Shown piece by piece: positions 1 to 64,000 of a stretch of DNA of 64,000 nucleotides. The notes under the pieces were generated by a model that was given only the letters and a program-made list of their open reading frames with translations, was not told the DNA's origin and searched no databases. How positions within the stretch are numbered: the first letter of the stretch is position 1; every line of letters starts with the position of its first letter. Made by a program: the position numbers and the translations under genes. Origin of the DNA: Gammaproteobacteria bacterium. Lineage in GTDB: Bacteria > Pseudomonadota > Gammaproteobacteria > SpSt-1174. The stretch is taken from contig JARRKE010000014.1 of NCBI GenBank assembly GCA_037388465.1, forward strand, positions 19,848 to 83,847. Reading direction: 5' to 3'.

Positions 1-35
1 CGCAGACCCTGTCGCATAACGGCACCCTGACGCTG

Positions 36-1457
36 TTGAGCGGCGACACCGGCAATTACCAGGGCACTGCCGTGCAGGACTTTCAATCCACGCAGGGACA
101 ACTGACCGAGGCGGGATACGAACACCGTTTCGGCTCCCGTTGGCGGGCGGCGGCGCGCATCGTTTCGCTGCATGGGCATGAGGATGTCGCGAACCACGAA
201 ACCGCCGTCGGGGCGGTGGAATACAACAATCGCGATAACAGCCAGGATTACCAGCTGCATGTCATGCAGGACAGCCTCGGACACAACGGCAGCTGGCTGG
301 ACACGAGATTCACCGGCCGGCGCTGGACGAACCGCTTCGGGCTGTACCGCATGGACCCCGGACTGCTGTGGACCGACGCCCCCATCATCAACGACACCCA
401 GGGCGTCTACGCACGCGCCGACCTGAGCCGCTCGTTATACAACGTCAACCTGGGCGGTGACTGGTCGCAAACCAACCTCAACGACGATCCCACGCTTGCC
501 GGCATCGATTACACCAACCTGTACGCCAACGGCAATTACCGGCTCAACTATAAGCTGACGATCGGCGGCAGCCTGACCTACCAGAATGCCGCCGCGCGCT
601 CGGGAACAGCGACCCAGGACTCGGATAGCACCTCGCTCTCCGGGCGCCTGAGCCAGCAGAGCTCGCTCGGCACCACGCGCTACCAGCTGACCTGGAACGA
701 AAACCACATGGGGAATTTCAGGGGACAGGGCAACAAACTCAGCATCGATCACGACTGGTATCCCAACAGTGCGCTGCAACTGACCACCTCGCTCAGCGGT
801 GAACGGGCGGACACCTCCGACGGCTCGACCGAGCGCCTGGATACCGGCGTCGTCTGGCGGCAGTCCGTGACGGGGAATTTCAACTGGTCAGGCGGCGTGG
901 GCTATACGCAGGTCACAGGTACCGGCGCGACGAATAATTTCAATGCCACGGTCCAGGGTGATTGGCAGATCAGCGACGAGTGGGCGGTCAGCCTGCGCGG
1001 CGGCTGGAACCAATTGAAATACCAGGACATCGTGTCGATCCCCGGCTACACCCCCACCGACCGGCAAACCGAAAGCAGCGTCTACCTCAGCGTGCGTTAT
1101 ACCCGCACCGAGGGCACTCCGCTGATCGCCTTCGGCCGCCGCTATGGCGCAACTGCCGGTTACGGCCGCGTCTCGGGCCAGGTCTTCCTGGACGAAAACC
1201 GCGACGGCATTCGTGAAGCAAACGAAAAGGTGCTCCCCGGCCTGACCGTCATTCTCGACGGCCAGTACCCGACCCAGACCGACAGTCAGGGACGGTTCAG
1301 CTTCGAGCCGGTACCGACCGGGCCGCACATGGTGCAGATTGCCATTCAGGACGTACCCCTGCCCTGGGGGCTGGAAAAGAACGACCGGTTCAAGGTTTCG
1401 GTGCCGGTCCGCGGCACGGCTGAACTGCCGATTCCGCTGGTGAAGTTGAATAACTGA
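36..1457 (+). CDS. Outer-membrane beta-barrel-like protein ending in an SdrD-B/Cna-B (carboxypeptidase-regulatory-like) domain; the 5' end runs off the window
   Basis: The ORF reaches position 1 with no start codon in the window. Its composition is rich in N/T/S/G/Y/W/Q with alternating hydrophobic residues, typical of beta-barrel OMPs. The C-terminal approximately 90 aa (SGQVFLDENRDGIREANEKVLPGLTVILDG...TQTDSQGRFSFEPVPTGPHMV) matches the SdrD-B / Cna-B-type fold signature. Whether it is an usher for the adjacent pilin genes cannot be decided by eye; it is convergent to them. Confidence 0.45.
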   Translation: MSGDTGNYQGTAVQDFQSTQGQLTEAGYEHRFGSRWRAAARIVSLHGHEDVANHETAVGAVEYNNRDNSQDYQLHVMQDSLGHNGSWLDTRFTGRRWTNRFGLYRMDPGLLWTDAPIINDTQGVYARADLSRSLYNVNLGGDWSQTNLNDDPTLAGIDYTNLYANGNYRLNYKLTIGGSLTYQNAAARSGTATQDSDSTSLSGRLSQQSSLGTTRYQLTWNENHMGNFRGQGNKLSIDHDWYPNSALQLTTSLSGERADTSDGSTERLDTGVVWRQSVTGNFNWSGGVGYTQVTGTGATNNFNATVQGDWQISDEWAVSLRGGWNQLKYQDIVSIPGYTPTDRQTESSVYLSVRYTRTEGTPLIAFGRRYGATAGYGRVSGQVFLDENRDGIREANEKVLPGLTVILDGQYPTQTDSQGRFSFEPVPTGPHMVQIAIQDVPLPWGLEKNDRFKVSVPVRGTAELPIPLVKLNN

Positions 1458-1730
1458 TTGCCGTGAGGAGTAAGGGGACAAACGTGAGGTGATAGGGGTA
1501 AGGAGTGAGGAGGTGGCAGTGTCTTTTCGCCTTACCCTTCACGTTTCACCACTCCCCCTCCCGTCTTGCCGAGCAGCCGATGGGTAGCTCGGTGAGAGGA
1601 AGACTGATGGCGATTTGTTAGGTTATTGGAATTGTTTCTGCATGCTTGGGGCCCAGTTAGACAGGTGATTGGTATTGTTTCGCACGCTATTGAGCTGGGA
1701 TTTCCCTATCTAACACCCATTGAAGCGTGC

Positions 1731-1975
1731 GAGTCTCTTTCTTTACTTGCCCAAAGAAAGAGACGAAAGAAAGGCGCCCCCACCGCCTTGGCCCTACGGG
1801 CTATCCTCGCATCCGCCTACTTGCGACGGGTCGGTTCGACACGACGTCCTCGGCAATTGCTCCTGCATTGCCCTACCTCCTGCATCCATGCAGTCGTGTC
1901 GTGACGAACCTCAGCCCGGCGTCCTTGCCGGGCTGACCCTGCAATCCAGCAGCTGCTCGGCAAGGCGGAACGGGG
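1731..1975 (+). ncRNA. Candidate structured ncRNA core (copy A) of the repeated element
   Basis: There is a perfect 12-bp hairpin at 1733-1764 (gtctctttcttt / aaagaaagagac). The homologous position in copy B is a perfect 13-bp hairpin of different sequence (ggtactttctctt / aagagaaagtacc), i.e. multiple compensatory changes. Additional conserved stems are cagcccggc..gccgggctg, ccttgccg..cggcaagg, and the near-palindrome ctgcatccatgcag. In a second stem a G/A difference between copies still leaves pairing possible as G-U only if the + strand is the RNA. Confidence 0.35.
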
Positions 1976-2026
1976 ATATTGGTAAGGCGTGAAACGTGAG
2001 GGGTAAGGCGAAAAGACACTGCCATC

Positions 2027-2082
2027 GCCTTACCCCTTACGCCTTACGCCTTACGCCTTACGCCTTACGCCTTACGCCTTAC
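2027..2082. repeat. Tandem heptanucleotide repeat (GCCTTAC)x8, one unit degenerate (CCCTTAC). It ends 2 nt before the stop codon of the convergent minus-strand chaperone-like gene
   Basis: Read directly: gccttac cccttac gccttac x6. It is the 3' terminal part of repeat copy A. Confidence 0.9.
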
Positions 2083-2084
2083 GA

Positions 2085-2894
2085 TTATTTCAATCGCGCA
2101 TCAACATCCTTCTGCCCACCATCCCAAAGGATGCGGCCCTTGAGATGCAGGGGCACGTGGATCTTGATCTTGGTATCCACCCCTTCGGCATTCATCGGCC
2201 AGATCGGCACCATGCGCGTCTGACCAGGCAGGATCGGCAAGGGCGCCACACTGAAATCCACCTGCTGGTTGGATGAATCCTGCCCCGACAGCATGCCCTG
2301 CGGCCGTCCGTGTGCGTTACCTTTGTTGGTGATTATCGCAACGGGGGTCAGATGCCCGTTGACCCGGTGCAGTTCCAGGCGATCCACCTTGAGCCGTGGA
2401 TGGGCGTCCCCGACGCGGACATAGACGATAACCGCGATCCGGCCCTCGACCGGAAACTCGATGTCGCCCGCCTTGGCCATGACGCTCTGATCGGCCGGAG
2501 AAAGCAACAAGGCCACCCGGCATTCCCCGGCCTTGGCATCCTTGGGCACATGCACCTCGAAGCGGTACAGGTGATCCGCCTTGGGCGCCAGACTCAAGTT
2601 ACGCCGCTCGATACGCACCCAGGGACGGCAACTGCCGGGCTGAAGTTCGGGCGGAAAGATCCTCACGCCACCATTGGGCTGCAGAGCCCAGTCGGCGGTG
2701 CGTACCCGCAATTTGGTCTCGTAAACGTCCGGGTTGGTGAGCCGCACCACCTGGCGCACGACCTGCCCGGGTTTGGCCTGCAATTCGAACCGTCCCGGCG
2801 CCACCATGAGCGTAAAGGTCTTGGCCGACAATGCCGGCGGCATCAGGCTCAACAGGGCCAGGCTGAACCATCCAATGGTTTTAAGGAGTTTCAC
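2085..2894 (-). CDS. Putative periplasmic pilus/fimbrial chaperone-like protein (signal peptide, approximately 269 aa), last gene of the pilin cluster
   Basis: It has an N-terminal signal peptide (MKLLKTIGWFSLALLSLMPPALSA) and the size typical of PapD/CsuC-like chaperones. It sits immediately downstream of three small secreted pilin-like genes with 4-bp overlaps. The fold assignment is an inference; it was not verified by motif. Confidence 0.4.
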   Translation of the reverse strand: MKLLKTIGWFSLALLSLMPPALSAKTFTLMVAPGRFELQAKPGQVVRQVVRLTNPDVYETKLRVRTADWALQPNGGVRIFPPELQPGSCRPWVRIERRNLSLAPKADHLYRFEVHVPKDAKAGECRVALLLSPADQSVMAKAGDIEFPVEGRIAVIVYVRVGDAHPRLKVDRLELHRVNGHLTPVAIITNKGNAHGRPQGMLSGQDSSNQQVDFSVAPLPILPGQTRMVPIWPMNAEGVDTKIKIHVPLHLKGRILWDGGQKDVDARLK

Positions 2895-3376
2895 GGTTGA
2901 ATCTGGATCTCGAATTCGGGTTTCAGGGTGATGGTGCCGGTCACGTAGCGTGCGTCCAGATGAAATGTCATGTCGAACAGGTCGCGCATGACGGCCTCGG
3001 TGATGGGGCCATTGTAAATGGGGACGGCTTCACCGGGAACTGCCGTCCCCGAAGCGAAGGTTCCGAGCTCGGTGGTCCAGTTGACGCGCAGACCGCCCGG
3101 CCGACTCAACCCCTGGGGGGAAAGCGGCATGCGCAGAAAGATCTGCGCATGCTTGCCGATATAGTCCTGGGTACGCAGGCGGATGTCGATCTTGACGTGG
3201 CCGACGATCGCATTGAGCTGTTCCGCGCTCAGTCGCCGACCCGGCGTCGGCACATAAGCCCATTGCAGTTGCGGGACAACGTTCTGTTGCGGGGAAAGGG
3301 AATCGTCCAGGCGCTCCATGGCGCCCGCCGCCGGCATCCAGAGCATTAACGCAAGCAGGAAGGACCAGGTCTTCAT
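2891..3376 (-). CDS. Small secreted protein (161 aa), a possible minor pilin-like subunit
   Basis: It has a signal peptide (MKTWSFLLALMLWMPAAGA). It is translationally coupled to the flanking genes (4-bp overlaps at both ends). Its C-terminal YVTGTITLKPEF resembles the Y-x-G-T-V-T motif of the neighbouring pilin-like proteins. Confidence 0.4.
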   Translation of the reverse strand: MKTWSFLLALMLWMPAAGAMERLDDSLSPQQNVVPQLQWAYVPTPGRRLSAEQLNAIVGHVKIDIRLRTQDYIGKHAQIFLRMPLSPQGLSRPGGLRVNWTTELGTFASGTAVPGEAVPIYNGPITEAVMRDLFDMTFHLDARYVTGTITLKPEFEIQIQP

Positions 3377-3936
3377 TGCATGGTCGCCGTGTAAGTGACC
3401 GTACCGGTATAGGTACCGGGCGCGACGACCTGGCTGTTGGCGTAATAGAAGGTCTGATCCACGTAAACCTGTTTTGAGCCGGTAAAGGTCAGCAAAACCT
3501 GGTTCGCCGATCCGTCGAAACGCCCCGAAGGAATATCACTGTCCGAAGAGGTCCAGCCAATCTCGGTAAAAGGAATGGTATACGTGTTGTTGCTGAGGGG
3601 CGTGCTCGAATTGGCCGTCAAGGTCACCGTCACGCCGCCGAGAAACTCGGCCCACAGGGAGGATTGCGCGGCGACCGACACCCGGACCGGCTGCGACGTG
3701 GCCTGCAGAGGCGTGTTGTCGCCCACCTGGCCGGCGGGCACCTGAAAACTGACCGTATCGACGGAACCGGTCGGGCTGCCCACCTGAAGCACCAAACGCC
3801 CCGTAAAGAACTTGTAGACACCGAGCGTCACCGTTACCGCGTGGGCCGGACTGGAAAACAAAAACAGGCAACCCAGCATCAGCCAGGTTGCCTTTTTCAA
3901 TCCTGAAGGTATGAAGCGCATTTTAGTTATGACCAC
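3373..3936 (-). CDS. Secreted pilin-like protein, resembling the spore-coat-U (SCPU) / Csu-type archaic chaperone-usher subunits
   Basis: It has a signal peptide ending ...SSPAHA. Its C-terminal motif YANSQVVAPGTYTGTVTYTATMQ is shared with the upstream gene product (YANNSVVPAGTYTGQVTYTAATP). The likely start is GTG at 3936, with AAGG about 7 nt upstream. The next in-frame ATG (MRFIPS...) would give a start at 3921. Confidence 0.5.
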   Translation of the reverse strand: MVITKMRFIPSGLKKATWLMLGCLFLFSSPAHAVTVTLGVYKFFTGRLVLQVGSPTGSVDTVSFQVPAGQVGDNTPLQATSQPVRVSVAAQSSLWAEFLGGVTVTLTANSSTPLSNNTYTIPFTEIGWTSSDSDIPSGRFDGSANQVLLTFTGSKQVYVDQTFYYANSQVVAPGTYTGTVTYTATMQ

Positions 3937-3967
3937 TCGCCTTTACCTGTCCTGCTGATAGTGTAGC

Positions 3968-3991
3968 AAGCCCCTTGCGGGGCTTGCTGAC
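3968..3991 (-). terminator. Strong stem-loop (agcaagcccc ttgc ggggcttgct) between the first (major-subunit-like) pilin gene and the following genes; a candidate attenuator or partial terminator
   Basis: A 10-bp GC-rich perfect stem with a 4-nt loop, immediately downstream of the stop of the 4007-4588 gene on the minus strand. This arrangement is classic in fimbrial operons for setting major versus minor subunit stoichiometry. Confidence 0.4.
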
Positions 3992-4006
3992 ACTCTAACC
4001 GGCGCC

Positions 4007-4588
4007 TTACGGCGTGGCCGCGGTGTAGGTCACCTGGCCGGTGTAGGTACCCGCCGGCACCACACTGTTGTTGGCGTAGCTGTAGGTCCAGGTCGCCGTA
4101 CGCGTGGTCACCGAGCTCGCCCCATTCAGGGTCGGCTGCACCGCGGTACCGCCCGCATTGCTCAAGGTCGGGGTGGGCAGGTTGCTGTCGCTCGACGTGG
4201 CGGTAATATCGCTCCAGCTGATATTGTTGCCGGCGCCGTCGCTCAGCCCCGAAGCGCTGTTGTTGGTCGGGGTGATGGTGACCTGGCCGGCATTGCTGCG
4301 CAGCACGACGTTCACCGCGCCACCGCCCGCGTCACCGCCGGTACCGGCCACCGCGGTGCCGTCGCCGACATTGGCGCCCGGTACGTTGAAGCCGATCTGG
4401 TCGATGGTGGCACCCGCCGTACCGACCCGGAAGTAGAGGAAGGCTGGCACCACGACCTGGAAGTCCAGCTTGGCCGAGGCATTCAGCGCGCCGCCGCCAG
4501 TCGCCGAGGTGGATTGCGCGGCGGCGATGCCGGGAACGGTCGCCATAGCCAGCGCAGCCGAAAGGATGATTGTCTTCATGGTGTTCAT
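4007..4588 (-). CDS. Secreted Gly/Ala/Thr-rich pilin-like protein (putative major subunit), first gene of the cluster
   Basis: The start ATG at 4588 has GAGGAG 7 nt upstream. The signal peptide is MNTMKTIILSAALAMATVPGIAAAQS. The C-terminal motif AGTYTGQVTYTA is shared with the next gene. The sequence is low-complexity G/A/T/S/N-rich, typical of fimbrial major subunits. Confidence 0.5.
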   Translation of the reverse strand: MNTMKTIILSAALAMATVPGIAAAQSTSATGGGALNASAKLDFQVVVPAFLYFRVGTAGATIDQIGFNVPGANVGDGTAVAGTGGDAGGGAVNVVLRSNAGQVTITPTNNSASGLSDGAGNNISWSDITATSSDSNLPTPTLSNAGGTAVQPTLNGASSVTTRTATWTYSYANNSVVPAGTYTGQVTYTAATP

Positions 4589-4893
4589 TTTTGCTCTCCT
4601 CGGGGTCTTTGCCTCACGGCAGTTGCCCCATGTATAAATCGCTCGTTGTGGGCCAAACCTCATTCAGTACATTAAGTTTCTTTCCTTGGTTGTAATCCTA
4701 GCCAAGCGACCGTCGCCAAACCTTGAAGGGCGTCACATTTCTGACGTCCCTACCTGTGGATAAGCGTGATTTCCGTCACAACCCGCTCAACACGCCCCTA
4801 GAGAGCCGGATTCGGAAGGGTCCTGCAGGCTTGTTTGCGCCATCGCGATGGACGGCGTGGTAGAATTCCGCTCTTTTCTAATGCACCGGCCGC

Positions 4894-6789
4894 ATGACAC
4901 AGCCTGACTATCCGTTGCTCGAGGGCATCGACAGCCCCGCCGACTTGCGCGCCCTGCCGCAAAAGTCGCTACGGGCTGTGTGCGACGAACTGCGCCGATT
5001 CCTGCTGCAGTCGGTATCGAGTTCGGGGGGGCATCTCGCCGCGAATCTCGGCGTGGTGGAGCTGACCGTCGCCCTGCACTATGTCTTCCAGACACCTGAT
5101 GACCGCCTGGTCTGGGATGTGGGACACCAGACTTATCCCCATAAGGTATTGACCGGACGCCGCGACCGCCTGCACACCATTCGCCAGAAGGACGGCCTGT
5201 CCGGCTTCCCGAGCCGTAGCGAAAGCCCGTACGACGCCTTCGGCGTGGGACATTCCAGCACCTCCATCAGCGCGGCGCTGGGCATGGCGCTGGCCGCGGA
5301 ACGCGCCGGCGAAGACCGGCAGAGCGTGGCCATCATCGGCGACGGCGCGATGACGGCTGGCATGGCCTACGAGGCCCTGAATCACGCCGGCGACCTCAAG
5401 GCCAATCTGCTGGTCATCCTCAACGACAACGAAATGTCCATCTCCCCCAACGTCGGGGCGCTTAACAAATACTTCGCGCGCGTGCTGTCCGGGCGCATTT
5501 ACTCGACCATGCGCGAGGGCGGCAAGCAGGTGCTCAAGAACATGCCACCTATGTGGGAACTGGCGCGCCGCGCCGAAGAGCACATGAAGGGCATGATCAT
5601 CCCCGGCACCCTGTTCGAGGAGATGGGATTCCAGTACTTCGGCCCCATCGACGGCCACGACGTCGACGGCCTGGTAAAGATGCTGCACAACCTGCACGGA
5701 CTGCAGGGCCCCCGCCTGCTCCACATCAGCACCCGCAAGGGCAAGGGGTACGCCCCGGCCGAGGCCGACCCGGTCGCCTACCACGGCGTGGGACGCTTCG
5801 ACCCCGATACCGGCCTGACCGCCGGCAAGACCGGCGGCGCCCCCACCTATACCGAGGTCTTCGGTTCCTGGCTCTGCGACATGGCCGAACAAGACGAGCG
5901 CCTGCTCGCCATCACCCCGGCCATGCGCGAAGGCTCGGGGCTGGTCGAATTCTCCGAGCGCTTCCCGGAACGCTATTTCGACGTGGGCATTGCCGAACAG
6001 CACGCGGTGACCCTGGCCGCGGGCATGGCCTGCGAGAATGCCAAACCCGTGGTCGCCATTTATTCCACCTTTTTGCAGCGCGGCTACGACCAGCTGATTC
6101 ACGACGTGGCGCTGCAGAACCTGCCGGTATTGTTCGCCCTCGACCGCGCCGGCCTGGTCGGCCCGGACGGCGCCACCCACGCCGGCAGCTTCGACCTCTC
6201 CTATCTGCGCTGCATCCCGAATCTGGTGGTGATGGCGCCCGCCGACGAAAACGAGTGCCGGCAGATGCTGTATACCGGCTACCGACATGCAGGCCCGGCA
6301 GCCGTACGCTACCCGCGTGGCAAGGGCCCGGGCGCGGCGGTTCAGGCCGAGATGCAGGCCATTCCGCTGGGCAAGGCCCAGCAACTGCGCAAGGGCAAGC
6401 GCATCGCCCTGCTTTCCTTCGGGGGGCTGCTGCAAGAGGCGCGGGCCGCCGCGGAGGCACTCGATGCCACCCTTATCAACATGCGCTTCGTCAAACCGCT
6501 GGACACCGAGATGATCCTGCGCCTGGCCAACAGCCACGAACTCCTGGTGACCGTGGAGGACAACGTCATCGGCGGGGGCGCCGGCAGCGCCGTCAACGAA
6601 TGCCTGGCCGAGCACGACCACCGCGCCTGCCTGCTCAACCTAGGCCTGCCCGACCGCTTTATCGAACACGGCGCACGCGAGGCGCTGCTGGCCGAGTGCG
6701 GCCTGGACGCCGCCGGCATCCGCCATGCCGTGGAGGCCTGGATCAACAATGGGGATTGCGAGGGACGCCGCCCTCAGTTAATATCCTAG
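4894..6789 (+). CDS. dxs: 1-deoxy-D-xylulose-5-phosphate synthase
   Basis: 631 aa with full-length similarity to Dxs, including the TPP-binding GDGAxT(A/G)G motif and typical N-terminal and C-terminal blocks. Confidence 0.95.
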
Positions 6790-6809
6790 CGTCTTAGTAG
6801 GTTTTAACC

Positions 6810-7190
6810 ATGCCCGGCCGCTTCACGCTCAAGATTCTCACCGACTTCGCTTCGGCGCATACCCTGCGGGATTACCCCGGGGACTGTGCGCGCATGCATG
6901 GCCACAACTGGAAGGTCGAAGCGGAGGTCGAGGCGGAGACCCTGAATGAAACCGGCATGGCCATCGACTTCAAGGACATCAAACAGGCTGCGCGCGAGAT
7001 CGCCGGACGGCTGGATCATCGTTATCTCAACGAACTGGAGCCGTTCACCGAACTCAATCCCACCGCGGAGCACATCGCCCAATACTTCTTCCGCGAACTC
7101 GGCAAGCAATTGGACCGGCCCGGGTTGCGCGTCTCGTCGGTTACCCTGTGGGAAACCGACCGCGCCTGTGTGCGCTATAGTGAGGACTGA
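6810..7190 (+). CDS. queD: 6-carboxy-5,6,7,8-tetrahydropterin synthase (6-pyruvoyl-tetrahydropterin synthase family)
   Basis: 126 aa with the CxxxHGH zinc/catalytic motif ([10 protein letters not shown]) and typical QueD size. Confidence 0.85.
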
Positions 7191-7195
7191 ACATT

Positions 7196-8011
7196 ATGAG
7201 CAGGACCGCCCCGCAAGTGATCGATTCCATCCCTGATGTGCAGGCCACGGCGGATACCCGTCAGATCGCCATCAACAAGGTCGGCATCAAGGACATCCGC
7301 CACCCCATCCGGGTCGCGGACCGCAGCGGCGGTGAACAACACACCATCGCCACCTTCAGCATGTACGTGAACCTGCCCAAGCATTTCAAGGGCACTCACA
7401 TGTCCCGTTTCGTGGAAATCCTCAACCGCCACGAACGTGAGATCACCGTAAAGTCCTTCCGCGATATGCTGGGGGAAATGACCGGGCGGCTGGAGGCTGA
7501 ATCCGGCCACATCGAAATGCATTTCCCCTACTTCGTCATGAAGTCCGCGCCGGTATCCGGCGTGCAGAGCCTGATGGACTACGAAGTGAGCTTTATCGGC
7601 GAGATACACAAAAACAAGCCGCAGATGAACGTCAAGGTCAGCGTGCCGGTGACCAGCCTGTGCCCCTGCTCGAAGAAGATCTCCGACTACGGCGCGCACA
7701 ACCAGCGCTCCCACGTGACCGTCAGCGTGCGCACCAACAAATTCATCTGGGTGGAAGACCTCATCGACCTGGTCGAACAGGAGGCCTCCTGCGAACTCTT
7801 CGGCCTGCTCAAACGCCCGGACGAGAAATACGTCACCGAAAAGGCCTACGACAACCCCAAGTTCGTAGAAGATATGGTGCGGGATATCGCCGTGCGCCTG
7901 AATGCCGACGACCGCGTCCTGGGTTACGTGGTGGAATCCGAAAACTTCGAATCCATCCACAACCACTCCGCTTACGCCATGATCGAGTACGACAAGGAAA
8001 GCGAAGAATAA
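7196..8011 (+). CDS. folE2: GTP cyclohydrolase FolE2 (type IB)
   Basis: 271 aa with the CPCSK motif and a FolE2/MptA-like sequence. It lies adjacent to queD. Confidence 0.85.
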
Positions 8012-8051
8012 AGGCTAAGACGTCAGGGGCACTTAAAAGCGCCTTACGCGA

Positions 8052-8816
8052 TCACCGCAATTCCCGCCAACCGAACCCGCCTTCCTGGTCGGCCACCTCC
8101 AGCCACTCGGGCTCGCAGCCGACGCCGCTACATAAAGCATCGCGTGCCAGATCGGGTGTGTTGTTCTGCTCGGACAGATGCATCCCGACCAGATGCCTGA
8201 GCCGGCCGGTATCCATACTCTTCAGCAACGCCTCCGCCTGCGTGTTGGCCAGGTGTCCGTAAGGACCGCCGACGCGCGCCTTGAGGGACGGCGGATATGG
8301 ACCGGCGGCCAGCATGTCCGCATCGTGATTACATTCCAGCAACAGGCCCTCACAACCTGAAAGCACTTCCGTCACATGCGGCGTGATCCCGCCCGCGTCG
8401 GTCAGGATGCCCAGACGCCACTGCCCGTCGCTGAACACGAATTGGCAGGGCTCGCGGGCGTCGTGAGGCACGGGATACGGCTGGATCTCGAGCCCGTGGA
8501 TCTCGAAAGGCTCGTGGGGATGGAACAGCTCGCAGTGTTCGGCGGGCAGGTCGCGACCCATGACCATGGTACCGCTGGTCATCCAGATCGGCAGGCCGTA
8601 GCGACGGGACAGCGGCGCGGCTCCGCGGATATGATCGGTATGCTCGTGACTGATAACCAGCGCGGTAAGCTGGCTCGCCTCCATGCCCAGCACGGCCAGA
8701 CGCCGTTCGACTTCTCGCACCGAGAAGCCGCAGTCGACGAGCACGCGGGTGCCGCCCGACTCGACCAGGGTGGCGTTTCCCTTGCTGCCACTGCCGAGCG
8801 AGGCGAACCGCAACAT
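8052..8816 (-). CDS. MBL-fold metallo-hydrolase
   Basis: It carries the HxHxDH motif (SHEHTDH) and downstream His/Asp ligands; 254 aa. Confidence 0.8.
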   Translation of the reverse strand: MLRFASLGSGSKGNATLVESGGTRVLVDCGFSVREVERRLAVLGMEASQLTALVISHEHTDHIRGAAPLSRRYGLPIWMTSGTMVMGRDLPAEHCELFHPHEPFEIHGLEIQPYPVPHDAREPCQFVFSDGQWRLGILTDAGGITPHVTEVLSGCEGLLLECNHDADMLAAGPYPPSLKARVGGPYGHLANTQAEALLKSMDTGRLRHLVGMHLSEQNNTPDLARDALCSGVGCEPEWLEVADQEGGFGWRELR

Positions 8817-8824
8817 AAACGCGG

Positions 8825-9955
8825 TTACTTCAGGGCGGTTTGAATCCGCTTCAGGAGGATGCTCGACGCCCCGGCCGGAAGAGGGTGGTCTTTGGCGTCG
8901 ACGATGCGGATCGCGACCTGATCGCCCTGCGCCTCGGCATAGACCTTCAGCGGCGCGCCCGTGTCCAGATCAACGCCCTGCTTGGACTTGTCGCCACCGA
9001 GCAGGCGCGCGAAAAATCCTGGCTTATCGCCGGGCTCGGACTGATAGGAGACGTAATAGACGCCCTTGTCCTGATCGCTGTCCTGCACCGGCAGCCCGGC
9101 ACGGTCCAGGGCGATGCCGAGGCGGCGCCAGACCCGCGGGTAATCCGCAGCCACCATCAGCGTCGGACGGTCGCCGCTCGTCAGATTGGTCTTCAGAGCA
9201 CCCTGATCCTGTGCGGAGGCGACGGCCTGTTTGGCCTCATCCTCGCTGGAGCCTAGGAACACCATCAGGCGTGTGAGCATTTCGGCCTGGCGTTCGGGAT
9301 TGGGCGGCGTAAGCTGCCATTTGGTCACGTCCTGGTCGAGCACGACCTGGTGGGCGCCCTCATGAGTGAGAAAGATATCCGTGCCGCCGCTGGTGGTCCG
9401 TTCCAGGCGCAGGCGGTACTTGTCCCGCTCCCCGGCATCGTACAGGTTGCCGAAATACTTCATGATGCCGGTGGGAACGCCTGCCTTGCTCTCGGCCCAG
9501 TCGGTAACCATCAGGCCGGTCTTGGGGTCGGCCTTCTTGATCTCCAGGCCCTGCTTGCGCCAGAAGGCCAGCAGTCGGGGCCAGAGCTGATCCGGCGTGC
9601 TCTGGCTTTCGAGCCAGTACATATCACCGTCGCGCCGCACCTGCAGACCGGCATACTGGGGCAGCACGCCGTGCGCAGCGGCTGGCGCAGCACCGCCTGC
9701 GGCGGTACCGGGCGCGGGCTGTGCCTGCTGTTGCTGTTTTTCCAGCGCCAGTGCGCTGACCGTACCCTGCTGCGCCTCGGGGATCTCGTATTGACCGGAG
9801 AGCTCCGGCTTGGTCAGGTCCGGCGGTACGTCCAGCGGGGGCAGCGGCTGGGTCTGGGAATATTTGAGTGAGCCGTCGGGATTGGTGTCGCTGGCACAAC
9901 CGGCCAACAGCAGGCTCGCCGCAAACAACAGCGTCAGGATACGCACAAAACTCAT
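8825..9955 (-). CDS. bamC: Outer membrane protein assembly factor BamC (lipoprotein NlpB)
   Basis: It has a lipoprotein signal with a lipobox (LLLAGC) starting at the ATG at 9955. It sits immediately downstream of dapA, the conserved dapA-nlpB arrangement, and has a BamC-like length and composition. Confidence 0.8.
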   Translation of the reverse strand: MSFVRILTLLFAASLLLAGCASDTNPDGSLKYSQTQPLPPLDVPPDLTKPELSGQYEIPEAQQGTVSALALEKQQQQAQPAPGTAAGGAAPAAAHGVLPQYAGLQVRRDGDMYWLESQSTPDQLWPRLLAFWRKQGLEIKKADPKTGLMVTDWAESKAGVPTGIMKYFGNLYDAGERDKYRLRLERTTSGGTDIFLTHEGAHQVVLDQDVTKWQLTPPNPERQAEMLTRLMVFLGSSEDEAKQAVASAQDQGALKTNLTSGDRPTLMVAADYPRVWRRLGIALDRAGLPVQDSDQDKGVYYVSYQSEPGDKPGFFARLLGGDKSKQGVDLDTGAPLKVYAEAQGDQVAIRIVDAKDHPLPAGASSILLKRIQTALK

Positions 9956-9969
9956 TATGTAATCAGGCC

Positions 9970-10854
9970 TCAGGACTTGAGAGCGATGCCGGTCGCGCGC
10001 AGTGCCTCGCACAAGGCGGGGCGCGCATTCTCGGACAGCGGCGTCAACGGCAAACGGATGCCCGGGCCGATCAGGCCCATTTCATGCAACGCCCACTTCA
10101 CCGGAATCGGGTTGGATTCGATAAACAATTTGCTGTGCAGTTCGGCAATCCGGGTATTCAGACGTTCCGCCTCGGCCCGGTCGCCGCGCAATGCCGCTTC
10201 GCACACGGCGTGCATCTCTGCCGGCACAACGTTTGCGGTCACGGAGACATCACCCTTGCCGCCCGCCAGGATCAGTTCCATGGCGGTAGCATCGTCGCCG
10301 CTGTACACATCCATACGGCCACGCACGCGCTCGATCAGGTCACGCCCCCGCTCCAGGTCGCCGGTGGCATCCTTGATGCCGACCACATTGGAGATATCAG
10401 CGAGACGCTCGACCGTCTCGTTACGCATGTCGACGGCGGTGCGCCCCGGCACATTGTAGAGTATTTGCGGGATGGGCACGGCCTCCGCCACAGCGCGGAA
10501 GTGGCGGTACAGACCCTCCTGGGTCGGTTTGTTGTAATAAGGCGTCACCAGCAGGGCCGCGTCTGCGCCGCCCTGCATGGCGCAGCGGGTCAGCTCGATG
10601 GCCTCGGCGGTGGAATTCGAGCCGGTACCGGCAATCACGGGAATGCGCCCGGCGGCCAGTTCAACCACCCGCTGGATGACCCTGCAATGCTCGTCGAAAT
10701 CCAGGGTGGCGGACTCGCCGGTCGTGCCGACCGCCACGATGGCATCGGTACCGTTGGAGACGTGGAACTCGATGAGATTGGCCAGGGCCGCGTCGTCGAC
10801 CCCGCCCTCCTCGTCCATGGGCGTGACGAGGGCTACCAGACTGCCGTGAAACAT
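9970..10854 (-). CDS. dapA: 4-hydroxy-tetrahydrodipicolinate synthase
   Basis: 294 aa with canonical DapA sequence blocks (GTTGES, the active-site Lys region, YNVPGRT). Confidence 0.95.
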   Translation of the reverse strand: MFHGSLVALVTPMDEEGGVDDAALANLIEFHVSNGTDAIVAVGTTGESATLDFDEHCRVIQRVVELAAGRIPVIAGTGSNSTAEAIELTRCAMQGGADAALLVTPYYNKPTQEGLYRHFRAVAEAVPIPQILYNVPGRTAVDMRNETVERLADISNVVGIKDATGDLERGRDLIERVRGRMDVYSGDDATAMELILAGGKGDVSVTANVVPAEMHAVCEAALRGDRAEAERLNTRIAELHSKLFIESNPIPVKWALHEMGLIGPGIRLPLTPLSENARPALCEALRATGIALKS

Positions 10855-11004
10855 GCTGATCTCCAGAAAATCAAGCCAGCCATACTACTGACGGGGCAAG
10901 GTCAAGACAAGCAGGCGCGCCCGAGTTCCCAAGCCGAAACCGAGCTGATAACCTTGGCCCCATGAAGTCACTTCCCCAGCCGGCCAGATAACCATACCCA
11001 GACC

Positions 11005-11538
11005 ATGGCCAAAACACAGTTGGTGATCTCCGTACTCAGCAAGGACCGCCCGGGGCTGGTCCAGGACATCACCGCCATCATCGGCGAAACGGGATGCAAC
11101 CTCGAGGACAGCCGCGCCGCCGTCCTGGGCGGTGGCTTTGCGATCATCCTCCTCGCCACCGGCAACTGGAGCGCCGTCGCCAAGCTCGAGACCGCCCTGA
11201 ACAAACTGGCCGGCGAGCAGGACCTCACACTGTCCATGCGGCGCACGGAACTGACACCGGTTTCCGCCCCCATGCTGCCTTATATGGTGGACGTCGTTTC
11301 CCTCGATCACCCGGGCATCGTCAACCAGCTGGCCACTTTTCTCTCCCAGCGGGGCATCAATATCCTGAACCTGACCACCCATGCCTACAGTGCCGCCCAT
11401 ACGGCGACGCCGATGTTCGCGGTGCACATGGATATCGAGGTGCCGGCTCAACTGCACGTCGCCGCCCTGCGTGAAGACTTTCTCGATCTGTGCGACGATC
11501 TGAACCTGGATGGCGTCATCGAACCGGCCAAAGCATAA
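11005..11538 (+). CDS. gcvR: Glycine cleavage system transcriptional repressor (tandem ACT domains)
   Basis: 177 aa with two ACT-like halves. The gcvR-bcp pair next to dapA matches the arrangement seen in enterobacterial genomes. Confidence 0.8.
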   Translation: MAKTQLVISVLSKDRPGLVQDITAIIGETGCNLEDSRAAVLGGGFAIILLATGNWSAVAKLETALNKLAGEQDLTLSMRRTELTPVSAPMLPYMVDVVSLDHPGIVNQLATFLSQRGINILNLTTHAYSAAHTATPMFAVHMDIEVPAQLHVAALREDFLDLCDDLNLDGVIEPAKA

Positions 11539-11547
11539 TTTCGACTC

Positions 11548-12021
11548 ATGAGCGCACCCAAGATCGGCAACAAGGCCCCTGACTTCAGCCTGCCGGCCAC
11601 CGGCGGCAAAACCATCAAGCTGTCCGACTACCGCGGCCAAAAACACGTCGTCCTGTATTTTTACCCCAAGGACAGCACCCCCGGCTGCACCCAGGAAGGC
11701 CAGGACTTCCGGGATCACTACCGCAAATTCACCGCCCGTGACTGCGTGATCCTCGGCGTCTCCCGGGACAGCCTCAAGCGTCACGAAAACTTCAAGGAAA
11801 AACACGGGTTCCCGTTTCAGCTGCTGTCGGACGAAAACGAAAAGGCATGCAAGCTGTACGATGTCATCAAACCAAAAAAACTTTATGGCAAAGAGTTCAT
11901 AGGCATCGAACGCAGCACCTTCCTGATCGACAAATCAGGTGTACTGCGCAACGAATGGCGCAAGGTAAAAGTCAAAGGGCACATTGAAGAAGTACTGGAT
12001 GCCGTCAAGGCACTTTCATAA
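11548..12021 (+). CDS. bcp: Thioredoxin-dependent thiol peroxidase (peroxiredoxin Q / Bcp)
   Basis: It has the [11 protein letters not shown] peroxidatic-Cys motif; 157 aa. Confidence 0.9.
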
Positions 12022-12141
12022 ATTCGGCGGGGCACTCACGCCCGGCCCGTCTCCCCGCCAGCCGGCGGACAGCCCCCTACTCCCCAGCATTTCCGCCCGC
12101 TACGGGCACCGCCATCCCTTTCCATTACGCGAGGCACCCGC

Positions 12142-13557
12142 ATGGTCCTGAAAGAGATCAATGGCAAACGTCTGTTCGTTCTCGACACCAACGTCCTGAT
12201 GCACGACCCCACGGCCCTGTTCAGGTTTCAGGAGCACGACATCTTTTTACCCATGGTCGTCCTGGAGGAACTCGACCGCGGCAAGAAGGGGGTTTCCGAG
12301 GTCGCGCGCAACGTACGCCAGGTCAGCCGCTTCCTCGACGAGGTCATGACCCAGGCAAGCATGAAGGACATCGACCGCGGCCTGCCTATCAATCCCGGCC
12401 GGCTGGCGGAATCGAGCTTCTCGCCGACCGGGCGCCTGTTCTTCCAGACCGAGGCCATGCACACCGAGCTGCCCAAGTCCCTGCCCGTGCATTCGGCGGA
12501 CAACACCATCCTCGCCACCACCCTGGCCCTGAAGCAGCAATTCGCCAAGACCAAGATCACGCTGGTCTCGAAAGACATCAACCTGCGCATCAAGGCCGCC
12601 GTGCTCGGCATTCACGCGGAGGATTACTACAACGACCAGGTGCTGGACGACGTCAGCCTGCTGTACAGCGGCACCGGCGAGCTGCCCGCCGACTTCTGGG
12701 AAAGCCACAGCAAGGACATGGAGTCGTGGCAGGAAAGCGGCCACACCTATTACCGGATCCGCGGTCCGCTCACCAAGGACTGGTTTCCCAACCAATGCCT
12801 CTACCTGGAGGATACGGACTCGCCTTTCGACGCCGTCGTACGCTCCGTGGAGGAGGATCACGCCATTATCGAGATCGTCCGCGATTACGCCACCCCGAGA
12901 CAGACGGTGTGGGGCATCAACGCCCGCAACCGGGAACAGAATTTCGCCCTCAACCTGCTCATGGACCCGCACATCGACTTCGTCACCCTGGTGGGTGCCG
13001 CCGGCACCGGCAAGACCCTGCTGACCCTGGCCGCCGGGCTGGCGCAGACCCTGGAGGAAAATCTCTACAAGGAGATCATCATGACCCGCGTCACCGTGCC
13101 GGTCGGCGAGGACATCGGTTTCCTGCCCGGCACGGAAGAGGAAAAGATGACGCCCTGGATGGGCGCCCTGATGGACAACCTTGAGGTGCTCACCAAGTCC
13201 GAGATCGGTGGCGACTGGGGACGCGAGGCCACCAACGACCTGCTGCGCTCGCGCATCAAGATCCGCTCGCTGAACTTCATGCGCGGACGCACATTCCTGA
13301 ACCGCTACATCATCCTGGACGAGGCCCAGAACCTCACCTCCAAGCAGATGAAGACCCTGATCACCCGCGCGGGGCCCGGCACCAAGGTGGTCTGCCTGGG
13401 CAACGTGGCGCAGATCGACACCCCCTATCTCACCGAAACCACCTCCGGCCTCACCTACGTGGTGGACCGCTTCCGCAACTGGGAACACAGCGGCCACATC
13501 ACCCTGCGCCGCGGTGAACGTTCGCGCCTCGCCGACTACGCCTCGGACACCCTCTAA
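12142..13557 (+). CDS. PhoH-like ATPase with N-terminal PIN domain (PhoH2/YlaK family)
   Basis: The N-terminal PIN-like region is LFVLDTNVLMHDP. Walker A is GAAGTGKT and Walker B is YIILDEAQN; 471 aa. Confidence 0.85.
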   Translation: MVLKEINGKRLFVLDTNVLMHDPTALFRFQEHDIFLPMVVLEELDRGKKGVSEVARNVRQVSRFLDEVMTQASMKDIDRGLPINPGRLAESSFSPTGRLFFQTEAMHTELPKSLPVHSADNTILATTLALKQQFAKTKITLVSKDINLRIKAAVLGIHAEDYYNDQVLDDVSLLYSGTGELPADFWESHSKDMESWQESGHTYYRIRGPLTKDWFPNQCLYLEDTDSPFDAVVRSVEEDHAIIEIVRDYATPRQTVWGINARNREQNFALNLLMDPHIDFVTLVGAAGTGKTLLTLAAGLAQTLEENLYKEIIMTRVTVPVGEDIGFLPGTEEEKMTPWMGALMDNLEVLTKSEIGGDWGREATNDLLRSRIKIRSLNFMRGRTFLNRYIILDEAQNLTSKQMKTLITRAGPGTKVVCLGNVAQIDTPYLTETTSGLTYVVDRFRNWEHSGHITLRRGERSRLADYASDTL

Positions 13558-13567
13558 GAAAACCTCT

Positions 13568-13612
13568 CCCCCTTCCCGGCCGCGGTCGAATCACCGTGGC
13601 CGGGAGGGGGAC
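13568..13612 (+). terminator. GC-rich stem-loop downstream of phoH2 (cccccttcccggcc ... ggccgggaggggg)
   Basis: A near-perfect 13-bp stem lying 10 nt after the phoH2 stop, with no clear U-tract. Confidence 0.4.
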
Positions 13613-13843
13613 TCATTGCCATTCCCGCATTCGTTGAGAATGCTGGTTGGTTTTGTCCCTTCCCGCCACTGCGACTATTAATAAACCTAAGAACATGTCG
13701 CCGGACGCGACCGGCAGGAACCCGGCGTTGCGGTTCGGCTCATAACAAGCTGCAACCCTCAAGCGCGGGAGAAGGACAAACTGAAACCGTGGGACGAACA
13801 AGCAGGAGCTGCCGATCGGGCAGCCCGGCAGCGGGACCGCACC

Positions 13844-14980
13844 GTGCACCGCCGCGGTCTCTTCCTGTGCCTGCTATTTGCGCTGCCCGCCGGTCTCGCG
13901 CCTGTCCCGGCCACTGCCCAGACCAGTGGCACACCGGCGCGCCCCTCCGCTCAATACCTTCCCTTTAAACGCCTGCGGGAAGGCATCAAGGGCGGGTTTC
14001 ACTGGGACAATGAGTGGGTGAACAACCTGAGCGGCGGCGTCCAAAACGGCAGCGCATTCGACAGCGTATTCCAGGGTGGACTCGCGGTGCAGACCGGTGC
14101 GCTAGGACTGTGGCGGAGCGGGCAGATTCAGGCCAGCGTGCTCGGTATCCGCAGCGGACAACCGAGCACCAAATACGTCGGCGACGTACAAGGGATCAGC
14201 AATCTCGAGGCATCGCCCGATTCCATGCGGCTTTACGACCTCTTCCTGCATCAGCCACTCGGCCGAACCACTGCCATGAACGCGGGGATATTCGATCTCA
14301 ATGCCTATTTCAACGTAACGAACGCAGCCGGGGCGTTATTGAACGCCTCTTTCGGCATCAATCCCGCCCTGACCCTGAACGTCCCGGTCTCGACCTACCC
14401 TCAAACCGGCTATGGCGCGATGCTCGCACACCGGATCGGTCACTGGACCCTTAAAACCGGCCTGTTCCAGGGCGACCCGGCGGCACGCGGCAGCCCGTTC
14501 ACCAACGGTTATCTGGCCATCGGCGAAGTCGGATACCACAAACCCGGCAATTACCCGGGCCGTTATCATTTCGGTCTGTGGTCCTATAACCAGCCCCGCA
14601 ACGGACTCGGACCGCATAACGACTGGGGTGGCTATGCCGTCGTCGAGCAGGTGATCACGCGCGGCCCGCACCCCCGCACCACCCTGTTCCTGCAGTTGGG
14701 TCATGCCCCCGACCGGGTGAACCTGGCCACCGACTATGTGGCCGGCGGCGTCGATGTGCACGCACCGGTGGCGAGCCGTCCCAAGGACCGCTTCACCCTG
14801 GGCTTCGCTCGTGTCGAGTTGCGGAATCTGAAACCGGAGACCAGCATCGAGGCGGCCTATATCGTGTTCGTCAGTCGCCACTTTTTTCTGGAGCCCGACA
14901 TCCAGCATGTCGTTCATCCCGGCGGTGACCTGCCGGATGCAACCGTGATCACCCTGCGCGCGCACCTGGAGTTTTATTAA
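13844..14980 (+). CDS. Putative carbohydrate-selective porin (OprB-like outer membrane protein)
   Basis: It has a signal peptide ending ATAQ, a beta-barrel-type composition, and an aromatic C-terminal residue (EFY). The family assignment is by resemblance only. The GTG start at 13844 is as annotated by the ORF track. Confidence 0.5.
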   Translation: MHRRGLFLCLLFALPAGLAPVPATAQTSGTPARPSAQYLPFKRLREGIKGGFHWDNEWVNNLSGGVQNGSAFDSVFQGGLAVQTGALGLWRSGQIQASVLGIRSGQPSTKYVGDVQGISNLEASPDSMRLYDLFLHQPLGRTTAMNAGIFDLNAYFNVTNAAGALLNASFGINPALTLNVPVSTYPQTGYGAMLAHRIGHWTLKTGLFQGDPAARGSPFTNGYLAIGEVGYHKPGNYPGRYHFGLWSYNQPRNGLGPHNDWGGYAVVEQVITRGPHPRTTLFLQLGHAPDRVNLATDYVAGGVDVHAPVASRPKDRFTLGFARVELRNLKPETSIEAAYIVFVSRHFFLEPDIQHVVHPGGDLPDATVITLRAHLEFY

Positions 14981-15004
14981 TGCCGGGCGGTTCCCTGGAG
15001 CACG

Positions 15005-15523
15005 TCAGCACTGCAAGGCGGATTCATAGGCACCAAGACAGGAGGTGTCGAAGCAGACGAAAATCACCCGCTTCAGGTCGGGGTCCCGGCCCAGCCCTTC
15101 ACGGACCTCGCGTACCGCAATCATGGCCGCCTGGTCGGCCGGATAGCCGTAGACGCCGCAGCTGATACACGGAAAGGCCAACGACGCCAACGCATGTTCC
15201 CGCGCCAGATCCAACACATTGCGGTAGCAGGCGGCCAGCAGTTCCGGCTCGCCGTGATGACCGCCATGCCAGACGGGGCCGACGGTATGAATGACATGCC
15301 TGGCCGGAAGATCGTAGCCGAGGGTGATACGCGCCTCGCCGGTCGGACACCCCCCGAGGGTGCGGCATTCGCCGACCAGGCCGGGCCCGGCCGCGCGATG
15401 AATCGCACCGTCGACCCCGCCGCCGCCGAGCAGGGAGTTGTTTGCGGCATTGACAATAGCGTCCACTGCAAGCCGGGTGATATCGCCCTGCAGCAGCTCG
15501 ATACGATCTGCCGCGTCGGCCAA
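15005..15523 (-). CDS. Macro-domain protein (O-acetyl-ADP-ribose deacetylase, YmdB-like)
   Basis: It carries the macro-domain motifs [23 protein letters not shown] and GEARIT; 172 aa. Confidence 0.85.
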
Positions 15524-15526
15524 CCC

Positions 15527-16603
15527 TTACTCCACTGATTCGTCGAGCTGCTGATCCAGCGGTGCGGGCCAGGCGTTGAGTACCGCCTGAATCAGGGTGG
15601 CCAGCGGAATGGCGAAAAAGACGCCCCACACACCCCACAGCCCGCCGAACACGATCACGGAAACGATAATGGCAACGGGGTGCAGATTGACGACCTCGGA
15701 AAACAGCAACGGCACCAGCAGATTACCGTCCAGAAACTGGATGATGCCGTAGGCCAGCATCGCGTACGCGAAGTGCACATTCACACCCCATTGAAAGTAA
15801 GCGACCAGCGCCACAGGAAAGGTGATGATGGTGGCACCGACATAGGGAATGATCACGGACAGGCCGATCAGAAACGACAGCAACATCGCATAGTTCATCC
15901 CCAGGATCATGAAGGCGATATAACTGGCAACCCACACAAAGGCGACCTCGATGAACTTGCCGCGCACGTAGCTCGCGATCTTGTCGTTCACCTCGGCCCA
16001 CACCCTGGAACTCAGGGAGCGCTCCTCGGGCAGGAAACCGGTCACCCAGGTCATGATCTTGTATTTGTCCTTGAGAAAGAAAAAGACCAGCAAAGGCACG
16101 AGGATCACGTAGACCAGGATCGTGATCAAGCCGACTACCGAGGACAGCGATACGCTCAGAACGTGCTGACCGAGCGTAGTGATCTCGGTACGCAGGGTAT
16201 TAATGAGCTCGATCACCTGCGGTTCGCTGATGAGATGGGGATAGCGCTCCGGCAGCAGCATGAGCTGCTCCTGCCCCTTGGCGACCATATTCGGCAATTC
16301 GGAGAAGAACTGGGCCACCTGCTGGGTGATCAGGGGGATCGGCCCGAGCAGGATCGCAAGTATGAGCACGATGAACAGTACGAAAACGAAAACCACCGCC
16401 ACCATGCGCGGCACGCGCCAGCGCAGCAGTTTATCGACGGCCCCGTCCAGCAAATAGGCGATGACGATCGATGCCAGCAGAGGCGCCAGCAGGCGGCCGG
16501 CAAAGACCACCACCAGCAGACCCGTGATCAGCAGCAGCGCGAGAATGACGGCCTGCGGGTCCGAGAAATGACGTCGGTACCACTCAAGCAGGAGTCTGAT
16601 CAT
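15527..16603 (-). CDS. AI-2E family transporter (PerM/YhhT-like permease)
   Basis: 358 aa, multi-TM, with typical AI-2E N-terminal and C-terminal blocks. Confidence 0.85.
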   Translation of the reverse strand: MIRLLLEWYRRHFSDPQAVILALLLITGLLVVVFAGRLLAPLLASIVIAYLLDGAVDKLLRWRVPRMVAVVFVFVLFIVLILAILLGPIPLITQQVAQFFSELPNMVAKGQEQLMLLPERYPHLISEPQVIELINTLRTEITTLGQHVLSVSLSSVVGLITILVYVILVPLLVFFFLKDKYKIMTWVTGFLPEERSLSSRVWAEVNDKIASYVRGKFIEVAFVWVASYIAFMILGMNYAMLLSFLIGLSVIIPYVGATIITFPVALVAYFQWGVNVHFAYAMLAYGIIQFLDGNLLVPLLFSEVVNLHPVAIIVSVIVFGGLWGVWGVFFAIPLATLIQAVLNAWPAPLDQQLDESVE

Positions 16604-16974
16604 TCGTTCTCGTCGCGAAGTTTTCGATAATGCGTTTCGAACAGGATCTCGAGTTCGTCGATGACTTCCACGGCCGGGCGACCCTGCATGACATGCTGCG
16701 CCATCAGGGTGGAGGTCTCGTTGAGCATCTTACCCTTGTCGAGCATGTAATAACTGGCCGAGAGCCGCTTCATCGCCTTGATCACGCTCTCGCCTTCCTG
16801 GCGTGGAATCTCCTTGGGCGCGGGAATTTCCGCAGGCTGCGCTTCACCGCGTCCGCTGAGGAACTCGGCGAATTCCAGCAGCATGACACGCTGCTCGGGT
16901 TGCAGCGCCTTGAACAGACGGACCAGCCGTTTTTCGTCCGAACCACGATTGAGATTAGTGGTCAGCGGATTCAT
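16600..16974 (-). CDS. Small hypothetical protein (124 aa), translationally coupled on both sides
   Basis: It overlaps 4 bp with the downstream AI-2E gene and 20 bp with the upstream GATase-like gene. No motif was recognised. Confidence 0.5.
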   Translation of the reverse strand: MNPLTTNLNRGSDEKRLVRLFKALQPEQRVMLLEFAEFLSGRGEAQPAEIPAPKEIPRQEGESVIKAMKRLSASYYMLDKGKMLNETSTLMAQHVMQGRPAVEVIDELEILFETHYRKLRDENE

Positions 16975-17713
16975 CCATCTCCACCTTCAGATTGAACACC
17001 GGCATCTTGTGCCGCTCCTGCATCAATTCGCAGGCCTTGACCAGGCCTACCAGGGCGATATCCGTGGATTCCTGCATGTTGCCCCACTCCATATGCGCCT
17101 CGCCCAGCAGGTCGCCGATATTCGGTGGCGGGTTGTGCCCTTCCTCCATGAGTATGTCTTCCAGCATGCCGGGCTTCATTTCGGGACGGAACAACATGCC
17201 ATAGCTTTGCCCGGCGGTACGGATCAGCAGCCAGTGACCCTCGTCATCAACCAGCAAGGGTTCGACACCCTCGGGCAGCTCCACGTCGCCGTGATACAGC
17301 ACCAGCAGTCGGCGCCCGTCGAGGCTCGCTGCAAATTCGTCATCACGGCCGGCTTCCGTCAAATGCGCCGTGGTGAATTTAGCCGTATAGGCCGGCTCCA
17401 ACAGCGGCTTACCGCCGGCCGCCTCGGCCATCAACAGAGCCCCCATACCGATGCCGATAACCGGGCGATTCGCCTTTTGAAACATGCGAATCACGTTGAT
17501 CTCTTCATCCGCGTGCGGAACCTTGTCCCGATCGGCCGTGGGCCAGGCACCGCCCAGCAGAAACACACCGTCGTACTGACTGGCACTGCTCGGTAACGGA
17601 TCACCGATAAACGGGCGCACATAACCGTAAGCGATATTGCGGTGTTGCAGCTGGGCCTCGATCAGGCCCAAAAATTCAGCGTAGGTGTGCTGAAGGACCA
17701 GATAGTTCTTCAT
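16955..17713 (-). CDS. Class-I glutamine-amidotransferase-like protein lacking the catalytic Cys (predicted non-catalytic), with a C-terminal extension
   Basis: The nucleophile-elbow region reads PVIGIGMGALLMAEAAG, whereas the canonical GATase1 sequence is PILGICLGHQLLA. Cys is replaced by Gly and His by Ala. The start codon overlaps the LysR stop by 4 bp. Confidence 0.55.
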   Translation of the reverse strand: MKNYLVLQHTYAEFLGLIEAQLQHRNIAYGYVRPFIGDPLPSSASQYDGVFLLGGAWPTADRDKVPHADEEINVIRMFQKANRPVIGIGMGALLMAEAAGGKPLLEPAYTAKFTTAHLTEAGRDDEFAASLDGRRLLVLYHGDVELPEGVEPLLVDDEGHWLLIRTAGQSYGMLFRPEMKPGMLEDILMEEGHNPPPNIGDLLGEAHMEWGNMQESTDIALVGLVKACELMQERHKMPVFNLKVEMDESADH

Positions 17714-18654
17714 CGAACCGTATACTCCTTCCCGGTCGGCCGCATGGGCCAATCCGAGTTGTGTACCTCACAATAGCTGCGCGCGAAGTTGAGCAGTTCC
17801 TCCATGGCACGCAGGCGGAATTTCTGCCGCTGGCGAACGAACGAAAACGGCCGTTCCAGCGGCGGATCCAACGGCACGCAGGTCAGGATACCGAGCTCGA
17901 GCTCCTTCTCGATCGTCGCCCGCGACAGGATCGACACGCCCATGCCGGCCTGCACCGCACCCTTGATCGCCTCCGAACTGCCGAGTTCCAGGCAGACGTG
18001 CAGAGCGTTGCGATCGCCGCCTTCATCGATAAGGCGTTCCAGAATAACCTCGCGGGTGCCGGAACCCTCTTCACGGCAGATGAAGGGATAGGTCGCCACC
18101 TCCTGCACCGTGACCTGCTGCTTGTCCGCCAGCGGATGATCCGGCGGCATGATCGCCACCAGCTGGTCGACGCGGCAGACCTCCACCAGCAGATGCTTGT
18201 TGGTGACCGGCGCCTCCACCACACCCAGATCGATGATGTTGTTTTCGACCATGGACACGATGCCTTCGGTGTTCGACACCTTGAGACGCAGGTTCACATC
18301 CGGGTAACGCGCCTTGAAATCGCCGAGCAGCGAGGGAAGCATGTATTCCGCGATGGTGGTGCTCGCCCCCATCGTCAAGGCACCGCTGATATCGCCGGTC
18401 ATCTCCCGCACCGAATTCTCCATCTCCGCATACAGCTCGAAGATGCGCTCGGCATGCTCGAACACGCTGCGCCCCGCGTCCGTGAGACTGACCCGGTTGT
18501 GGGTGCGGTCGAACAGCCGAGTGTTGAAGTGCTCCTCAAGCTGGCGGACCTGGAAGGTCACGGCCGGCTGGGTCATGTGCAAGGCTTCGGCCGCCTTGGT
18601 AAAGCTCAACAGGCGAGCAACGGTATAAAAGACCTGAAGGCGGCGGTCGGCCAT
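17710..18654 (-). CDS. LysR-family transcriptional regulator
   Basis: It has an N-terminal HTH (FTKAAEALHMTQPAVTFQVRQLE) and a LysR substrate-binding domain; 314 aa. Confidence 0.9.
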   Translation of the reverse strand: MADRRLQVFYTVARLLSFTKAAEALHMTQPAVTFQVRQLEEHFNTRLFDRTHNRVSLTDAGRSVFEHAERIFELYAEMENSVREMTGDISGALTMGASTTIAEYMLPSLLGDFKARYPDVNLRLKVSNTEGIVSMVENNIIDLGVVEAPVTNKHLLVEVCRVDQLVAIMPPDHPLADKQQVTVQEVATYPFICREEGSGTREVILERLIDEGGDRNALHVCLELGSSEAIKGAVQAGMGVSILSRATIEKELELGILTCVPLDPPLERPFSFVRQRQKFRLRAMEELLNFARSYCEVHNSDWPMRPTGKEYTVR

Positions 18655-18787
18655 ATAGGGAGTTCTGCTGGCGGATAAATTCAGTTGATGCGCAGTCTAG
18701 CAGCAAGCCCCGGGATACAAAACCACAGCGATACTGATAGTAAGCGCCGGTCGCGCCCGCATGGCGATTGCGCGACAATATCGAGTC

Positions 18788-19360
18788 ATGAGCGAAGCAT
18801 GGAAAAAACTCGACCTGGGCGGCGCCGGCCTGCAGACCCTGAACGCGGAGCTGACACGTCGCATGAAGCACAGCAAGGCGGCCTACGGGCTGGCAGTGCT
18901 GTTCCCGCTCGGCATTCACCGGTTTTATCTCGGCTCCGTGTTGGGCGGCCTGCTTTATCTGCTGCTGAGCACCGCCACCCTGATCTTCTGGTTCGGGACG
19001 CACAGCCCGTATGCCTGGCTGCCCTTCGGGGCGGAGGTCCTGTTGCTGATCTTCGACCTGTTCTGGATCGACCGGTACGTGGTGAAGTACAACAAGGCGC
19101 TGCGGGTCCACCAGTTCCTGCGTTCCGGCACGGAACCGCCAAAAGACTACCGGGGCCGTTACACGGACGACAACAGCGAGCTGGACGCATACATCCGCCA
19201 GAAGGAACGTGAGCGCGGCGGACATCAACCCGTGGGCGCCGACAGTGGGCCCGGTGAATCCGGAGACCGGCCGCCCTCCTTCAACGAACAGGAAGCGATG
19301 CTGCGCGAACTGATCCGCAGCAACAAAGGGCGCAAGCCCGGCGGCAAGGAAGACGACTAG
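18788..19360 (+). CDS. TM2-domain membrane protein with a charged C-terminal extension
   Basis: It carries the TM2 signature GIHRFYLG within two TM helices. The ATG at 18788 is the chosen start. Confidence 0.7.
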   Translation: MSEAWKKLDLGGAGLQTLNAELTRRMKHSKAAYGLAVLFPLGIHRFYLGSVLGGLLYLLLSTATLIFWFGTHSPYAWLPFGAEVLLLIFDLFWIDRYVVKYNKALRVHQFLRSGTEPPKDYRGRYTDDNSELDAYIRQKERERGGHQPVGADSGPGESGDRPPSFNEQEAMLRELIRSNKGRKPGGKEDD

Positions 19361-19440
19361 GCAATATTCCCCGCTTACGCACGGGGAACTCGGCTGTATC
19401 ATGCGTATCTGATATCCAGATACCGAATCACCGAAACATC

Positions 19441-21255
19441 ATGCAGCCCGGATCCGAACCGCAGTATTCCTCCCCCAAGCAAAAGGCCCGTTTCGACCGC
19501 GCCTTTTTTCGCGATGCCTGGCACCTGGCCAAGCCCTACTTCACCCATTCGGAGGAGCGCTGGGGCGCCAGGGGGCTGTTGCTGGTGATCATGGTTTTCA
19601 CCGTCGCCCAGGTCTACGTCGGACTGCGCATCACCAACTGGTACAACGCGTTCTGGAACGCCATGCAGCAGTACGACAAGGGCGCGTTCTGGCACCTGAT
19701 CGGCGTATTCACCATCCTGGCCCTGGTCAGCATCGTCCTTGGTGTGTACCAGACCTATATCACCCAGCTGCTGGACCTGCGCTGGCGCCGCTGGCTGACC
19801 CAGGAATATCTCACCCGCTACCTGCACGGGCGCGCCTACTATCACATGGAGGTCTTCAAGCGCGGCCAGGACAACCCGGACCAGCGTATCGCCGACGATC
19901 TGTCGTCGTTTTCCGCCATGACCACCAGCCTGTTCACCGGCATGCTGAACGCCGCCGCCAACCTGGTGGCCTTCATCGGCCTGCTGTGGGTGCTGTCCGA
20001 AAAGCTCATCATCCCCATCGGCGGCCACGACCAGAACTTCCCGGGGATCCTGGTGTGGGTCGCCCTGCTCTACTCGGTCGCGGGCACCTGGCTGGCCGCC
20101 AAGATCGGCAACCCGCTCATCGGCCTGAACTACCACCAAGAGCGGCTGCAGGCGGACTTTCGTTTTTCCCTGGTACGCCTGCGCGAGAACAGCGAAGCCG
20201 TGGCCTTCTACGGCGGCGAGGCACGCGAAAAGGCGAACTTCATGGACCGGTTCAACGCCGTGTTCGGCAACTACAAGCGGCTGATCCTGCGGCAAAAGGC
20301 CTTCAACTGGATGAACAGCTACTTCGGCCAGATCGCCATCATCCTGCCCATCCTGTTTCCGGCCATCGCCTATTTCGCCAAAAAGGTGAGCCTCGGCTAC
20401 ATCATGCAGGTCGGCGCCGCCTTCGCCCAGGTGCAGAATTCGTTCTCCTACCTGGCCAACAGCTACGACAGCCTGGCCAACTGGCACGCCGTGGTCGACC
20501 GGTTGCGCGGGTTCATGAACCTCATGGAGGAAGTGGAATCGCTGCAGTCCACGGAACACCAGTTGCGGCACCGGGAGGACGGCGGCATCGCGACCCGCGG
20601 CCTGACGCTTTACCTGCCCAAGGGGCAACCGATCATCCAGCGCCTGGATCTCGATGTCCAGGCGGGGGAACGGCTGCTGATCACCGGCCGTTCGGGCATC
20701 GGCAAAAGCACCCTGTTACGCGCGCTGGCCGGCCTGTGGCCCTTCGGTGACGGGGAAGTCGCACTGCCGCCGCGGGACGAAATGCTGTTCCTGCCGCAGA
20801 AACCCTATCTGCCGCTGGGCAGCCTGCGCACGGCGCTGCTTTACCCCCGTTCCGACCTCGCCACGGACGATCACACGATTCAACAGGCCCTGGAGGCGGT
20901 CGGAATGGGCGGCTTCGCCGAACTGCTCGGGGAGGTCCAGCCCTGGTCGCACGTGCTTTCCCTGGGGGAACAGCAACGTCTGGCCATGGCGCGGGTCCTG
21001 ATCACACGGCCGCGCTGGCTGTTCATGGACGAGGCCAGCTCCGCGCTGGACGAACCGACCGAGGCGCAGCTGTACCGGTTGATCGTCGAGGCCCTGCCAG
21101 AGGTCGCGATCGTGAGCGTGGGGCATCGCAGCACCCTGCTCGCCTATCACACCCGCCGCCTGCATCTGCTGGAAGGCGGGACGTGGGAAGCGGAAACGCT
21201 GGCCGAATCGGCGTCTATTCCCGGGTCGGCAAGCCCAGCCGTCGCAACGCCCTGA
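19441..21255 (+). CDS. Fused ABC transporter permease/ATP-binding protein of the SbmA/BacA-like (YddA-type) family
   Basis: The N-terminal SbmA/BacA-type TMD is followed by an NBD with Walker A (GRSGIGKST), the ABC signature (LSLGEQQRL) and Walker B (LFMDEASSALD); 604 aa. Confidence 0.8.
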   Translation: MQPGSEPQYSSPKQKARFDRAFFRDAWHLAKPYFTHSEERWGARGLLLVIMVFTVAQVYVGLRITNWYNAFWNAMQQYDKGAFWHLIGVFTILALVSIVLGVYQTYITQLLDLRWRRWLTQEYLTRYLHGRAYYHMEVFKRGQDNPDQRIADDLSSFSAMTTSLFTGMLNAAANLVAFIGLLWVLSEKLIIPIGGHDQNFPGILVWVALLYSVAGTWLAAKIGNPLIGLNYHQERLQADFRFSLVRLRENSEAVAFYGGEAREKANFMDRFNAVFGNYKRLILRQKAFNWMNSYFGQIAIILPILFPAIAYFAKKVSLGYIMQVGAAFAQVQNSFSYLANSYDSLANWHAVVDRLRGFMNLMEEVESLQSTEHQLRHREDGGIATRGLTLYLPKGQPIIQRLDLDVQAGERLLITGRSGIGKSTLLRALAGLWPFGDGEVALPPRDEMLFLPQKPYLPLGSLRTALLYPRSDLATDDHTIQQALEAVGMGGFAELLGEVQPWSHVLSLGEQQRLAMARVLITRPRWLFMDEASSALDEPTEAQLYRLIVEALPEVAIVSVGHRSTLLAYHTRRLHLLEGGTWEAETLAESASIPGSASPAVATP

Positions 21256-21769
21256 CCACGTCGGGCCGGTGGTCACTGCCGTAGGCCACGTTCAGGGCAC
21301 AGCGGCGGCGCGCCTCCGGCCAATACTGCAGCGACAGGCTCCAATCCAGACAGGCCTTCATGCCGTCATATACAGCTTGATAACCCGCACCGTCCTGAAG
21401 ATGGCGCTGGACAGTCGCCAGCAACTGGGCGTTCTTGCGGTTGTTGTAGTGAATCGGCGACCAGATCGAAAAGGCGACCGGCAGCATGGCCAATATCAGC
21501 ATCAGGCTCAGCAGTCGGCCACGACTGCCGCAGTATTGCAGGTACAGGTTCAGCCCCAGGGAAATGGCCGCCAAGCCGCCGGCAGTCAGTACCAGGGTCA
21601 CGGTCGGCGCGCTGGCTCCATCGGCGACCATCAAAAAGGCGTCCAGAGAACCATGTCCGATCACCAGCAATGCCACCAGCAGTGCCAACGAGATCAGCGC
21701 CAACACGGTGATCATCACCCGGGCCATGGACAGGCCGCCCCCCGTTTCCGCGACTCCTATGCTGGACAT
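21215..21769 (-). CDS. Hypothetical integral membrane protein
   Basis: It has four predicted hydrophobic helices and a GAGGAGG sequence 4-5 nt upstream of the ATG at 21769. Its 3' end overlaps the convergent ABC gene by 41 bp. Confidence 0.45.
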   Translation of the reverse strand: MSSIGVAETGGGLSMARVMITVLALISLALLVALLVIGHGSLDAFLMVADGASAPTVTLVLTAGGLAAISLGLNLYLQYCGSRGRLLSLMLILAMLPVAFSIWSPIHYNNRKNAQLLATVQRHLQDGAGYQAVYDGMKACLDWSLSLQYWPEARRRCALNVAYGSDHRPDVVRALRRLGLPTRE

Positions 21770-21904
21770 TAGCCCTCCTCGTCAATTCTCTTTGTCCTAG
21801 CGGCAAAGACCATTCACAGCGGTCTTAGTTCATTCCAGGGGCGGGAGAGGGCCGACAGGCGGTTGCCTGTATAATCCCCGGAAATAGTCGTCGGATCACA
21901 CCGG

Positions 21905-22237
21905 ATGGTCGCCAAACGTATTTATCGGGTCATCTTTCAGAACCAGGGCGAGGTCTATGAGCTCTATGCCCGCAAGGTGGATCAGGCAGGCATGTATGCC
22001 TTCGTGGAAGTCGAGGAGCTGATATTCGGGGAACGCTCACAGGTGCTCGTCGACCCCGCGGAAGAGCGCCTGAAAAGCGAGTTCGAGAACGTCAAACGCA
22101 CCTACATCCCCCTGCAGGCGGTCATCCGCATTGACGAGGTCGCCAAGGAAGGCCAGAACCGTATTCACAAGGCGAGTGGCGACGGGAAAATCGCCAACTT
22201 CCCGCCACCGCCCAAACCGCCGGGACGTTCCGAATAA
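21905..22237 (+). CDS. Small conserved cytoplasmic protein (DUF1820-like)
   Basis: 110 aa with an N-terminal KRIYRVIFQNQGEVYELYA. It resembles a conserved gammaproteobacterial small-protein family. The family name is from memory and is not verified. Confidence 0.5.
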   Translation: MVAKRIYRVIFQNQGEVYELYARKVDQAGMYAFVEVEELIFGERSQVLVDPAEERLKSEFENVKRTYIPLQAVIRIDEVAKEGQNRIHKASGDGKIANFPPPPKPPGRSE

Positions 22238-22293
22238 GCCGGAAAGTCGGATTCATTTGGGGCTTGCACGAAAAAACGGCAAGCCCGGGACAA

Positions 22294-22344
22294 TAAAAAA
22301 AGCCCGCTGTCGTATTCCACGAACAGCGGGCTTTTTTGTTTTCC
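22294..22344. terminator. Bidirectional rho-independent terminator (A-tract, agcccgctg-loop-cagcgggct, T-tract)
   Basis: A 9-bp GC stem flanked by an aaaaaaa tract upstream and a ttttttgtttt tract downstream. It lies between the convergent genes at 21905-22237 (+) and 22397-25684 (-). Confidence 0.75.
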
Positions 22345-22396
22345 TGCCGGATCGACGGCCGGACCCCGCCTCACGACGGCGCCCGGTGTTGCCTGC

Positions 22397-25300
22397 TCAG
22401 CCCCGTTCCAGCAGGGCGCGCTGCCACAGATAGTACAGCAGCGGGATCACCACCAGCGTCAGCAGGGTCGAGGCGAATGTGCCGAAGATCAGCGACACCG
22501 CCAGCCCACCGAACACCGGGTCGCCGACCATGACCGCCGAGCCGAACATGATAGCCAGGGCGGTCAGCAGGATCGGGCGGAAACGCACCGCCCCGGCCTC
22601 GATCACCGACTCCTTGAGGTCATAACCCTGCCTGCGGTAATCGAGGATGAAGTCGATCAACAGCAGGGAGTTGCGCACCACGATCCCCGCCAGGGCGATA
22701 AACCCGATCATCGACGTGGCGTTGAACGGCATATTGAACAGCCAGTGTCCCGGGAAGATACCGACCAGGGTCAGCGGAATGGCGCCCATCACGATCACCG
22801 GCAGCATGAAGGACTGGTAATAGGCCACCAGCAGCAGGTAGATGAACACCAGCGCCACGATAAAGGCCGCACCCAGGTCGCGGAACACGTCCAGCGTCAG
22901 ACGCATATCGCCGCCCCACAGCACCTGGTAGTGGGTGATGTCTTTCGGCTGCGCATCCTTGAAGCCCAGATTCGCCGTGGTGACATGCACCCCGTTGGGC
23001 AGGGTCTGGTTGTCCAGCATCTTGTTCAGGGCCAGCACCGCGTAGACCGGGCTCTGGTTGAGCATGTCGCCGGTTACGTACACCACCGGATGCTGGTCGC
23101 GATCCATGATCGGCTTGGCCTGATTGGAGGGAATGACCCGGATGATGCTGCCGAGCGGCACCTCCTTGCCCTGCGCATTGGTGATGGTCAGGTCACGGAT
23201 CTGCTGAATCCAGGCCCGATCCTTGCGCGCCAGACGCACGACGATGTCCACCGGCTCGGGGGCCCGCGCGGTGTGCAGGGTGCCGATCTTGGTCCCCACC
23301 ACGTAGTCGTGAATAATCTTCGCGACCTGGGCGGGCGCCACGCCGGACAGGATCGCCTTTTGCTGATTCACCTGAATCAGGTACTGGGGCACCGTCGCGG
23401 TCACGGAATCGTCGATGTTGATCATCCCGTAGACCTTTTCGAAATCCTGGCGGATCAGCGCTGCTGTCTCGCGCAGCTTGTCATAGTCGGGCCCGTAGAT
23501 CTCGGCCAGCACCTGCGACTGCACCGGCGGTCCCGGCGGGGTCTGGAACAGCTTGATGCGCGCCGTGGGGAACTCGGCCATCACCGGCTTGAGACTGTCG
23601 TACACCGCCGTGGCGACGTTATTGGTCTTGGGCCGATCGTGGCGGCTGACCAGGTTCACCCGGATCTGCGCCAGGTTGCTGCCCTGGCGGATGTTGTCGC
23701 CGCGCACCATGCCCGCAAAGGTCAGTGGTCCGGTGATGCCTACGAAGGTCTGATAGTCGGTGATGTACGGATTCCTGGACAGCACCTTGCCCACGGCGTC
23801 GGCGACGCGCGCGGTTTCGTTCAGCGCCGTGCCGGCCGGGGTGTCGACCTCGACCAGGAAGGTGTTGACGTTACCCATGGGGAGCATCTGCAGCGGCACG
23901 CCGAGCAGACTCACCGGACCGTTCACGCCGCCGGGGCGGATGAACTGCCAGGCCGGCTGCACCATGGACAGCAGCAGCAACCCGACCACCACACCGAAGA
24001 AGATGTTGCGTTTCTTGGCATCGCCCAGCAACGGCGTGATGACCTTCACGTAGCTGCGGTGCAGGATATCCTTCGGCTCGGCGTCCTTTTCTTCAAGCGT
24101 CGGCGTGGCCTGCGCCTCGTGCAGCATCGCCTTGCTCTTCAGCCAGCGATAGGCCGTCCACGGCACCACGATATAGGCCAGCACCAGCGACGCGATCATG
24201 GCCACCGGCACATTGATCGGAATCGGGCGCATGAACGGCCCCATCATGCCGGTCACGAAGGCCATGGGAACGAAGGCCAGGATCACCGCGATGGTGGCGA
24301 TATTGGTGGGATTGCCGATTTCGTTGGTCGCCGTGATCAGCAGGCTGCGGAAATCGGTGGTCCGGCTGTGATGCAGATGGCGATGGATGTTCTCGATCAC
24401 CACGATCGCCGCATCGACCAAAAGCCCCAGCGACAGAATCAACGCGAACAGCGAGATCCGGTTGATCGTCTGACCGATGATCCACCCCACGCCCAGCACC
24501 ACGAACAGGGTCAGAGGCACCGTGAGGGTGACGATGACCGCCTCGCGCCAGCCCAGGAAGAACAGCAGAATGAACATGACCACCGCGATGGCCACCACCA
24601 GGTGTTCCATCAGGGTGTTCACCGCATCGTCGGCACGCACCCCATAGTTGCGTGTTACGGTCACATTTACGCCTTCAGGCACCACCTCGCGCTCGAGGCG
24701 CTTCAGCTTGCCCAGCACCTCGTCGGCGACCACCACGGCATTGGTGCCGGCACGCTTGCCGATGGCCAGGGTCACCGCAGGCACCTGGTCACCCACGCGC
24801 TTGCCCTCCTTCGCCATGGCATGGCCGAAGGCAAAGGTCGAGAAACTGTCCTGATGAGCGGGACCTTCCTCGATGTGTGCGACGTTTTTCAGGTAAACGG
24901 GCCGTCCCTGCGGCGCCCCGATCACGATATTGCCCAGTTCCTCGACGTTACCGAACGCCGCGGTGACCCGCAGCGGCACCTCGCGGTTGGAATGGACCAG
25001 TTTGCCGGCGGGCAACACGACATTGGAGCCCTCCAGCATCTTGGTGACCTGATCCAGGCTGATGCCCACCGCCGCCAGCTTCTGCGGGTCGATCCAGACA
25101 TTGACCGCCTTGGGCTGGCCGCCGATCACCTTGCTGTCGCCGACGTTGGGGATGTTGCGCAGCTGGGCCAGCATGCGTTCGGCGATCTCGCGCAAGGCCA
25201 CGTTGCCGACCTGATGCGAGGACAGCGTCAGGGTCACGATCGGCACATCGGTGATGCCGATGCTCTTGACGATGGGCTGCATGGTGCCGGGCGGCAGCCG

Positions 25301-25684
25301 GTCCATGTTGCGCATGATCTGGTTGTAGAGGGTGACCAGGCTTTTCTCCTCGTCCGCCCCCACCTCGAACTGCACCGTGACCACGCCCATGTCGTTCAAG
25401 GCGTAGCCGAAGGTGTGCTTCACGCCCTTCAGGCTGGCCATCAAAGCCTCGAGCGGCTTGACCACCTGATTGCGGACCTCCAGCGGGCTGCTGCCCGGCC
25501 GCACGACGATAATCTGCGCCGCCGGCACCACGATCTCGGGGTTGTACAGGCGGGGCGTGACGGAAATGGCGAGCAGACCCCAGAGGGTCAGCGCCAGCAT
25601 GATCAATGCGGTGATCTTGGACTCGATAAAAGCGCGGGCGAGCTTACCCGCGCTGTTGAGCTTTTGATCTTCGCCGGCACTCAT
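22397..25684 (-). CDS. RND-family efflux transporter permease (AcrB/CzcA superfamily, 12-TM)
   Basis: 1095 aa with the characteristic two large periplasmic loops and TM clusters. It is the third gene of an outer-membrane-factor / periplasmic-adaptor / RND operon. The subfamily (heavy-metal versus multidrug) cannot be decided by eye. Confidence 0.9.
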   Translation of the reverse strand: MSAGEDQKLNSAGKLARAFIESKITALIMLALTLWGLLAISVTPRLYNPEIVVPAAQIIVVRPGSSPLEVRNQVVKPLEALMASLKGVKHTFGYALNDMGVVTVQFEVGADEEKSLVTLYNQIMRNMDRLPPGTMQPIVKSIGITDVPIVTLTLSSHQVGNVALREIAERMLAQLRNIPNVGDSKVIGGQPKAVNVWIDPQKLAAVGISLDQVTKMLEGSNVVLPAGKLVHSNREVPLRVTAAFGNVEELGNIVIGAPQGRPVYLKNVAHIEEGPAHQDSFSTFAFGHAMAKEGKRVGDQVPAVTLAIGKRAGTNAVVVADEVLGKLKRLEREVVPEGVNVTVTRNYGVRADDAVNTLMEHLVVAIAVVMFILLFFLGWREAVIVTLTVPLTLFVVLGVGWIIGQTINRISLFALILSLGLLVDAAIVVIENIHRHLHHSRTTDFRSLLITATNEIGNPTNIATIAVILAFVPMAFVTGMMGPFMRPIPINVPVAMIASLVLAYIVVPWTAYRWLKSKAMLHEAQATPTLEEKDAEPKDILHRSYVKVITPLLGDAKKRNIFFGVVVGLLLLSMVQPAWQFIRPGGVNGPVSLLGVPLQMLPMGNVNTFLVEVDTPAGTALNETARVADAVGKVLSRNPYITDYQTFVGITGPLTFAGMVRGDNIRQGSNLAQIRVNLVSRHDRPKTNNVATAVYDSLKPVMAEFPTARIKLFQTPPGPPVQSQVLAEIYGPDYDKLRETAALIRQDFEKVYGMINIDDSVTATVPQYLIQVNQQKAILSGVAPAQVAKIIHDYVVGTKIGTLHTARAPEPVDIVVRLARKDRAWIQQIRDLTITNAQGKEVPLGSIIRVIPSNQAKPIMDRDQHPVVYVTGDMLNQSPVYAVLALNKMLDNQTLPNGVHVTTANLGFKDAQPKDITHYQVLWGGDMRLTLDVFRDLGAAFIVALVFIYLLLVAYYQSFMLPVIVMGAIPLTLVGIFPGHWLFNMPFNATSMIGFIALAGIVVRNSLLLIDFILDYRRQGYDLKESVIEAGAVRFRPILLTALAIMFGSAVMVGDPVFGGLAVSLIFGTFASTLLTLVVIPLLYYLWQRALLERG

Positions 25685-26880
25685 GCGTTGCCTCCGTTGT
25701 TGTCATTCTTTTTTTCCGGGGACTGATCCTGCGGTTCGGCCGGCGGCGTCTGATCCTCGCCGGCGGGCGCCTGTTCCTGCGGCACGGTCTCGGTCTTGAC
25801 CGGCGTGCCGTTATCGAGCGGCGACGCGGACTTCAGCACCACCTGTTCGCCGGGCTGCAGGCCGGACAGTATCACCACGCCCTGCGGCAGCTGCTCGCCG
25901 AGACGCACCATGCGGAAGTAGCTGCGGTTGTCCTTGTCGACCACGAATACGCCCTGGATGCCGGCGCGCACGTGAATCGCGGACGCGGGCACGGTCACGC
26001 CCGACTCTTCGCCGACCTGCACATGCACGCGGGCGAATCCGCCGCTCGCCACCTGGGCGTTTTCGGGCAGGCCGATCTTGACCAGGTGCGTATGGGTCAC
26101 CGGATCGGCGGCGGTCACCATGCGCTCAACCGAACCCTCGATGCGCTGGATCTGCATATCGGGGCCATCGACCTCCACATCGAGCTTCTGGCCCAGCCAC
26201 ATGTGCTGGAAGACCTGACCATCCACCTGGACCTGAACCTGCAGGTGCTTGGGATTTTCCAGGGTCAACAGCGGGTGGCCCGGGGCGGCCAGCGTGCCGT
26301 CCTGCACCATCTTGCTCACCACGATACCGCTGAACGGCGCCCGGACCTCGGCATACTTGAGCTGCGACTGGGCCGTCTTCAACGCGGACATGGCCACCTC
26401 GTACTGGCTCTTGGCCACCTGATAACCGGTCTGGACCTTTTCGAACTCCTGTTTCGGAATCGCCTTCTGCTCGTACAGGTCCTTGAAGCGCCGATAGTTC
26501 GACTCGGCCTCGTCCAGGGCGGCCTTGGCCTGCGCAACCTGGGCGCGCGCCTGATTGATGCCGCCCTTGATGTCGGTGGGATCGATGTTCAGCAACACCT
26601 GGCCGGCCTCGACCGCCTGGCCTTCATGCACCTTCAGATCGCGCACGTAGCCCATCAGCCGGGAGGAAATCTGGACCTGGTCGGCCGGTACCACCGTGCC
26701 GGGCAACGAGGCGTAGATCGGCAGTTTCTGCGCATCGAGCGTCATGAGCTGGACCGCAACCGCCGGCCGGCCGGCCTCGGTCGCCTCCTTGTCGGACCCG
26801 CCGCAGGCGCTGAGCAGAACGGCGGTCATGGCGAATACAGCCACCGTCAGATATCGGATGGGGGAAATCTTGATGCTCAT
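25681..26880 (-). CDS. RND efflux periplasmic adaptor (membrane fusion protein, HlyD family) lipoprotein
   Basis: It has a lipobox (LLSACGG), a coiled-coil and a beta-barrel MFP architecture. It overlaps the RND gene by 4 bp. Confidence 0.9.
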   Translation of the reverse strand: MSIKISPIRYLTVAVFAMTAVLLSACGGSDKEATEAGRPAVAVQLMTLDAQKLPIYASLPGTVVPADQVQISSRLMGYVRDLKVHEGQAVEAGQVLLNIDPTDIKGGINQARAQVAQAKAALDEAESNYRRFKDLYEQKAIPKQEFEKVQTGYQVAKSQYEVAMSALKTAQSQLKYAEVRAPFSGIVVSKMVQDGTLAAPGHPLLTLENPKHLQVQVQVDGQVFQHMWLGQKLDVEVDGPDMQIQRIEGSVERMVTAADPVTHTHLVKIGLPENAQVASGGFARVHVQVGEESGVTVPASAIHVRAGIQGVFVVDKDNRSYFRMVRLGEQLPQGVVILSGLQPGEQVVLKSASPLDNGTPVKTETVPQEQAPAGEDQTPPAEPQDQSPEKKNDNNGGNA

Positions 26881-26917
26881 GGATTGTTACTCCTGGAGTT
26901 CTTTTCCTTGATAGGGG

Positions 26918-28339
26918 TCACTGGGCGAACAGCTTCAGGTCGAGCGAGCCCATCGCCATCTGCAGGCCGGCGCGCTGCATGATCTGCTGATAGTGGGCGG
27001 CGATCAGGTCGGCCCGCGCCTTGTCGAGCTGCGCCTGGGCCGACAGCAGGTTCGTCAGCGTGGAAATGCCTTTTTCGTAACGCAGGCGTTCGAGGCGCTC
27101 GGCCTCTTCGGCCTGCTCGACCGCCAGGGACTTCACCTGCACGCGTTCATCCGCCAGTTGCGCGTCACGCCAGGCCTTGTCCACCTGCAGCGTCAGCTTG
27201 TTCCGCATTTCGTGGAGCCTGGCCTCGGCTTGGATGCGCCGGGCCTGAGCCTGGTCGTAAGCGCCGCCGCGGCTGCCGAGGTCCAGCAGCTTCCAGGACA
27301 GCACCCCGGCCACCGTGTTGGACTGGTTATGGAAACCGCCGCCCAGCGTTTCCTGGTTCCACTCGCGGCTGAGCTGCATATTGAAGTGCGGCATGTAATC
27401 GGCGCGCGCGACCGTCACCCCGGCCTGCGCGGCCCGCAACTGCGCCTGAAGCGCGGCAATGCCGGGGTTGTTGGTCAGTGCCGTTTTGATCACGCCGTCC
27501 AGCGACCCCTGGGGCATGGGCGGCGGCATCACCGCTTCGACCGAAATGGGCCGATCCGACGACAGGCCGGTGAGGATGCGCAGCTGGGTCAGGGTGTTGC
27601 CCAGTTGGATCTGCGCCTGACGCGCCTTGAGCTGGGTATCGCCCAGGTTGAGTTGCGCGGTCAGTTGCTCGCTCTTGGACACGACCCCGCGATTGAACAG
27701 GTTGTTGGTGGTCTTGACGTAGGATTGCGCCGCCTGTTCCGCCTTCTGGGATACGCCCACGAAGGCCTGCGCGGCACGCACCCCCTCGTAGGCCTTGAGC
27801 ACCTCGAGGATGACCTGCTGGTGCGCCATTTCGTCTCCCTTGCGGGCGGCGCGCACATAGGCCTCGGCCTGCTGCACGTAGCCCAGGATCTTGCCGCCGT
27901 TGAAGATCGGCACGTCCAGCTGCAGCTTGGTCTGGTAGTTACGGTAATACCCCGGGTAGTTGAGATTGTCCGGGGCGACGAACAGGCTGGCCGGGCCGGT
28001 GAACTGCCCCGCCCCGAAATCGTTGAAGGTGGCCTGACGCTGGTTCAGCTTCATGCCGAAAACGTTCAGGGCATTGTCGCTCCCCATCCCGGCCTCGGAC
28101 AGGGTCAGGCTCGGCAGGCCGTGGCCGCGGGCCTCCTTGAGGCCGCCACGTGCCTCCGTCAGCTTGGCGCGCGCCAACATCATCTCCGGTGTCTGCTGCA
28201 GGGCCATCTGAACGGCCTCGGTAAATCCCAGCTGGCGTGCGGCCGGCTCCGCAAAGGCTGCCGGCATGGCCAACCCCAGCAGCAAAGGGGTTAACCCGGC
28301 CCGCATCAGTGGCCAAAATCGTCTACACATGGGTCGCAT
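26918..28339 (-). CDS. TolC-family outer membrane efflux factor
   Basis: 473 aa with a signal peptide, a duplicated OEP-type helical repeat architecture, and many Q/A/L-rich coiled segments. Confidence 0.85.
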   Translation of the reverse strand: MRPMCRRFWPLMRAGLTPLLLGLAMPAAFAEPAARQLGFTEAVQMALQQTPEMMLARAKLTEARGGLKEARGHGLPSLTLSEAGMGSDNALNVFGMKLNQRQATFNDFGAGQFTGPASLFVAPDNLNYPGYYRNYQTKLQLDVPIFNGGKILGYVQQAEAYVRAARKGDEMAHQQVILEVLKAYEGVRAAQAFVGVSQKAEQAAQSYVKTTNNLFNRGVVSKSEQLTAQLNLGDTQLKARQAQIQLGNTLTQLRILTGLSSDRPISVEAVMPPPMPQGSLDGVIKTALTNNPGIAALQAQLRAAQAGVTVARADYMPHFNMQLSREWNQETLGGGFHNQSNTVAGVLSWKLLDLGSRGGAYDQAQARRIQAEARLHEMRNKLTLQVDKAWRDAQLADERVQVKSLAVEQAEEAERLERLRYEKGISTLTNLLSAQAQLDKARADLIAAHYQQIMQRAGLQMAMGSLDLKLFAQ

Positions 28340-28588
28340 CAGCTCTTTTCCCGATTTTTTGAGTTATTCGAAGCAACTCTCAAAACCATGCCGCCGGTCT
28401 GACGGCCGGAAACATGGTTGAGTGAACAGGTTGGTATATTAGTAATTTCTTATATTCTTTTTTGCAACCCCTGGCGGGTGACAAATATCAAAATAAGCAT
28501 AGACGATGCCTGTTGCCGCTGACCGATACACGGCGCGTGTCACCTACGTTAAACTAGGTGCGGTTTCACCTCTGTGTCAGGAGTCGGA

Positions 28589-29089
28589 ATGCCCAACACG
28601 CTACGCATTGCCCGCCTGGGGCTACTCGGTCTCACGCTGGTCGCCACGCCCGCGCTGGCCGTCGTGTTCAAATGGATAGACGCCAACGGCAACGTCCACT
28701 ACAGCCAGCAGCCGCCCGAGCACGTCAAGAACTATCAGGAGCTTGACATCAACATCGCGCCCGGCGCCGCGACCACGACCCGGGCTGCGCCCGGCGATAC
28801 CGGCAATGCCGGCGAAGGCACAGACCAGAACGCTGATAAGACCAAGTCCAAGGAAGGCGGTAAACCCGCCCAGAATCAGCCAAGCGCGGAGCAGGCCGCC
28901 GCCCAGAAAAAGGCGGAGGCCGATCAGAAAAAGCGCAACTGCGAAATCGCCCAGCAGAACCTCAAGGCCCTGCAGGGCGGCCGCCGCGTGATGATGCGTG
29001 ACGGCGACCAGCAGCGCTACGTATCCGACGCGGAACGCAGCGACATGGTCAAGAAGGCCCAGGAAGACATCCAGAAATACTGCAACTAA
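28589..29089 (+). CDS. DUF4124-domain secreted protein
   Basis: It has a signal peptide, then VVFKWIDANGNVHYSQQPP (the DUF4124 signature), then a Lys/Ala/Gln-rich tail. AGGAG lies 6 nt upstream of the ATG at 28589. Confidence 0.7.
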   Translation: MPNTLRIARLGLLGLTLVATPALAVVFKWIDANGNVHYSQQPPEHVKNYQELDINIAPGAATTTRAAPGDTGNAGEGTDQNADKTKSKEGGKPAQNQPSAEQAAAQKKAEADQKKRNCEIAQQNLKALQGGRRVMMRDGDQQRYVSDAERSDMVKKAQEDIQKYCN

Positions 29090-29104
29090 GGCAACGACAC
29101 GGTC

Positions 29105-29449
29105 ATGCCCCTGATTTCCATCGAAAGCAATGTGCTGCAAAGCGATGCCGACTACAGCGAACTGCTCGACGAACTCTCGGCCCACGTCGCCCAGGCGCTG
29201 GGCAAACCCGAGTCCTACGTCATGGTGCGCCTGGTACCGAACGAACGCATGCTGTTCGCCGGCAGCCCGGAACCGCTGGCCTTCGTGGAGCTCAAGAGCA
29301 TCGGCCTGCCCGAATCGGCCACGGCCGGGCTGTCCAAGGGTCTCAGCGAGCTGATCGAGACCCGGCTGGGCGTGCCGGCCGACCGCACCTATATCGAATT
29401 CGCCGATGCTCCCCGTCGCTACTGGGGCTGGAACGGCTCAACCTTCTAG
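29105..29449 (+). CDS. MIF/phenylpyruvate-tautomerase-family protein
   Basis: The N-terminal MPLISIESN has the catalytic Pro-1 context; 114 aa. Confidence 0.75.
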   Translation: MPLISIESNVLQSDADYSELLDELSAHVAQALGKPESYVMVRLVPNERMLFAGSPEPLAFVELKSIGLPESATAGLSKGLSELIETRLGVPADRTYIEFADAPRRYWGWNGSTF

Positions 29450-29664
29450 CAGACCTTTGTTGTCTACGCATACGGCACGATAGGGCGTCAAAATCAGGCT
29501 CAAAATGCTCATTTACACTCAAGTAAACTGCGCTTCCTCGCCCGATTTTTCCTTCTCTCGTACTCGCCTGAGCGACAACAACGGCCTGCTATTGCACTAG
29601 AACCCTAAACCGACCGCACCGGGCCGGCGGCGCCCCCGCCTGCCCGTCTCACGGAAACCAACCC

Positions 29665-31383
29665 ATGCTCGTATCCCGCTACCCCCTTGCCACGCTCAAA
29701 GAAACCCCGGCCGACGCCGAGATCGTCAGCCATCAGCTCATGTTGCGTGCCGGTCTGATCCGCCGCCTGGCCTCCGGCCTGTATACCTGGATGCCCTACG
29801 GGCTGCGGGTGCTGCGCAAGGTGGAACGCATCGTGCGCGAGGAGATGGACCGCGCCGGGGCGCTTGAGGTACTGATGCCCTCGGTACAGCCTGCCGAGCT
29901 GTGGCAGGAATCCGGCCGCTGGGATCAGTACGGACCCGAACTGCTGCGCCTCAAGGACCGCCACGACCGCGAGTTCTGCTATGGCCCGACGCACGAGGAG
30001 ATCATCACCGATCTGGCCCGGCGCGAGCTCAAGAGCTACAAGCAGCTGCCGGTGAACTTCTACCAGATACAGACCAAGTTCCGCGACGAGATCCGCCCGC
30101 GTTTCGGGGTCATGCGAGCCCGCGAATTCCTGATGAAGGATGCCTATTCCTTTCATCTCGACGAGGCCTCACTGAACGAAACCTACCAGGTGATGTACGA
30201 GACCTACACCCGGATCTTCACTCGCCTGGGTCTCGATTTCCGCGCCGTGCATGCGGATACCGGCAGCATCGGCGGCAGTCTTTCCCATGAATTCCACGTC
30301 CTCGCCGCTTCAGGCGAGGACGCCATCGCCTTCTCGGACAGCGGCGGCTATGCGGCCAACGTCGAGCTCGCCGAAGCCGTGGCGCCGCAGCACGCCCAGC
30401 CCGAAGCCGGCGAAGAACTGCGTCTGGTCGATACCCCCGACGCCCGCACCATCGATGATCTGGTCACCCGGTTCGACGTGCCCGTCGAACGCACGGTGAA
30501 AACCCTGATCGTGCATGCCGCCGAAGAGAGCGACGCGGACCTGGTCGCCCTGCTGGTGCGCGGCGATCACGAGCTTAACGCCATCAAGGCGGAAAAACTG
30601 CCCGAGGTTGCCGCGCCGTTGTGTTTCGCCAGCGAGGCGGAGATTCGTACCGCGATCGGCGCGGGACCGGGCTCGCTCGGTCCGGTCAACCTGCCCATTC
30701 CCTGCATCGTGGACCGCAGCGTCGCGGGGCTGGCCGACTTTACGGCCGGCGCCAACACCGACGGCAAGCATTACTTCGGCATCAACTGGGGGCGCGACGT
30801 GGCGCTGCCGCAGGTGGCCGACCTGCGCAACGTGGTGGCCGGCGATCCCAGCCCCGATGGCAACGGCACGCTATCCATCGTGCGCGGCATTGAGGTGGGA
30901 CACATCTTCCAGCTCGGCCGCAAGTACAGCGAGACCCTGCAGGCCAGCGTCCTGGACGAGGAGGGCAAGCCGGTGATCACCACCATGGGCTGCTACGGCA
31001 TCGGCGTCTCGCGCGTGGTGGCGGCCGCCATCGAGCAGAATCACGACGAGCAGGGCATCATCTGGCCCGCAGCCATCGCCCCCTTCCAGGTCGTGCTCGT
31101 CCCGATCAACATGCACAAGTCGCAGCGCCTGCGCGAGGCCGTCATGCAACTGCACGACACCCTGCTGGATGCCGGCATCGAAGTGCTGCTGGACGACCGT
31201 GACGCGCGGCCCGGCGTCATGTTCGCCGACATGGAACTGATCGGCATTCCGCATCGGGTGGTGCTCGGGGAACGCGGCCTGGACGCCGGTGAGGTGGAAT
31301 ACAAGGGCCGCCGCGACACGGACAGCATGCAGGTCCCGATGGCGGAACTGATCGGCTTTTTGAAAGACCGGCTGAAGAACTGA
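29665..31383 (+). CDS. proS: Proline--tRNA ligase
   Basis: 572 aa with class II aaRS motifs and an N-terminal block [27 protein letters not shown], typical of bacterial ProS with an editing domain. Confidence 0.95.
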
Positions 31384-31426
31384 AGCCGCGCGCATCGGCA
31401 AGCGGCGCCCGCTTCAGAGACGGGCG

Positions 31427-33217
31427 CTAGTGCTGGTGTTCCAGTGCGGCGACCTTCATCACCTCGCTGATGGTGGTCAGGCCGGCCGCCACCTTCTGGG
31501 CGCCGTTGATGCGCAGCGGCTTCATGCCGTCCTTGAGACAGATGCGGCCCAGTTCGTCGAGATCGGTATCCGGTTTGATATGAGCCCGGATCGTCTTGCT
31601 GACCGGCAACAGCTCGTAGACCGCCACCCGCCCCATGTAACCCGTCTGCCGGCATTCCAGACATCCGACCGGTTCGTAGGCCGTCTTGGGCGGCGCCACC
31701 TTCCACGGATTGACCAGCTCCTGCCAGGCCGCGACATCCACTTCGCCGGGACGCTTGCAGTGCGGGCACAGGGTGCGCACCAGACGCTGTGCCAGCACGC
31801 CCAACAGGGTGGCATTGAGCAGATAGGGCGGCACGCCCAGATCCAGCATGCGGGTGATGGCGGAAGGCGCGTCGTTGGTGTGCAGGGTGGAAAACACCAG
31901 ATGGCCGGTCAACGCGGCCTGGATGCTCATTTCGGCGGTCTCCAGGTCGCGGATCTCGCCGACCATGATGATGTCCGGATCCTGGCGCAGCAGGGTGCGC
32001 ATGCCGCTGGCGAAATCCAGGCCGATGTTGTGCTGCACCTGCATCTGATTGAAGCTCGCATCGAGCAGCTCGATCGGATCCTCCACCGTGCACACGTTGA
32101 CCTCAGGGCGGGCCAGCTCCTTGAGCGTCGAATACAGGGTCGTGGTCTTGCCCGAGCCGGTCGGCCCCGTCACCAGCAGAATCCCGTTCGGCTCATGGAT
32201 AAGCGAGCGCCAGGTTTCGACGTCGGCGTTGCTGAATCCCAGGGCATGCGGATCCTTGACCAGCACCTCGGGATCGAAAATACGCATCACCAGCTTTTCG
32301 CCGAAGGCGGTCGGCATGGTCGAGAGTCGCAGCTCCACCTCGCGCCCGTCCGGCGAACGGGTCTTGATGCGGCCGTCCTGGGGCCGGCGTTTTTCGGCCA
32401 CGTCCATGCGCCCGAGGATCTTGATACGGCTGGTCACCGCGGCCATGACGGCGCTGGGGATCTGATAGACCTGATGCAGCACACCGTCGATACGAAAGCG
32501 GACGTTGGCATGTTCGCGGCGCGGTTCCAGATGAATATCGCTGGCGCGCTGATCGAAGGCGTACTGCAGCAGCCAGTCGACGATACTGACCACGTGCTGG
32601 TCGTTGGCGTCCAGCTGGCCGCGCCGGCCCAGCTCCATGAGCTGCTCGAGGTTCTGGATACCGGCGCCGGGCGCGCCCCTGCTGTCCTCCTGGGTGGCGC
32701 CGATGACGGAGCGCGACAGGGTGTAGAACTCCAGCAGATAGCGCTTGATGTCCTCGGGATTGGCGATCACCCGTTTGATCTGCTTGCCGAGCAACTGCGA
32801 CAGCTCCTCGACCCACTCGCCCTGATAGGGCGTGGTGCAGGCGATCGTCACGCTCTCGTCTTCCACCTTGACGGCCAGAATGTTGAAACGCGCCGCATAG
32901 GCATAGGACATGACGCCGGTGATGGCGCGCACGTCCAGGCGCAGCGGATCGATGCGCAGATACGGCAGATCGCTGCGTTCGGCCAGCCACTGACTCAGGA
33001 ATTCCAGCGACAGGGTGGTTTTCGGATCGCGCAGATTCGGCCAGCCGCGTTCCGCAACCACCGACAGGGGGTGTTTCTCCCGGCGTTCCTGCGGCAGCAC
33101 CACGCGCTTCAGCATGGCCGCCTTTTCGTTCTCCAGCATCCCGTCGCCGACCAGGTCGTCGAGGACCTCGTCGAGCCCGAGGTGTTTGCCATTCGCCAGG
33201 GTGGAAGGTTGCAACAT
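31427..33217 (-). CDS. GspE/PilB/MshE-family secretion ATPase (orphan; no GspF/pilin partner genes in the window)
   Basis: Walker A is GPTGSGKTTT and Walker B is DIIMVGEIRD. His-box and Asp-box motifs are present. There is a C-terminal tetracysteine (CPHC...CLEC) and an N-terminal T2SSE_N-like domain. The start ATG at 33217 overlaps the acylphosphatase stop (ATGA). The ORF-track N-terminal extension was rejected. Confidence 0.85.
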   Translation of the reverse strand: MLQPSTLANGKHLGLDEVLDDLVGDGMLENEKAAMLKRVVLPQERREKHPLSVVAERGWPNLRDPKTTLSLEFLSQWLAERSDLPYLRIDPLRLDVRAITGVMSYAYAARFNILAVKVEDESVTIACTTPYQGEWVEELSQLLGKQIKRVIANPEDIKRYLLEFYTLSRSVIGATQEDSRGAPGAGIQNLEQLMELGRRGQLDANDQHVVSIVDWLLQYAFDQRASDIHLEPRREHANVRFRIDGVLHQVYQIPSAVMAAVTSRIKILGRMDVAEKRRPQDGRIKTRSPDGREVELRLSTMPTAFGEKLVMRIFDPEVLVKDPHALGFSNADVETWRSLIHEPNGILLVTGPTGSGKTTTLYSTLKELARPEVNVCTVEDPIELLDASFNQMQVQHNIGLDFASGMRTLLRQDPDIIMVGEIRDLETAEMSIQAALTGHLVFSTLHTNDAPSAITRMLDLGVPPYLLNATLLGVLAQRLVRTLCPHCKRPGEVDVAAWQELVNPWKVAPPKTAYEPVGCLECRQTGYMGRVAVYELLPVSKTIRAHIKPDTDLDELGRICLKDGMKPLRINGAQKVAAGLTTISEVMKVAALEHQH

Positions 33218-33513
33218 CAGATTAGTGTCCTTTTGATCTCGAAGTCCGAGGTCGCGATCGACGCGGTTTCCTCGGGATGCGCTACACGAGTCTGCACAAG
33301 ATCCACCACGGCGTGAGGCGGTCCCTGCGCCAGCCAGCGTTCGAAGGCCTCGAGCTGAGGCTCGGCGCCGCAGGCCACTGCCTCCACATCGCCATCGGGC
33401 AGGTTGCGCACCCAGCCGGAGAGACCGAGCGCCTGCCCCTGCGCCTGAGCGGAGGCGCGATAAAACACGCCCTGCACCCGACCCGAAACCCGATACCGCC
33501 GGCAGTCGCTCAT
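33217..33513 (-). CDS. acyP: Acylphosphatase
   Basis: 98 aa with the VSGRVQGVFYR signature. Confidence 0.8.
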   Translation of the reverse strand: MSDCRRYRVSGRVQGVFYRASAQAQGQALGLSGWVRNLPDGDVEAVACGAEPQLEAFERWLAQGPPHAVVDLVQTRVAHPEETASIATSDFEIKRTLI

Positions 33514-34784
33514 GAAGATTCAGGCTCTTCGTCGGCAGAGGAGGCAGGCGTCGGCTGTTCGGGGAGATACATGTCCGCCAAACGGACGTCGAGGGCGCGG
33601 GAAAGTTCATCCGAGATGCTATCCAGACGCTCCGCCAGACGCCGGTTCCAGACATCGCGCTCCCGCCAGGGACCGTGCAGCGTCGGCAGCATAAACCCGC
33701 CATGCTCGTAGAGTTCGTGCAGGCTGACCGCATGCAGGTCGCGGCTCAATACCCACCTGCCCGCCTGGGAACGAATGACGTACTGTAGCAATTGCAGCCG
33801 TTCGAGGACCCGGCGCGTCGCATCCTGGGTTAGCTGAGGCTCGCGCGTCGACAACTGGGAAACCGCAAGCGCTTCGCCTTTTTGCTGCGCCTCCCACAAC
33901 AATCCCACCACCCGGTAGGCATCGACCAGGGTCATGGCCGACTCGCTGCGCTGAATGTGATGGGACAGGCAATCATGGCTCAGGCAGAACACAACCTGTG
34001 CGCCCAGCAGGATAATCGCCCAGGAGATGTAAACCCATAACAAAAAGATCGGGATGGCGGAAAATGCGCCGTAGATCGCTTCGTAGCCGGGGAAATGCGT
34101 TACATAAAGCACGAATCCCTTTTTGGCGAGTTCGAACAGGACCGCTGCCAGCACACCCCCGACCAGGGCATGCTTGAACTGGACCCGTGCCCGTGGCACC
34201 GCCAGATACAACATGGTGAATGCAGCGGTCTCCAGCAAACCGGGCAGAATGCGAATCAGCATGGTGTTCAGCCAGCCCGGGCTGTAACTGCTGAAATAGC
34301 CATGCGACAGGGTGGTGAGGTAGGAGGTGATCACGAACCCGCCGCCGATCAGGAACGGGCCCAGGGTCAGAATCGCCCAGTAGACCAGGAATCCCGTCAA
34401 CACGTTGCGATGGCGGGTCGAGCGCCAGATCGTGTTCAAGGCCATATCGATCGTGAACAACGTCATCAAGGCCGTTACCAGCAGCCCGAAAATACCCGGC
34501 AGGGTCAGTTTGGAGGCCTTGGAGGTAAATCCCAGCAGATAATCGTGAATCACCTGGCCGGAGGTCGGCATCAGATGTTCAAGCGCCAGGTCGATGATCC
34601 GATTGCCGATGCTTTCGAATTCCGGGCGTGTGGATAAAAACAACAGCACCACGGTCACCAGCGGCACGAGCGACAACAGCGCGGTGTACGAGAGGGCCGC
34701 GGACATGCGCAGACAACCATCGTCATTGAAGCGCCGCACTACCGCAGTCACGAATTGGAGCAGACGTTTGAAATCCAGCCTCAT
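33510..34784 (-). CDS. YihY/BrkB-family inner membrane protein with a C-terminal cytoplasmic extension
   Basis: It has a 6-TM YihY core (LSYTALLSLVPL...) plus an approximately 130-aa C-terminal domain; 424 aa. Confidence 0.85.
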   Translation of the reverse strand: MRLDFKRLLQFVTAVVRRFNDDGCLRMSAALSYTALLSLVPLVTVVLLFLSTRPEFESIGNRIIDLALEHLMPTSGQVIHDYLLGFTSKASKLTLPGIFGLLVTALMTLFTIDMALNTIWRSTRHRNVLTGFLVYWAILTLGPFLIGGGFVITSYLTTLSHGYFSSYSPGWLNTMLIRILPGLLETAAFTMLYLAVPRARVQFKHALVGGVLAAVLFELAKKGFVLYVTHFPGYEAIYGAFSAIPIFLLWVYISWAIILLGAQVVFCLSHDCLSHHIQRSESAMTLVDAYRVVGLLWEAQQKGEALAVSQLSTREPQLTQDATRRVLERLQLLQYVIRSQAGRWVLSRDLHAVSLHELYEHGGFMLPTLHGPWRERDVWNRRLAERLDSISDELSRALDVRLADMYLPEQPTPASSADEEPESS

Positions 34785-35509
34785 GTGTCGGAAGCGGTCG
34801 GCTCGCCGAGCTTCCAGGCGCCGCGATGCTTGGCGTGATCGACCGCCTTGTCGACCTCGGCCTGAGTCGGGCTCTGGTTGATGGCGAACACCTGACCGGG
34901 GTAGATCAGGTCGGGATCATGAATCTTGCCGGCGTTGGCCTTGTAGATCAGCGGCCACTCGTAAGGGTTGCCGTAAGTGGACGGCATCTTGGCGATGTTC
35001 CAGAGGTTGTCACCGTGCATCACGGTGTAGCTCATCATCTTCGCCGCGGACATGGCACCGATCTTCATGACCAGATCGTAGGCCTTCTTGCCTTCGCTGT
35101 TTGCGTAGGCTTCCTCGGCCTGCTTCAGGAGATCCTGCTGCTCGGCGCTCAGGTTGTTCATTTTCTTGTATTCATCGATCTTGAACTTGGCCTGATTCAG
35201 GTAATACTGGTTCACGCCGCCGTCACCCATCTTCTTGGCCTTGTTGGCGAGTTCTTCGGCCTTGGCATAATCGCCTGCGTCATAAGCCTTCTGGGCGTCC
35301 TTCAGGAGATTCACGCCGGTGGTCCACTCGAAACCCAGCTTCTTGGCTTCAGCGAGGGATGCCTTGGCGGCGTTGATGGCCTGTTCGGCCGCAGCCTGGC
35401 TGCCCGCAGGAGCCGCTTCGGTAGCTTGCTCGCTGGTGGTTGCGCAACCTACTGCCAAGCCCATGGCCAGCATACTCACGGCCAAGAGTTTCAGGAGGGT
35501 TGATTTCAT
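34781..35509 (-). CDS. LysM-domain lipoprotein
   Basis: It has a lipobox (LAVGC) and a C-terminal LysM motif (YTVMHGDNLWNIAK...IYPGQVF). Confidence 0.75.
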   Translation of the reverse strand: MKSTLLKLLAVSMLAMGLAVGCATTSEQATEAAPAGSQAAAEQAINAAKASLAEAKKLGFEWTTGVNLLKDAQKAYDAGDYAKAEELANKAKKMGDGGVNQYYLNQAKFKIDEYKKMNNLSAEQQDLLKQAEEAYANSEGKKAYDLVMKIGAMSAAKMMSYTVMHGDNLWNIAKMPSTYGNPYEWPLIYKANAGKIHDPDLIYPGQVFAINQSPTQAEVDKAVDHAKHRGAWKLGEPTASDT

Positions 35510-35603
35510 AAAATCGCTCCTATTCTTTTCGGGTGGTAATTAGAGTTCGAGAACGGCTGTCGGAAAGCTAACACCCCCTCAAAACCCCTGTCAAGAAATG
35601 GAA

Positions 35604-35957
35604 TCAGGGGCTACCGCGGGCACGCAACGCGGCAACGCGCGCTTCTATGTACAGGTCCTTGGCGCGCGCCGCCTGCTCATGCGCGGTGTCGTAATCCTGG
35701 ATATGCAATGCCTCTTCGGCATGATGCAGCGCCGTTTCGGCCTGTTCGAAAACCGCTGCGGCATGTTGCGGCGCCCCTGCGGCCACGGCGGCCTGGCGCG
35801 CCTGACGCGCATCCGACATCTCTTGCACCGGCGCACCGGCACATCCCGCCACGATCAACGTCAGCAGGAACAGGAGTGCTATTTGACGTACGGGCAACTT
35901 CTGTTGCACAGGTATGATTAGGGTGGTTCGAGTCAACGCCGCGTCTTTATAATGCAT
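35604..35957 (-). CDS. Small lipoprotein (DUF4398-like)
   Basis: It has a lipobox (IVAGCAG) and an Ala/Gln-rich helical body. The start is uncertain; the ATG at 35957 was chosen. Confidence 0.45.
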   Translation of the reverse strand: MHYKDAALTRTTLIIPVQQKLPVRQIALLFLLTLIVAGCAGAPVQEMSDARQARQAAVAAGAPQHAAAVFEQAETALHHAEEALHIQDYDTAHEQAARAKDLYIEARVAALRARGSP

Positions 35958-36017
35958 CGGCCGTTCGTATATTTGAAAAAACGCTAGCACCAGGCACACA
36001 GAGCGTCAAGGAGAGTA

Positions 36018-36975
<958 letters not shown>

Positions 36976-36976
<1 letters not shown>

Positions 36977-37335
36977 TGTTGGCATTGACCCGTTGGATGA
37001 CGCTTGCCGGCGTCGCGGGCGTGACCCTCAGCCTGGCGCTGCAGATCCTGCTGCCGGTCACGGGGCCCCACCTCGGTCTGCGCAGCTTCCTGCTGCTGCT
37101 CCTGCTCACCCCGCTGGTCGCGGGGCTGCCGGGACTGGTCGCCGCCAGACCCTATACCCATGCCTGGATCAGCATGGCGGCATTGTTCTATTTCACCATC
37201 GGGGTATGGAACGCAGCCGGCAGCGCGTCGCGCCCCTGGGGCATTGCGGAGATCATCGCCAGCCTGCTGCTGTTCATCGGCGCCGTCCTGTTCACCCGGC
37301 TCAAGGCCCGCAGCCTGCGCGACAGCGCCCAATGA
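36976..37335 (+). CDS. DUF2069-like small membrane protein
   Basis: The ATG overlaps the wrbA stop (ATGA). It has 3-4 TM helices. A conserved wrbA-DUF2069 pairing is known in pseudomonads. Confidence 0.6.
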
Positions 37336-37614
37336 GGCCTCTCTACACCCCGTCTTTTGGTTTGGCTCTTCACACCTGACGCTTCACCGATTAATCCCCG
37401 TTGGCCGCGCCCGGAACGCCCCGCAATGGACTGACCAGGAGCCGTCAGGGCGCGTGACGGATCACGCGCGTCTTTCGTCAGGCCAGGGATGGCCTGTCGA
37501 AAGACCTCCGGTCAGACCGCGGGGTGTGAAGGTGATGTGCAGGAATGCACGAATGCCGACGCACCAAGGAGGCAGCGCGTTGGTACAGCGCGGCCGTGGG
37601 GCGCCCTTTCTTCC

Positions 37615-37646
37615 GCCGGGTTCTTTGGGCGAGCAAAGAACCCGGC
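37615..37646. other. Perfect 13-bp stem-loop (gccgggttctttg ggcgag caaagaacccggc) in a 390-bp non-coding region
   Basis: Read directly. There is no adjacent U-tract on either strand. Confidence 0.4.
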
Positions 37647-37726
37647 TCGCGCATTGAGATAAAAGTCTATTAGAAACGCACGCCCATAAATGCGCGAAAC
37701 AATCCCACTAAGCTAACTAAGAGCGT

Positions 37727-38428
37727 TCAGAGATCCCCGCCCAACACCTGCTTGATGAAGGGAACGGTCAACCGGCGCTGAGCCGCCAGGCTCGCCGCAT
37801 CCAGCCGGTCCAGCACCCCCAGCAGCGTACCCAGATCACGCGGATAACGGTGCAGCAGATAGCGTCCCGCCTCGACGGGCAGGGCCAGACCGCGCGCCTG
37901 GGCACGCTGGCTCAGGGCCTCCAGCTTGGCCTCGTCGTCCAGGGGATGCAGCTGGAAAACCGCCCCCCACTGCAATCGTGACGCCAGATCGGGCAGGCCG
38001 GCACGCAAGTGGACCGGGCTCAGCGCCGCGCTCATCAGCAGCGGCTGCTCGTGCAGACGCAGATCGTTGATGAGATTGAACAGGCCCCGCTCCCACTGCG
38101 GATCGCCCAGCACCGCATCCACATCGTCCAGGCAGATCACGCCGCGCCCGAGCATGCCGTCCAGGATGTCCGGTCCATGCACCCCCAGCGTCCGCAGGGG
38201 CAGGAATACCGCACCCGGCCCCTCGCCGGCCGCCAGATGGCAGACGGCCTGCAGCAGGTGGCTCTTGCCCGCGCCGGCACCGCCCCATAAAAAGATCTGC
38301 AGCTCGCCCCGCCCCAGCCCCAGGGCCTGCAGCGCGCCGACGACCGGCCGGTTGGGCCCCGCGTAATAGGTTTCGAACACCGCGCTGTCGCGCAGGCCGA
38401 CGTTGAGCGCCAACTGTTCGGCCATCAC
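37727..38428 (-). CDS. hda: DnaA regulatory inactivator Hda
   Basis: A DnaA-like AAA+ core with Walker A degenerate to GGAGAGKSHL; 233 aa. It is in synteny with perM/purMN. Confidence 0.8.
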   Translation of the reverse strand: MMAEQLALNVGLRDSAVFETYYAGPNRPVVGALQALGLGRGELQIFLWGGAGAGKSHLLQAVCHLAAGEGPGAVFLPLRTLGVHGPDILDGMLGRGVICLDDVDAVLGDPQWERGLFNLINDLRLHEQPLLMSAALSPVHLRAGLPDLASRLQWGAVFQLHPLDDEAKLEALSQRAQARGLALPVEAGRYLLHRYPRDLGTLLGVLDRLDAASLAAQRRLTVPFIKQVLGGDL

Positions 38429-39504
38429 TCCTCCGACTTCGAGGGCGAGGCGCTGCCGTACAAACCGCTGTGCTTATAGGTCCGGTGCAGGTAACGCAGC
38501 AGAACGGCGATCACGGCGGCAACCGGCAGGGCCAGCAGCACGCCGAAGAAACCGAACAACTGGCCGCCGGCCAGGACGGCGAAAATCACCGCCACCGGAT
38601 GCAGCCCGATGCGATCTCCCACCAGCAGCGGGGTCAGCACGGTGCCCTCCAGGGCCTGCCCGATGCCGAACACCAGCAGCACCTTCCACAGCTCCAGCCA
38701 TTCCTGGGTCTGCAGGAACATGGCGAGCCCGGCCACCACGATGCCGACGATAAAGCCCATGTAGGGCACGAAACTGACCAGGCCGGCCAGCATGCCGATC
38801 AACAGGGCGAACTGCAGGCCTGCCAGCCACAGGCCGATGGAATAAATCGCCCCCAGGGCGAGCATGACCAGGAACTGCCCGCGCAAAAAGGCCGCCAGCA
38901 CCTCGTCCGACTCCCGTGCCAGGGCGGTGACGATCGGCTCGGCCCGCCGCGGCAGCAACTCGCGCAAGTGAGCCATGAGCCGGTCCCAGTCGCGCAGCAG
39001 GTAGAAGGTCACCACCGGGATCAGAAACAGGTTCGCCAGCCAGCTGAACAGCAGCGCCCCGGAGCGCCCCAGCGTATCCAGCGCCACCTTGGCCAGGCTG
39101 CCCGCCCCGGCCAGGTGGCTCTGCAACATGGATTTAAGTTCTGTCGGGTCCGGCAGCACCGCCTTGATGCCCAGATGCGACTCCAGCCAGGGCTTGAGCT
39201 GTGCGTTCAGCCAGCCGAGCCATTCCGGCATCTTGCGGATCAGATCGAGGAGCTGGGACTCCAACACCGGCACGATCAGCACCAGCAGCGCCAGCACGCC
39301 GCCCAGCAGCAGCACGAAGACCACGATGACGGAAGCGGTGCGCGACAGCTTGCGGGCCTCCAGGCGGTCGGCCAGCGGATCGCCGAGATAGGCCAGCAGC
39401 GCCCCGGCGATGAACGGCGTCAGGATGGGCGCCAGCAGGTATACCAGCACCGCCCCGACCAGCGCCAGGACGAACCAGAACATCAGACGGCTGTTGTCGA
39501 TCAT
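38425..39504 (-). CDS. AI-2E family transporter (PerM-like)
   Basis: Multi-TM with AI-2E blocks. The start at MIDNSRLMFWF overlaps the upstream gene by 4 bp. Confidence 0.8.
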   Translation of the reverse strand: MIDNSRLMFWFVLALVGAVLVYLLAPILTPFIAGALLAYLGDPLADRLEARKLSRTASVIVVFVLLLGGVLALLVLIVPVLESQLLDLIRKMPEWLGWLNAQLKPWLESHLGIKAVLPDPTELKSMLQSHLAGAGSLAKVALDTLGRSGALLFSWLANLFLIPVVTFYLLRDWDRLMAHLRELLPRRAEPIVTALARESDEVLAAFLRGQFLVMLALGAIYSIGLWLAGLQFALLIGMLAGLVSFVPYMGFIVGIVVAGLAMFLQTQEWLELWKVLLVFGIGQALEGTVLTPLLVGDRIGLHPVAVIFAVLAGGQLFGFFGVLLALPVAAVIAVLLRYLHRTYKHSGLYGSASPSKSEE

Positions 39505-40052
39505 GCCCCCTCCTCTTCCTGCGCGGCACGGCGGCTCCATACCCGGACATACTGCACGCCGCTGGCCAGGGTGGTCAGCGCCACGATCCAGATCAGCCCC
39601 TGCACCACCGGTTCGATCGCCGGCCAGAACACCCCGGCCAGCACCAGGATGACCAGCAGCACCTGCAGCGCGGTATTGATCTTGCTGATGCGCATCGGCG
39701 CCATCTCGAGGCGATGGGTCTTGAAATGGTAAGCGACCGCCCCGCCCATGATCACCACATCACGCAGCACGATCAGCCCCACCAGCCACAACGGCAGCAT
39801 TTCGCGCCAGCCGAGGGCCAGATAGGTGCCCAGCATGAGCAGTTTGTCCGCCAGCGGGTCGAGGAAGGCGCCGAGCCGCGACCCCCAGTCGAAACGCCGG
39901 GCGAGGAAACCGTCCAGGCCGTCGGACAGGCCGGCGACGGCGAACAACACCAGCGCCCGGCCGAAATCCCCCAGAAACAGGAAAGCGACCGTAGGGGGAA
40001 CGAGAGCCAGACGCAGGAAGGTGATCAGATTCGGTATGTCGCGTGGGCTCAC
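39501..40052 (-). CDS. CDP-alcohol phosphatidyltransferase family protein (PgsA-like)
   Basis: It carries the DGxxAR...G...DxxxD motif (DGLDGFLARRFDWGSRLGAFLDPLADK). The GTG start is at 40052. Confidence 0.8.
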   Translation of the reverse strand: MSPRDIPNLITFLRLALVPPTVAFLFLGDFGRALVLFAVAGLSDGLDGFLARRFDWGSRLGAFLDPLADKLLMLGTYLALGWREMLPLWLVGLIVLRDVVIMGGAVAYHFKTHRLEMAPMRISKINTALQVLLVILVLAGVFWPAIEPVVQGLIWIVALTTLASGVQYVRVWSRRAAQEEEGA

Positions 40053-41224
40053 TATTGCAGCATGAAGTGCAGGATGACCGGCTGCATCGGGGCCTGCTGC
40101 GCCGCCGGGGCTGCAGGCTGCGTGCCCGGCGCGTTATTCGCCGATGGCGTGGGCGACGGCATCGCTGGCGCGAAGCTCTCGGGAGCGGGAGTCGGCGCCT
40201 TCTGCAGGGTGTCCCCGAGCAGCAATACCCGCTCCAGGTCCTTGGGGGTTCCGCGCGACCTGACCAGATAGACCACCTCGTCGGGTTTCACGATAACGGC
40301 GCGCACCAGGGTAATCAGGCCGACCTGCTTGAGGTAATCGCGTACCTTCACGTATTGGCTCAGGGTGTCGATACCCTTGACGGAAACCTCCAGGGCAGAG
40401 GCCTGGTCCGTCGTCCCGGACGAGGCCATGCGCGCCGCCAGGCGGTCGGACAACTGGTTGATGCCGTCCTGCACCACGGCCTGCAGAGTCGCTCCGCTGT
40501 CCTGCCAGTCGTCGGTCCGGCCGTTGATGGACAGATGCCAGCGGCCGACCCAGCCGCCGGCCTGGTTTTGCACCCGCGCGACCAGCACGTCGTCCGCCTT
40601 GTAGCGCTGCGAGGCCTTCAGCACGTCGTCGTAGAAACCGCCGGCGATATCCGAATAGGAAACCTGCGCCTTGTCCTGCAGATCCATCAGCGGCAGCAGA
40701 ATCGGCACACCGCGCGCCTGGGCCGCCTGTTGCGCGGCCTGGGCCGCCGTCGAACTGCTGGAACCGCTCACTATGGACCGCTGCCCCTGGTTTTCGACCC
40801 CCAGCCACAGCAGGGTCGCGGGCCGTTCCGCCGGCCAGACCGGCAGGCCCAGGTCGACCAGATCGCGGGTCAGCGCCTTGCCGTCGAAGGTGATGGTCAG
40901 GTTGTAGCCCTGCCCGCCGGGCGCTTCCTGATAAACGTACTGCTGCACGTAACGCGTGGCGGTGTCGAGCAGATTGGCCACGTTCGGCTGGGCCGACACC
41001 TGACCGTCCCCGGTCATCTTGACCAGCACCTGGGCGAGCGCCTGCTTGAAGGCGTCGAGGCGTTCATCCCGGTCGCGGGTGGCCACCGCGACGCTGTCCT
41101 TATAGAGGTTGTTCACCAGCACTGCATGCGCGGGACGGGGCAGCAGCGTCAGTGCGAAACAAAGCCCGGCGAAGACGAGGCCGAGCCGATGGAAAAGGGA
41201 AAAACCGCGGGCGTCCTGGATCAT
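40052..41224 (-). CDS. DUF2066-like secreted protein
   Basis: It has a signal peptide (start MIQDARGF...), is approximately 390 aa, and occupies the conserved position between pgsA-like and the divergent purM, as in pseudomonads. Confidence 0.5.
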   Translation of the reverse strand: MIQDARGFSLFHRLGLVFAGLCFALTLLPRPAHAVLVNNLYKDSVAVATRDRDERLDAFKQALAQVLVKMTGDGQVSAQPNVANLLDTATRYVQQYVYQEAPGGQGYNLTITFDGKALTRDLVDLGLPVWPAERPATLLWLGVENQGQRSIVSGSSSSTAAQAAQQAAQARGVPILLPLMDLQDKAQVSYSDIAGGFYDDVLKASQRYKADDVLVARVQNQAGGWVGRWHLSINGRTDDWQDSGATLQAVVQDGINQLSDRLAARMASSGTTDQASALEVSVKGIDTLSQYVKVRDYLKQVGLITLVRAVIVKPDEVVYLVRSRGTPKDLERVLLLGDTLQKAPTPAPESFAPAMPSPTPSANNAPGTQPAAPAAQQAPMQPVILHFMLQ

Positions 41225-41350
41225 GTTCAACACGGGCCGTGAGCTTGGGCTTGCAAGCGGGGTACGATAGCATATCCCGTATTCACGGTTTACAGTCCCG
41301 GAACGCGGGGCTACCATCCACAGCCTTCTTTTCCCTTGCCCCGCCGCCCG

Positions 41351-42406
41351 ATGAGCCAGGAATCCCAGCGCCCGCCCCTGAGTTATCGTGACGCCGGTGT
41401 CGATATCGATGCCGGTGCCGAACTGGTCGAACGCATCAAATCCCATACCGAGCGCACCCGCCGTCCCGGCGTGCTGGGCAGCCTGGGCGGCTTCGGCGCC
41501 CTGTTCGAACTCCCGACCGACCGCTATCGCCGGCCCGTGCTGGTCTCCGGCACCGACGGCGTGGGCACCAAGCTCAAGCTGGCCATGATGCTGAACCGCC
41601 ACGACACCATCGGCATCGACCTGGTCGCCATGTGCGTCAACGACATCGTCGTCACCGGCGCCGAGCCCCTGTTCTTCCTCGATTATTACGCGACAGGCCA
41701 TCTCGACGTCGAAGTGGCCGCCCAGGTCGTCAAAGGCATCGCCGACGGCTGCGAACTGGCGGGCTGCGCCCTGACCGGCGGCGAGACCGCCGAAATGCCC
41801 GGCATGTACGAAGCAGGGGATTACGACCTGGCCGGTTTCGCCGTGGGCATCGTCGAAAAGGACCGCATCCTCGACGGACAGGGCGTACAGGCGGGCGACG
41901 TCCTGCTCGGCCTGGCCTCCAGCGGCCCGCACTCCAACGGCTATTCGCTGATCCGCAAGCTGGTCGAGGTCAGCCACGCCGACCTCGACCAGCCCTGCGG
42001 CACCACCAGCCTGGGCGAGGCCCTGCTGGCGCCGACCCGCATCTACGTCAAACCCCTGCTGCACCTGCTCGAACAACTGCCGATCCACGCCCTGGCCCAT
42101 ATCACCGGCGGCGGCCTGACCGAGAACCTGCCGCGGGTGCTGCCGGAGGGCACCGGTGCCGTCGTCGATCCCCGGGCCTGGGTGCGCCCCCCGGTGTTCG
42201 ACTGGCTGCAGCAAGCCGGTAACGTGGAAGCACAGGAAATGCTGCGCACCTTCAACTGCGGCATCGGCATGATGGTCGTGCTGCCCGAAGAACATGCCGC
42301 GACGGCCAGCGAATATTGCCGAGAGCAAGGTATCGAGGCCTGGACGATCGGCCGCATCGAAGCCACGCCGGGCCAGACACCCGGAGTGCGCTACCAGGGC
42401 GCATGA
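41351..42406 (+). CDS. purM: Phosphoribosylformylglycinamidine cyclo-ligase
   Basis: AIR synthase motifs are present (DAGVDID, GGFGALF, VGTK). Confidence 0.95.
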
Positions 42407-43062
42407 GCCCTTCCTCCTGCAAGATCGTGGTGCTCATCTCGGGCACCGGCACCAATCTGCAGGCCCTGATCGACGCCTGCGGCGCCGGGGAGATCCCCGG
42501 GCAAATCGTGGCGGTGATCGGCAACCGCCCCGGCGCCGGCGGACTGGAACGCGCCCGCCGGGCCGGCATCCCGGCCGAATGCCTGGACCATCGCGACTAT
42601 GCCACCCGCGAGGCATTCGACCAGGCGCTGATGCAGGTCATCGACCGCTACGCCCCTGACCTGGTCTGCCTCGCCGGTTTCATGCGCATCCTCACCCCCG
42701 CCTTCACCACCCACTACCTAGGGCGCATGCTGAACATCCACCCCTCCCTGCTCCCGGACTATCGCGGGCTGCACACCCATGCCCGCGCCCTGGCGGACGG
42801 CGTCCGGGAACACGGTGCCAGCGTGCATTTCGTAACGCCCGACCTGGACGGCGGCCCGGTCGTCGTGCGGGTACGGGTGCCGGTGCACGCCGACGACACC
42901 CCCGAGACGCTGGCCGCCCGCGTGCTGGAACAGGAACACCGGCTTTATCCCGCCGCCACGACCTGGTTTTGCGCCGGGCGGCTGAAACTGAATGCCGGCC
43001 GGGTGATACTGGACGGCGCACCGCTTGATCACCCCCTCGAACTCACGGAGGTGCCAGCATGA
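42403..43062 (+). CDS. purN: Phosphoribosylglycinamide formyltransferase
   Basis: It carries the [12 protein letters not shown] and NIHPSLLP motifs. It overlaps the purM stop (ATGA). Confidence 0.9.
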
Positions 43063-43778
43063 AACGTCTGATCACGGGGATTGTGCTGTTCCTGCTCACG
43101 GCACCGGCCATGGCGGCCAGCCTGCCGGCGCCCCTGCGCCCCTACGAGGCCAAGTACATCCTGCGCATCGACGAAGTACCCGTCGCCAAGTCGTGGATGT
43201 CCCTGCGCCCCCAGAAGGCAAACGAATATCTGTTCAGGACCGTCACCAAGCCGATGGGCATCGTGGCCATATTCCGCGATGACGTCATCACCGAAGAGAC
43301 CACGCTCGGGATGGTGGACGGCACCCTGCGCCCGCTGAGCATCCGTTATTCTCACCAGGGCATCAAACATCCTCAAACCGGCACCGCCCGCTTCGACTGG
43401 TCCACCCGCACGCTCACGGGCAAGCTGGGCAACGAACAGTTCAGCTACCAGGACATCAAACCCGACACAGACGACAGCTTCTCCCTGCAACTGAAGATCA
43501 TGCAGGCCGTGGCGCGCGGCGAAAAGCAGGTCGAATTCGACGCCCTGGAGAAGACCAAGCTCAAACATTACGCATTCCAGATCGTCGGCCGGGAAAAGCT
43601 GGACACCCGCCTGGGCGAGATCGAGACCGTTCACGTCAGGCGCATCAAGGACAAGCCGTCCTACAAGACCGACGCCTGGTACGCACCGAAATACGGCTAT
43701 CTGCCGGTGCGCATACGCCAGCAGCACAAGGACGAATCGCCGCTGGTACTGACCATCGATTCATACCAACCGCTGTAA
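43059..43778 (+). CDS. DUF3108-like secreted protein
   Basis: It has a signal peptide and occupies the conserved position after purN. Confidence 0.55.
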   Translation: MKRLITGIVLFLLTAPAMAASLPAPLRPYEAKYILRIDEVPVAKSWMSLRPQKANEYLFRTVTKPMGIVAIFRDDVITEETTLGMVDGTLRPLSIRYSHQGIKHPQTGTARFDWSTRTLTGKLGNEQFSYQDIKPDTDDSFSLQLKIMQAVARGEKQVEFDALEKTKLKHYAFQIVGREKLDTRLGEIETVHVRRIKDKPSYKTDAWYAPKYGYLPVRIRQQHKDESPLVLTIDSYQPL

Positions 43779-43788
43779 ACAGAAAATC

Positions 43789-45195
43789 ATGTCCGACCGT
43801 TTCGACCTCGCCATTATCGGCTCCGGTCCCGGTGGTTACCGGGCCGCCATTCTCGCCGCCTTGCGCGGCCTGTCCGTCGCCATTATCGAAAAGAACGACT
43901 GGGGCGGCTGCTGCCTGAACCGCGGCTGCGTGCCCAAAAAGGCCTGGCATCACACGGCCCAACTGATCGCCGGCCAGCGTGCCTTCGCCGAACGCGGCAT
44001 CAGCGGCACGCTGCAGGGCGACATGATGCAGGCCTGGGAACACCAGGAAACGGTGGTCAAGACGGTACAGGACAGCTACGTCGACTACATGAAGCGCCTC
44101 AAGGTCACCCCCATCGAGGGCGCGGCCCGTTTCCAGGATCGCGAGACCCTGACCGTCACTGCCAGCGACGGCAGCGAGCGCACGCTGCACGCCAAGCACA
44201 CCATCATCGCCACCGGCGGCAGCCCCCACATACCCGAACCCTTCGCGGAGGTGGACGGCAAGGTGCTCACCTCCGACATGCTGTTCGACAGCCCGCCACC
44301 GGCCGGTAAACGGGTCGCCGTCATCGGCAGCGGCGTAATCGCCACCGAATTCGCCTTTATCTTCAGCATGCTGGGCAAGGAGGTTGTCTGGCTGGCCCGC
44401 TCGCCCATGCTGCGCAAGATCCCCTTCAGCCCGCAGGCCGTCGGCACCTTGCGCGAAGCCCTGAAGCGCCACGACATCGAGCTGCAAAACGGCGTGCATT
44501 TCGAGCGCGTCGATACCGACGGCGACGGCGTGCGCATTCATCTCGCCGAGGGTGAGACCGTGGAGGTCGACTGGGTCTGCCTCGGCACCGGTCGCGTCCC
44601 CTACACCGAAGGGCTGGGCCTGGAGGCCGCAGGCGTCAAGACCGATGCGAACGGTTTCGTGCAACGCAACACCCATCTGCAGACGGATGCCGACAACATC
44701 TACGCCATCGGCGACGTCGCCTGCGAGATGATGACCGCGAATCACGCCATCTCGGACGCCACCGTGGCCGTGGACAACATCATCGAGGGCAACACCCGCA
44801 GCCAGGACAGTCTGTGGGTGCCGATCGTGGTCTACAGCGCCGTCGAACTGGCGCGCCTGGGCATGGACGAGGACATGGCCGAGGACGAGGAACTGGAACC
44901 GGCAATCGGTTTCGCCGCCTTCGAGACCTCGCCGCGCGCCCTGGGCCAGGACGATACGGACGGATTCGTGCGCCTGCTCAGCGACATGGACAGCGGCCGC
45001 CTGCTGGGAGGCGAGATCGTGGGCGCCGAGGCCGGGGAGCTGATCACCATCCTGTCACTGGCGCCGGACCACGAAACCGCACTGCGCTGGCTCGCCTCGG
45101 GCACCTACAACCACCCTGCGCGGGCCGAGGAGATCATCAACGCCACCGAGACCCTGGCCAGCAAGTGGGGCCTGCAGGGAGAAATCTTCGGTTGA
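43789..45195 (+). CDS. FAD-dependent pyridine nucleotide-disulfide oxidoreductase (class I; dihydrolipoamide-dehydrogenase/glutathione-reductase-like)
   Basis: It carries the GSGPGG FAD motif, the redox-active GGCCLNRGCVPKK motif, and the C-terminal dimerisation-domain HPA motif. Confidence 0.8.
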   Translation: MSDRFDLAIIGSGPGGYRAAILAALRGLSVAIIEKNDWGGCCLNRGCVPKKAWHHTAQLIAGQRAFAERGISGTLQGDMMQAWEHQETVVKTVQDSYVDYMKRLKVTPIEGAARFQDRETLTVTASDGSERTLHAKHTIIATGGSPHIPEPFAEVDGKVLTSDMLFDSPPPAGKRVAVIGSGVIATEFAFIFSMLGKEVVWLARSPMLRKIPFSPQAVGTLREALKRHDIELQNGVHFERVDTDGDGVRIHLAEGETVEVDWVCLGTGRVPYTEGLGLEAAGVKTDANGFVQRNTHLQTDADNIYAIGDVACEMMTANHAISDATVAVDNIIEGNTRSQDSLWVPIVVYSAVELARLGMDEDMAEDEELEPAIGFAAFETSPRALGQDDTDGFVRLLSDMDSGRLLGGEIVGAEAGELITILSLAPDHETALRWLASGTYNHPARAEEIINATETLASKWGLQGEIFG

Positions 45196-45268
45196 ACGGG
45201 TAGCCGCCGCGGTAACGGCGGCAGACTGACAAGCACGGATCGGCCCGGATTACAGCGGGCCGGCCTGC

Positions 45269-45640
45269 TTATCCCATATCGCGGACTTCCGCTTCCAGCA
45301 GTTCGATGGCCTGCAACAGGGTCTTGGACATTTCGACGAGATCGCTAAGCCGCTCGTGCGCCTTGTCGAGCTTGCCGCTCGCGGCGGCCTCGTGCACCTG
45401 GGCATAGATGGCGTGCAGGAGCTCGTGCGGCGTCTCGATATCCTGGAATACCGACAAATGCCCCAGCGCACTTTGCCCTTCACCGTAATACCATTTCCCA
45501 AACGCGCATTGGGTGTGGGCCAGCGGGGCCTGATCCTCCTGGACGGGCACTCCGGCCGCCAGGGCCTGGGCATAGGCGCGCCAGCGCAGATGGGATGACT
45601 TCGCTCGCCGAATGACTTCGAGATGCGACTGGACGTTCAT
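45269..45640 (-). CDS. Chemoreceptor zinc-binding (CZB) domain protein
   Basis: It carries the HTQCAFGKWYY motif typical of CZB. GGAGA lies upstream of the ATG at 45640. Confidence 0.65.
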   Translation of the reverse strand: MNVQSHLEVIRRAKSSHLRWRAYAQALAAGVPVQEDQAPLAHTQCAFGKWYYGEGQSALGHLSVFQDIETPHELLHAIYAQVHEAAASGKLDKAHERLSDLVEMSKTLLQAIELLEAEVRDMG

Positions 45641-45829
45641 TGCGATTCTCCTCGATGAGCAGCCGACCTGCAGACCACCCAGCTTAAGTTTCATCCAATG
45701 ACTGTTACATTTTGATTAAAAAAATTAACACACTGGATCGCAAAAACCATTGTTGAAAATCAAATCGTTACAAAATCGTAACCTTGCATACGCGCCGCTT
45801 CGGTCAGATGGATAGCACCCCGGGCGAGT

Positions 45830-47176
45830 TCACTCGCCCGCAATGGTCATTTCGTTGAGCAGCCAGGAGCCGGTGCGAATGTTGCCGCGCAGGTCCGTGT
45901 CCGTGCCCACCGCCGCCAGCCCCATGAACATGTCCTTGAGACTGCCGGCGACGGTGATTTCCTCGACCGCATACTGAAGCTCGCCGTTTTCCACCCAGAA
46001 ACCGGCCGCGCCGCGCGAATAATCGCCCGTCACCATGTTGATGCCATGCCCGATGAGCTCGGTCACCAGCAGTCCGGTACCCATCTCGCCCAGCAAGCCG
46101 GCGAGATCGTGCCGTTGCCCCGCATCGATGCCGAGGTTGTGCACGCCTCCCGCATTGCCGGTGGTCTGCATGCCCAGGCGGCAGGCGGAATAGCTGTCCA
46201 GCACGTAGCCTTCGAGCCGGCCGTCGTGGACCAGGTCGCGGGCCTGCGTGGCCACGCCTTCCGAATCGAAGGGGGCGCTGCCCAAGGCGCCCGGCAGATG
46301 CGGCTCCTCGTAGACGCGGATGCCGTCGGGGAAGACCGGACGGCCCAGGTGATCGAGCAGGAAGCTCGCCTTGCGGTACAGCGCCGCACCACGCACCGCC
46401 GAAACCAGATGCCCCAGCAGACCGCGCGCCAGGTCCGCCGTGAATACGACCGGGGCCTTGCGCGTCCCCAGGCGGCGCCCACCGAGCCGCGCCACCGTCC
46501 GGCGGGCGGCCTCCGCACCCACGGCCTCGGCCGATTCCAGCAGGTCGGCGTTGCGGGCCACGCTGTACCAGTAATCGCGTTGCATGGCGCCGTCCTGCTC
46601 GCCGATGACCGAGCAACTCAGGCTGTGGCGGGTTCCCGAATAACCGCCGATGAATCCGTTGGTGTTGCCGTACACGCTGGTGCCGCGATAGCTGTCGACG
46701 CCGGCACCCTCGGAATTGACGATGCGCTGATCCGCACGGCGCGCCGCTTCCTCACAGCTGCGGGCCAGATCGATGGCCTGTTCGCCGGTCAGCTGCCAGG
46801 GATGGTCCAGGTCGAGGTCGGGGTAATTCATGGCCATGCGCGCGGGATCCGCCAGCCCGTGGCAATCGTCTTCCGCGGTCTGGCGGGCGATGCGGCAGGC
46901 GGCCTTGGCCGCTTCCCGGATGGCCTCCGGCTTGAGATCGGAGGTGCTGGCCGAACCTTTCTGCTTGCCGATGTAGACGGTAACCGCCACGCCCTGATCC
47001 TTGTGGTACTCGAGCGTCTCCACCTCGCCCAGACGGACGTTCACCGACAGGCCCTGCCCGGCGCTGGCGCTGGCTTCGGCACCCGTGGCGCCGGCGGCGC
47101 GGGCGGCATCCAATGCATCCTGGACCGACTGCTCCAGCCGTTCGAACTGGATTTCGGCACGCTGCAGTTCACTCAT
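45830..47176 (-). CDS. pmbA: Metalloprotease PmbA (TldE)
   Basis: 448 aa with TldD/PmbA-family blocks. It is divergent to yjgA, as in E. coli. Confidence 0.9.
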   Translation of the reverse strand: MSELQRAEIQFERLEQSVQDALDAARAAGATGAEASASAGQGLSVNVRLGEVETLEYHKDQGVAVTVYIGKQKGSASTSDLKPEAIREAAKAACRIARQTAEDDCHGLADPARMAMNYPDLDLDHPWQLTGEQAIDLARSCEEAARRADQRIVNSEGAGVDSYRGTSVYGNTNGFIGGYSGTRHSLSCSVIGEQDGAMQRDYWYSVARNADLLESAEAVGAEAARRTVARLGGRRLGTRKAPVVFTADLARGLLGHLVSAVRGAALYRKASFLLDHLGRPVFPDGIRVYEEPHLPGALGSAPFDSEGVATQARDLVHDGRLEGYVLDSYSACRLGMQTTGNAGGVHNLGIDAGQRHDLAGLLGEMGTGLLVTELIGHGINMVTGDYSRGAAGFWVENGELQYAVEEITVAGSLKDMFMGLAAVGTDTDLRGNIRTGSWLLNEMTIAGE

Positions 47177-47231
47177 GTTTCACTCCGTCTGAAAAGCAAA
47201 AAAATCCGCCTGCACGGTGTAAACTCGCGCC

Positions 47232-47510
47232 ATGCAGGATGAATCGAGTTACGAAAGAAAAAGCAAATCCCAGCTCAAGCGCGAGGCCCATGCGCTGCAG
47301 GAACTGGGTGAGCGCCTGCTCACCCTCAATGAAGAGACGCTGGCAGCCCTACCCCTCCCCGACGAACTGCGCCAGGCGCTCGCCGAGGGGCGCCAGATCC
47401 GCGCCCGCGGCGCGCTGCGCCGTCAACGCCAGTACATCGGCAAGCTGATGCGCGGTATCGATCCCGAACCGATACGCGCCGCCCTGGCCAAACGCCGCCA
47501 CGGGGACTGA
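47232..47510 (+). CDS. yjgA: YjgA (DUF615) ribosome-associated protein, N-terminal half only (92 aa versus the approximately 180 aa typical length)
   Basis: The segment KSKSQLKREAHALQELGERLLTL...RQRQYIGKLMRGIDPEPIRAAL aligns with the E. coli YjgA N-terminus. The ORF stops at the position where the E. coli protein continues. Confidence 0.6.
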   Translation: MQDESSYERKSKSQLKREAHALQELGERLLTLNEETLAALPLPDELRQALAEGRQIRARGALRRQRQYIGKLMRGIDPEPIRAALAKRRHGD

Positions 47511-47523
47511 CGGGTCGCGCCGA

Positions 47524-47787
47524 CTACGGACTCGCGCCGTGCTTGTTCACCGCGGTGCGGTTGCCCCATTGATCCACATTGCTGACCTGGACACCCAACC
47601 ACCAGATCTTGCCCAGGCTGTCACGCGTATAGCCGCCGACCAGCTGCTGGCTGTCGGTAAGCTTGATGCACGGGAGAAACTGCTCGGCCTGATCTCTGTC
47701 CCGGAAGATGTGCCAATGCACGACGCCGTCCCTGCCGTGCCCCTCGGGAAGCGAGAGTTCGTGACTGAGAATGTCTTCATCGACCAT
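47524..47787 (-). CDS. Small hypothetical protein (87 aa)
   Basis: It has a strong AGGAGG 7 nt upstream of the ATG at 47787. It is convergent with yjgA. Confidence 0.45.
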   Translation of the reverse strand: MVDEDILSHELSLPEGHGRDGVVHWHIFRDRDQAEQFLPCIKLTDSQQLVGGYTRDSLGKIWWLGVQVSNVDQWGNRTAVNKHGASP

Positions 47788-47881
47788 TGCCTGACTCCTC
47801 CTTTGCGGTTCACCACTCAATATCGAACACACCTATTGAGTTTAGATGCGAAAACCGGCGAGGACATGGCGCCCGTCGGCC

Positions 47882-49330
47882 TCAGCCGTGCTGCGTCCCG
47901 CCCACCGTGAGCCCGTCGATACGCAGGGTGGGCTGTCCCACCCCGACCGGCACGCTCTGGCCTTCCTTGCCGCAGGTGCCAACGCCCTCGTCCAGCTTGA
48001 GGTCGTTGCCGACCATGCTGACCCGGGTGAGCACATCCGGCCCGTTGCCGATCAGAGTCGCGCCTTTGACGGGGCGGGTCACCTTGCCGTTTTCGATCAG
48101 GTAGGCCTCGCTGGCCGAAAACACGAACTTGCCCGAGGTGATGTCCACCTGACCGCCGCCGAAATTGACGGCATACAGGCCGTGGTCCACCGAGGCGATG
48201 ATCTCCTCGGGCACGTAGTCGCCGGCCAGCATGTAGGTATTGGTCATGCGCGGCATGGGCAGATGCGCATAGGACTCACGCCGCCCGTTGCCGGTGGGCT
48301 GCATGTTCATGAGGCGCGCATTCATCTTGTCCTGCATGTACCCGCGCAGGATGCCGTCCTCGATCAGCGTGGTGCACTGGGTCTGGACGCCCTCGTCGTC
48401 CACGTTGAGCGAGCCGCGGCGGTTCGGCAGCGTGCCGTCGTCCACCACCGTGACGCCCTTGGCCGCGACCCGCTCGCCCAACCGTCCGCTGAAGGCGGAG
48501 GTACCCTTGCGGTTGAAGTCGCCTTCCAGGCCGTGGCCGATCGCTTCGTGCAGCAACACGCCCGGCCAGCCAGGCCCCAGCACCACCTTCATGGTGCCGG
48601 CCGGCGCGGCAACCGACTCCAGGTTGACCAGGGCCAGGCGCACCGCTTCCTCGGCATAGCCGAAGGCGCGCTCGGATTCCAGGAAATAATCGTAGCCGTA
48701 GCGGCCGCCACCGCCGGTACCGCCCTGCTCGCGGCGACCGTTCTGCTCGACGATCACGCTGACATTCATGCGCACCAGGGGACGCACGTCCGCGGCCAGC
48801 GTCCCGTCGCTGGCGGCCACCAGGATCATCTCGTGGACGCCGGACAGGCTGACGATGACCTCCTGGACGCGTGGATCCTGCTTGCGCGCATGCGCATCCA
48901 CCCGTCGCAGCAGATCGATCTTGTCGCTTTCGGCCAGACTGGCCAGGGGATCGTCCGGCAGGTACAGGTCATGCCCGGCATGCGCCTGCCAGGCCTGCAT
49001 CTGTCCCGAGACGTTGCCCCGCGCAATGGCGCGGGCGGCCTGAGCGGCCTCCAGCAATGCCGGCAGCACGATCTCGTCCGAATAGGCGAAACCGGTCTTG
49101 TCGCCGGCGATGGCGCGCACACCGACGCCCTGCTCGATGTTGTAGCTGCCTTCCTTGACCCGCCCGTCTTCGAGCACCCAGGATTCGTGCCGGCTGACCT
49201 GGAAATACAGGTCGCCGTTGTCCACGGATGCCCCGAGCAGGCCGTTCAGTACCCGGTTGAGGTCGTTTTCGCCCAGCCCCGCCGGTGACAGGATCTGGTT
49301 TTGCGCAATCTGTAAGCTGGTATCGGTCAT
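47882..49330 (-). CDS. tldD: Metalloprotease TldD
   Basis: It shows extensive identity to E. coli TldD blocks ([27 protein letters not shown]). The start at MTDTSLQ overlaps the upstream gene by 4 bp. Confidence 0.9.
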
Positions 49331-50160
49331 GTCGTGGAGGTAATTCTGCAAGTCAGGCGGCGGTGCTGAATGGTCGGGAAGGTACGTCGGGTGCTCTTGA
49401 GTCGCTCACAGTCGATATCGGCCAGCACCACGCCGGAACCCCGCGGCAGACGGTCCAACACATTGCCCCAGGGATCGACGATCATGCTGTCGCCGTGCGT
49501 TTCGCGGCCGTTGACGTGATAGCCGCCCTGAGCCGCGGCGATCAGGAAAGTCAGGTTTTCGATGGCGCGCGCCCGGATCAGGCTTTCCCAATGGGCCCGC
49601 CCGGTAATGGCGGTGAACGCCGACGGCAGCGCGACGATCTCTACACCTTGGTCGAGCATGCCGCGGAAAAGTTCAGGAAAACGCAGGTCATAACAGACGG
49701 CCAGGCCGAGCCGGCCGAACGGGGTATCGACCACGATGATATCCTTGCCGTGCTCCGTGGTCGCGGATTCGTTGTAGCTCTCCGCACTCTCCACCAGCTC
49801 GACGTCGAACAAGTGGATCTTGTCGTAGCGCGCCACGAGTTTCCCATGGTCGTCGAACAGCAGGCAGGCGGCGTAAACCTTATTGGAACTGGTGCTGCAC
49901 AACGGGATGGTCCCGCCCACCAGCCAGATGCCGTGACGCCGCGCCTGATCCGACAGGAATTCCTGCAGCGGCCCCGAACCCTCCTGTTCGCACACGCCGA
50001 GCTTGTCGCTCTCCTTCATGCCCATGAACGCAAAGTTCTCGGGCAGCACCACGAGCTCGGCACCGGCCTCGACCGCCTGGGCGATCAAACGGTCCGCTTC
50101 GTGCAGGTTGGCCTGTACATTGGGCCCGGAGGCCATCTGGATGGCGGCTGCCTTGTTCAA
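49327..50160 (-). CDS. Carbon-nitrogen hydrolase family protein (nitrilase superfamily)
   Basis: The Glu-Lys-Cys triad context is present (VVLPENF.., ..YDKIHLFD.., [11 protein letters not shown]). Confidence 0.85.
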
Positions 50161-50516
50161 GTTTGACTTCCTTTTGTATCGACGATCAGGGTAACGGTAT
50201 CCGAGCGGGAAACCTGCGGGACCAGCTGCAGGCGCTCCGAAGACACACCCAGGGTCACAAGCCAGTCGTGGAGCTCACGTCCCCACAACGTCCCTGCCTC
50301 ACCGTTGGGATAAAGGATTCGCAATCGGGCTTCAGGATGCGCGTTCAATAACTTCATGGCCGCCTGGACAGCGGGCAATCGGGCAACTTCACGCGCGGAA
50401 CGGGGCAAGGCCCATTGATCTGCACTGATCGTGAACCCGACCGGCTGCGGCTGCGCCAATACCCAGGATGGGCTCAGGGCCAGGAACAACCCAAGCAAAA
50501 GACTCGGCTTAAACAT
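50157..50516 (-). CDS. Small secreted hypothetical protein
   Basis: It has a signal peptide (LALSPSWVLAQP). It overlaps the nitrilase start by 4 bp. Confidence 0.45.
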   Translation of the reverse strand: MFKPSLLLGLFLALSPSWVLAQPQPVGFTISADQWALPRSAREVARLPAVQAAMKLLNAHPEARLRILYPNGEAGTLWGRELHDWLVTLGVSSERLQLVPQVSRSDTVTLIVDTKGSQT

Positions 50517-50582
50517 CTACAGCTAAATATAACCTGCGCGCCGCATCCGAAGCGAGCAATGCCCGGACGGATACAGCGGGAA

Positions 50583-53500
50583 TCACAAAAAACCGCCGGG
50601 CGCAGGCACCGCTGATTGTGTGTTCTTGGGCGGCGTCTCGTTGAGGGGGGTGACCTTGGGGTTGTTCCAAGGCCCCATCACCGTATAGCGCACGATGGCG
50701 CTCTCATCGATCCGTTTGCCGATCCCCAGCGTGTTTTCCAGGATCATCAGTGCGGCACCGACGCCCAGACCACCGAACAGAGCCCCGGCGATGGGCAGTG
50801 TCGAGGTCAGCTGCGGCGTGACGGCAACCTTGGCGTCGTAATCCTGGGCCTGCAGACCAATCCTCCCCTGGATGGCGATATCCGCCCCCGAACCTTCGAA
50901 CAGCGTGTTGTGGGTAAACACATCGCCATCCACGAGCCGGAAGTTCCCGCTCGCCTTATTGAAACTGTAGCCCTGCGAAAACACATCAGAGAAATTGAGC
51001 GTCAGACGCTTGGGCAGTGCCGACAGGTTGATGAGACTCAGCAGACGCCCGACCCCCGGCTCGATCTTCTCGATGCGCCCGTCGCGGATCTCGAAACTTC
51101 CTTCCCCGCGCAGACCCTTCCAGCCCAACTGCCAGGGCGCCCCGGGCCAGGACAGATTTCCGGTCAAGGTGGTCTTGCCGTCGCGCAGGCCGAGGTGCAG
51201 GTTCAGGTTCTCCGTGGTCCTCGCCAGGTTGTCGGTTTTGATATCGACGTGCAGGCTGGTTTTTTGCCGCCCGTCGGAAAGTGTGGACCAGCTACCGCTG
51301 GCCTTGGCATGCAAATACTCGCCGCCGAGCTGCAGTAAATGGATCTGCATGCCCTGCGCATCCGAGGTGGTGCTCAGATGCAGATCGCGGAACGCATAGG
51401 AACCCAGCTTGAATTGTTTGGCCCGGACTTCCAATGGCGGCAGCTTGGCGGGACGTACCGATTTAAGCACATGCATTTCCTCTCCCTGCGCTTCCTTCTC
51501 GCCCTTGGGCAAGGGAATCGACAACTTCTGCAAATCCATTTTCAACGGCTGGGCGGTATGCAGGTTGTACGGAACGGTGACATGACCGCTCACCAGCGAG
51601 GACTGAACGTCGGCCTCCCATGCGTTGCTGCCCCGGCGCACCTTGAGATTGACGTTCTTGAAATTCTGACCGTAGGCCCGCAGGCCGTCGAGGCTGACAT
51701 CGAGTTCCTTCAGTTGCGGCAGTTTCGCGCCTTCACCCAAGGCACTCTTGCCTTCCGCCAGCCCCAGCCAGGGCTGGAGCGAGAAATCGGTCAGCCGGCC
51801 GGTGATACGGACCCCCTGCTTGGGTAACGCAGGCACCCCGTCATTGAAACTCAGGCCGGCGGCAACCACATGGCGTCGCCCGTTCGAATCCGCCAAGCCG
51901 AGCACCGCCTGCAGGCTCCGCCCATAGCGCACGCTTACCGGCACCACCGTCTGATCGGGCGCCAGGGGAATGGATACGATCACGCTGCGTGACGCGCCCA
52001 CCGGTTTGTGCAGCGGCGCCGGCAGATTCACCGCCGTGCCGCGCAGATCGGAAGCCAGGGTCAGCACCGCTCCCCCGCCCTGCTTCTCCTCCTGGAGCGG
52101 GATGGTCAGCCGTCCCTCCCAGTCACTGTCGCCATCGAGATAATCCGCCGTTCCCTTGGGTGCGTTCTGCAACAACTGCGCGGCGGTCAAATGCGCACGC
52201 ATACCCACCTGAAGCACGCCCTTGGCCGTGGTATGCGCGTCGAGCACGATCGGCGCCCCCCTGAACTGGCCGCTGAGTTTTGAAAACGCCAGCCGGCCGC
52301 GGCCGAAATCGACCTCACCCTGCAGCTGAGTCAGCTTGACCGGCTCCGATGCCAGACCGAGGTCGGCGCCTTTCAATTGCAGCTTGCCGTCCACCTGGGA
52401 GGATTCGGCCAGGGTGTGGTTCAGCGGCAGAGTCAAACGCAACTTGAGATCACTCGTACCCTGGGCGCGCACGTCGGCCAGGAGCTTTTCCCTCCCCCGC
52501 GAAAGCGGGCTGGCGGCGAGATAGCGAAACACATCCTGCAGTGGACCATGCGCCGTTCCCTGTATATCGAGCACCGGGGCGGCCAGCTTGGGTATCGCCA
52601 CGTGCACGTTACTGAGCTCGGTGTCGAACACCTTGGCGCGGGTCGCGTCGATGTGCATCGCCGCGTTGCGGAACACGACCTCCGCGTCGATACCCTGCAA
52701 GGCAGGCCAGCCCCGCTCGACGTTGAGCACGGCGTTCTCGACGTGAAACCGCGTCTCGAACACACCTTCATTGCCGTGATAGGGAAAGTCCTTCAGACGA
52801 CCGTGAAACACCAGCGCCCCGTCCGTTACATGTCCGGCGACAAATGCCTGCTTCAACCATTTCATCGCATCGGCGGGGATGACGTGGTCGGGCAGATACT
52901 GGCGCGCCTTCGCGGCATCGCCGTCACGATACTTCAGTTGCAGATCGAGTTCGGGCGAGGCCGTGCCATGACTGACGAGAGTGAACTGCCCCTGGCTTTT
53001 GATATCCTGATTGCCGAACGCCAGATCATGTCCGTAGACGTTCCATCCGTCCTTCTCCCTATGCCAGCCGATCTCACCTTCGAGATGATCCAGGCTCACG
53101 CGGTGCGAGAAGATCATCGGATAATCGACATCTATGTGTTTGGATCGAAGCAGTACCGAACCGCCCTGCTGGGTCAGCGAGAATTGGCCGTCGAGGCTGT
53201 CGATACCCGGCGTATGTTTCAGCGACTTGACCGATATACCCTGAAAAACGCCGCTGGCCCGGTAAGTCGGCGCGCCTTCGGCGGGAATGTGTGCGGCCGC
53301 CACCACTTTCTGAATCGCACCTTGCGGCGCGAGCTTTTCCAGCGGCAGGCTCTTCGGCAGCCGGTCCTTTACATAAGGCAGCACCGCTGCCAACGTATCG
53401 CCGATATTCACATCCGCCGCACTGAGTTGATAGGAACGGCCGGTATCGTCCAGATGCGAAACCAGCAACAGCGCGGCGGGGCGCGTCTTCTGCCCGTCGC

Positions 53501-54464
53501 GCTGCAGCTGGAAGTCGTCAAGGGAGAGACGCCAGCCCTGTGCCTCGCTCGACCAGAGGAACTTGCCGCTCACGCCGGTCAACCCGTTGGCAGGCCTGTT
53601 TCTCGACGTGAGTGCCAGATCCGTCACCGCGCCATCCCCGCTCAAGGACACGAGTTGGCCTTGACTCCAGTTGGCCCAGAATCGGGCGTCCACCACGCCC
53701 TGCTTGATGCCGGCCCGTTTGATCAACGCCTGTTCGGGGATGCCCTGCAGGCGTATCCCATCCCCCTTGGCATAGATGCGTGCATCCCACCCCTTCGGCT
53801 GATCGAGCTTGCCGTCGATGCGCGCGACCAGGTCGAGGCGTCGACCCAGCGTTTTCGGCAGCCCCACCACGCCGCTCACGCCGAAGCCGTCGCTGTCGAC
53901 CCTCACAGACAGATCGACCGGATCAAAAATGTAATCGGCGCCGGTCTGCCGGTCCTGCCAATGAATACGGCTTTCCAGCAGACTGAAATTGATATTGTTG
54001 ATCGCGGCGAACGGGTCCTCGTTGGCGATAGCCTGTTGTTCGCTTTCGCTGAGGTTCAGCCCCGTGACACGGATACGGTTGTCCTTGAGGCGTTGGATGT
54101 CGAAATTCGCCCCGTAGATGGTCAGCCCGGTCGGCTTGAGCTCCAGGTGCAACAGCATGGCGAACAGGTTGAAATCGAGTATGGCCCTGCGAAATGCCAA
54201 TACCCGGTGTTGACCGCTTTGGTCGTAGAGACGCACGTTACGCAGCACCAGCCGTGGCCCCAGCAAATGCCAACTGGCATCCAGACGCCGGATCTTGACC
54301 GGCTGGCCCATCAGCGCGCCGAACTGCCGCTCCACATCGTGACGGTATTGAGGCAACTGGGGAAGAAGCGCGTGCGCGACGCTGAACAGCACCGCCAGCA
54401 GTATCACCGAAACCGCAGCCGTGTAGAGCACGGTCCGGTAAATACGATGCAGCCAGACGATCAT
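50583..54464 (-). CDS. yhdP: YhdP-family (AsmA-like, TIGR02099) inner-membrane-anchored periplasm-spanning protein
   Basis: 1293 aa with an N-terminal TM anchor. It sits between tldD and rng, as in E. coli. Confidence 0.85.
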   Translation of the reverse strand: MIVWLHRIYRTVLYTAAVSVILLAVLFSVAHALLPQLPQYRHDVERQFGALMGQPVKIRRLDASWHLLGPRLVLRNVRLYDQSGQHRVLAFRRAILDFNLFAMLLHLELKPTGLTIYGANFDIQRLKDNRIRVTGLNLSESEQQAIANEDPFAAINNINFSLLESRIHWQDRQTGADYIFDPVDLSVRVDSDGFGVSGVVGLPKTLGRRLDLVARIDGKLDQPKGWDARIYAKGDGIRLQGIPEQALIKRAGIKQGVVDARFWANWSQGQLVSLSGDGAVTDLALTSRNRPANGLTGVSGKFLWSSEAQGWRLSLDDFQLQRDGQKTRPAALLLVSHLDDTGRSYQLSAADVNIGDTLAAVLPYVKDRLPKSLPLEKLAPQGAIQKVVAAAHIPAEGAPTYRASGVFQGISVKSLKHTPGIDSLDGQFSLTQQGGSVLLRSKHIDVDYPMIFSHRVSLDHLEGEIGWHREKDGWNVYGHDLAFGNQDIKSQGQFTLVSHGTASPELDLQLKYRDGDAAKARQYLPDHVIPADAMKWLKQAFVAGHVTDGALVFHGRLKDFPYHGNEGVFETRFHVENAVLNVERGWPALQGIDAEVVFRNAAMHIDATRAKVFDTELSNVHVAIPKLAAPVLDIQGTAHGPLQDVFRYLAASPLSRGREKLLADVRAQGTSDLKLRLTLPLNHTLAESSQVDGKLQLKGADLGLASEPVKLTQLQGEVDFGRGRLAFSKLSGQFRGAPIVLDAHTTAKGVLQVGMRAHLTAAQLLQNAPKGTADYLDGDSDWEGRLTIPLQEEKQGGGAVLTLASDLRGTAVNLPAPLHKPVGASRSVIVSIPLAPDQTVVPVSVRYGRSLQAVLGLADSNGRRHVVAAGLSFNDGVPALPKQGVRITGRLTDFSLQPWLGLAEGKSALGEGAKLPQLKELDVSLDGLRAYGQNFKNVNLKVRRGSNAWEADVQSSLVSGHVTVPYNLHTAQPLKMDLQKLSIPLPKGEKEAQGEEMHVLKSVRPAKLPPLEVRAKQFKLGSYAFRDLHLSTTSDAQGMQIHLLQLGGEYLHAKASGSWSTLSDGRQKTSLHVDIKTDNLARTTENLNLHLGLRDGKTTLTGNLSWPGAPWQLGWKGLRGEGSFEIRDGRIEKIEPGVGRLLSLINLSALPKRLTLNFSDVFSQGYSFNKASGNFRLVDGDVFTHNTLFEGSGADIAIQGRIGLQAQDYDAKVAVTPQLTSTLPIAGALFGGLGVGAALMILENTLGIGKRIDESAIVRYTVMGPWNNPKVTPLNETPPKNTQSAVPAPGGFL

Positions 54465-54477
54465 TCCGTGTTTCCGG

Positions 54478-55950
54478 TCAGAGCAGCACGACGTCGAACT
54501 GCTCCTGAGTGTAGAGCGTCTCTACCTGGAGTTTGATGGGAATGTTTATAAACGCCTCCAACTCCGCCAGGCTGGCGGACTCCTCGTCCACCAGCAGATC
54601 GACTACCTCCTGTGAGGCAAGCACCAGCAGTTCGCGCGCCTCGAACTGCCGCGCCTCGCGCAGAATCTCACGGAAGATCTCGTAGCAGACGGTTTCCGCC
54701 GTCTTCACATAACCGCGACCCTGACAGGTCGGACAGGCCTCGCACAGAATATGTTCCAGGGATTCGCGAGTACGCTTGCGCGTCATCTCCACCAGACCCA
54801 GCGGCGAGACATCGCATACGTGCGAGCGCGCGTGATCCTTTTCCAGCGCCTTGTGCAAGGACTGCATGACCTGGCGCTTGTGTTCCTCCTGGGTCATGTC
54901 GATGAAATCGATGATGATGATGCCGCCCAGATTGCGCAGCCGCAGCTGGCGCACGATGGACTGGGTCGCCTCGAGATTGGTCTTGAAGATCGTCTCTTCG
55001 AGATTGCGGTGCCCGACAAAGGCACCGGTGTTGACGTCGATGGTGGTCATGGCCTCGGTCTGATCGAAGATCAGGTAACCGCCGGACTTGAGTTCGACCT
55101 TGCGTTCCAGGGCCTTTTGCAGTTCATCCTCAATGCCGTACAGATCGAAGATGGGCCGTTCGCCGGGGTAATGTTCGATGCGTCCGGTAAGGCCGGGGAT
55201 ATAGGCCTGGGCGAAATCGATCACCTTCTGCACCGTCTCACGCGAGTCGATGCGTATCTTCTCCACTTCCGGGTCGGCCAGATCGCGCAGCGTACGGATC
55301 ACCAACGGCAGATCGGCATACAGTTCCGAACCGGGGCCCACGTCCTGTGCGCACTTCTGGATGTTTTCCCACAACTTGTGCAGGTAGCGCATGTCGCGTC
55401 GCAGAGCGTCTTCGCTGGCTCCTTCGGCAACCGTGCGCACAATATAGCTGTCGTGGAAATCGAGTTCCTCGCGCAAAGCCGCCACCTGCTCGCGCAGGCG
55501 CTTGCGCTCGACCTCGTCTTCGATGCGCGTCGAAATGCCGATGCTGTCGCCCTCGGGCATCAGCACCAGGAACCGGGACGGCACCGTGATATGCGTGGTC
55601 AGGCGGGCACCCTTGGTGCCTATGGGGTCCTTGATCACCTGCACCAGCAGTTGCTGCCCGGGCTGCAACAGGGCGGTGATCTCGGCAGGCGGCTTGTCGC
55701 CGTTGGGCATTTCCTCCCGCGCCACCGGCGCCACGTCCGAGACGTGCAAAAAGGCGGCGCGTTCCAGGCCGACATCGATAAAGGCGGCCTCCATGCCCGG
55801 CAGCACCCGCGTCACACGCCCCTTGTAGATATTGCCCACCAGTCCTCGCTTGCGGGCGCGCTCGATGAACAGCTCCTGCAGGACGCCGTTTTCCACCACG
55901 GCGGCGCGGGTCTCCTGCGGGGTCACATTGACCAGTATCTCCGTACTCAT
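54478..55950 (-). CDS. rng: Ribonuclease G
   Basis: It shows high similarity to E. coli Rng throughout (VNVTP.ETR..., NIYKGRV.RVLPGM.AAF.D.GL..AAFLH.SD, C.ECPTC.GRG). Confidence 0.9.
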   Translation of the reverse strand: MSTEILVNVTPQETRAAVVENGVLQELFIERARKRGLVGNIYKGRVTRVLPGMEAAFIDVGLERAAFLHVSDVAPVAREEMPNGDKPPAEITALLQPGQQLLVQVIKDPIGTKGARLTTHITVPSRFLVLMPEGDSIGISTRIEDEVERKRLREQVAALREELDFHDSYIVRTVAEGASEDALRRDMRYLHKLWENIQKCAQDVGPGSELYADLPLVIRTLRDLADPEVEKIRIDSRETVQKVIDFAQAYIPGLTGRIEHYPGERPIFDLYGIEDELQKALERKVELKSGGYLIFDQTEAMTTIDVNTGAFVGHRNLEETIFKTNLEATQSIVRQLRLRNLGGIIIIDFIDMTQEEHKRQVMQSLHKALEKDHARSHVCDVSPLGLVEMTRKRTRESLEHILCEACPTCQGRGYVKTAETVCYEIFREILREARQFEARELLVLASQEVVDLLVDEESASLAELEAFINIPIKLQVETLYTQEQFDVVLL

Positions 55951-56008
55951 CGTGACAGTGTATCAAGCCGATTGTGTAACGGGGACATTACACCACCGGC
56001 GGGTCTTC

Positions 56009-56593
56009 TCATATGACCGGGATGCCTGCAGCGGCCAGCAACTGTGCCGTTTCGAACAGCGGCAGGCCCATGACGCCGCTGTAGCTGCCCTCCAAACGGT
56101 CGATGAAGGCGGCGGCCAGCCCCTGGATGGCATAGGCACCGGCCTTGTCCATTGGCTCGCCGGTAGCCACATAGGCCTCGAGCTCGGCCTGATTCAGGAT
56201 CCGGAACCCCACCCGGCTGTCACTCAGCCGCAGCGCCACATCATGCCCGGCGGCCAGCGCCACAGCGGTATAAACATCGTGCGTCCGACCGCTCAGCATC
56301 CCCAGCATGCGCACCGCATCGGCCCGGTCGCGCGGCTTGCCCAACACCTCGTCGCCGACCACCACCACGGTATCCGCCCCCAGCGCAGGCAATCCCTCGC
56401 TTACGGCCAGTCCGGCCTGCGCCTTTTCCAATGCCATGCGCTGCACGAAATCCAGTGGCGACTCGCCGCGCCGGCGGGTCTCGTCGACATCCACCGGTTG
56501 GCGGCGAAAATTCAGACCGAGCTGATCCAGCAACTCCCGGCGGCGGGGAGAAGCGGAGGCCAGTAGAAAAGTAGATTGTGGTGATTGTTTCAC
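56009..56593 (-). CDS. maf: Maf-like nucleoside triphosphate pyrophosphatase
   Basis: It carries the LLASASPRRRELL motif; 194 aa. It is adjacent to rng. Confidence 0.85.
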   Translation of the reverse strand: MKQSPQSTFLLASASPRRRELLDQLGLNFRRQPVDVDETRRRGESPLDFVQRMALEKAQAGLAVSEGLPALGADTVVVVGDEVLGKPRDRADAVRMLGMLSGRTHDVYTAVALAAGHDVALRLSDSRVGFRILNQAELEAYVATGEPMDKAGAYAIQGLAAAFIDRLEGSYSGVMGLPLFETAQLLAAAGIPVI

Positions 56594-56599
56594 TTTGGT

Positions 56600-57121
56600 C
56601 GGTACTTTAGAGGTTGGTGGTTTTGTTTTATATGTTTTGAGTTTTCGTTTTCGGTTGGAAAGGCGCGGGGTTTTGTTGTGCGGCCTTGTCTACAGTTTCG
56701 CATTAGAAATGGAAGTATTTGAATTTCGCGCTCTTGAGGCCGGGATTTTTTGTCTGATGCGTTCGCACAGCGCGAGGTACTTTCTCTTGCGTGCCCAAGA
56801 GAAAGTACCCAAAGAGAAGGGCACCCCCACCGTCTTGGCCTTCGGCTTCCCTCACAACCGCTGACTTGCGACGGGCACGGTCCGACGCGACGTCCTCGGC
56901 AACTGCTCCTGCGTTGCTCTACCTCCTGCATCCATGCAGTCGTGTCGCGGCGAACCTCAGCCCGGCGTCCCTGCCGGGCTGACCCTGCAAGCCACCGGTT
57001 GCTCGGCAAGGCGGGACGGGGTTTACGGTGAAGGGTGAGACGTAAGGCGTGAGGAGCAATTCGGCGCTTCGTTTGTCACCGCACCTCTCATCTCCTTACT
57101 CCTCCCCCTTCACACCTTACC
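56600..57121 (+). repeat. Copy B of the two-copy structured repeat element: a G+T-rich leader, a conserved core at 56774-57020, and heptamer-rich inverted 3' flanks ending 3 nt before the rlmH stop
   Basis: The core aligns with 1731-1975. The 3' flank carries GTGAAGG/GTGAGAC/GTAAGGC/GTGAGGA units followed by CTCCTTA/CTCCTCC/CCCTTCA/CACCTTAC units, i.e. inverted CCTTAC-type heptamers. Confidence 0.6.
56774..57020 (+). ncRNA. Candidate structured ncRNA core (copy B)
   Basis: There is a perfect 13-bp hairpin at 56776-56809, with a conserved loop end (tgccc) and a stem that compensates relative to copy A. Conserved downstream stems and palindromes are identical or near-identical to copy A. Confidence 0.35.
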
Positions 57122-57123
57122 GA

Positions 57124-57594
57124 TCAGTCCCGATGATACGGATGCCCCTGCAACACGCTCCACGCCCGATACATCTGTTCGGCGAGAATCACGCGCACCA
57201 GGGGATGGGGAAAGGTCAGCGGCGACAGCGACCAGACGAAGTCCGCCGCATCCCGGCAGGCCGGGCTGAGGCCGTCCGGACCACCGACCAGCAGCGCCAG
57301 TTCGCGGCCGTCCACGGACCAGTCGTTCAGGCGGTCGGCGAGCTGCCGGGTGCTGAGGCTGCGGCCGTGTTCGTCCAGGGTCACGATGCGCGCGCCGGTC
57401 GGCACGGCGGCCAGCAGGCGCTCGCCTTCCCGATCGCGCAGGCGGGCGATATCGGCGTTGCGGACGCGCTTTTCCATCGGCACTTCGTGCAATTCCATGC
57501 GCCAGCCGGCGGCGAGACGGCCGGCGTATTCCGTGTACGCCTCGCCCACCCAGGCGGGCATACGCGTGCCGACCGCGATCAGGTGAACGCGCAT
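57124..57594 (-). CDS. rlmH: 23S rRNA (pseudouridine1915-N3)-methyltransferase
   Basis: 156 aa with a SPOUT-fold RlmH sequence (MRVHLIAVG...LLVGGPDGL). Confidence 0.9.
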   Translation of the reverse strand: MRVHLIAVGTRMPAWVGEAYTEYAGRLAAGWRMELHEVPMEKRVRNADIARLRDREGERLLAAVPTGARIVTLDEHGRSLSTRQLADRLNDWSVDGRELALLVGGPDGLSPACRDAADFVWSLSPLTFPHPLVRVILAEQMYRAWSVLQGHPYHRD

Positions 57595-57944
57595 CAGGCC
57601 TGGCCTGGTTTCGCGGCCTGGCCTTCGGTTTCCCAGAGTTTTTCGAGGTTATAGAAATCGCGCACGGTGGGCAGCATGACGTGCACCACCACATCGTTGA
57701 GGTCGACCAGCACCCATTCGGCCACCTGGGTTCCCTCCACGCCGATCGGCTGGACCCCTGCCTCCTTGGCCTTGAGCACGACGTTGTCCGCCAGCGACTT
57801 GACGTGCCGCGTGGAGGTGCCCGAGGCGATCACCATCACGTCCGTGATCGCCGTCTTGCCGCGCACGTCCAGGATGCGCACATCCACGCCCTTGAGGTCT
57901 TCGAGGGCGTGGCATACCAATTCAACCAACTGATCTGTCTGCAT
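57594..57944 (-). CDS. rsfS: Ribosome silencing factor RsfS (Iojap)
   Basis: 116 aa with DVMVIASG and HVKSLADN motifs. Confidence 0.85.
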
Positions 57945-57998
57945 GCGTTTTGAGTGAGATTTCTATATCGGTGTGTGTCTGAAAGTGTCCCGCCCGGC

Positions 57999-58658
57999 CT
58001 ATCGGGCCTGTGCCTCCGGCGCCGCACCGCCCGCATACAGCCCTTCGGCACGGATGTAATCCCACACCCGGGACGGCAGCAGATAACGCGGACTCTCGCC
58101 GCGCGCGATCAGTTCGCGCACGGCCGTGGCGGAAATGTCGAGCTGGGTCACCGGCGTGAACAACACCCGGCCAGCCGGGACGCGGCGCAGGTCCTCGACG
58201 GCGGTGGTCCGCGCGGATTCCAGCCAGGCGCTTTCCCACAGATCGCCAGGCACCACCGCACCCGGGCGATGGGTCACCACCAGATGCGCCAGACGCGGAA
58301 TGGTTTCCCATTCATGCCAGCTGCGCAGGCCGGCGAATGCATCCATGCCCATGATCAGGCACAGGGGCCGGGTTTCGCCGAGTTCCTGCCGCAACCCGCG
58401 CAGTGTATCGACCGTATATGAAGGTCCCGTACGGTCCAGCTCGCGCCGGTCCACTTTCAACCCGGCCTCTCCGTCGACCGCCAGCTCCAGCATATGCAGG
58501 CGCTGATCCGCGCTCGCCTGGGGCAGGCGCCGGTGCGGCGGCACGCAGGCGGGAATCAGGCGCAGCCCATCGAGTTGCAGGTGCTGCAGGACTTCCAGCG
58601 CCGGCCTCAGGTGACCGAAGTGCACCGGGTCGAAGGTACCGCCGAAGACGCCGATCAT
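57999..58658 (-). CDS. nadD: Nicotinate-nucleotide adenylyltransferase
   Basis: It carries the GGTFDPVHFGH motif. Confidence 0.9.
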   Translation of the reverse strand: MIGVFGGTFDPVHFGHLRPALEVLQHLQLDGLRLIPACVPPHRRLPQASADQRLHMLELAVDGEAGLKVDRRELDRTGPSYTVDTLRGLRQELGETRPLCLIMGMDAFAGLRSWHEWETIPRLAHLVVTHRPGAVVPGDLWESAWLESARTTAVEDLRRVPAGRVLFTPVTQLDISATAVRELIARGESPRYLLPSRVWDYIRAEGLYAGGAAPEAQAR

Positions 58659-58721
58659 GGATACGTCGGCCGCAGGCGGATCGGGCGAATTGGATGAGAC
58701 AGGAAGAATCGCAAAACGGGT

Positions 58722-60005
58722 TTATCCGCGCAGGTTGCCGTCGCCCAGTACCACGTACTTCTGCGTCGTCAGCCCTTCCAGCCCCACCGGGCCGCGCGCA
58801 TGCAGCTTGTCGGTGGAGATGCCGATCTCGGCGCCGAGACCGTATTCGAAGCCGTCGGCGAAACGGGTGGAGGCATTGACCATGACGGAACTCGAATCGA
58901 CCTCGCGCAGGAAACGCCGCGCGTGGCCGTAATCCGCGGTGATGATGGCGTCGGTGTGATGCGAACCGTAGGTCTCGATATGATCAATGGCCGTGTCGAG
59001 GTCGGGTACCACGCGGATGGCCAGAATCGGTGCGAGATATTCCTCGTACCAGTCGTCCTCGGTCGCCGTCCGGATATCGGCCAGAATCGCACGGGTCTTT
59101 TCGCAGCCTCGCAGTTCCACGTTGTGCCGGTCGAATTCGGCCTTCAGCCGCGGCAGCGCCTGCGCCGCCACGCCTTCGGCGACCAGCAGCGTCTCCATGG
59201 TATTGCAGGTGCCGTAGCGCTGGGTCTTGGCGTTCACCGCCACCTTGACGGCCATGTCCAGATCGGCGTGATCGTCGATATAGACGTGGCACACGCCGTC
59301 CAGGTGCTTGATGACCGGCACCAGGGATTCTTCGCTGACGCGCTCGATCAGGCCCTTGCCGCCGCGCGGAATGATGACGTCCACGAACGCCTTCATGCGC
59401 AGCAGTTCGCCCACGGCGGCGCGGTCCGTGGTATCCACCACCTGCACCGCGGCGGCCGGCAGTCCGGCCTGTTCCAGCCCCTCGTGAATGCACTGCGCAA
59501 TGGCCCGGTTGGAATGGATGGCCTCGGAGCCGCCGCGCAGGATGGCGGCGTTGCCAGCCTTGAGGCACAGTCCCGCCGCGTCCGCCGTCACGTTCGGGCG
59601 CGATTCGTAAATGATGCCGATCACCCCCAGCGGCACGCGCATGCGCCCCACCTGAATACCGGAGGGACGATAATCGAGATGGCTCATCGCGCCGACCGGA
59701 TCGGGCAGCGTGGCGATCTGGCGCAGGCCTTCGGCCATGGAGCGGATGCGCGCCTCGTCCAGGGCCAGACGGTCCAGCAGGGCCTCGTCGAGGCCGTTGG
59801 CCCGGCCTGCCTCCAGGTCCTTGGCATTCTCGGCCATGAGCTCGGCGCTGCGCGCCTCGATAAGCCCGGCCATCGCCACCAGGGCATTATTCTTGGCCTC
59901 GGTGCCGGCACGGGCGACCAGGCGCGCAGCCGCCCGGGCCTGGCGGCCCAGCGTCTGCATGTAACCCTGTACGTCCAGGGTCTCGATTTCAGGTCTTGCG
60001 CTCAT
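58722..60005 (-). CDS. proA: Glutamate-5-semialdehyde dehydrogenase
   Basis: 427 aa with ProA blocks ([16 protein letters not shown], catalytic Cys region). Confidence 0.95.
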
Positions 60006-60077
60006 TCAATCGTTATCGTTGCGTTGGTATTGAATCCCCCGGCCGGCACGCAATCGCCGGCCAACGGCGATGGTTCC

Positions 60078-61109
60078 TCATGCGGCACGGCCCGAAGCCG
60101 CACCGTCCAGCAGCGGGCGCCCGCTCAGCGCCATCACTAATTGTAACAATTCATCCCACGGCCTGCCCTCTGCGCGGCCCTTGATCACCCGATCCACATG
60201 GGCGCAGCGGGCCAGCAGCCTCAACCACGCCCCCACGGGGCGGCTGCGCAGGGCGGCGCCCAGCAGGCGACGCCTGGCCTCCGGCCAGATGCGCTGCATC
60301 TGCAGGGGTTCGCCCCGAGCCTGTGCCTCGGCCAGCCCCGCCAGGGTACGGATCTGCTCGCTCAGCGACCACAACACCAGCGGCGGGGCGACGTCCTCGC
60401 CGCGCAACCCTTCCAGAATACGCACTGCCCGGCGCAGATCGCCCGCCAGGGCCGCGCCGTACAGGTCGAAAACCTCGAAACGTGCGGAATCGGCCACCGC
60501 AGCCAGCACCGCCTCGGTATCCAGCGGACCCGCGGGATGCAGCAGCGACAGCTTGTCGATCTCCTGGGCCGCAGCCAGCAGGTTGCCCTCCACACGCTCG
60601 GTCAGCAACGCGGCCGCCTCGGGAGTCGGCTCCAGTCCCTTGACGCGCATGCGTGCGGCGACCCACTGGCGGGTCTGCCCGACATCCAGCGGCCACACCT
60701 GAAGAAACACCCCCGCCTTGTCCAGCGCCTTGACCCACTTGCTGCTCACCGATGCGCGCTCCAGCTTGCCGCACTGAACCAGCAAAATGGTGTCCTCGGG
60801 CGGCCTCTCGGCGTAGGCAGCCAACGCCTCACCGCCTTCCCGGCCCGGCTTGCCGGTCGGCAGCCGCAGGTCGATGATGCGTTGGGACGCAAACAGGGAG
60901 AGCTCCTGCCCGGCCGCGGCCAGCCGCCCCCAGTCGAAGCCCGGCTCGTGGTTCAGCACCTCCCGTTCGAGGTAACCCTGCTCCCGCGCCGCGGCGCGAA
61001 TGGCGTCCGCCGCCTCCATCAGGAACAGCGGCTCGTCGCCGGCCAGGAGATAGATCGGCGCCAGTCCCCGGGCGAGCCGGCCCTGAAGTTGTTCGTATCT
61101 GACTTTCAT
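60078..61109 (-). CDS. holA: DNA polymerase III subunit delta
   Basis: 343 aa. HolA-like N-terminal motifs are present (IYLLAGDEPLFL). Confidence 0.85.
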   Translation of the reverse strand: MKVRYEQLQGRLARGLAPIYLLAGDEPLFLMEAADAIRAAAREQGYLEREVLNHEPGFDWGRLAAAGQELSLFASQRIIDLRLPTGKPGREGGEALAAYAERPPEDTILLVQCGKLERASVSSKWVKALDKAGVFLQVWPLDVGQTRQWVAARMRVKGLEPTPEAAALLTERVEGNLLAAAQEIDKLSLLHPAGPLDTEAVLAAVADSARFEVFDLYGAALAGDLRRAVRILEGLRGEDVAPPLVLWSLSEQIRTLAGLAEAQARGEPLQMQRIWPEARRRLLGAALRSRPVGAWLRLLARCAHVDRVIKGRAEGRPWDELLQLVMALSGRPLLDGAASGRAA

Positions 61110-61451
61110 GACGGCAAATTAACCGCCCCGCGGACTTGTCACAAGCATCCATCCCGAATGTGGCCCCGCCAGATGCGGATGTCTTCCATTGCGCGCATCC
61201 ACGAGAGAAGATGCAGCGAGCGGGAAAAGGCCGCCACGCAGGGCGCAACAGGCCTCTCACGCGGCCGGGGCTTGCCCCATGACCAGATTTCGACACCCTA
61301 AAGCCGAAGAGCGGTCGTTTATTCCCGACGAACGGTCATATAAAGTATCGCTGTCGAAACATGAACAGAAAAGAATTATCCTAATCTCTTCTTATAGGGA
61401 GGCCGCATAATTGAACGACCCTGCGGCCAGACTTGGAGACGTGATCAACCC

Positions 61452-63725
61452 ATGAACGCACCGGCGCCCAGCCCCAAGCGTGTCGAGGCCACCCTGCAGG
61501 GTGCCACGCAGAACCTGCTTAAGACCTGCTTCGAGGGACTGCTGAAAAAGGCACAGGATCCGGGGTTCCGTATGGACCCGGAGGCCAGCAACCTATTTTT
61601 GCGAGGCGATGCGCTGGATGCCCTGCTGCACGACAAGAATCACGTCCTCGCCATCACCCTCAACACCTTCACCGACAGCTGCATCAAAAAGGGTGAGACC
61701 AAGTTCGACATCGATGACGACCTGAGCCAGCTGGCCCTGCTGGACGACGACCTGCTGGACCTCACCATCGCCATCTCCCGGCACGCCCAACGCGCAACCG
61801 ACCGCAACAAGGAACCCCTGCTGCACCTGGAACTGCGCCTCGAAGAGCTCGACCTGTACCTGCCCAACGGCATCGACCCGCACTGCATGCACCCCGACGC
61901 CCTGTACAACAGCCTGCAGCAGGGCATGGACGTGCTCGACCTGCAGGTCAGCGGCAAGGTCCTGCTGTACGACCTCTTCGCTGCCGAGTTGCTGCCACGG
62001 CTGGCCGATTTTTACGCCAAACTGAACGAGCACCTCGCGCAGGCGGGCTACCTGCCCGACAACCGTTCCCTGCAGGAGGCCATCCGGGCCCGCGAACTGG
62101 CCAATCGGCAAAAGGACAGCGAGGTCCAGAACGGCCTGGTCATGCCCTCCGGCCCGGACGATACCAGTGCCGGCATCCAGGTCGACTGGGCCAAGAGCAT
62201 TCCGGTCCCCCCCGGCGTCGACGCCGTACCGACCCAGGCACCGGATCTCTACAGCAATGTCCAACCCGTCCGCAGCGGTCCGACCGTCGAAATCGATGCC
62301 GAGACCCTGAAACTGCTCAAGCAGCAGCTGCAGCCGATGCAGTTCGGTGCCGCAACGCCTGCCGATCTGGCACGCGCCGAGGCGCGTCAGAAGATGATGG
62401 TCCGCGCCCTGACCCGGGCGCAGACCATGATCGTTCCCGAAATCCCCGAGGACACACCGCTCGACGCCACCAGGATCAAGGCCGCCTTTTCCGAGGCCGT
62501 CGAGGAATCGGGAGATGCCGAAGCCGCCAAGGACTTCAAGGAGGTCGAGGACAAGGTCATCGACTTCGTCAACGACATCTTCCTGGGCATTCTCGAAAAC
62601 GACGCCCTGTCCGACGCGGTCAAGGCCCTGCTGTCCCGACTGCAGATCCCCGTCATCAAGCTGGCGCTGACCGATTTCGGCTTTTTCCAGAATCCCCAGC
62701 ATCCCGCGCGCCGGGTACTGAACGAACTCGTCGCCCTCGGCATCGGCGTCCAGGGACGCGACGACCCCCTGTTCGAAAAACTGCAGGGCATGGTCAACAA
62801 CCTGCTGCGCGGCAACGAGGCCGACACCCACAGCTTCGAACAGGTGCTGGCACGCCTGCGCAAGATCGAGCGCATCGAGCAGGAGCAGGCCAGCCAGGAA
62901 GAGACCCTGGCGCGTCAGGAGGCCCAGGTCCGGGCGCGACGCAGCGCCGCCAAGCGCGTGGTGGTGCGCACCATGAACCGGCATCTGCGCGACAAGCGCA
63001 TGGCGGACGAGGCCCTGCAGTTCATCCTCAAGTGCTGGGCGCCGCACATGGCCCTGATCTATCTGCGCGACGGGCTCGAATCCGAGGCCTGGCAGCATGC
63101 GGTGCAGGCCCTGCGCCAGATCATCGAGGCCTCGCAGCCAGACCGCAGCATCGGCGAGATCGAAGGCATCATCGGCTCCGTGGAAGGCTTTTTCGACCAG
63201 GTCGAAGGCGAGCTACAGGCCAACGCCACCCTCAAGGCAAGCGGCAAGTCCCTGCTCGGCAACGTGCGCAACTGGTTCTTCAGCTTTTTCGCCGAAAAGA
63301 TCGAACGCGAGGAACAGGCCGGGCTGGGAGAACTGGACGAAATCGCCAGCGGCGAACCCGAGGTGGAGATCGACATTTCGCCCCAGCCCGAGGACCAGGT
63401 CGACGAGCAGCGTGACGTCTTCAAGGCGCTCATGGAGGCCATTCCGGCCGAAGTGCGCCCCGGCGCATGGTTCGAGATCTACCGGGGGCCCGAGCATTCC
63501 AAACGCACGCTCAAGCTCTCGGTGATCCTGGAAGACAGCGGCCAGGTGCTGTTCGCGGACCGCGCCGGCCGGGCCGCCCTGGAGATCGAGCTGGCGACCT
63601 TCATCGAAGACCTGCGCGAGGGCCGCAGCCGCTGCGTCGAGGACAACAACCTGTTCGATGCCGCGCTGAGCGCCGTCATCAGCAACATCCAGCAAAACCA
63701 GTCCCGCCAGAACCTGGTTCACTAA
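61452..63725 (+). CDS. Large conserved hypothetical protein (DUF1631-like), 757 aa
   Basis: An acidic, helical, repeat-poor protein. The family name is from memory and not verified. It is preceded by a 340-bp leader. Confidence 0.5.
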   Translation: MNAPAPSPKRVEATLQGATQNLLKTCFEGLLKKAQDPGFRMDPEASNLFLRGDALDALLHDKNHVLAITLNTFTDSCIKKGETKFDIDDDLSQLALLDDDLLDLTIAISRHAQRATDRNKEPLLHLELRLEELDLYLPNGIDPHCMHPDALYNSLQQGMDVLDLQVSGKVLLYDLFAAELLPRLADFYAKLNEHLAQAGYLPDNRSLQEAIRARELANRQKDSEVQNGLVMPSGPDDTSAGIQVDWAKSIPVPPGVDAVPTQAPDLYSNVQPVRSGPTVEIDAETLKLLKQQLQPMQFGAATPADLARAEARQKMMVRALTRAQTMIVPEIPEDTPLDATRIKAAFSEAVEESGDAEAAKDFKEVEDKVIDFVNDIFLGILENDALSDAVKALLSRLQIPVIKLALTDFGFFQNPQHPARRVLNELVALGIGVQGRDDPLFEKLQGMVNNLLRGNEADTHSFEQVLARLRKIERIEQEQASQEETLARQEAQVRARRSAAKRVVVRTMNRHLRDKRMADEALQFILKCWAPHMALIYLRDGLESEAWQHAVQALRQIIEASQPDRSIGEIEGIIGSVEGFFDQVEGELQANATLKASGKSLLGNVRNWFFSFFAEKIEREEQAGLGELDEIASGEPEVEIDISPQPEDQVDEQRDVFKALMEAIPAEVRPGAWFEIYRGPEHSKRTLKLSVILEDSGQVLFADRAGRAALEIELATFIEDLREGRSRCVEDNNLFDAALSAVISNIQQNQSRQNLVH

Positions 63726-63738
63726 GAGACTCCTGCAT

Positions 63739-63761
63739 CCGGCAGGCATTCTGCCTGCCGG
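63739..63761. terminator. Perfect 10-bp stem-loop (ccggcaggca ttc tgcctgccgg) between convergent genes
   Basis: Read directly. It lies 14 nt after the stop at 63725 and 7 nt before the convergent gene end at 63768. Confidence 0.5.
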
Positions 63762-63767
63762 GGAACC

Positions 63768-63998
63768 TCAGCCAGCCTTGGTTTCCGCCTGCAAGCGGTA
63801 AAGGATCAGCTGCACGGCGTCCCGCTGCATATCATTGTACAGAATGCGCTCCTGGTCGCTCCGGCCCAGCACATTGGTCGGATTGAACAGGTATTCGCGC
63901 GTCAGCCGGATTCGTTGCTCCGGCACATCGATGTCCTTGCCTTTCACCTTGAAGACCACGATGTACACGAGCTCGTACTGCTGCGCCTTGTTGGTCAC
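63768..63998 (-). CDS. C-terminal fragment of a hypothetical protein; the 5' end runs off the window
   Basis: The ORF is open to the window end. No motif was recognised. Confidence 0.3.
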   Translation of the reverse strand: MTNKAQQYELVYIVVFKVKGKDIDVPEQRIRLTREYLFNPTNVLGRSDQERILYNDMQRDAVQLILYRLQAETKAG

Positions 63999-64000
63999 AT

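Follow-up and report, generated by a model that had tools for sequence, protein, structure and literature searches.

The window, a stretch of 64,000 nucleotides from an uncultured gammaproteobacterium, contains three copies (A, B and C) of a large repeat and one inverted fragment of it, A' (Table 1). A' lies directly 3' of the stop of ORF 36-1457 on the plus strand, and in copy A the heptamer hairpin adjoins a stop codon as well, that of ORF 2085-2894 on the minus strand. Copy B separates two minus-strand genes, rlmH, which stops at 57124, and maf, which starts at 56593; its heptamer hairpin follows directly on the rlmH stop. Copy C is located between the convergent genes DUF2069 (36676-37335, plus strand) and hda (37727-38428, minus strand). 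Nested within A and B is a second, smaller unit of 47 nt, referred to below as the module.

Table 1. Positions of the repeat copies, their parts and the nested module in the window
Feature	Position	Strand	Basis and details
A', inverted partial copy of the element start	1449..1596	+	Inverted-repeat search and sequence reading
Long-range helix by hairpin 1, copy A	1682..1731	-	cgcacgc (1682-1688) pairs with gcgtgcg (1725-1731); sequence reading and alignment
Hairpin 1 of A and tract gaaagaaagg	1733..1775	-	Stem gtctctttcttt / aaagaaagagac, loop acttgccc
Structured domain of A	1790..1985	-	Long outer closing helix; Rfam TwoAYGGAY, MFE folds, GGA counts
Host hairpin of the insert in A	1840..1903	.	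CACGAC (1840-1845), loop GTCCT (1846-1850), [module], GTCGTG (1898-1903)
Module copy A	1851..1897	+	CGGCAATTGCTCCTGCATTGCCCTACCTCCTGCATCCATGCAGTCGT; nhmmer match 1849-1897, E = 3e-14; family boundaries, covariation
Hairpin CAGCCCGGC / GCCGGGCTG of A	1912..1935	-	Loop GTCCTT on plus, AAGGAC on minus; aligned to first AYGGAY hairpin of RF01731
Heptamer hairpin of A	1976..2083	-	gtaaggc-type units, then CGCCTTA x 8.3; TRF array 2026-2083 and inverted repeats
Copy C, without module	37385..37730	+ (GGA strand)	BLAST, sequence, Rfam RsmW, fold z-score
Copy B	56768..57030	-	Hairpin 1 (56776-56809), tract (56810-56821), GGA-hairpin domain
Module copy B	56897..56943	+	Loop of CGCGAC-GTCCT-[module]-GTCGCG; nhmmer match 56895-56943, E = 5e-15
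Heptamer hairpin of B	57023..57122	-	Sequence reading; aligns with heptamer region of A

An earlier note on this DNA had described a two-copy element whose core recurs on the same strand at high identity. The recurrence was confirmed: copies A (1725-1985) and B are about 82% identical, and BLASTN aligned 1729-2008 with 56772-57054 on the same strand over 285 nt at 81.8% identity. The number of copies had to be revised, since we found a third, more diverged relative, C, on the minus strand (about 37385-37730, with a BLAST match at 37592-37640) as well as the fragment A'. An inverted-repeat search revealed an inverted duplication that joins 1449-1549 to 1989-2089 (101 nt) and 1553-1596 to 1933-1976 (44 nt), both 77% complementary. 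In A', CCCCCTCCCGTCTTGCCGAGCAGC comes after a heptamer hairpin in which gtgagg/gtaagg units precede ccttac/cttcac units; the fragment as a whole represents a second copy, truncated and oppositely oriented, and not a transposon terminus. The perfect 23-bp inverted repeat that had been called MITE-like is real, but its appearance is explained by A' being an inverted partial copy, the repeat being the core of the longer inverted duplication. In the same way the heptamer array exists as described, whereas its opposite polarity, also regarded as MITE-like, comes from the inverted partial copy.

Searches for further copies of the large element outside the window gave negative results. An element-specific 19-mer, TGCCGGGCTGACCCTGCAA, produced just 14 chance matches in JGI metagenomes, all in coding DNA; the non-module parts of the element had no BLAST match in 120 loci that were compared; and a regular expression for the hairpin-1 tract matched nothing beyond the window. 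The closest RlmH found was 68% identical, a distance at which orthologous empty sites for A, B or C were unobtainable.

Plus-strand ORFs (1720-1992 and 56750-57031) overlap copies A and B, as they would if the repeats encoded a small protein. However, only 14 of 36 residues align between them, and the frame is lost through the indels of 1, 2 and 3 nt that separate the copies in a MAFFT alignment. The ORFs keep no frame in common, in agreement with the earlier note; coding potential was therefore rejected, and we give a small protein next to no chance. What does hold is the description of the element as a non-coding repeat with strong structure that is sited at gene ends.

We then considered the hairpins. 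Hairpin 1 possesses a perfect stem in both copies, of 12 bp in A (1733-1744 / 1753-1764) and of 13 bp in B (56776-56788 / 56797-56809); about half of the stem positions differ between them, and both loops end in tgccc, as had been reported. In C it corresponds to 37616-37645 (ccgggttctttg / caaagaacccgg). The earlier note had called these stems textbook covariation, a reading that is not supported by their composition: they consist of low-complexity polypyrimidine/polypurine sequence, show a three-way co-variation that includes the adjacent tract, and are not a clean case of RNA covariation. Moreover, perfect palindromes fold equally on both strands. Read on the minus strand, this region of A consists of a pyrimidine tract, UUUCUUUC, followed by the polypyrimidine/polypurine hairpin, and the same arrangement of tract and hairpin recurs in B, in C and in the TwoAYGGAY loci of Psychromonas ingrahamii. 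As a long shot, hairpin 1 might fold with the pyrimidine tract, a putative mirror repeat, into a triple helix of the Y.R-Y type. Next to them is a long-range helix whose 3' arm in A supplies, on the minus strand, a GCGAAACAAU motif; its counterparts are CGCGCT/AGCGCG in B and CGCGCAT/ATGCGCG in C, and the P. ingrahamii loci contain a comparable helix together with GCGAAAG..ACAA motifs.

The best-conserved part of A and B, including the conserved palindrome ctgcatccatgcag noticed before, turned out to be a separate 47/48-nt module nested in a hairpin loop. In copy A it forms two hairpins (GCAAT/ATTGC and CTGC/GCAG). Across the family of modules, the two hairpins covary while their loops, TCC(N)TGC and ATCCAT, and the linker between them, CTCTACCTCC, are invariant. 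Changes on both sides were seen in 10 of 12 base pairs, with 92.5% of cells paired, and none of 500 shuffles reached the observed values. Modules are 48 nt long in 71 copies and 47 nt in 30, and conservation drops to random exactly at both ends. They start with CGGC and end with GTCGT, and the termini (CGGC.. and ..GTCG(T)) can pair over at most 4 nt. An involvement of a small mobile element had been proposed earlier and is upheld, but with a different extent: the mobile part is this 47-nt module, seen at the time just as a conserved palindrome, and not the whole copy.

Recognition of the module bears directly on the strand of a putative RNA. The earlier note had argued for plus-strand transcription from a G-U pair, which exists only if one arm of the helix takes in 5 nt (GTCGT) from the end of the nested insert. 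In the correct register the helix across the insert is CACGAC/GTCGTG in A and CGCGAC/GTCGCG in B, an A-T to G-C change; it is thus an ordinary compensatory change and holds no strand information. Among 95 modules, wobble pairs gave no strand signal beyond one base-of-stem position, where a plus-strand reading shows 72 copies with G-T and 22 with G-C; elsewhere the wobble counts were about 3 versus 6.

In the structured domain of A, hairpin loops of the minus strand carry GGA (AAGGAC, AUGGAU and AGGA, of which AUGGAU belongs to the module's own hairpin), and the plus strand of C exposes AGGGAU, AGGAAU and CGGA. Copies A, B and C contain 8, 7 and 7 GGA motifs on one strand and 2, 1 and 2 on the other, against 3 expected; the density ranks only around the 95th to 99th percentile among windows of 200 nt. 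Several of these motifs lie in terminal loops, AGGGAC taking the place of AAGGAC in B. MFE and centroid folds close the domains of A and B with a long interrupted outer helix, and in the Rfam alignment of B the two arms of P1 pair with each other. Two further stems had been listed as conserved. The cagcccggc/gccgggctg stem is present in A and B, whereas ccttgccg/cggcaagg is not kept (ccctgccg in B); its pairing competes with the cagcccggc hairpin and is unused in the MFE folds.

An Rfam scan, proposed earlier as a check, returned the kind of match that speaks against a novel family, and did so on the strand opposite to the one favored at the time. TwoAYGGAY (RF01731) matched the minus strand of B over its full length (56847-57009) with 44.4 bits, which exceeds the gathering score of 43 by 1.4 bits and makes B the sole copy above threshold. 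It matched the minus strand of A at 1825-1941 (model positions 43-116) with 37.5 bits, below the gathering score, and the alignment places a 48-nt insertion within the second hairpin loop of the model. No TwoAYGGAY match was obtained in C, which instead matched RsmW at 37355-37510 on the plus strand, weakly and far below the gathering score (28 bits, E = 0.0079). The best matches of A, B and C are all on the GGA strand and all in clan CL00106. The element is thus not new in kind.

On the reading of the earlier note, the copies would be a new structured ncRNA or sRNA transcribed from the plus strand. It could draw on the base-of-stem G-T position and on a z-score of -5.9 for the plus-strand fold of A. 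Folding was far better than in shuffled sequences, and equally so for either strand (z-scores of -5.9 / -5.3 in A and -3.3 / -4.6 in B; C reached -6.4). However, the G-U argument is gone, and the wobble counts at other positions do not favor that strand. No Rfam match was found on the plus strand, which is antisense to the genes flanking B and exposes loops of UCC, not a known recognition motif; no promoter was found either. We consider a plus-strand RNA very improbable.

The placement of the copies points to the other strand. In four of four cases (ORF 2085-2894, ORF 36-1457, rlmH and DUF2069), a small sample, the GGA strand is in sense with the gene whose stop codon abuts the heptamer hairpin. 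A search for sigma-70 promoters and intrinsic terminators in the copies gave nothing above shuffle expectation, except for one weak minus-strand terminator-like site in A only. No GacA-type box was identified upstream of the element, and csrA is absent from the 64-kb window. The GacA/UvrY box is TGTAAG-N6-CTTACA; we considered it for the GTAAGG/CCTTAC heptamer hairpins and rejected it, since the half-sites are similar but the spacing does not fit.

The TwoAYGGAY RNA motif was described by Weinberg et al. 2010 (PMC2864571), and CsrA binding has been predicted for it in print (PMC4333381). Like that motif, the element is multicopy, gammaproteobacterial and not cis-regulatory, and its minus strand has a long outer helix enclosing two adjacent GGA-hexaloop hairpins, the P1-type (often long) helix that closes both hairpins being present in A and B. 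The resemblance extends beyond the model: in the original TwoAYGGAY alignment the P. ingrahamii members continue with GGCAUUCUUUUG-GUUACUUUUCUUUUG..AAAGAAAAGUAAC-ACGCC, that is, with the tract, hairpin and helix of the window's minus strand, so that in both organisms the motif precedes a pyrimidine tract, a hairpin of the polypyrimidine/polypurine type and a CGC-helix that carries GCGAA motifs. (A plasmid search with the P. ingrahamii flank gave no match.) In contrast to the motif, the host loops are AAGGAC in A, AGGGAC in B, and AGGAC, with a purine at position 2 where AYGGAY has a pyrimidine; the element also has a 47-nt insert in the loop of the second hairpin, a GC-rich sequence and an upstream heptamer hairpin.

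RsmW is a 3' UTR-derived RNA with 7 GGA motifs that binds RsmA (PMC4950607). Like RsmW and the Csr/Rsm sRNAs of CL00106, the element has about 7-8 GGA motifs, several in terminal loops, and like RsmW it occupies the 3' UTR position of the upstream gene with no terminator between. It differs from these RNAs in being multicopy and dispersed rather than a single locus.

Cumulatively, these observations establish a repeat family with a shared architecture, a strand-consistent placement and a resemblance to clan CL00106. We lean towards the view that the locus holds two nested things: a 3'-UTR CsrA/RsmA platform of the TwoAYGGAY/RsmW kind and an independent mobile module. The large element would then be a lineage-specific member of that kind of gammaproteobacterial intergenic repeat. 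It begins right after a stop codon and, on the strand of the upstream gene, comprises in this order the GTAAGG/CCTTAC heptamer hairpin; a domain closed by a long outer helix, with inner hairpins exposing A(N)GGA(Y) in their loops; the pyrimidine tract with hairpin 1; and a further helix ending in GCGAAAC. It would most likely be transcribed as the 3' UTR, or an intercistronic part, of the upstream gene, and the RNA is predicted to bind CsrA/RsmA, the GGA-hairpin-binding protein, as a decoy or as an element that affects mRNA fate, like RsmW.

The same hairpins could instead be kept for a DNA enzyme or for DNA secondary structure. The whole element would then be a selfish or neutral palindromic repeat acting at the DNA level, a REP/BIME-like mosaic in which the GGA loops and Rfam matches are incidental and any RNA effect is generic, such as 3'-end stabilization or termination. 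The equal folding of both strands and the marginal Rfam scores fit such a repeat, as does a mosaic structure that is partly duplicated in inverted form and host to another mobile element. Siting at gene ends with divergent regions avoided is REP-typical, the module itself being found in 22 convergent and 6 divergent contexts, and for REPs both an intragenic location and the lack of a dedicated transposase have precedent (PMC3733652). By contrast, a repeat of that sort does not predict that GGA should consistently lie in the terminal loops of a single strand, in every copy as well as in the distant relatives from P. ingrahamii, that the GGA strand should be in sense with the abutting gene each time, or that three independent best matches should fall in one Csr/Rsm clan. 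Moreover, REP superfamilies are defined by a terminal GTAG or CGTC tag beside a single 5-13-bp palindrome, 20-40 bp in all (PMC3733652), and the large element has neither tag. We regard a purely DNA-level repeat as unlikely, while granting it appreciable weight.

Unlike the large element, the module is widespread. Its 21-mer core was found in more than 120 stretches of species-representative genomes, which is to be read as at least that number; among the matches listed, carriers include Methylobacter, Pseudomonas, Shewanella, Endozoicomonas, Cellvibrionaceae, Lysobacterales and Mariprofundaceae. It was also found on Pseudoalteromonas chromids and 9 viral contigs, and in none of the phage genomes searched. 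Insertion takes place immediately 3' of YYCT, in one orientation and without target-site duplication: of 106 copies, 100 have T at position -1, 85 have C at -2 and 99 have a pyrimidine at -3, while the right flank is random. Alleles with and without the insertion demonstrate mobility. In pglX, the filled site GGTTGT[48 nt]CTGCATT corresponds to the empty site GGTTGTCTGCATT, and coaBC alleles, found in Methylobacter, carry 0, 1 or 2 modules, the second nested after GCTCT^AC; neither gene shows a duplication.

The module also prefers palindromic targets. The 3' edge of a hairpin loop holds 11 of 106 copies, whereas controls averaged 1.9 and never exceeded 5. Often the module occupies ..YCCT hairpin loops or splits other palindromic repeats near their centre (REP GCCCT^CTCCC and palindromes of Shewanella and Pseudoalteromonas); sometimes it forms head-to-tail arrays or lies in frame within genes, including a BREX methyltransferase gene (pglX) and coaBC; copies in ORFs occur in both orientations and several frames. 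In A and B it occupies the loop of the second GGA hairpin (plus strand GTCCT^G). IS1397/ISKpn1 and REP-targeting members of the IS110 family are full-size autonomous IS with transposase genes that target REP/BIME palindromes, and the module resembles them in its preference for the centre or loop of such repeats.

A literature search with the module sequence and its translations found no description of it, and it is apparently an undescribed, independent, non-autonomous mobile element. Like REP/BIME, intragenic REPs and Rickettsia palindromic elements, it is a short palindromic unit at gene ends that forms clusters, dimers and tandem arrays, and occasional in-frame presence in known genes is shared with REPs, of which the CGTC type also occurs without a nearby dedicated transposase (PMC3733652). 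It differs from the REP superfamilies in having no GTAG or CGTC tag, two unequal hairpins, invariant loops and a length of 47-48 nt. REP families are species-specific, whereas the module is nearly identical across orders and even classes and has a defined YYCT 5' flank. In contrast to a classical MITE, it lacks terminal inverted repeats and, in the pglX and coaBC alleles, target-site duplication. With IS200/IS605, PATEs and RAYT-mobilized REPINs it shares orientation-specific insertion 3' of a short motif without target-site duplication, and subterminal hairpins that keep structure rather than stem sequence; with only 47-48 nt, two dissimilar hairpins and no linked Y1 transposase found, it departs from IS200/IS605. 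We know of no characterized IS200/IS605 derivative as small as 47 nt. Clustering of ORFs over about 130 loci for a linked transposase returned ubiquitous families only (ABC ATPases, histidine kinases), and tblastn with approximate IS200 TnpA and E. coli RAYT queries found RAYT-like ORFs at only 2 loci, 2.5-3.5 kb from the module. The module would probably move by single-strand, hairpin-guided cut-and-paste, driven in trans by an HUH/Y1-type enzyme akin to those of IS200/IS605 or to RAYTs. The similarity of its conserved right end (..TCGT) to the target (YYCT, TTGT) would account for the head-to-tail arrays.

As the module carries GGA itself, we ask whether its core might be conserved as a functional RNA, a CsrA-binding cassette of two to three sites (CAUGGAUG, CAGGAGG and CA(N)GGAGC, minus strand), and not for transposition. 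Its invariant loops and linker carry GGA on one strand while the stems covary, and ..YCCT, the target it favors, is complementary to AGGA loops. CAUGGAUG fits the CANGGANG consensus of RsmE/CsrA. However, the orientation of the module relative to flanking co-directional genes is random (19 versus 21, from crude ORF calls), so the module itself is unlikely to be selected as a sense RNA, and its insertion into ORFs in either direction and in several frames is not what such a cassette would be expected to show. Tandem modules had no Rfam match, Csr/Rsm included; likewise none was found at Pseudoalteromonas and Moellerella module loci, and 18 other module-bearing loci had no TwoAYGGAY match. The sharp ends, flank preference and insertion polymorphisms demonstrate constraints imposed by transposition. 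Conservation as a CsrA-binding cassette is therefore doubtful in our judgment, and we retain the mobile module nested in a separate GGA platform.

TwoAYGGAY is an RNA family of unknown function for which CsrA binding is only a published prediction. The window adds a GC-rich variant from an uncultured gammaproteobacterium and indicates that the motif makes up just the core of a far longer repeat, whose architecture is conserved from Psychromonas to this metagenome-assembled genome. Together with the consistent siting directly after stop codons, this makes a role as 3'-UTR CsrA decoy directly testable. The module, in turn, is a clean 47-nt case: its insertion polymorphisms are proven, its target is defined, and no duplication of the target occurs. 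The enzyme responsible for its movement, once identified, could reveal a minimal substrate for hairpin-guided DNA transposition. In many gammaproteobacterial genomes the module probably also gives rise to spurious ORFs and to misassembly. A bolder idea, which we hold to be a long shot, is that the modules form an undescribed family of ultra-small elements, moved by an HUH enzyme into ..YCCT sites, that distributes CsrA/RsmA sites and rewires the Csr/Rsm regulon. If this were true, a sequence near unchanged across many gammaproteobacterial orders and Zetaproteobacteria would carry two to three optimal GGA hairpin sites per copy, and would spread ready-made CsrA/RsmA sites through UTRs, other repeats and even coding sequences.

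Reading and aligning both loci bore out the same-strand repeat of about 250-280 nt formed by copies A and B of a gene-end element (Table), with BLAST joining 1729-2008 to 56772-57054 over 285 nt at 81.8% identity. The earlier note had counted two copies. A BLAST search of the window with copy A, together with sequence reading, adds a third and more diverged relative, copy C. Its hairpin 1, the polypyrimidine/polypurine hairpin of the element, has a perfect stem (ccgggttctttg / caaagaacccgg) different again from those of A and B; the adjoining tract is kept (ggaagaaaggg, then gcgcccc), and further hairpins have loops ATTCCT and ATCCCT. A perfect 23-bp inverted repeat, previously read as a MITE terminus, is the core of an inverted duplication at copy A (1449-1549 against 1989-2089, 101 nt, and 1553-1596 against 1933-1976, 44 nt; 77% complementary). 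What is duplicated here is the start of the element, as a second copy that is truncated and runs the opposite way (A'). Plus-strand ORFs spanning A and B share no common frame, confirming that no reading frame is conserved between copies. Both copies fold far better than dinucleotide shuffles, and to an equal degree on both strands (z = -5.9 on plus and -5.3 on minus for A; -3.3 and -4.6 for B).

Coordinates and sequence details of the element, its parts and module-bearing loci from other genomes (L-numbers)
Feature	Position	Details
Copy A	1725-1985	after minus-strand ORF 2085-2894, end gene of a chain with overlapping stops/starts
Fragment A'	1449-1596	after plus-strand ORF 36-1457
Copy B	56768-57030	after rlmH, upstream of maf; both genes minus strand
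Copy C	~37385-37730	minus strand; after plus-strand DUF2069 gene
Hairpin 1, A	1733-1744 / 1753-1764	perfect 12-bp palindrome
Hairpin 1, B	56776-56788 / 56797-56809	perfect 13-bp palindrome
Pyrimidine tract; purine arm, A		UUUCUUUC; AAAGAAAG
Same, B		UUCUCUUU; AAGAGAAA
Same, C		UUUCUU; AAAGAA
Same, P. ingrahamii		UUCUUUU; AAGAAAA
Same, P. ingrahamii		CUCUUUU; GAGAAAA
Same, P. ingrahamii		CUUUUU; GAAAAA
Module, A	1851-1897	
Module, B	56897-56943	
pglX, L002	2990-3037	filled; Moellerella plasmid NZ_CP093250
pglX, L125		filled; Salmonella plasmid
pglX, L124 and L126		empty; E. coli
coaBC, L137		empty
coaBC, L030	2061-2110	one module
coaBC, L136		two nested modules
Head-to-tail module array, L039	3379-3505	
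Same, L082	3953-4047	
Same, L008	5480-5600	
Same, L103, L121, L019		

At the Rfam gathering threshold the sole match in the window was TwoAYGGAY (RF01731), on the minus strand of copy B (56847-57009; 44.4 bits, gathering score 43). Copy A scored 37.5 bits for the core of this model, and both alignments leave 48 nt unaligned, as an insertion in the second hairpin loop of the model. Copy C, searched over 500 nt, has its best Rfam match on the equivalent strand to RsmW (RF02809), at 28 bits (gathering score 52; E = 0.0079); RsmW and TwoAYGGAY belong to one clan, CL00106. TwoAYGGAY was described from gut metagenomes, Clostridia and gamma-proteobacteria as a probable RNA that is not cis-regulatory; its two terminal loops read AYGGAY, and its P1 is often very long (Weinberg et al., PMC2864571). 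In the Weinberg Stockholm file, Psychromonas ingrahamii members continue 3' with ..GGCAUUCUUUUG GUUACUUUUCUUUUG-CUGUU-AAAGAAAAGUAAC ACGCCGUC.., then GCGAAAG..ACAA motifs; the window's minus strand is arranged alike (..GGUGCCCUUCUCUUUGG GUACUUUCUCUUG-GGCACGC-AAGAGAAAGUAC CUCGCGC.., then GCGAAAC/GCGAAAU; alignment A4). Hairpin 1 thus belongs to the gammaproteobacterial TwoAYGGAY repeat as a conserved part lying downstream. Judged by sequence, the element as a whole is a variant within the known TwoAYGGAY/Rsm-type family, on the strand opposite to that proposed earlier. Beyond hairpin 1, motifs resembling ATTGTTTCGC (minus-strand reading GCGAAACAAU) recur in all copies (1620-1700, 56575-56760, 37655-37715), two in copy A and degenerate, GT-rich forms in copy B, comparable to the GCGAAAG..ACAA following P. 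ingrahamii elements.

The hairpin-1 stems are indeed perfect yet different (12 bp in A, 13 bp in B, about half of the positions differing), with both loops ending in tgccc; what did not hold was their reading as textbook RNA covariation. Stems vary from copy to copy, in A, B and C as well as in P. ingrahamii, and in every one the adjoining tract is complementary to the purine arm in parallel orientation, co-varying with both arms (1733-1775, 56776-56821, 37605-37645; P. ingrahamii loci, Weinberg alignment). The tract potentially mirrors the pyrimidine arm, giving a mirror repeat that could form a Y.R-Y triplex or H-DNA; because of low sequence complexity, it can mostly not be told apart from a shifted direct repeat. 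Such a mirror repeat would explain the stems without textbook RNA covariation.

According to gene calls, all four placements start directly after a stop codon, and the GGA strand (whose hairpin loops show GGA; minus for A and B, plus for C) is that gene's sense strand. Per copy this strand contains 7-8 GGA motifs and the other 1-2, about 3 being expected, and several occupy terminal loops (AAGGAC or AGGGAC, AUGGAU, AGGA, AGGGAU, AGGAAU). TwoAYGGAY has been predicted to be a CsrA-binding RNA (Gardner and Eldai, PMC4333381), and RsmW has seven GGA motifs, a 3' UTR origin and RsmA binding (PMC4950607). Given that prediction and these features, we favour the large element as a putative 3'-UTR GGA-hairpin platform that would be transcribed and bind CsrA/RsmA; the scores are marginal, and four placements make a small number. 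No outstanding promoter or terminator was seen at its copies. Opposite-polarity heptamer hairpins (GTAAGGN / NCCTTAC; CGCCTTA x 8.3) lie between stop codon and element (1461-1560, 1976-2083, 57023-57122) and, within the window, solely beside its copies. GacA/UvrY boxes have half-sites TGTAAG..CTTACA; the heptamer hairpins were rejected as such a box, the half-sites being alike but the spacing not fitting. The minus-strand chain with copy A downstream (2085-2894, 2891-3376, 3373-3936; overlapping stops/starts) looks like an uncharacterised operon, none of its three ORFs matching NCBIfam and the first not matching Pfam.

Nested in the host-hairpin loop of A and B is a 47/48-nt module, present exactly twice in the window. 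A G-U pair once offered as plus-strand evidence arose because the terminal GTCGT of the module itself had been taken as the pairing partner; read in host-hairpin register, A and B differ by an ordinary compensatory change from A-T to G-C. A plasmid search with copy B matched only a stretch of 52 nt on Pseudoalteromonas chromids (92-94% identical) and 37 nt within pglX of Moellerella and Salmonella plasmids. The exact 21-mer CTACCTCCTGCATCCATGCAG occurs in at least 120 stretches of species-representative genomes; carriers among the matches listed are Methylobacter, Pseudomonas and relatives, Shewanella, Endozoicomonas, Cellvibrionaceae, Lysobacterales, Steroidobacteraceae and Mariprofundaceae. 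It is also on nine viral or proviral IMG/VR contigs (L127-L135) and absent from all 50,697 cultured phage records. Stacked copies give a sharp-ended consensus, CGGCAAYTGCTCC(N)TGCRTTGCT-CTACCTCC-TGCATCCATGCA-GTCGT, of 48 nt in 71 copies and 47 nt in 30; a second type differs in its left half. Copies are preceded on the left by YYCT (T in 100 of 106, C in 85, pyrimidine in 99), and their right flank is random. Loops and linker are invariant, and the hairpins covary (10 of 12 pairs changed on both sides, 92.5% of cells paired; alignment A3), values reached in none of 500 shuffles; right-hairpin stems of diverged modules are CGGC/GCCG, CTAC/GTAG, CTAT/ATAG and CTCC/GGAG. Literature searches with its sequence, translations and related terms returned no description; the module is the surprising part and appears undescribed.

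Filled and empty alleles show its mobility directly. In the BREX-1 methyltransferase gene pglX of the Moellerella and Salmonella plasmids the sequence is GGTTGT[48 nt]CTGCATT, against GGTTGTCTGCATT in the ~80%-identical E. coli counterparts (alignment A2); the complete module lies in frame (..DDCMDAGGRATQDAKA..), and exactly these 48 nt are missing in E. coli. A 16-residue insertion in coaBC of some Methylobacter-like genomes is absent from 91%-identical homologues (alignment A5), the DNA alleles having no module, one or two (16 and 32 residues inserted; alignment A6). The second module is nested inside the first, directly after GCTCT^AC, with no duplication. Taking the module out restores a plain hairpin or palindrome, as in the window (CACGAC-GTCCT-GTCGTG in A, CGCGAC-GTCCT-GTCGCG in B), in a REP (GCCCT^CTCCC..GGGAGAGGG) and in Pseudoalteromonas (GTGTTCT^AGAACAC). 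It sits at the 3' edge of a 4-5-nt ..YCCT loop in 11 of 106 copies (control mean 1.9, maximum 5), and head-to-tail arrays occur. Shewanella arrays (L039, L090, L113) are centred in a ~100-nt species-specific palindromic repeat, gttctgtgccttcta..tagaaggcacagaac. Unrelated to the module, a Methylobacter locus has two divergent cobalamin riboswitches (L044, 2518-2728 minus and 2883-3111 plus), and L006 a group II intron domain (958-1032).

With crude ORF calling, module orientation was unbiased with respect to flanking genes that run co-directionally (19 versus 21), while convergent contexts (22) were over-represented and divergent contexts (6) under-represented; inside ORFs, modules occur in both orientations and several frames. 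The module therefore behaves as DNA, and a selected sense RNA was rejected on the same grounds. Wobble statistics did not tell which strand folds. Insertion in one orientation 3' of a short motif, the lack of target duplication, structurally conserved subterminal hairpins and a right end (..TCGT) resembling the target are all like IS200/IS605-type or RAYT-type single-strand transposition, which may move the module. No transposase was linked to it in the module loci examined. RAYT-like (Y1 transposase) ORFs lie 2.5-3.5 kb away in two loci (L012 6342-6620, L088 4038-4301), not above chance. Surveys of REPs report intragenic REPs and CGTC REPs without transposase (PMC3733652), related phenomena with different defining features.

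The earlier observation is real but incomplete, and its interpretation partly right: a structured repeat involving a mobile element stands, and the strand, the novelty of kind and the mobile part were wrongly assigned. The module is found in Zetaproteobacteria too (L058 and L069, Mariprofundaceae MAGs), which suggests horizontal spread beyond Gammaproteobacteria.

Follow-up and report, generated by a model that had tools for sequence, protein, structure and literature searches.

In ushers (PF00577), a barrel of 24 strands that encloses a plug is combined with one N-terminal and two C-terminal domains. The barrels of MtrB and LptD enclose a partner protein and not a built-in plug. In Gram-positive bacteria, WxL clusters encode small and large WxL proteins together with a WxLIP of the architecture DUF916-DUF3324-TM (PMC10599100, PMC9772566), and the WxLIP is reported to donate a strand that completes the β-sandwich of the WxL protein (PMC10599100). 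Our literature searches found neither a WxLIP-like nor an SdrD_B-barrel system described for Gram-negative bacteria.

The window (the whole stretch of DNA that was analysed, 64,000 nucleotides) contains at its left end a module of five genes, A to E, that is complete and not a remnant. Its features, with the evidence for each in parentheses, are as follows.

4007–4588, minus strand: gene A, putative major subunit, 193 aa (ORF, sequence, JGI call of 193 aa)
3960–3994, minus strand: GC-rich hairpin with a 15 bp stem and a GCAA loop (fold energy, shuffles)
3373–3921, minus strand: gene B, putative minor subunit paralogous to A, 182 aa counted from the ATG (hhalign of A against B, alignments)
2891–3376, minus strand: gene C, secreted protein with a family of its own, 161 aa (alignment of the C family)
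2085–2894, minus strand: gene D, predicted periplasmic two-Ig-domain chaperone-like protein, 269 aa (AF2, Foldseek, profile)
1449–2089, no strand assigned: repeat element inserted between the stop codons of D and E (101-nt inverted arms, heptamer array, TwoAYGGAY-like RNA core)
1–1457 (ORF 36–1457), plus strand: gene E, predicted outer-membrane barrel, of which the C-terminal 484 of 764 aa lie in the window (full-length protein P0121, 100% identity)

The preliminary description had placed four genes on the minus strand between 2085 and 4663. An ORF check finds all four there, and their sizes (193, 182, 161 and 269 aa for A, B, C and D, respectively) are reproduced by independent JGI gene calls in two other assemblies. 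The genes are real. An assembly artefact is excluded by the identical arrangement on two JGI contigs. The most likely start of A is at 4588 (MNTMK, with GAGGAG 7 nt upstream) and not at 4663, to which the longest ORF reaches, while B most likely starts with the ATG at 3921, a GTG at 3936 being possible. Translational coupling had been proposed for all four genes. It is retained for B, C and D because of the 4 nt overlaps between B and C (ATGA) and between C and D (GTGA), but not for A, which is separated from B by a spacer of about 85 nt that contains the hairpin. A promoter scan upstream of A did not find a sigma-70-like promoter. In agreement with the secretion and composition proposed earlier, A, B, C and D all carry signal-peptide-like N-termini and mature A is rich in Thr, Ala, Gly and Ser. 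The only family match returned by Pfam and NCBIfam scans for the five window proteins is the SdrD_B domain of E, and the annotation of all five is 'hypothetical', except for automated 'fimbrial chaperone' labels on some D proteins.

Gene E starts to the left of the window. A search for the remainder of this apparently truncated gene had been recommended, and it yielded the full-length protein of 764 aa. E lies inside the cluster in 82 of the 85 loci that encode D. In 73 of the 85 it follows directly after D in convergent orientation, with a median distance of 11 nt between the two stop codons; it is otherwise placed upstream and co-oriented (six loci), upstream and divergent (two) or downstream and co-oriented (one). 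Among the 73 convergent relatives the D–E gap ranges from −29 to 545 nt, and the gap of 627 nt in the window is larger than all of these. The repeat element is no part of the A–E system. Both D and E are full length, and their ends resemble those of their homologues. Because a convergent E is the norm in the family and the genes on either side of the element are intact, the cluster is not the usher-less remnant disrupted by the element that had been suggested. What was found comes close to the other outcome envisaged in the preliminary description, an unusual but complete system. Its statement that an usher is missing holds in so far as none is co-oriented downstream, but a putative outer-membrane partner is present as the convergent E.

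The A–E module is found in unrelated genomic contexts and is common among environmental Beta- and Gammaproteobacteria (for example Usitatibacter, Thiothrix, Acidiferrobacterales, Woeseiaceae and Thermomonas), with distant versions extending to Deinococcus. Betaproteobacteria bacterium GR16-43 (CP019169) is one of its cultured carriers. Distant relatives of D (E-values of 1e-22 to 1e-32 to the profile) are encoded in co-oriented operons in which two to five small subunits are followed by a D-like gene and an E-like gene of 787–903 aa, the latter homologous to E (hhalign probability 99%). The subunits of these operons bear the C-terminal motif of A and B; when the distant clusters are aligned, their small proteins are A/B-like only, with up to five paralogues and no evident C. 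On a Deinococcus plasmid, a D-like gene is paired with a 1058-aa SdrD_B protein.

The family of A contains more than 633 proteins, every one 'hypothetical' and devoid of a Pfam domain, and relatives encode one or two copies per locus. The C-terminal motif that A and B had been said to share is seen at the ends of both proteins (YSYANNSVVPAGTYTGQVTYTAATP in A and FYYANSQVVAPGTYTGTVTYTATMQ in B; in A it reads W-T-Y-x-Y-x-N...AGTYxGxVTYTAxxP). Homology between the two families spans the full length of the proteins (hhalign probability 99.8, E-value 2.5e-30), and by sequence A and B are paralogues. The C-terminus is invariant in length in both and its strand motif is conserved. B lacks an N-terminal segment of about 15 residues that is present in A ('sAxAxLDFxIxIP'), and the hhalign alignment has a gap there; this segment is alternating-hydrophobic. 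Together with the conserved C-terminal strand, it is a hint at sequence level of subunits with an incomplete Ig fold and an N-terminal donor strand. C has the sequence RLDDSLSP conserved at its mature N-terminus, is unrelated to A (probability 6%) and matches B weakly (probability 36%). It is found in nearly all core loci, and a search of Pfam and the PDB returned nothing for it.

The A, B and C proteins of the window do not match PF05229, PF14352 or PF00419 at E ≤ 1. Pfam scans of 40 A, 38 B and 42 C family members found neither PF05229 nor PF14352 and gave no significant match, three B members reaching MrpH_C at a non-significant E-value of 0.045. PDB comparisons of the three small proteins and of a profile merged from the subunits, run with single sequences and with profiles, yielded only Ig domains, at non-significant E-values of 0.1–0.3. 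The A, B and merged profiles match neither the WxL domain PF13731 nor the WxL chain of 9i25.

The AF2 model of D (pLDDT 90.4) consists of two β-sandwich domains and closes with β-strands at residue 268, without a helix. Its best Foldseek match is the WxLIP of E. faecium (9i1y/9i25, E-value 2e-10), followed by CfaA, CsuC, YadV, EcpB, FimC, Caf1M and PapD. The model matches WxLIP and more than 25 chains of chaperone-usher chaperones with E-values of 1e-10 to 1e-6. The predicted fold is the two-Ig fold of PapD and WxLIP, which fits the earlier view of D as a periplasmic protein of chaperone size. The family profile of D retrieves EfmWxLIP1 from the PDB at 2e-4, and PF06030 (DUF916) is matched by 11 of 41 family members (best E-value 1e-7), D of the window itself giving an E-value of 0.28, below the cut-off and the Pfam gathering score. 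PapD_N and PapD_C (PF00345 and PF02753) are matched neither by D of the window at E ≤ 1 nor by the 41 members at E ≤ 0.1, and DUF3324 has no match among the family members. Judged from these sequence comparisons, D is a remote homologue of the first domain of WxLIP (DUF916), and its sequence links are to WxLIP/DUF916 only. Cys89, Cys125 and Arg35 are invariant in the family alignment and Arg152 is nearly so. The sole internal segment modelled with low confidence, residues ∼131–150, directly precedes the last strand of domain 1. D-like proteins amount to 5200 cluster representatives at E ≤ 1e-3.

The AF2 model of E (pLDDT 81, above 90 in the barrel) has 26 strands followed by a seven-strand C-terminal sandwich, an SdrD-B-like Ig domain. 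The plug and the N-terminal domain of ushers are absent from the model, and there is a single C-terminal domain. The 14 best Foldseek matches of the model in the PDB are the ushers FimD/PapC (E-values 2e-12 to 2e-7), with low TM-scores of 0.27–0.47. By TM-score the 26-strand MtrB is as good a match (0.39/0.45), whereas by E-value the ushers are ahead of MtrB and LptD by five to six orders. PF00577 is unmatched in four E proteins, and a comparison of the E profile with the PDB returned no usher, the SdrD B-like domain being the sole match. On the basis of synteny and the model, we regard E as the conserved partner of A–D and a putative usher equivalent that belongs to no described family.

Since no Pfam or NCBIfam match is found, A–D are not members of the Csu/SCPU, DUF4402 or PapD families. 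The assignment to the archaic Csu/SCPU type had to be dropped: PF05229, PF14352, PF00419, PF00345, PF02753 and PF00577 are unmatched in the window (E ≤ 1) and among the 38–42 members per family (E ≤ 0.1 to 1).

The stem-loop that had been noticed after the first gene is present at 3960–3994. The 86-nt stretch around it folds with −39.5 kcal/mol (z = −4.1), a value matched by none of 200 shuffles. There is no U-tract, and the hairpin is therefore not a canonical terminator. Structure recurs after A in relatives, with z below −2 in 28 of 51 distinct loci compared with 3/51 and 2/51 in coding controls, and several of these structures then run into T-runs, as terminators do. Post-A and coding windows are separated by shuffle z-scores and by the length of the perfect stem, but not by raw hairpin energy. 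The hairpin probably acts as an attenuator or as a stabiliser of the mRNA, by which A would become more abundant than B, C and D.

From the genes and the models, we consider it somewhat probable that the module assembles a surface fibre or an array of surface proteins by a chaperone-usher-like route. The pilus-like reading given earlier, with major and minor subunits, a protein of chaperone size and a hairpin that controls stoichiometry, is supported by the paralogy of A and B, the predicted fold of D and the conserved hairpin. The steps from the donation of a strand to the subunits, through docking and passage at E, to a polymer are those that we infer. The abundant subunit A, together with B and C, would be exported by Sec, the post-A hairpin maintaining an excess of A. 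B is a candidate tip or initiator subunit because it lacks the N-terminal strand segment of A. In the periplasm, the soluble D would hold A, B and C and would probably complete the β-sandwich of the subunits with a strand taken from residues ∼131–161, which comprise a flexible hairpin and the final strand of its first domain. The complexes of D and subunit may then dock at the Ig-like domain with which E ends on the periplasmic side, after which the subunits would traverse the 26-strand barrel and probably polymerise there. It counts against a fibre that WxLIPs, the sequence relatives of D, are not known to build polymers. The departures of the modelled E from ushers, with an equally good TM-score for MtrB, and the failure of the A, B and C profiles to match anything in Pfam or the PDB significantly also speak against this route.

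The sequence kinship of D to WxLIP/DUF916, with a WxLIP also as its top structural match, would suit a diderm counterpart of the WxL cluster that makes no filament, in which D keeps A and B, as envelope or surface proteins, folded in a stable complex like that of WxL and WxLIP, and E is their export pore or outer-membrane anchor. The combination of at least two paralogous small proteins with one two-Ig protein, as in WxL clusters (PMC10599100, PMC9772566), points in the same direction. We nevertheless consider such a counterpart rather unlikely: A and B match neither PF13731 nor the WxL chain of 9i25, D has neither the C-terminal membrane helix of WxLIP nor a DUF3324 match, and a high-copy A with an attenuator-like hairpin behind it points to the stoichiometry of a polymer.

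The size of the barrel, 26 strands as in MtrB and LptD, the lack of a built-in plug and a TM-score to MtrB equal to those of the ushers would also be explained if E were a large channel for uptake or one that, like MtrB or LptD, encloses a periplasmic or extracellular partner in its lumen, with C, A or B as lumen or cap proteins and D as an assembly factor; C is LptE-sized and present in nearly all core loci. This is improbable given the lead of the ushers over MtrB and LptD in E-value, the lack of haem motifs and lipoprotein signals in A–D, and the distant clusters, which have up to five subunit paralogues, all A/B-like, and no evident C. A cytochrome conduit was rejected, as the CXXCH motif is absent. 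Highly improbable is the alternative raised in the preliminary description, an archaic Csu/SCPU chaperone-usher operon deprived of its usher by the repeat element. The C-terminal motif G-x-Y-x-G-x-V-T-Y-T and the alternating-hydrophobic N-terminal strand of A presumably resemble those of SCPU pilins, but SCPU, PapD and usher Pfam matches are absent from every member, 73 loci are arranged alike without any element, and D and E are full length. The cyanobacterial CT pilus was also considered and is unrelated to the A–E system.

If fibres are indeed its product, the module would add a branch to the chaperone-assisted assembly of pili and would provide adhesion or biofilm structures to abundant bacteria of soil, sediment and wastewater. 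It would also link the Gram-positive WxL system to Gram-negative chaperone-usher pili in mechanism and evolution, and WxLIP function would become testable anew. A further proposal, possible but doubtful, is that A–E represent an undescribed class of donor-strand pathway in diderms, with a chaperone of WxLIP and not PapD ancestry and a plug-less 26-strand pore without sequence kinship to ushers. WxL/WxLIP and A–E would then be the monoderm and diderm forms of a single ancient machine for surface assembly that exists in parallel with classical chaperone-usher pili.

Among the known systems, MtrB and LptD share with the predicted E the 26 strands and, for MtrB, a TM-score of 0.39/0.45, but E has no cytochrome or LPS-transport partners, ends in an Ig domain and has genes for chaperone-like and subunit-like proteins as its linked neighbours. 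The WxL clusters likewise pair a two-Ig protein (WxLIP, here D) with at least two paralogous small secreted, putatively β-rich proteins, and D is remotely related to the first domain of WxLIP, with 9i1y/9i25 as its best structural match. Both the membrane helix and the DUF3324 signature of WxLIP are missing from D, and unlike in WxL clusters A and B lack WxL motifs and PF13731, the hosts are diderm Proteobacteria and an outer-membrane barrel is included. From chaperone-usher systems the module differs in that the A–E sequences fall outside PF00345, PF02753, PF00577, PF00419 and PF05229, the pore gene is mostly convergent and there is an extra conserved protein, C. The modelled E itself departs from ushers in having 26 and not 24 strands, no plug, no N-terminal chaperone-binding domain and a single C-terminal domain of the SdrD-B/CarboxypepD_reg type. 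With the archaic Csu/CupE and the alternate CFA/I class 5 pili, on the other hand, it shares paralogous, putatively Sec-exported subunits with the major gene first and a hairpin thereafter, and a soluble two-Ig protein whose predicted fold matches CfaA, CsuC, FimC, Caf1M and PapD. The predicted barrel followed by a periplasmic β-sandwich domain has its best PDB matches in FimD/PapC (at low TM-scores), and the distant relatives keep the classical order of subunits, chaperone and pore.

The window contains the four minus-strand open reading frames of the preliminary description at exactly the positions that it reported.

4007–4588, minus strand, gene A
3373–3921, minus strand, gene B
2891–3376, minus strand, gene C
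2085–2894, minus strand, gene D

The most plausible start codon of A is at 4588 (MNTMK; GAGGAG lies 7 nt upstream), not at 4663, where the longest reading frame begins, and that of B is the ATG at 3921. Two JGI metagenome contigs of independent origin (L092 and L093), each of which encodes a D protein identical to that of the window, yield the same gene sizes of 193, 182, 161 and 269 aa for A, B, C and D. The proposed coupling of all four genes holds for B/C and C/D, which overlap by 4 nt (ATGA and GTGA, respectively), and not for A, which is set apart from B by an intergenic stretch carrying a hairpin. All four products have signal-peptide-like N-termini, in agreement with their proposed secretion. 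Mature A is rich in Thr, Ala, Gly and Ser, and D contains two cysteines that are both invariant across its family.

The predicted structure of D (mean pLDDT 90.4) consists of a signal peptide followed by two β-sandwich domains, without a C-terminal helix. Its best fold match in the PDB is WxLIP, the Gram-positive WxL-interacting protein (9i1y and 9i25; Foldseek E = 2e-10), followed by the chaperone-usher chaperones CfaA, CsuC, YadV, EcpB, FimC, DraB, Caf1M and PapD (E = 7e-9 to 1e-6). The chaperone-like character earlier ascribed to D is thus borne out by a predicted fold that matches both WxLIP and chaperones of several clades. At the sequence level, the D-family profile matches Enterococcus faecium WxLIP1 in the PDB (E = 2e-4) and, up to an E of 10, none of the PapD-like chaperones.

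Residues ∼131–150 form the sole weak internal segment of the model, a hairpin preceding the last strand of domain 1 (GRIAVIVYV, with alternating hydrophobic residues). The F1–G1 loop and the G1 donor strand occupy the corresponding position in chaperone-usher chaperones. For WxLIP, a hairpin loop, disordered in the isolated protein, is predicted to become a strand and thereby to complete the sandwich of WxL (PMC10599100). The D family has an invariant Arg35 in its first strand and a nearly invariant Arg152 where the last strand of domain 1 starts. At the level of sequence and model, these residues resemble Arg8 and Lys112, the pair with which PapD anchors the C-terminus of the subunit.

No Pfam or NCBIfam model matches A–D, and A–E give no match to pilin, PapD or usher families. 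SCPU, DUF4402, Fimbrial, WxL, PapD and usher models are likewise not matched among 38–42 relatives of each family scanned individually, which contradicts membership of the Csu/SCPU pili. The only Pfam family to recur is WxLIP_PGBD (DUF916, PF06030), which 11 of the 41 relatives of D match, with a best E of 1e-7.

That A and B are paralogues is clear (hhalign probability 99.8, E = 2.5e-30), and the C-terminal motif that they were said to share is real. In their alignment, a segment of ∼15 residues directly after the signal peptide of A (sAxAxLDFxIxIP) is missing from B. C forms a family of its own, with RLDDSLSP conserved at the mature N-terminus. Profiles of A, B, C and the merged subunits find nothing significant among solved structures.

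The strong stem-loop described behind the first gene is also present.

3960–3994, minus strand, GC-rich 15 bp hairpin between A and B (RNA fold)

The 86 nt A–B stretch that holds it folds with −39.5 kcal/mol (z = −4.1 versus shuffles), and no U-tract was found after it. Among 51 distinct loci of relatives, the 70 nt 3' of the last A gene reach z < −2 versus shuffles in 28, against only three and two for control stretches inside A and D, respectively. Perfect stems of at least 10 bp follow A in seven loci and are absent from the controls, and T-runs make several of the related structures textbook terminators; raw folding energies are uninformative for comparing post-A and control windows because of GC content. 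This recurrence supports the earlier proposal that A is expressed differentially relative to B–D.

The plus-strand reading frame at 36–1457 (E) corresponds to the C-terminal 484 residues of a 764 aa protein from a Gammaproteobacteria MAG (P0121; 100% identity). The only Pfam/NCBIfam match of the truncated frame is an SdrD B-like/CarboxypepD_reg-like domain at its C-terminus. The model of full-length E comprises the following.

N-terminus, signal-peptide-like helix
Residues 41–161, encoded left of window position 1, disordered Ala/Pro/Thr-rich stretch of ∼120 residues between helix and barrel
Residues 168–650, 26 β-strands joined by short loops, without a plug domain between them
Residues 667–761, C-terminal sandwich of seven strands

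The barrel is predicted with pLDDT > 90. Most homologues, with a length of about 666 aa, lack the Ala/Pro/Thr-rich stretch, and a short Y-x-D-x-x-I motif is conserved ahead of the barrel in the E family.

Linkage was assessed in 85 loci encoding a D relative, the reading frames of which were sorted by likeness to A–E. E directly follows D in convergent orientation in 73 of these, with a median distance between the stop codons of 11 nt (range −29 to 545). Elsewhere it lies upstream and co-oriented (six loci), upstream and divergent (two) or downstream and co-oriented (one, L078); it is not seen in three, one of which sits at a contig end. This placement contradicts the reading as an usher-less remnant. 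The surroundings of the five-gene module are unrelated from genome to genome, and the genes therefore travel together as a set. Flanking the module are dxs and, in L004/L015, a syntenic relative, ispA–xseB (window 1–6789; L004 6294–14881), which puts it inside the usually contiguous xseB–ispA–dxs set. Its occurrence in unrelated contexts in other relatives suggests a self-contained mobile unit. In some Burkholderiales and Betaproteobacteria MAGs A-B-C-D is doubled side by side, the second set following E (L043 and L045) or diverging from the first (L052). A complete cluster on a 5 kb contig binned as 'Halobacteria archaeon' (L014; JABDRC010000035.1) is typical of Gammaproteobacteria, and the label is most likely a binning error.

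At 627 nt, the D–E gap of the window is larger than in all 73 convergent relatives.

1449–2089, inverted-repeat element of ∼640 bp between the D and E stop codons, filling the gap
2026–2083, array of 8.3 CGCCTTA heptamers within the element
1825–1941, minus strand, core of the element, sub-threshold match to TwoAYGGAY RNA (RF01731; 37.5 bits versus a gathering score of 43)
56847–57059, second copy, 86% identical over 182 nt, passing the Rfam threshold (44.4 bits)

The inverted arms measure 101 nt and are 77% complementary. Since D and E both end as their homologues do, the element is an intergenic insertion without disruption, which contradicts the alternative of a disrupted remnant. Contig L092 stops inside the element, a few hundred nucleotides beyond D, and L093 spans it.

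With the D profile as query, full HMMER searching retrieves 5200 representatives at E ≤ 1e-3, of which 848 reach E ≤ 1e-10 and 101 reach E ≤ 1e-30. Ten distant members were scanned, of which five give sub-threshold DUF916 matches and none matches PapD. Two of the ten lie in co-oriented operons containing two to five small secreted proteins with the same C-terminal motif as A and B (N....GxYxxxxxYTLTAP), the D-like gene and a 787–903 aa protein with SdrD_B signals. In both barrel and C-terminal domain, the latter proteins are homologous to E (hhalign probability 99%, E = 4e-18 and 4e-19), and the D–E partnership is therefore ancient. These operons show that the classical order subunits, chaperone, pore exists in the superfamily and that a convergent E is peculiar to the core family. 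On a Deinococcus psychrotolerans plasmid (NZ_CP034185.1, 13019–18765; L094), four genes all annotated as 'hypothetical' include a two-Ig protein resembling D (28% identity in domain 1), paired with a 1058 aa protein with SdrD_B domains, and may represent a very distant Deinococcota version of the system.

On balance we lean towards a chaperone-usher-like pathway for A–E. A, B and C would be exported by Sec and captured in the periplasm by D, probably through strand complementation; the D–subunit complexes would then dock on the periplasmic C-terminal domain of E, and the subunits would exit, and probably polymerize, through the 26-strand barrel. A would be the bulk subunit, B, as it is without the N-terminal segment of A, a candidate first or tip subunit, and C possibly a plug, adaptor or terminator. 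D is remotely related to WxLIP, and the main rival to this pathway, a WxL-like envelope complex that forms no filament and that E would export or anchor, appears rather improbable to us; a role of E as a channel or sheath is less likely.

The source annotations are mostly 'hypothetical protein', with some D proteins automatically named 'fimbrial chaperone' or 'PapD' and some E proteins 'SdrD B-like'. The literature searched contains no description of a Gram-negative WxLIP-like protein, of its SdrD_B-tailed barrel partner or of the subunit family. The chaperone-usher-like pathway would liken A–E to the known systems in which small secreted subunits are assembled by a chaperone and an outer-membrane pore, with a real possibility that it constitutes a separate class joining the WxL systems of monoderms with diderm pilus assembly.

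Follow-up and report, generated by a model that had tools for sequence, protein, structure and literature searches.

Five co-directional genes within the window (the whole stretch of DNA that was analysed, 64,000 nucleotides in length) are tentatively best explained as a layered, autoregulated LysR operon that controls the permease PerM, in which a pseudo-glutamine amidotransferase (pseudo-GATase, or pGAT where loci are counted) would serve as a non-catalytic sensor or adaptor by a mechanism that we infer. The ancient layer of this arrangement comprises the LysR-type regulator, a helical protein of 124 residues (p124) and PerM, beside bcp/dapA/bamC. The other layers are the pseudo-GATase gene, placed between those for LysR and p124, and a divergent TM2 gene; a macro-domain gene has been added in this genome alone. 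The conserved sub-module is uncharacterised. The features concerned are as follows:

15005 to 15523, minus strand: MacroD/YmdB-type macro protein, O-acetyl-ADP-ribose deacetylase family, 172 aa, TTG start (matches to Macro and NF001664)
15527 to 16603, minus strand: PerM/YfgO orthologue (AI-2E family permease), 358 aa (AI-2E_transport, 234 bits)
16600 to 16974, minus strand: p124, an orphan protein of 124 aa and five helices, with no family match
16955 to 17713, minus strand: pseudo-GATase, 252 aa, with a class I GATase fold that carries Met for Cys and Arg for His
17710 to 18654, minus strand: LysR-type regulator, CysL/YeiE-like subgroup, 314 aa, first gene of the operon (HTH_1 and LysR_substrate)
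18675 to 18689, minus strand: candidate LysR-type (T-N11-A) box, ATCAACTGAATTTAT, lying 35 nt upstream of the start codon (ATG) of LysR
18788 to 19360, plus strand: TM2-like membrane protein, 190 aa from Met10, divergent to LysR (the longest ORF opens at 18761)

The original prediction of five co-directional genes with these family assignments is borne out by ORF calling on the sequence (which places all five on the minus strand), by profile matches, and by the public annotation of an identical JGI contig, whose five products are the same, at 314, 252, 124, 358 and 172 aa. For the GATase-like protein the ATG at 17713 was taken as the start (its longest ORF opens at a TTG at 17752). The accompanying claim that all of the genes overlap by 4–20 bp holds for three of the four junctions (a 4-bp ATGA between LysR and the GATase, 20 bp between the GATase and p124, and a second 4-bp ATGA between p124 and the AI-2E protein), whereas the AI-2E and macro genes are separated by a 3-nt gap (TAA stop at 15527–15529, TTG start at 15523). 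Because the macro gene begins 3 nt after PerM and is preceded by a GGAG, it is probably co-transcribed here. Stop/start overlaps are also frequent in other loci, at the LysR/pGAT junction (–4 or –1 in 19 loci), the pGAT/p124 junction (–4 in 26 loci) and the p124/PerM junction (–4 in 32 of 49 loci). The genes are operonic.

Of 80 species-level genome loci, 78 keep the order LysR/pseudo-GATase/p124, and in 50 of the 80 perM follows p124. Among 84 further loci, defined as those centred on more distant p124 relatives, LysR was detected in 70, PerM in 65 (again after p124) and the pseudo-GATase in four, and the usual layout is LysR/p124/PerM. Since most of these distant loci lack the pseudo-GATase, it is dispensable to the wider module, and the widest conserved core is LysR, p124 and PerM. 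The pseudo-GATase gene is found between LysR and p124 in Thioalkalivibrio, Ectothiorhodospira, Acidihalobacter, Acidiferrobacteraceae, Sulfuriferula and other Burkholderiales; these pGAT-positive lineages are mostly sulfur oxidisers. The ancestral surroundings are the bcp/dapA/bamC housekeeping block of Gammaproteobacteria, and the LysR/p124 pair persists across Gamma- and Betaproteobacteria while its flanks change. That inherited synteny alone might account for the arrangement (a chromosomal backbone near bcp/dapA/bamC whose genes have no common function) is improbable: the region is indeed part of an old syntenic block, and even E. coli, which has neither LysR nor p124 there, keeps PerM next to bcp, but co-directional genes with stop/start overlaps in many lineages, a LysR/p124 pair that outlasts its flanks, and the joint presence or absence of the pseudo-GATase and TM2 all argue for something more.

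Neighbourhood conservation, which extends to the LysR/pseudo-GATase/p124 genes, stops short of the macro gene, which was found in none of the 164 related loci, closest relatives included. The pairing of a macro domain with an AI-2E protein, put forward earlier as an undescribed module, is therefore peculiar to this genome and amounts to an accident of it. The protein itself is an ordinary member of the YmdB/MacroD O-acetyl-ADP-ribose deacetylases, both by score (NF001664, 233.6 bits against an equivalog cut-off of 200; PF01661, 162 bits) and by its motif region (NAAN...GGGVDGAIH), and it is the placement after perM that is unusual and unique to this genome. Its local G+C content is 65.8%, compared with 57–61% in the four upstream genes, and the macro and OprB porin genes are wedged between PerM and PIN-PhoH/bcp, which follow PerM directly in other genomes. 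The macro gene is a 3' passenger at the perM locus, in this genome only. A single five-gene module, in which a macro-domain eraser would link ADP-ribose/O-acetyl-ADP-ribose turnover to export and regulation, has thus been largely refuted and is now very improbable; the short spacing behind PerM, the GGAG and the genuine MacroD/YmdB-type character of the protein speak for it, and are outweighed by the distribution of the gene, the lack of a macro/PerM overlap, the elevated G+C content and the wedged position. What is conserved is only a sub-module, and most distant loci lack the pseudo-GATase as well.

The permease was compared with PerM/YfgO alone among the E. coli AI-2E proteins, and is 46% identical to it over its full length (356 aligned positions, E = 6e-112); among the E. 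coli proteins TqsA, YdiK and PerM, pairwise identities are reported to lie below about 24% (PMC9475539). Gene order points the same way: the window reads bcp, PIN-PhoH, (porin, macro), perM, with perM convergent with bcp, and E. coli reads bcp-[hyf]-yfgO, also convergent, so that the position beside bcp is conserved. The idea that the AI-2E protein is a recruited exporter was rejected; it is a PerM/YfgO orthologue at its ancestral site. E. coli perM (AI-2E, formerly the PerM family, TC 2.A.86) differs in having neither a LysR nor a p124 gene upstream, and bepA is divergent there. PerM is the namesake of a large transporter family, and we know of no substrate for it. The E. coli protein has no assigned function, its expression has been reported to respond to PurR, and even in that species PerM is not known to export autoinducer-2 (PMC9475539).

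One possible, although rather unlikely, alternative is that p124 (together with the pseudo-GATase, where present) supplies cytoplasmic accessory, gating or assembly factors of PerM instead of partners for the regulator, and that LysR merely controls expression. Class I GATase subunits normally function by docking onto a partner protein, a habit that would suit such a role, as would the frequent p124/PerM overlap described above and the p124/PerM pairs of at least four loci in which LysR went undetected (L082, L095, L097 and L149). Three others (L114, L125 and L127) carry p124 with neither LysR nor PerM. Because p124 thus occurs where no LysR was detected, its role may be tied to PerM, or be independent of both, and not lie with the regulator. 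Set against this alternative are about 30 pGAT-positive loci (in Betaproteobacteria and Acidiferrobacteraceae-like genomes) that keep LysR/pGAT/p124 with no adjacent PerM, the absence of a p124-like gene upstream of E. coli PerM, and the co-variation of the pseudo-GATase with TM2 rather than with PerM.

At 50% identity the p124 family falls into 448 clusters, nearly all of stand-alone proteins 110–150 aa long. The window member is laid out as an N-terminal, DUF2281-like helix pair, a proline-rich linker and a conserved C-terminal three-helix domain with the motif KRLSATYxMLD...HVMQGR...EVIDELE. No family in Pfam or NCBIfam recognises this protein, and neither its fold (AF2 monomer model, pLDDT 88.9) nor its sequence has a match in the PDB. 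DUF2281 (PF10047) gives no match to it even at E ≤ 1, and gives weak matches (best 3.2e-5, to the N-terminal helix pair only) in 22 of 30 relatives. Because DUF2281 is counted among antitoxin domains (PMC12654330, PMC4963859), those weak matches would allow p124 to be an antitoxin in a toxin–antitoxin-like cassette. Such a role is extremely improbable: the neighbours of p124 are LysR, the pseudo-GATase and PerM, with no toxin family among them, the chromosomal site is fixed across orders, unlike that of mobile toxin–antitoxin loci, the conserved part of the protein is the C-terminal domain that is unrelated to DUF2281, and PADLOC returned no matches, so that the locus does not qualify as a type II toxin–antitoxin system.

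The GATase-like protein is recognised by the class I GATase profile (PF00117, 29.8 bits against a Pfam cut-off of 22.8), and its AF2 monomer model (pLDDT 88.3, pTM 0.86) finds its best fold matches in DnfC (8khs; Foldseek E = 1e-15), TM1158 (1o1y) and 3l7n. The nearest folds are those of the gamma-glutamyl hydrolases DnfC, SpuA and GGP1. Alignment to the solved GATase 9xfs pairs GIGMGALLMA with GICLGAQLIA and FRPE with FHLE, and so confirms the predicted loss of both the nucleophilic Cys and the triad His. The nucleophile position of the G-x-C-x-G elbow is Met90 in the window, and among 118 full-length relatives it is occupied by Met (62), Phe (33), Leu (17), Thr (3), Tyr (2) or Ala (1), and in none by Cys. 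The position of the catalytic His in H-x-E is Arg176, which is Arg in 118 of 118 relatives, as Glu178 is Glu in all 118. Two further elements set the family apart: a helical extension (residues 181–228), and a tail (231–245, LMQERxKxPVF) that is invariant yet predicted to be disordered (AF2 pLDDT below 50).

An alternative nucleophile in the homologues would have spoken against catalytic loss, and no conserved Cys, Ser or His was found at the elbow in the 118 relatives. It is very unlikely that the protein is still an enzyme acting through non-canonical residues (Arg176/Glu178, for example, or a Thr or Tyr nucleophile). The essentially invariant Arg176, Pro177, Glu178, oxyanion Gly55 and elbow Gly89/Gly91 do suggest a pocket under selection, but the residue at the nucleophile position varies and is in most cases a hydrophobic one (Met, Phe or Leu), no Cys or Ser is conserved at the elbow or near it, and Ser or His is conserved at 60% or more only at positions 9, 12, 30, 43 and 193, with Ala at position 12 in the window protein itself. 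Judged by these alignments, the GATase-like proteins appear to be a true pseudoenzyme family, in which catalytic death is common to all members: a conserved non-catalytic branch, with Arg replacing His, for which the database names ‘GMP synthase’ and ‘type 1 glutamine amidotransferase’ are misleading.

The divergent gene encodes a protein that falls just below the Pfam threshold for TM2 (PF05154, 27.7 bits against 27.9; ‘weak’ in public precomputed matches), and the public gene call also opens at Met10. Across 56 sequences three parts are conserved: a cytosolic segment at the N terminus, the TM2 core FPLGIHRFYL, and the motif PSFNEQEAMLRELI at the C terminus. A TM2-like gene is adjacent and divergent in 54 of 71 pGAT-positive loci and in 0 of 34 pGAT-negative loci (raw counts that ignore kinship); the 17 pGAT-positive loci with no adjacent TM2 gene are mostly from Thioalkalivibrio. 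As TM2 is found only with the pseudo-GATase, and as pGAT-positive and pGAT-negative loci are interleaved on a quick neighbour-joining tree of LysR, the pattern suggests that the two genes have been gained or lost jointly, and repeatedly.

The regulator belongs to the LysR family by both of its domains (N-terminal HTH_1, 83 bits; C-terminal LysR_substrate, of the PBP2 type, 172 bits), and orthologues that are 66–84% identical head the same block in 148 related loci. Its candidate box lies in the 133-bp intergenic region between the divergent LysR and TM2 genes, and differs by one mismatch from ATA-N9-TAT. Exact copies of that pattern occur within 150 nt upstream of LysR in 37 of 124 related loci (30%), mostly at –30 to –80 relative to LysR, compared with a chance level of 6.4 ± 2.4 and a maximum of 13 in 300 shuffles. 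In loci without the pseudo-GATase, the spacer between LysR and p124 is short (median about 40 nt).

In the preferred reading of an autoregulated LysR operon, the CysL/YeiE-like LysR would bind the candidate T-N11-A box in its own promoter region, control transcription of the operon (and of the divergent TM2 gene where present), and thereby determine how much PerM is made. The pseudo-GATase, which keeps the scaffold of an amidotransferase pocket (the oxyanion Gly, the nucleophile-elbow glycines and Glu), would bind a small anionic or gamma-glutamyl-type ligand, or a protein; it is regarded as a binding module because that scaffold is retained, with the His substituted by an invariant Arg and the Cys by a hydrophobic residue. 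Its disordered, invariant C-terminal peptide would dock onto p124, LysR or the TM2 tail as its partner, and a signal would thereby pass to the regulator or the permease. The macro protein would be co-expressed here, outside the mechanism.

A more specific version, which is improbable as it stands, makes the pseudo-GATase a receptor whose ancestral gamma-glutamyl pocket senses a gamma-glutamyl thiol or anionic metabolite in sulfur oxidisers and which, with TM2 and p124, switches the CysL-like LysR that sets PerM. Were it true, the orphan PerM would gain a physiological role, and a LysR regulator a new three-protein accessory system. A LysR so conserved across orders, and a small protein gene directly upstream of perM, provide an experimental handle on PerM, and the joint presence or absence of the pseudo-GATase and TM2 offers a testable example of an enzyme fold co-opted for signalling.

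The suggestion that the module had not previously been described agrees with literature searches on DUF2281, the AI-2E/PerM family and GATase-domain regulators, none of which turned up a description of a LysR/pseudo-GATase/p124 module. The subfamilies that score best against the regulator are CysL (YwfK), YeiE and the ‘selenium metabolism-associated’ LysR proteins (NF040786), and PGAP and KEGG name its relatives accordingly. The window protein lies below the cut-offs of these profiles (248 bits against 250 for NF040786, its best NCBIfam match; 219 against 480 for YeiE), whereas several of its relatives pass the NF040786 cut-off and carry that name; neither cysJI nor selenium genes are found nearby.

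The stand-alone class I GATases of the GATase1_1/PRK07053 group (DnfC 8khs, TM1158 1o1y, SMU.1228c 3l7n, 3m3p and 9xfs) have the same fold and length as the pseudo-GATase (TM-score 0.71–0.77 on the query and 0.76–0.84 on the target, at 18–25% identity), and share with it the N-terminal H-x-x-x-E-x-L-G, the oxyanion Gly, the G-x-X-x-G elbow and H/R-x-E. The pseudo-GATase departs from them in its Met, Phe or Leu for Cys, its Arg for His, its helical extension and its disordered invariant tail; DnfC, in contrast, is catalytically active and belongs to the dirammox pathway (PMC11440038). The GATRs (GbdR, CdhR and CahR) are regulators of the AraC family whose N-terminal sensor domain is GATase1-like (10.1101/2021.11.02.466972; PMC5806209); in them a GATase1-type fold is linked to a transcription factor and does the sensing, instead of transferring amides. 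The likeness is one of fold class, and the GATR domain forms one chain with an AraC DNA-binding domain, whereas the pseudo-GATase is a separate polypeptide encoded beside LysR. In Sphingopyxis granuli, the ferredoxin reductase-like ThnY aids the LysR-type activator ThnR by protein–protein interaction (PMC3771892), and here too a LysR-type regulator would have an enzyme-derived partner, although for the pseudo-GATase we only infer the interaction, the folds are unrelated, and the pathway served by ThnR and ThnY is tetralin catabolism. The role proposed for the pseudo-GATase would thus resemble both the assistance that ThnY gives to ThnR and the sensing performed by the GATase1 domains of AraC-type regulators.

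The five-gene block that had been proposed as a single module reads, with high probability, as a layered operon: an old core of LysR-type regulator, 124-residue orphan protein (p124) and permease (PerM), a lineage-restricted pair formed by a GATase-like protein (the ‘pseudo-GATase’) and a divergent TM2-like membrane gene (TM2), and a macro-domain gene present in this genome only. The elements concerned are the following.

15005-18654, minus strand: genes for LysR (314 aa), pseudo-GATase (252 aa, ATG at 17713), p124 (124 aa), permease (358 aa) and macro-domain protein (172 aa)
18788-19360, plus strand: TM2, upstream of LysR
11548-13557: bcp (thiol peroxidase), then a PIN-PhoH fusion (PIN_4 + PhoH)
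13844-14980, strand opposite to the operon: OprB-family porin gene, between PIN-PhoH and the macro gene, just outside the operon

An ORF listing gave these five minus-strand frames, and the same five products appear in the gene calls on an identical contig in the public data. Profile searches confirmed the family assignments of the original prediction: HTH_1 and LysR_substrate domains in the regulator, PF00117 in the GATase-like product (29.8 bits, threshold 22.8), AI-2E_transport in the permease and a score above the NF001664 equivalog cut-off for the macro protein, while p124 matched no Pfam or NCBIfam family. No specific model in either collection covers the pseudo-GATase or p124, and the public names ‘GMP synthase’ and ‘Crp/Fnr family transcriptional regulator’ that these proteins carry are, on the sequence evidence, unsupported transfers. 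The genes had been said all to overlap, which holds for three junctions (ATGA, 4 bp, between LysR and pseudo-GATase; 20 bp between pseudo-GATase and p124, the p124 start being preceded by the Shine-Dalgarno sequence GGTGGAG; ATGA, 4 bp, between p124 and permease) and fails at the fourth, where permease and macro genes are separated by 3 nt (TAA GGG TTG); despite this gap, the last two genes would clearly be co-transcribed. An Rfam scan of 11000-22000 returned no RNA family, scans of 14800-19500 returned no sigma-70-like promoter and no terminator-like hits above shuffles, and PADLOC found no defence-system match for any of the six proteins.

Conservation of this arrangement was followed in one genome per GTDB species, which yielded 198 pseudo-GATase relatives; the best 80 of these loci were compared by scoring gene content with tblastn, using the window's proteins. 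Among these best 80 of 198, LysR lies upstream and p124 downstream of the pseudo-GATase in 78, a divergent TM2-like gene precedes LysR in 63, and an AI-2E gene follows p124 in 50, mostly in Ectothiorhodospiraceae, Thioalkalivibrio, Acidihalobacter and Competibacteraceae. Stop/start overlaps recur (LysR/pseudo-GATase at -4 or -1 in 19 loci, pseudo-GATase/p124 at -4 in 26, p124/AI-2E at -4 in 32 of 49), in counts for which the script's choice of start codon favours short gaps.

The core extends well beyond the pseudo-GATase. Around distant p124 relatives (84 loci, 80 of them metagenomic) the usual order is LysR/p124/AI-2E/(PIN-PhoH)/bcp/(gcvR)/dapA/bamC, with a LysR 66-75% identical to that of the window. 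Among the metagenome loci the pseudo-GATase is confined to three of 80 (L101, L117 and L163), just one of which (L163) has TM2; where the pseudo-GATase is missing, the spacer from LysR to p124 is short (median ~40 nt). The bcp/PIN-PhoH pair belongs to the old bcp/gcvR/dapA/bamC synteny; it converges with the operon at 25-29 of the best 80 of 198 genome loci (bcp in 25 and PIN-PhoH in 29, scored separately) and at ~26 metagenome loci. In E. coli K-12 the corresponding order is purC-bamC-dapA-gcvR-bcp-[hyf, focB]-yfgO(perM), with perM convergent on bcp, and the window permease shares 46% identity with YfgO/PerM along its entire length; the AI-2E paralogues of E. coli are less than ~24% identical to PerM (PMC9475539). 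Taken together, this identity and the bcp synteny identify the permease by sequence as a PerM orthologue in its ancestral position, and the earlier label of an ‘AI-2E exporter-like’ permease gives way to that of a protein with no known substrate (PMC9475539).

At the 3' end of the operon, the macro gene is found in none of the best 80 of 198 pseudo-GATase loci and in none of the 84 distant p124 loci, its region has a G+C content of 65.8% (versus 57-61% in the rest of the operon), and the OprB porin gene is likewise absent at that position from all related loci. Since both are missing elsewhere, the macro and porin genes look as if they had been inserted locally; at this locus they occur in this genome alone. 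To the operon as such the macro domain is incidental, and the proposed five-gene module of macro domain, AI-2E permease and pseudo-GATase is not a conserved entity; what survives of the expected neighbourhood conservation is LysR/pseudo-GATase/p124 at the pseudo-GATase loci and LysR/p124/PerM more widely. The original observation was largely right, its interpretation partly so.

One part of it that is supported is the prediction that the GATase-like protein is catalytically dead. In an alignment to the solved GATase 9xfs, Met90 takes the place of the nucleophilic Cys (GIGMGALLMA against GICLGAQLIA), and Arg176 that of the catalytic His (FRPE against FHLE). Across 118 full-length relatives, Met (62), Phe (33), Leu (17), Thr (3), Tyr (2) or Ala (1) stands at the Cys position, Arg176-Pro177-Glu178 is invariant, and a search for an alternative nucleophile found no conserved Cys, Ser or His at or near the elbow; as judged from this alignment, the protein belongs to a pseudoenzyme family. 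(A literature search on 9XFS returned only irrelevant papers.) Its AF2 model adopts the GATase1 fold (pLDDT 88.3, pTM 0.86), and a fold search with that model gave stand-alone GATases and gamma-glutamyl hydrolases as neighbours, the closest solved structures being DnfC (8khs), TM1158, SMU.1228c, 3m3p, MsGATase and GGP1. Specific to the family are a helical extension (residues 181-228) and a C-terminal tail, LMQERxKxPVF (residues 231-245; window 16955-17030), which is invariant across orders and which the model predicts as disordered (pLDDT below 50). Invariant disordered tails are typical of docking peptides, and this one may act as a short linear motif for docking.

A partner for the pseudo-GATase is hinted at by TM2. 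Where at least 1 kb upstream of LysR is available, TM2 is adjacent in 54 of 71 loci with the pseudo-GATase and in none of 34 without it (Fisher p = 3e-15, a value that ignores phylogeny). On a neighbour-joining LysR tree the two kinds of locus are interleaved in many places, which suggests that pseudo-GATase and TM2 have repeatedly been gained or lost together, and hence that these genes, flanking LysR on opposite sides, are functionally linked; this co-occurrence, a purely comparative result, is the strongest clue to how the pseudo-GATase works. The longest TM2 frame begins at 18761, nine codons before a conserved Met (MSEAWKK...); a start at this Met, at 18788, is favoured both by the public calls and by conservation within the family.

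The interval between the two divergent genes holds a candidate regulatory site.

18675-18689: candidate LysR-type box ATCAACTGAATTTAT, one mismatch, with the LysR ATG 35 nt downstream

The pattern ATA-N9-TAT (consensus cATAA-N7-TTATc) is a classic LysR-type T-N11-A box. It occurs in the 150 nt preceding LysR at 37 of 124 loci, mostly at -30 to -80, against a shuffle expectation of 6.4 +/- 2.4 (maximum 13), and the window's candidate box fits LysR autoregulation and, where TM2 is present, a shared divergent promoter. A second pattern, ACT-N3-AGT, seemed enriched in the LysR/TM2 intergenic set and was discarded as an artefact lying inside the LysR coding sequence. Further out, an SbmA/BacA-like ABC transporter gene (ABC_membrane_2 + ABC_tran; 19441-21255) directly follows TM2 on the same strand and is not conserved beside TM2 in other loci. 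A gene for an AcrB-type RND efflux pump precedes LysR, in the same orientation, at ~26 loci of either kind, pseudo-GATase present or absent (for example L140:45-3218, L079:1795-5037 and L166:1-1317, the last duplicating the contig of the window itself). On the identical public contig, too, a cut AcrB-family gene is called, ~3.7 kb upstream of LysR.

An exhaustive profile search for p124 gave 448 clusters at 50% identity, nearly all of stand-alone proteins of 110-150 aa; apparent fusions came down to tandem duplication in P0240 and, probably, a frameshift in P0270. The AF2 model (pLDDT 88.9) has five helices, an N-terminal pair (a weak DUF2281 match in 22 of 30 relatives) being joined by a Pro-rich linker to a C-terminal three-helix domain that is strongly conserved, and comparison with the PDB yielded nothing meaningful (best Foldseek E = 2.4, best HMM E = 0.4). 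The 230-aa P0240 carries the C-terminal domain in tandem duplicate, with a Pro/Glu-rich linker between the copies, and that domain would therefore be the functional unit. Four loci (L082, L095, L097 and L149) have p124 and PerM with no detectable LysR, and three (L114, L125 and L127) have p124 beside unrelated genes, with neither LysR nor PerM. In the main rival account of the operon, p124 and the pseudo-GATase would act for PerM itself, and not for the regulator. The neighbours at L125 and L127 (RsmB, EF-P, FadL and an AIR-synthase-like protein) provide no functional lead; at L127:5381-6376 an AIR-synthase-related protein, below cut-off for HypE, ThiL and SelD, begins 12 nt after p124.

The preferred mechanism, offered tentatively and with low confidence, is that a CysL/YeiE-like LysR regulator would autoregulate the operon and so set PerM levels, and that the pseudo-GATase would be a non-catalytic binding module acting with TM2, p124 and/or LysR via its conserved tail. 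Nothing in the literature searched for this combination of genes, for DUF2281 and for the function of PerM describes the module; both conserved units, LysR/p124/PerM and pseudo-GATase/TM2, are uncharacterised and amenable to testing, and involve nothing mechanistically startling. There are precedents in ThnY, which assists the LysR-type regulator ThnR (PMC3771892), and in the GATase1-type sensor domains of AraC regulators (10.1101/2021.11.02.466972; PMC5806209). Set beside such systems, the pseudo-GATase is a known fold in a new, non-catalytic form, within an ordinary LysR-controlled operon.
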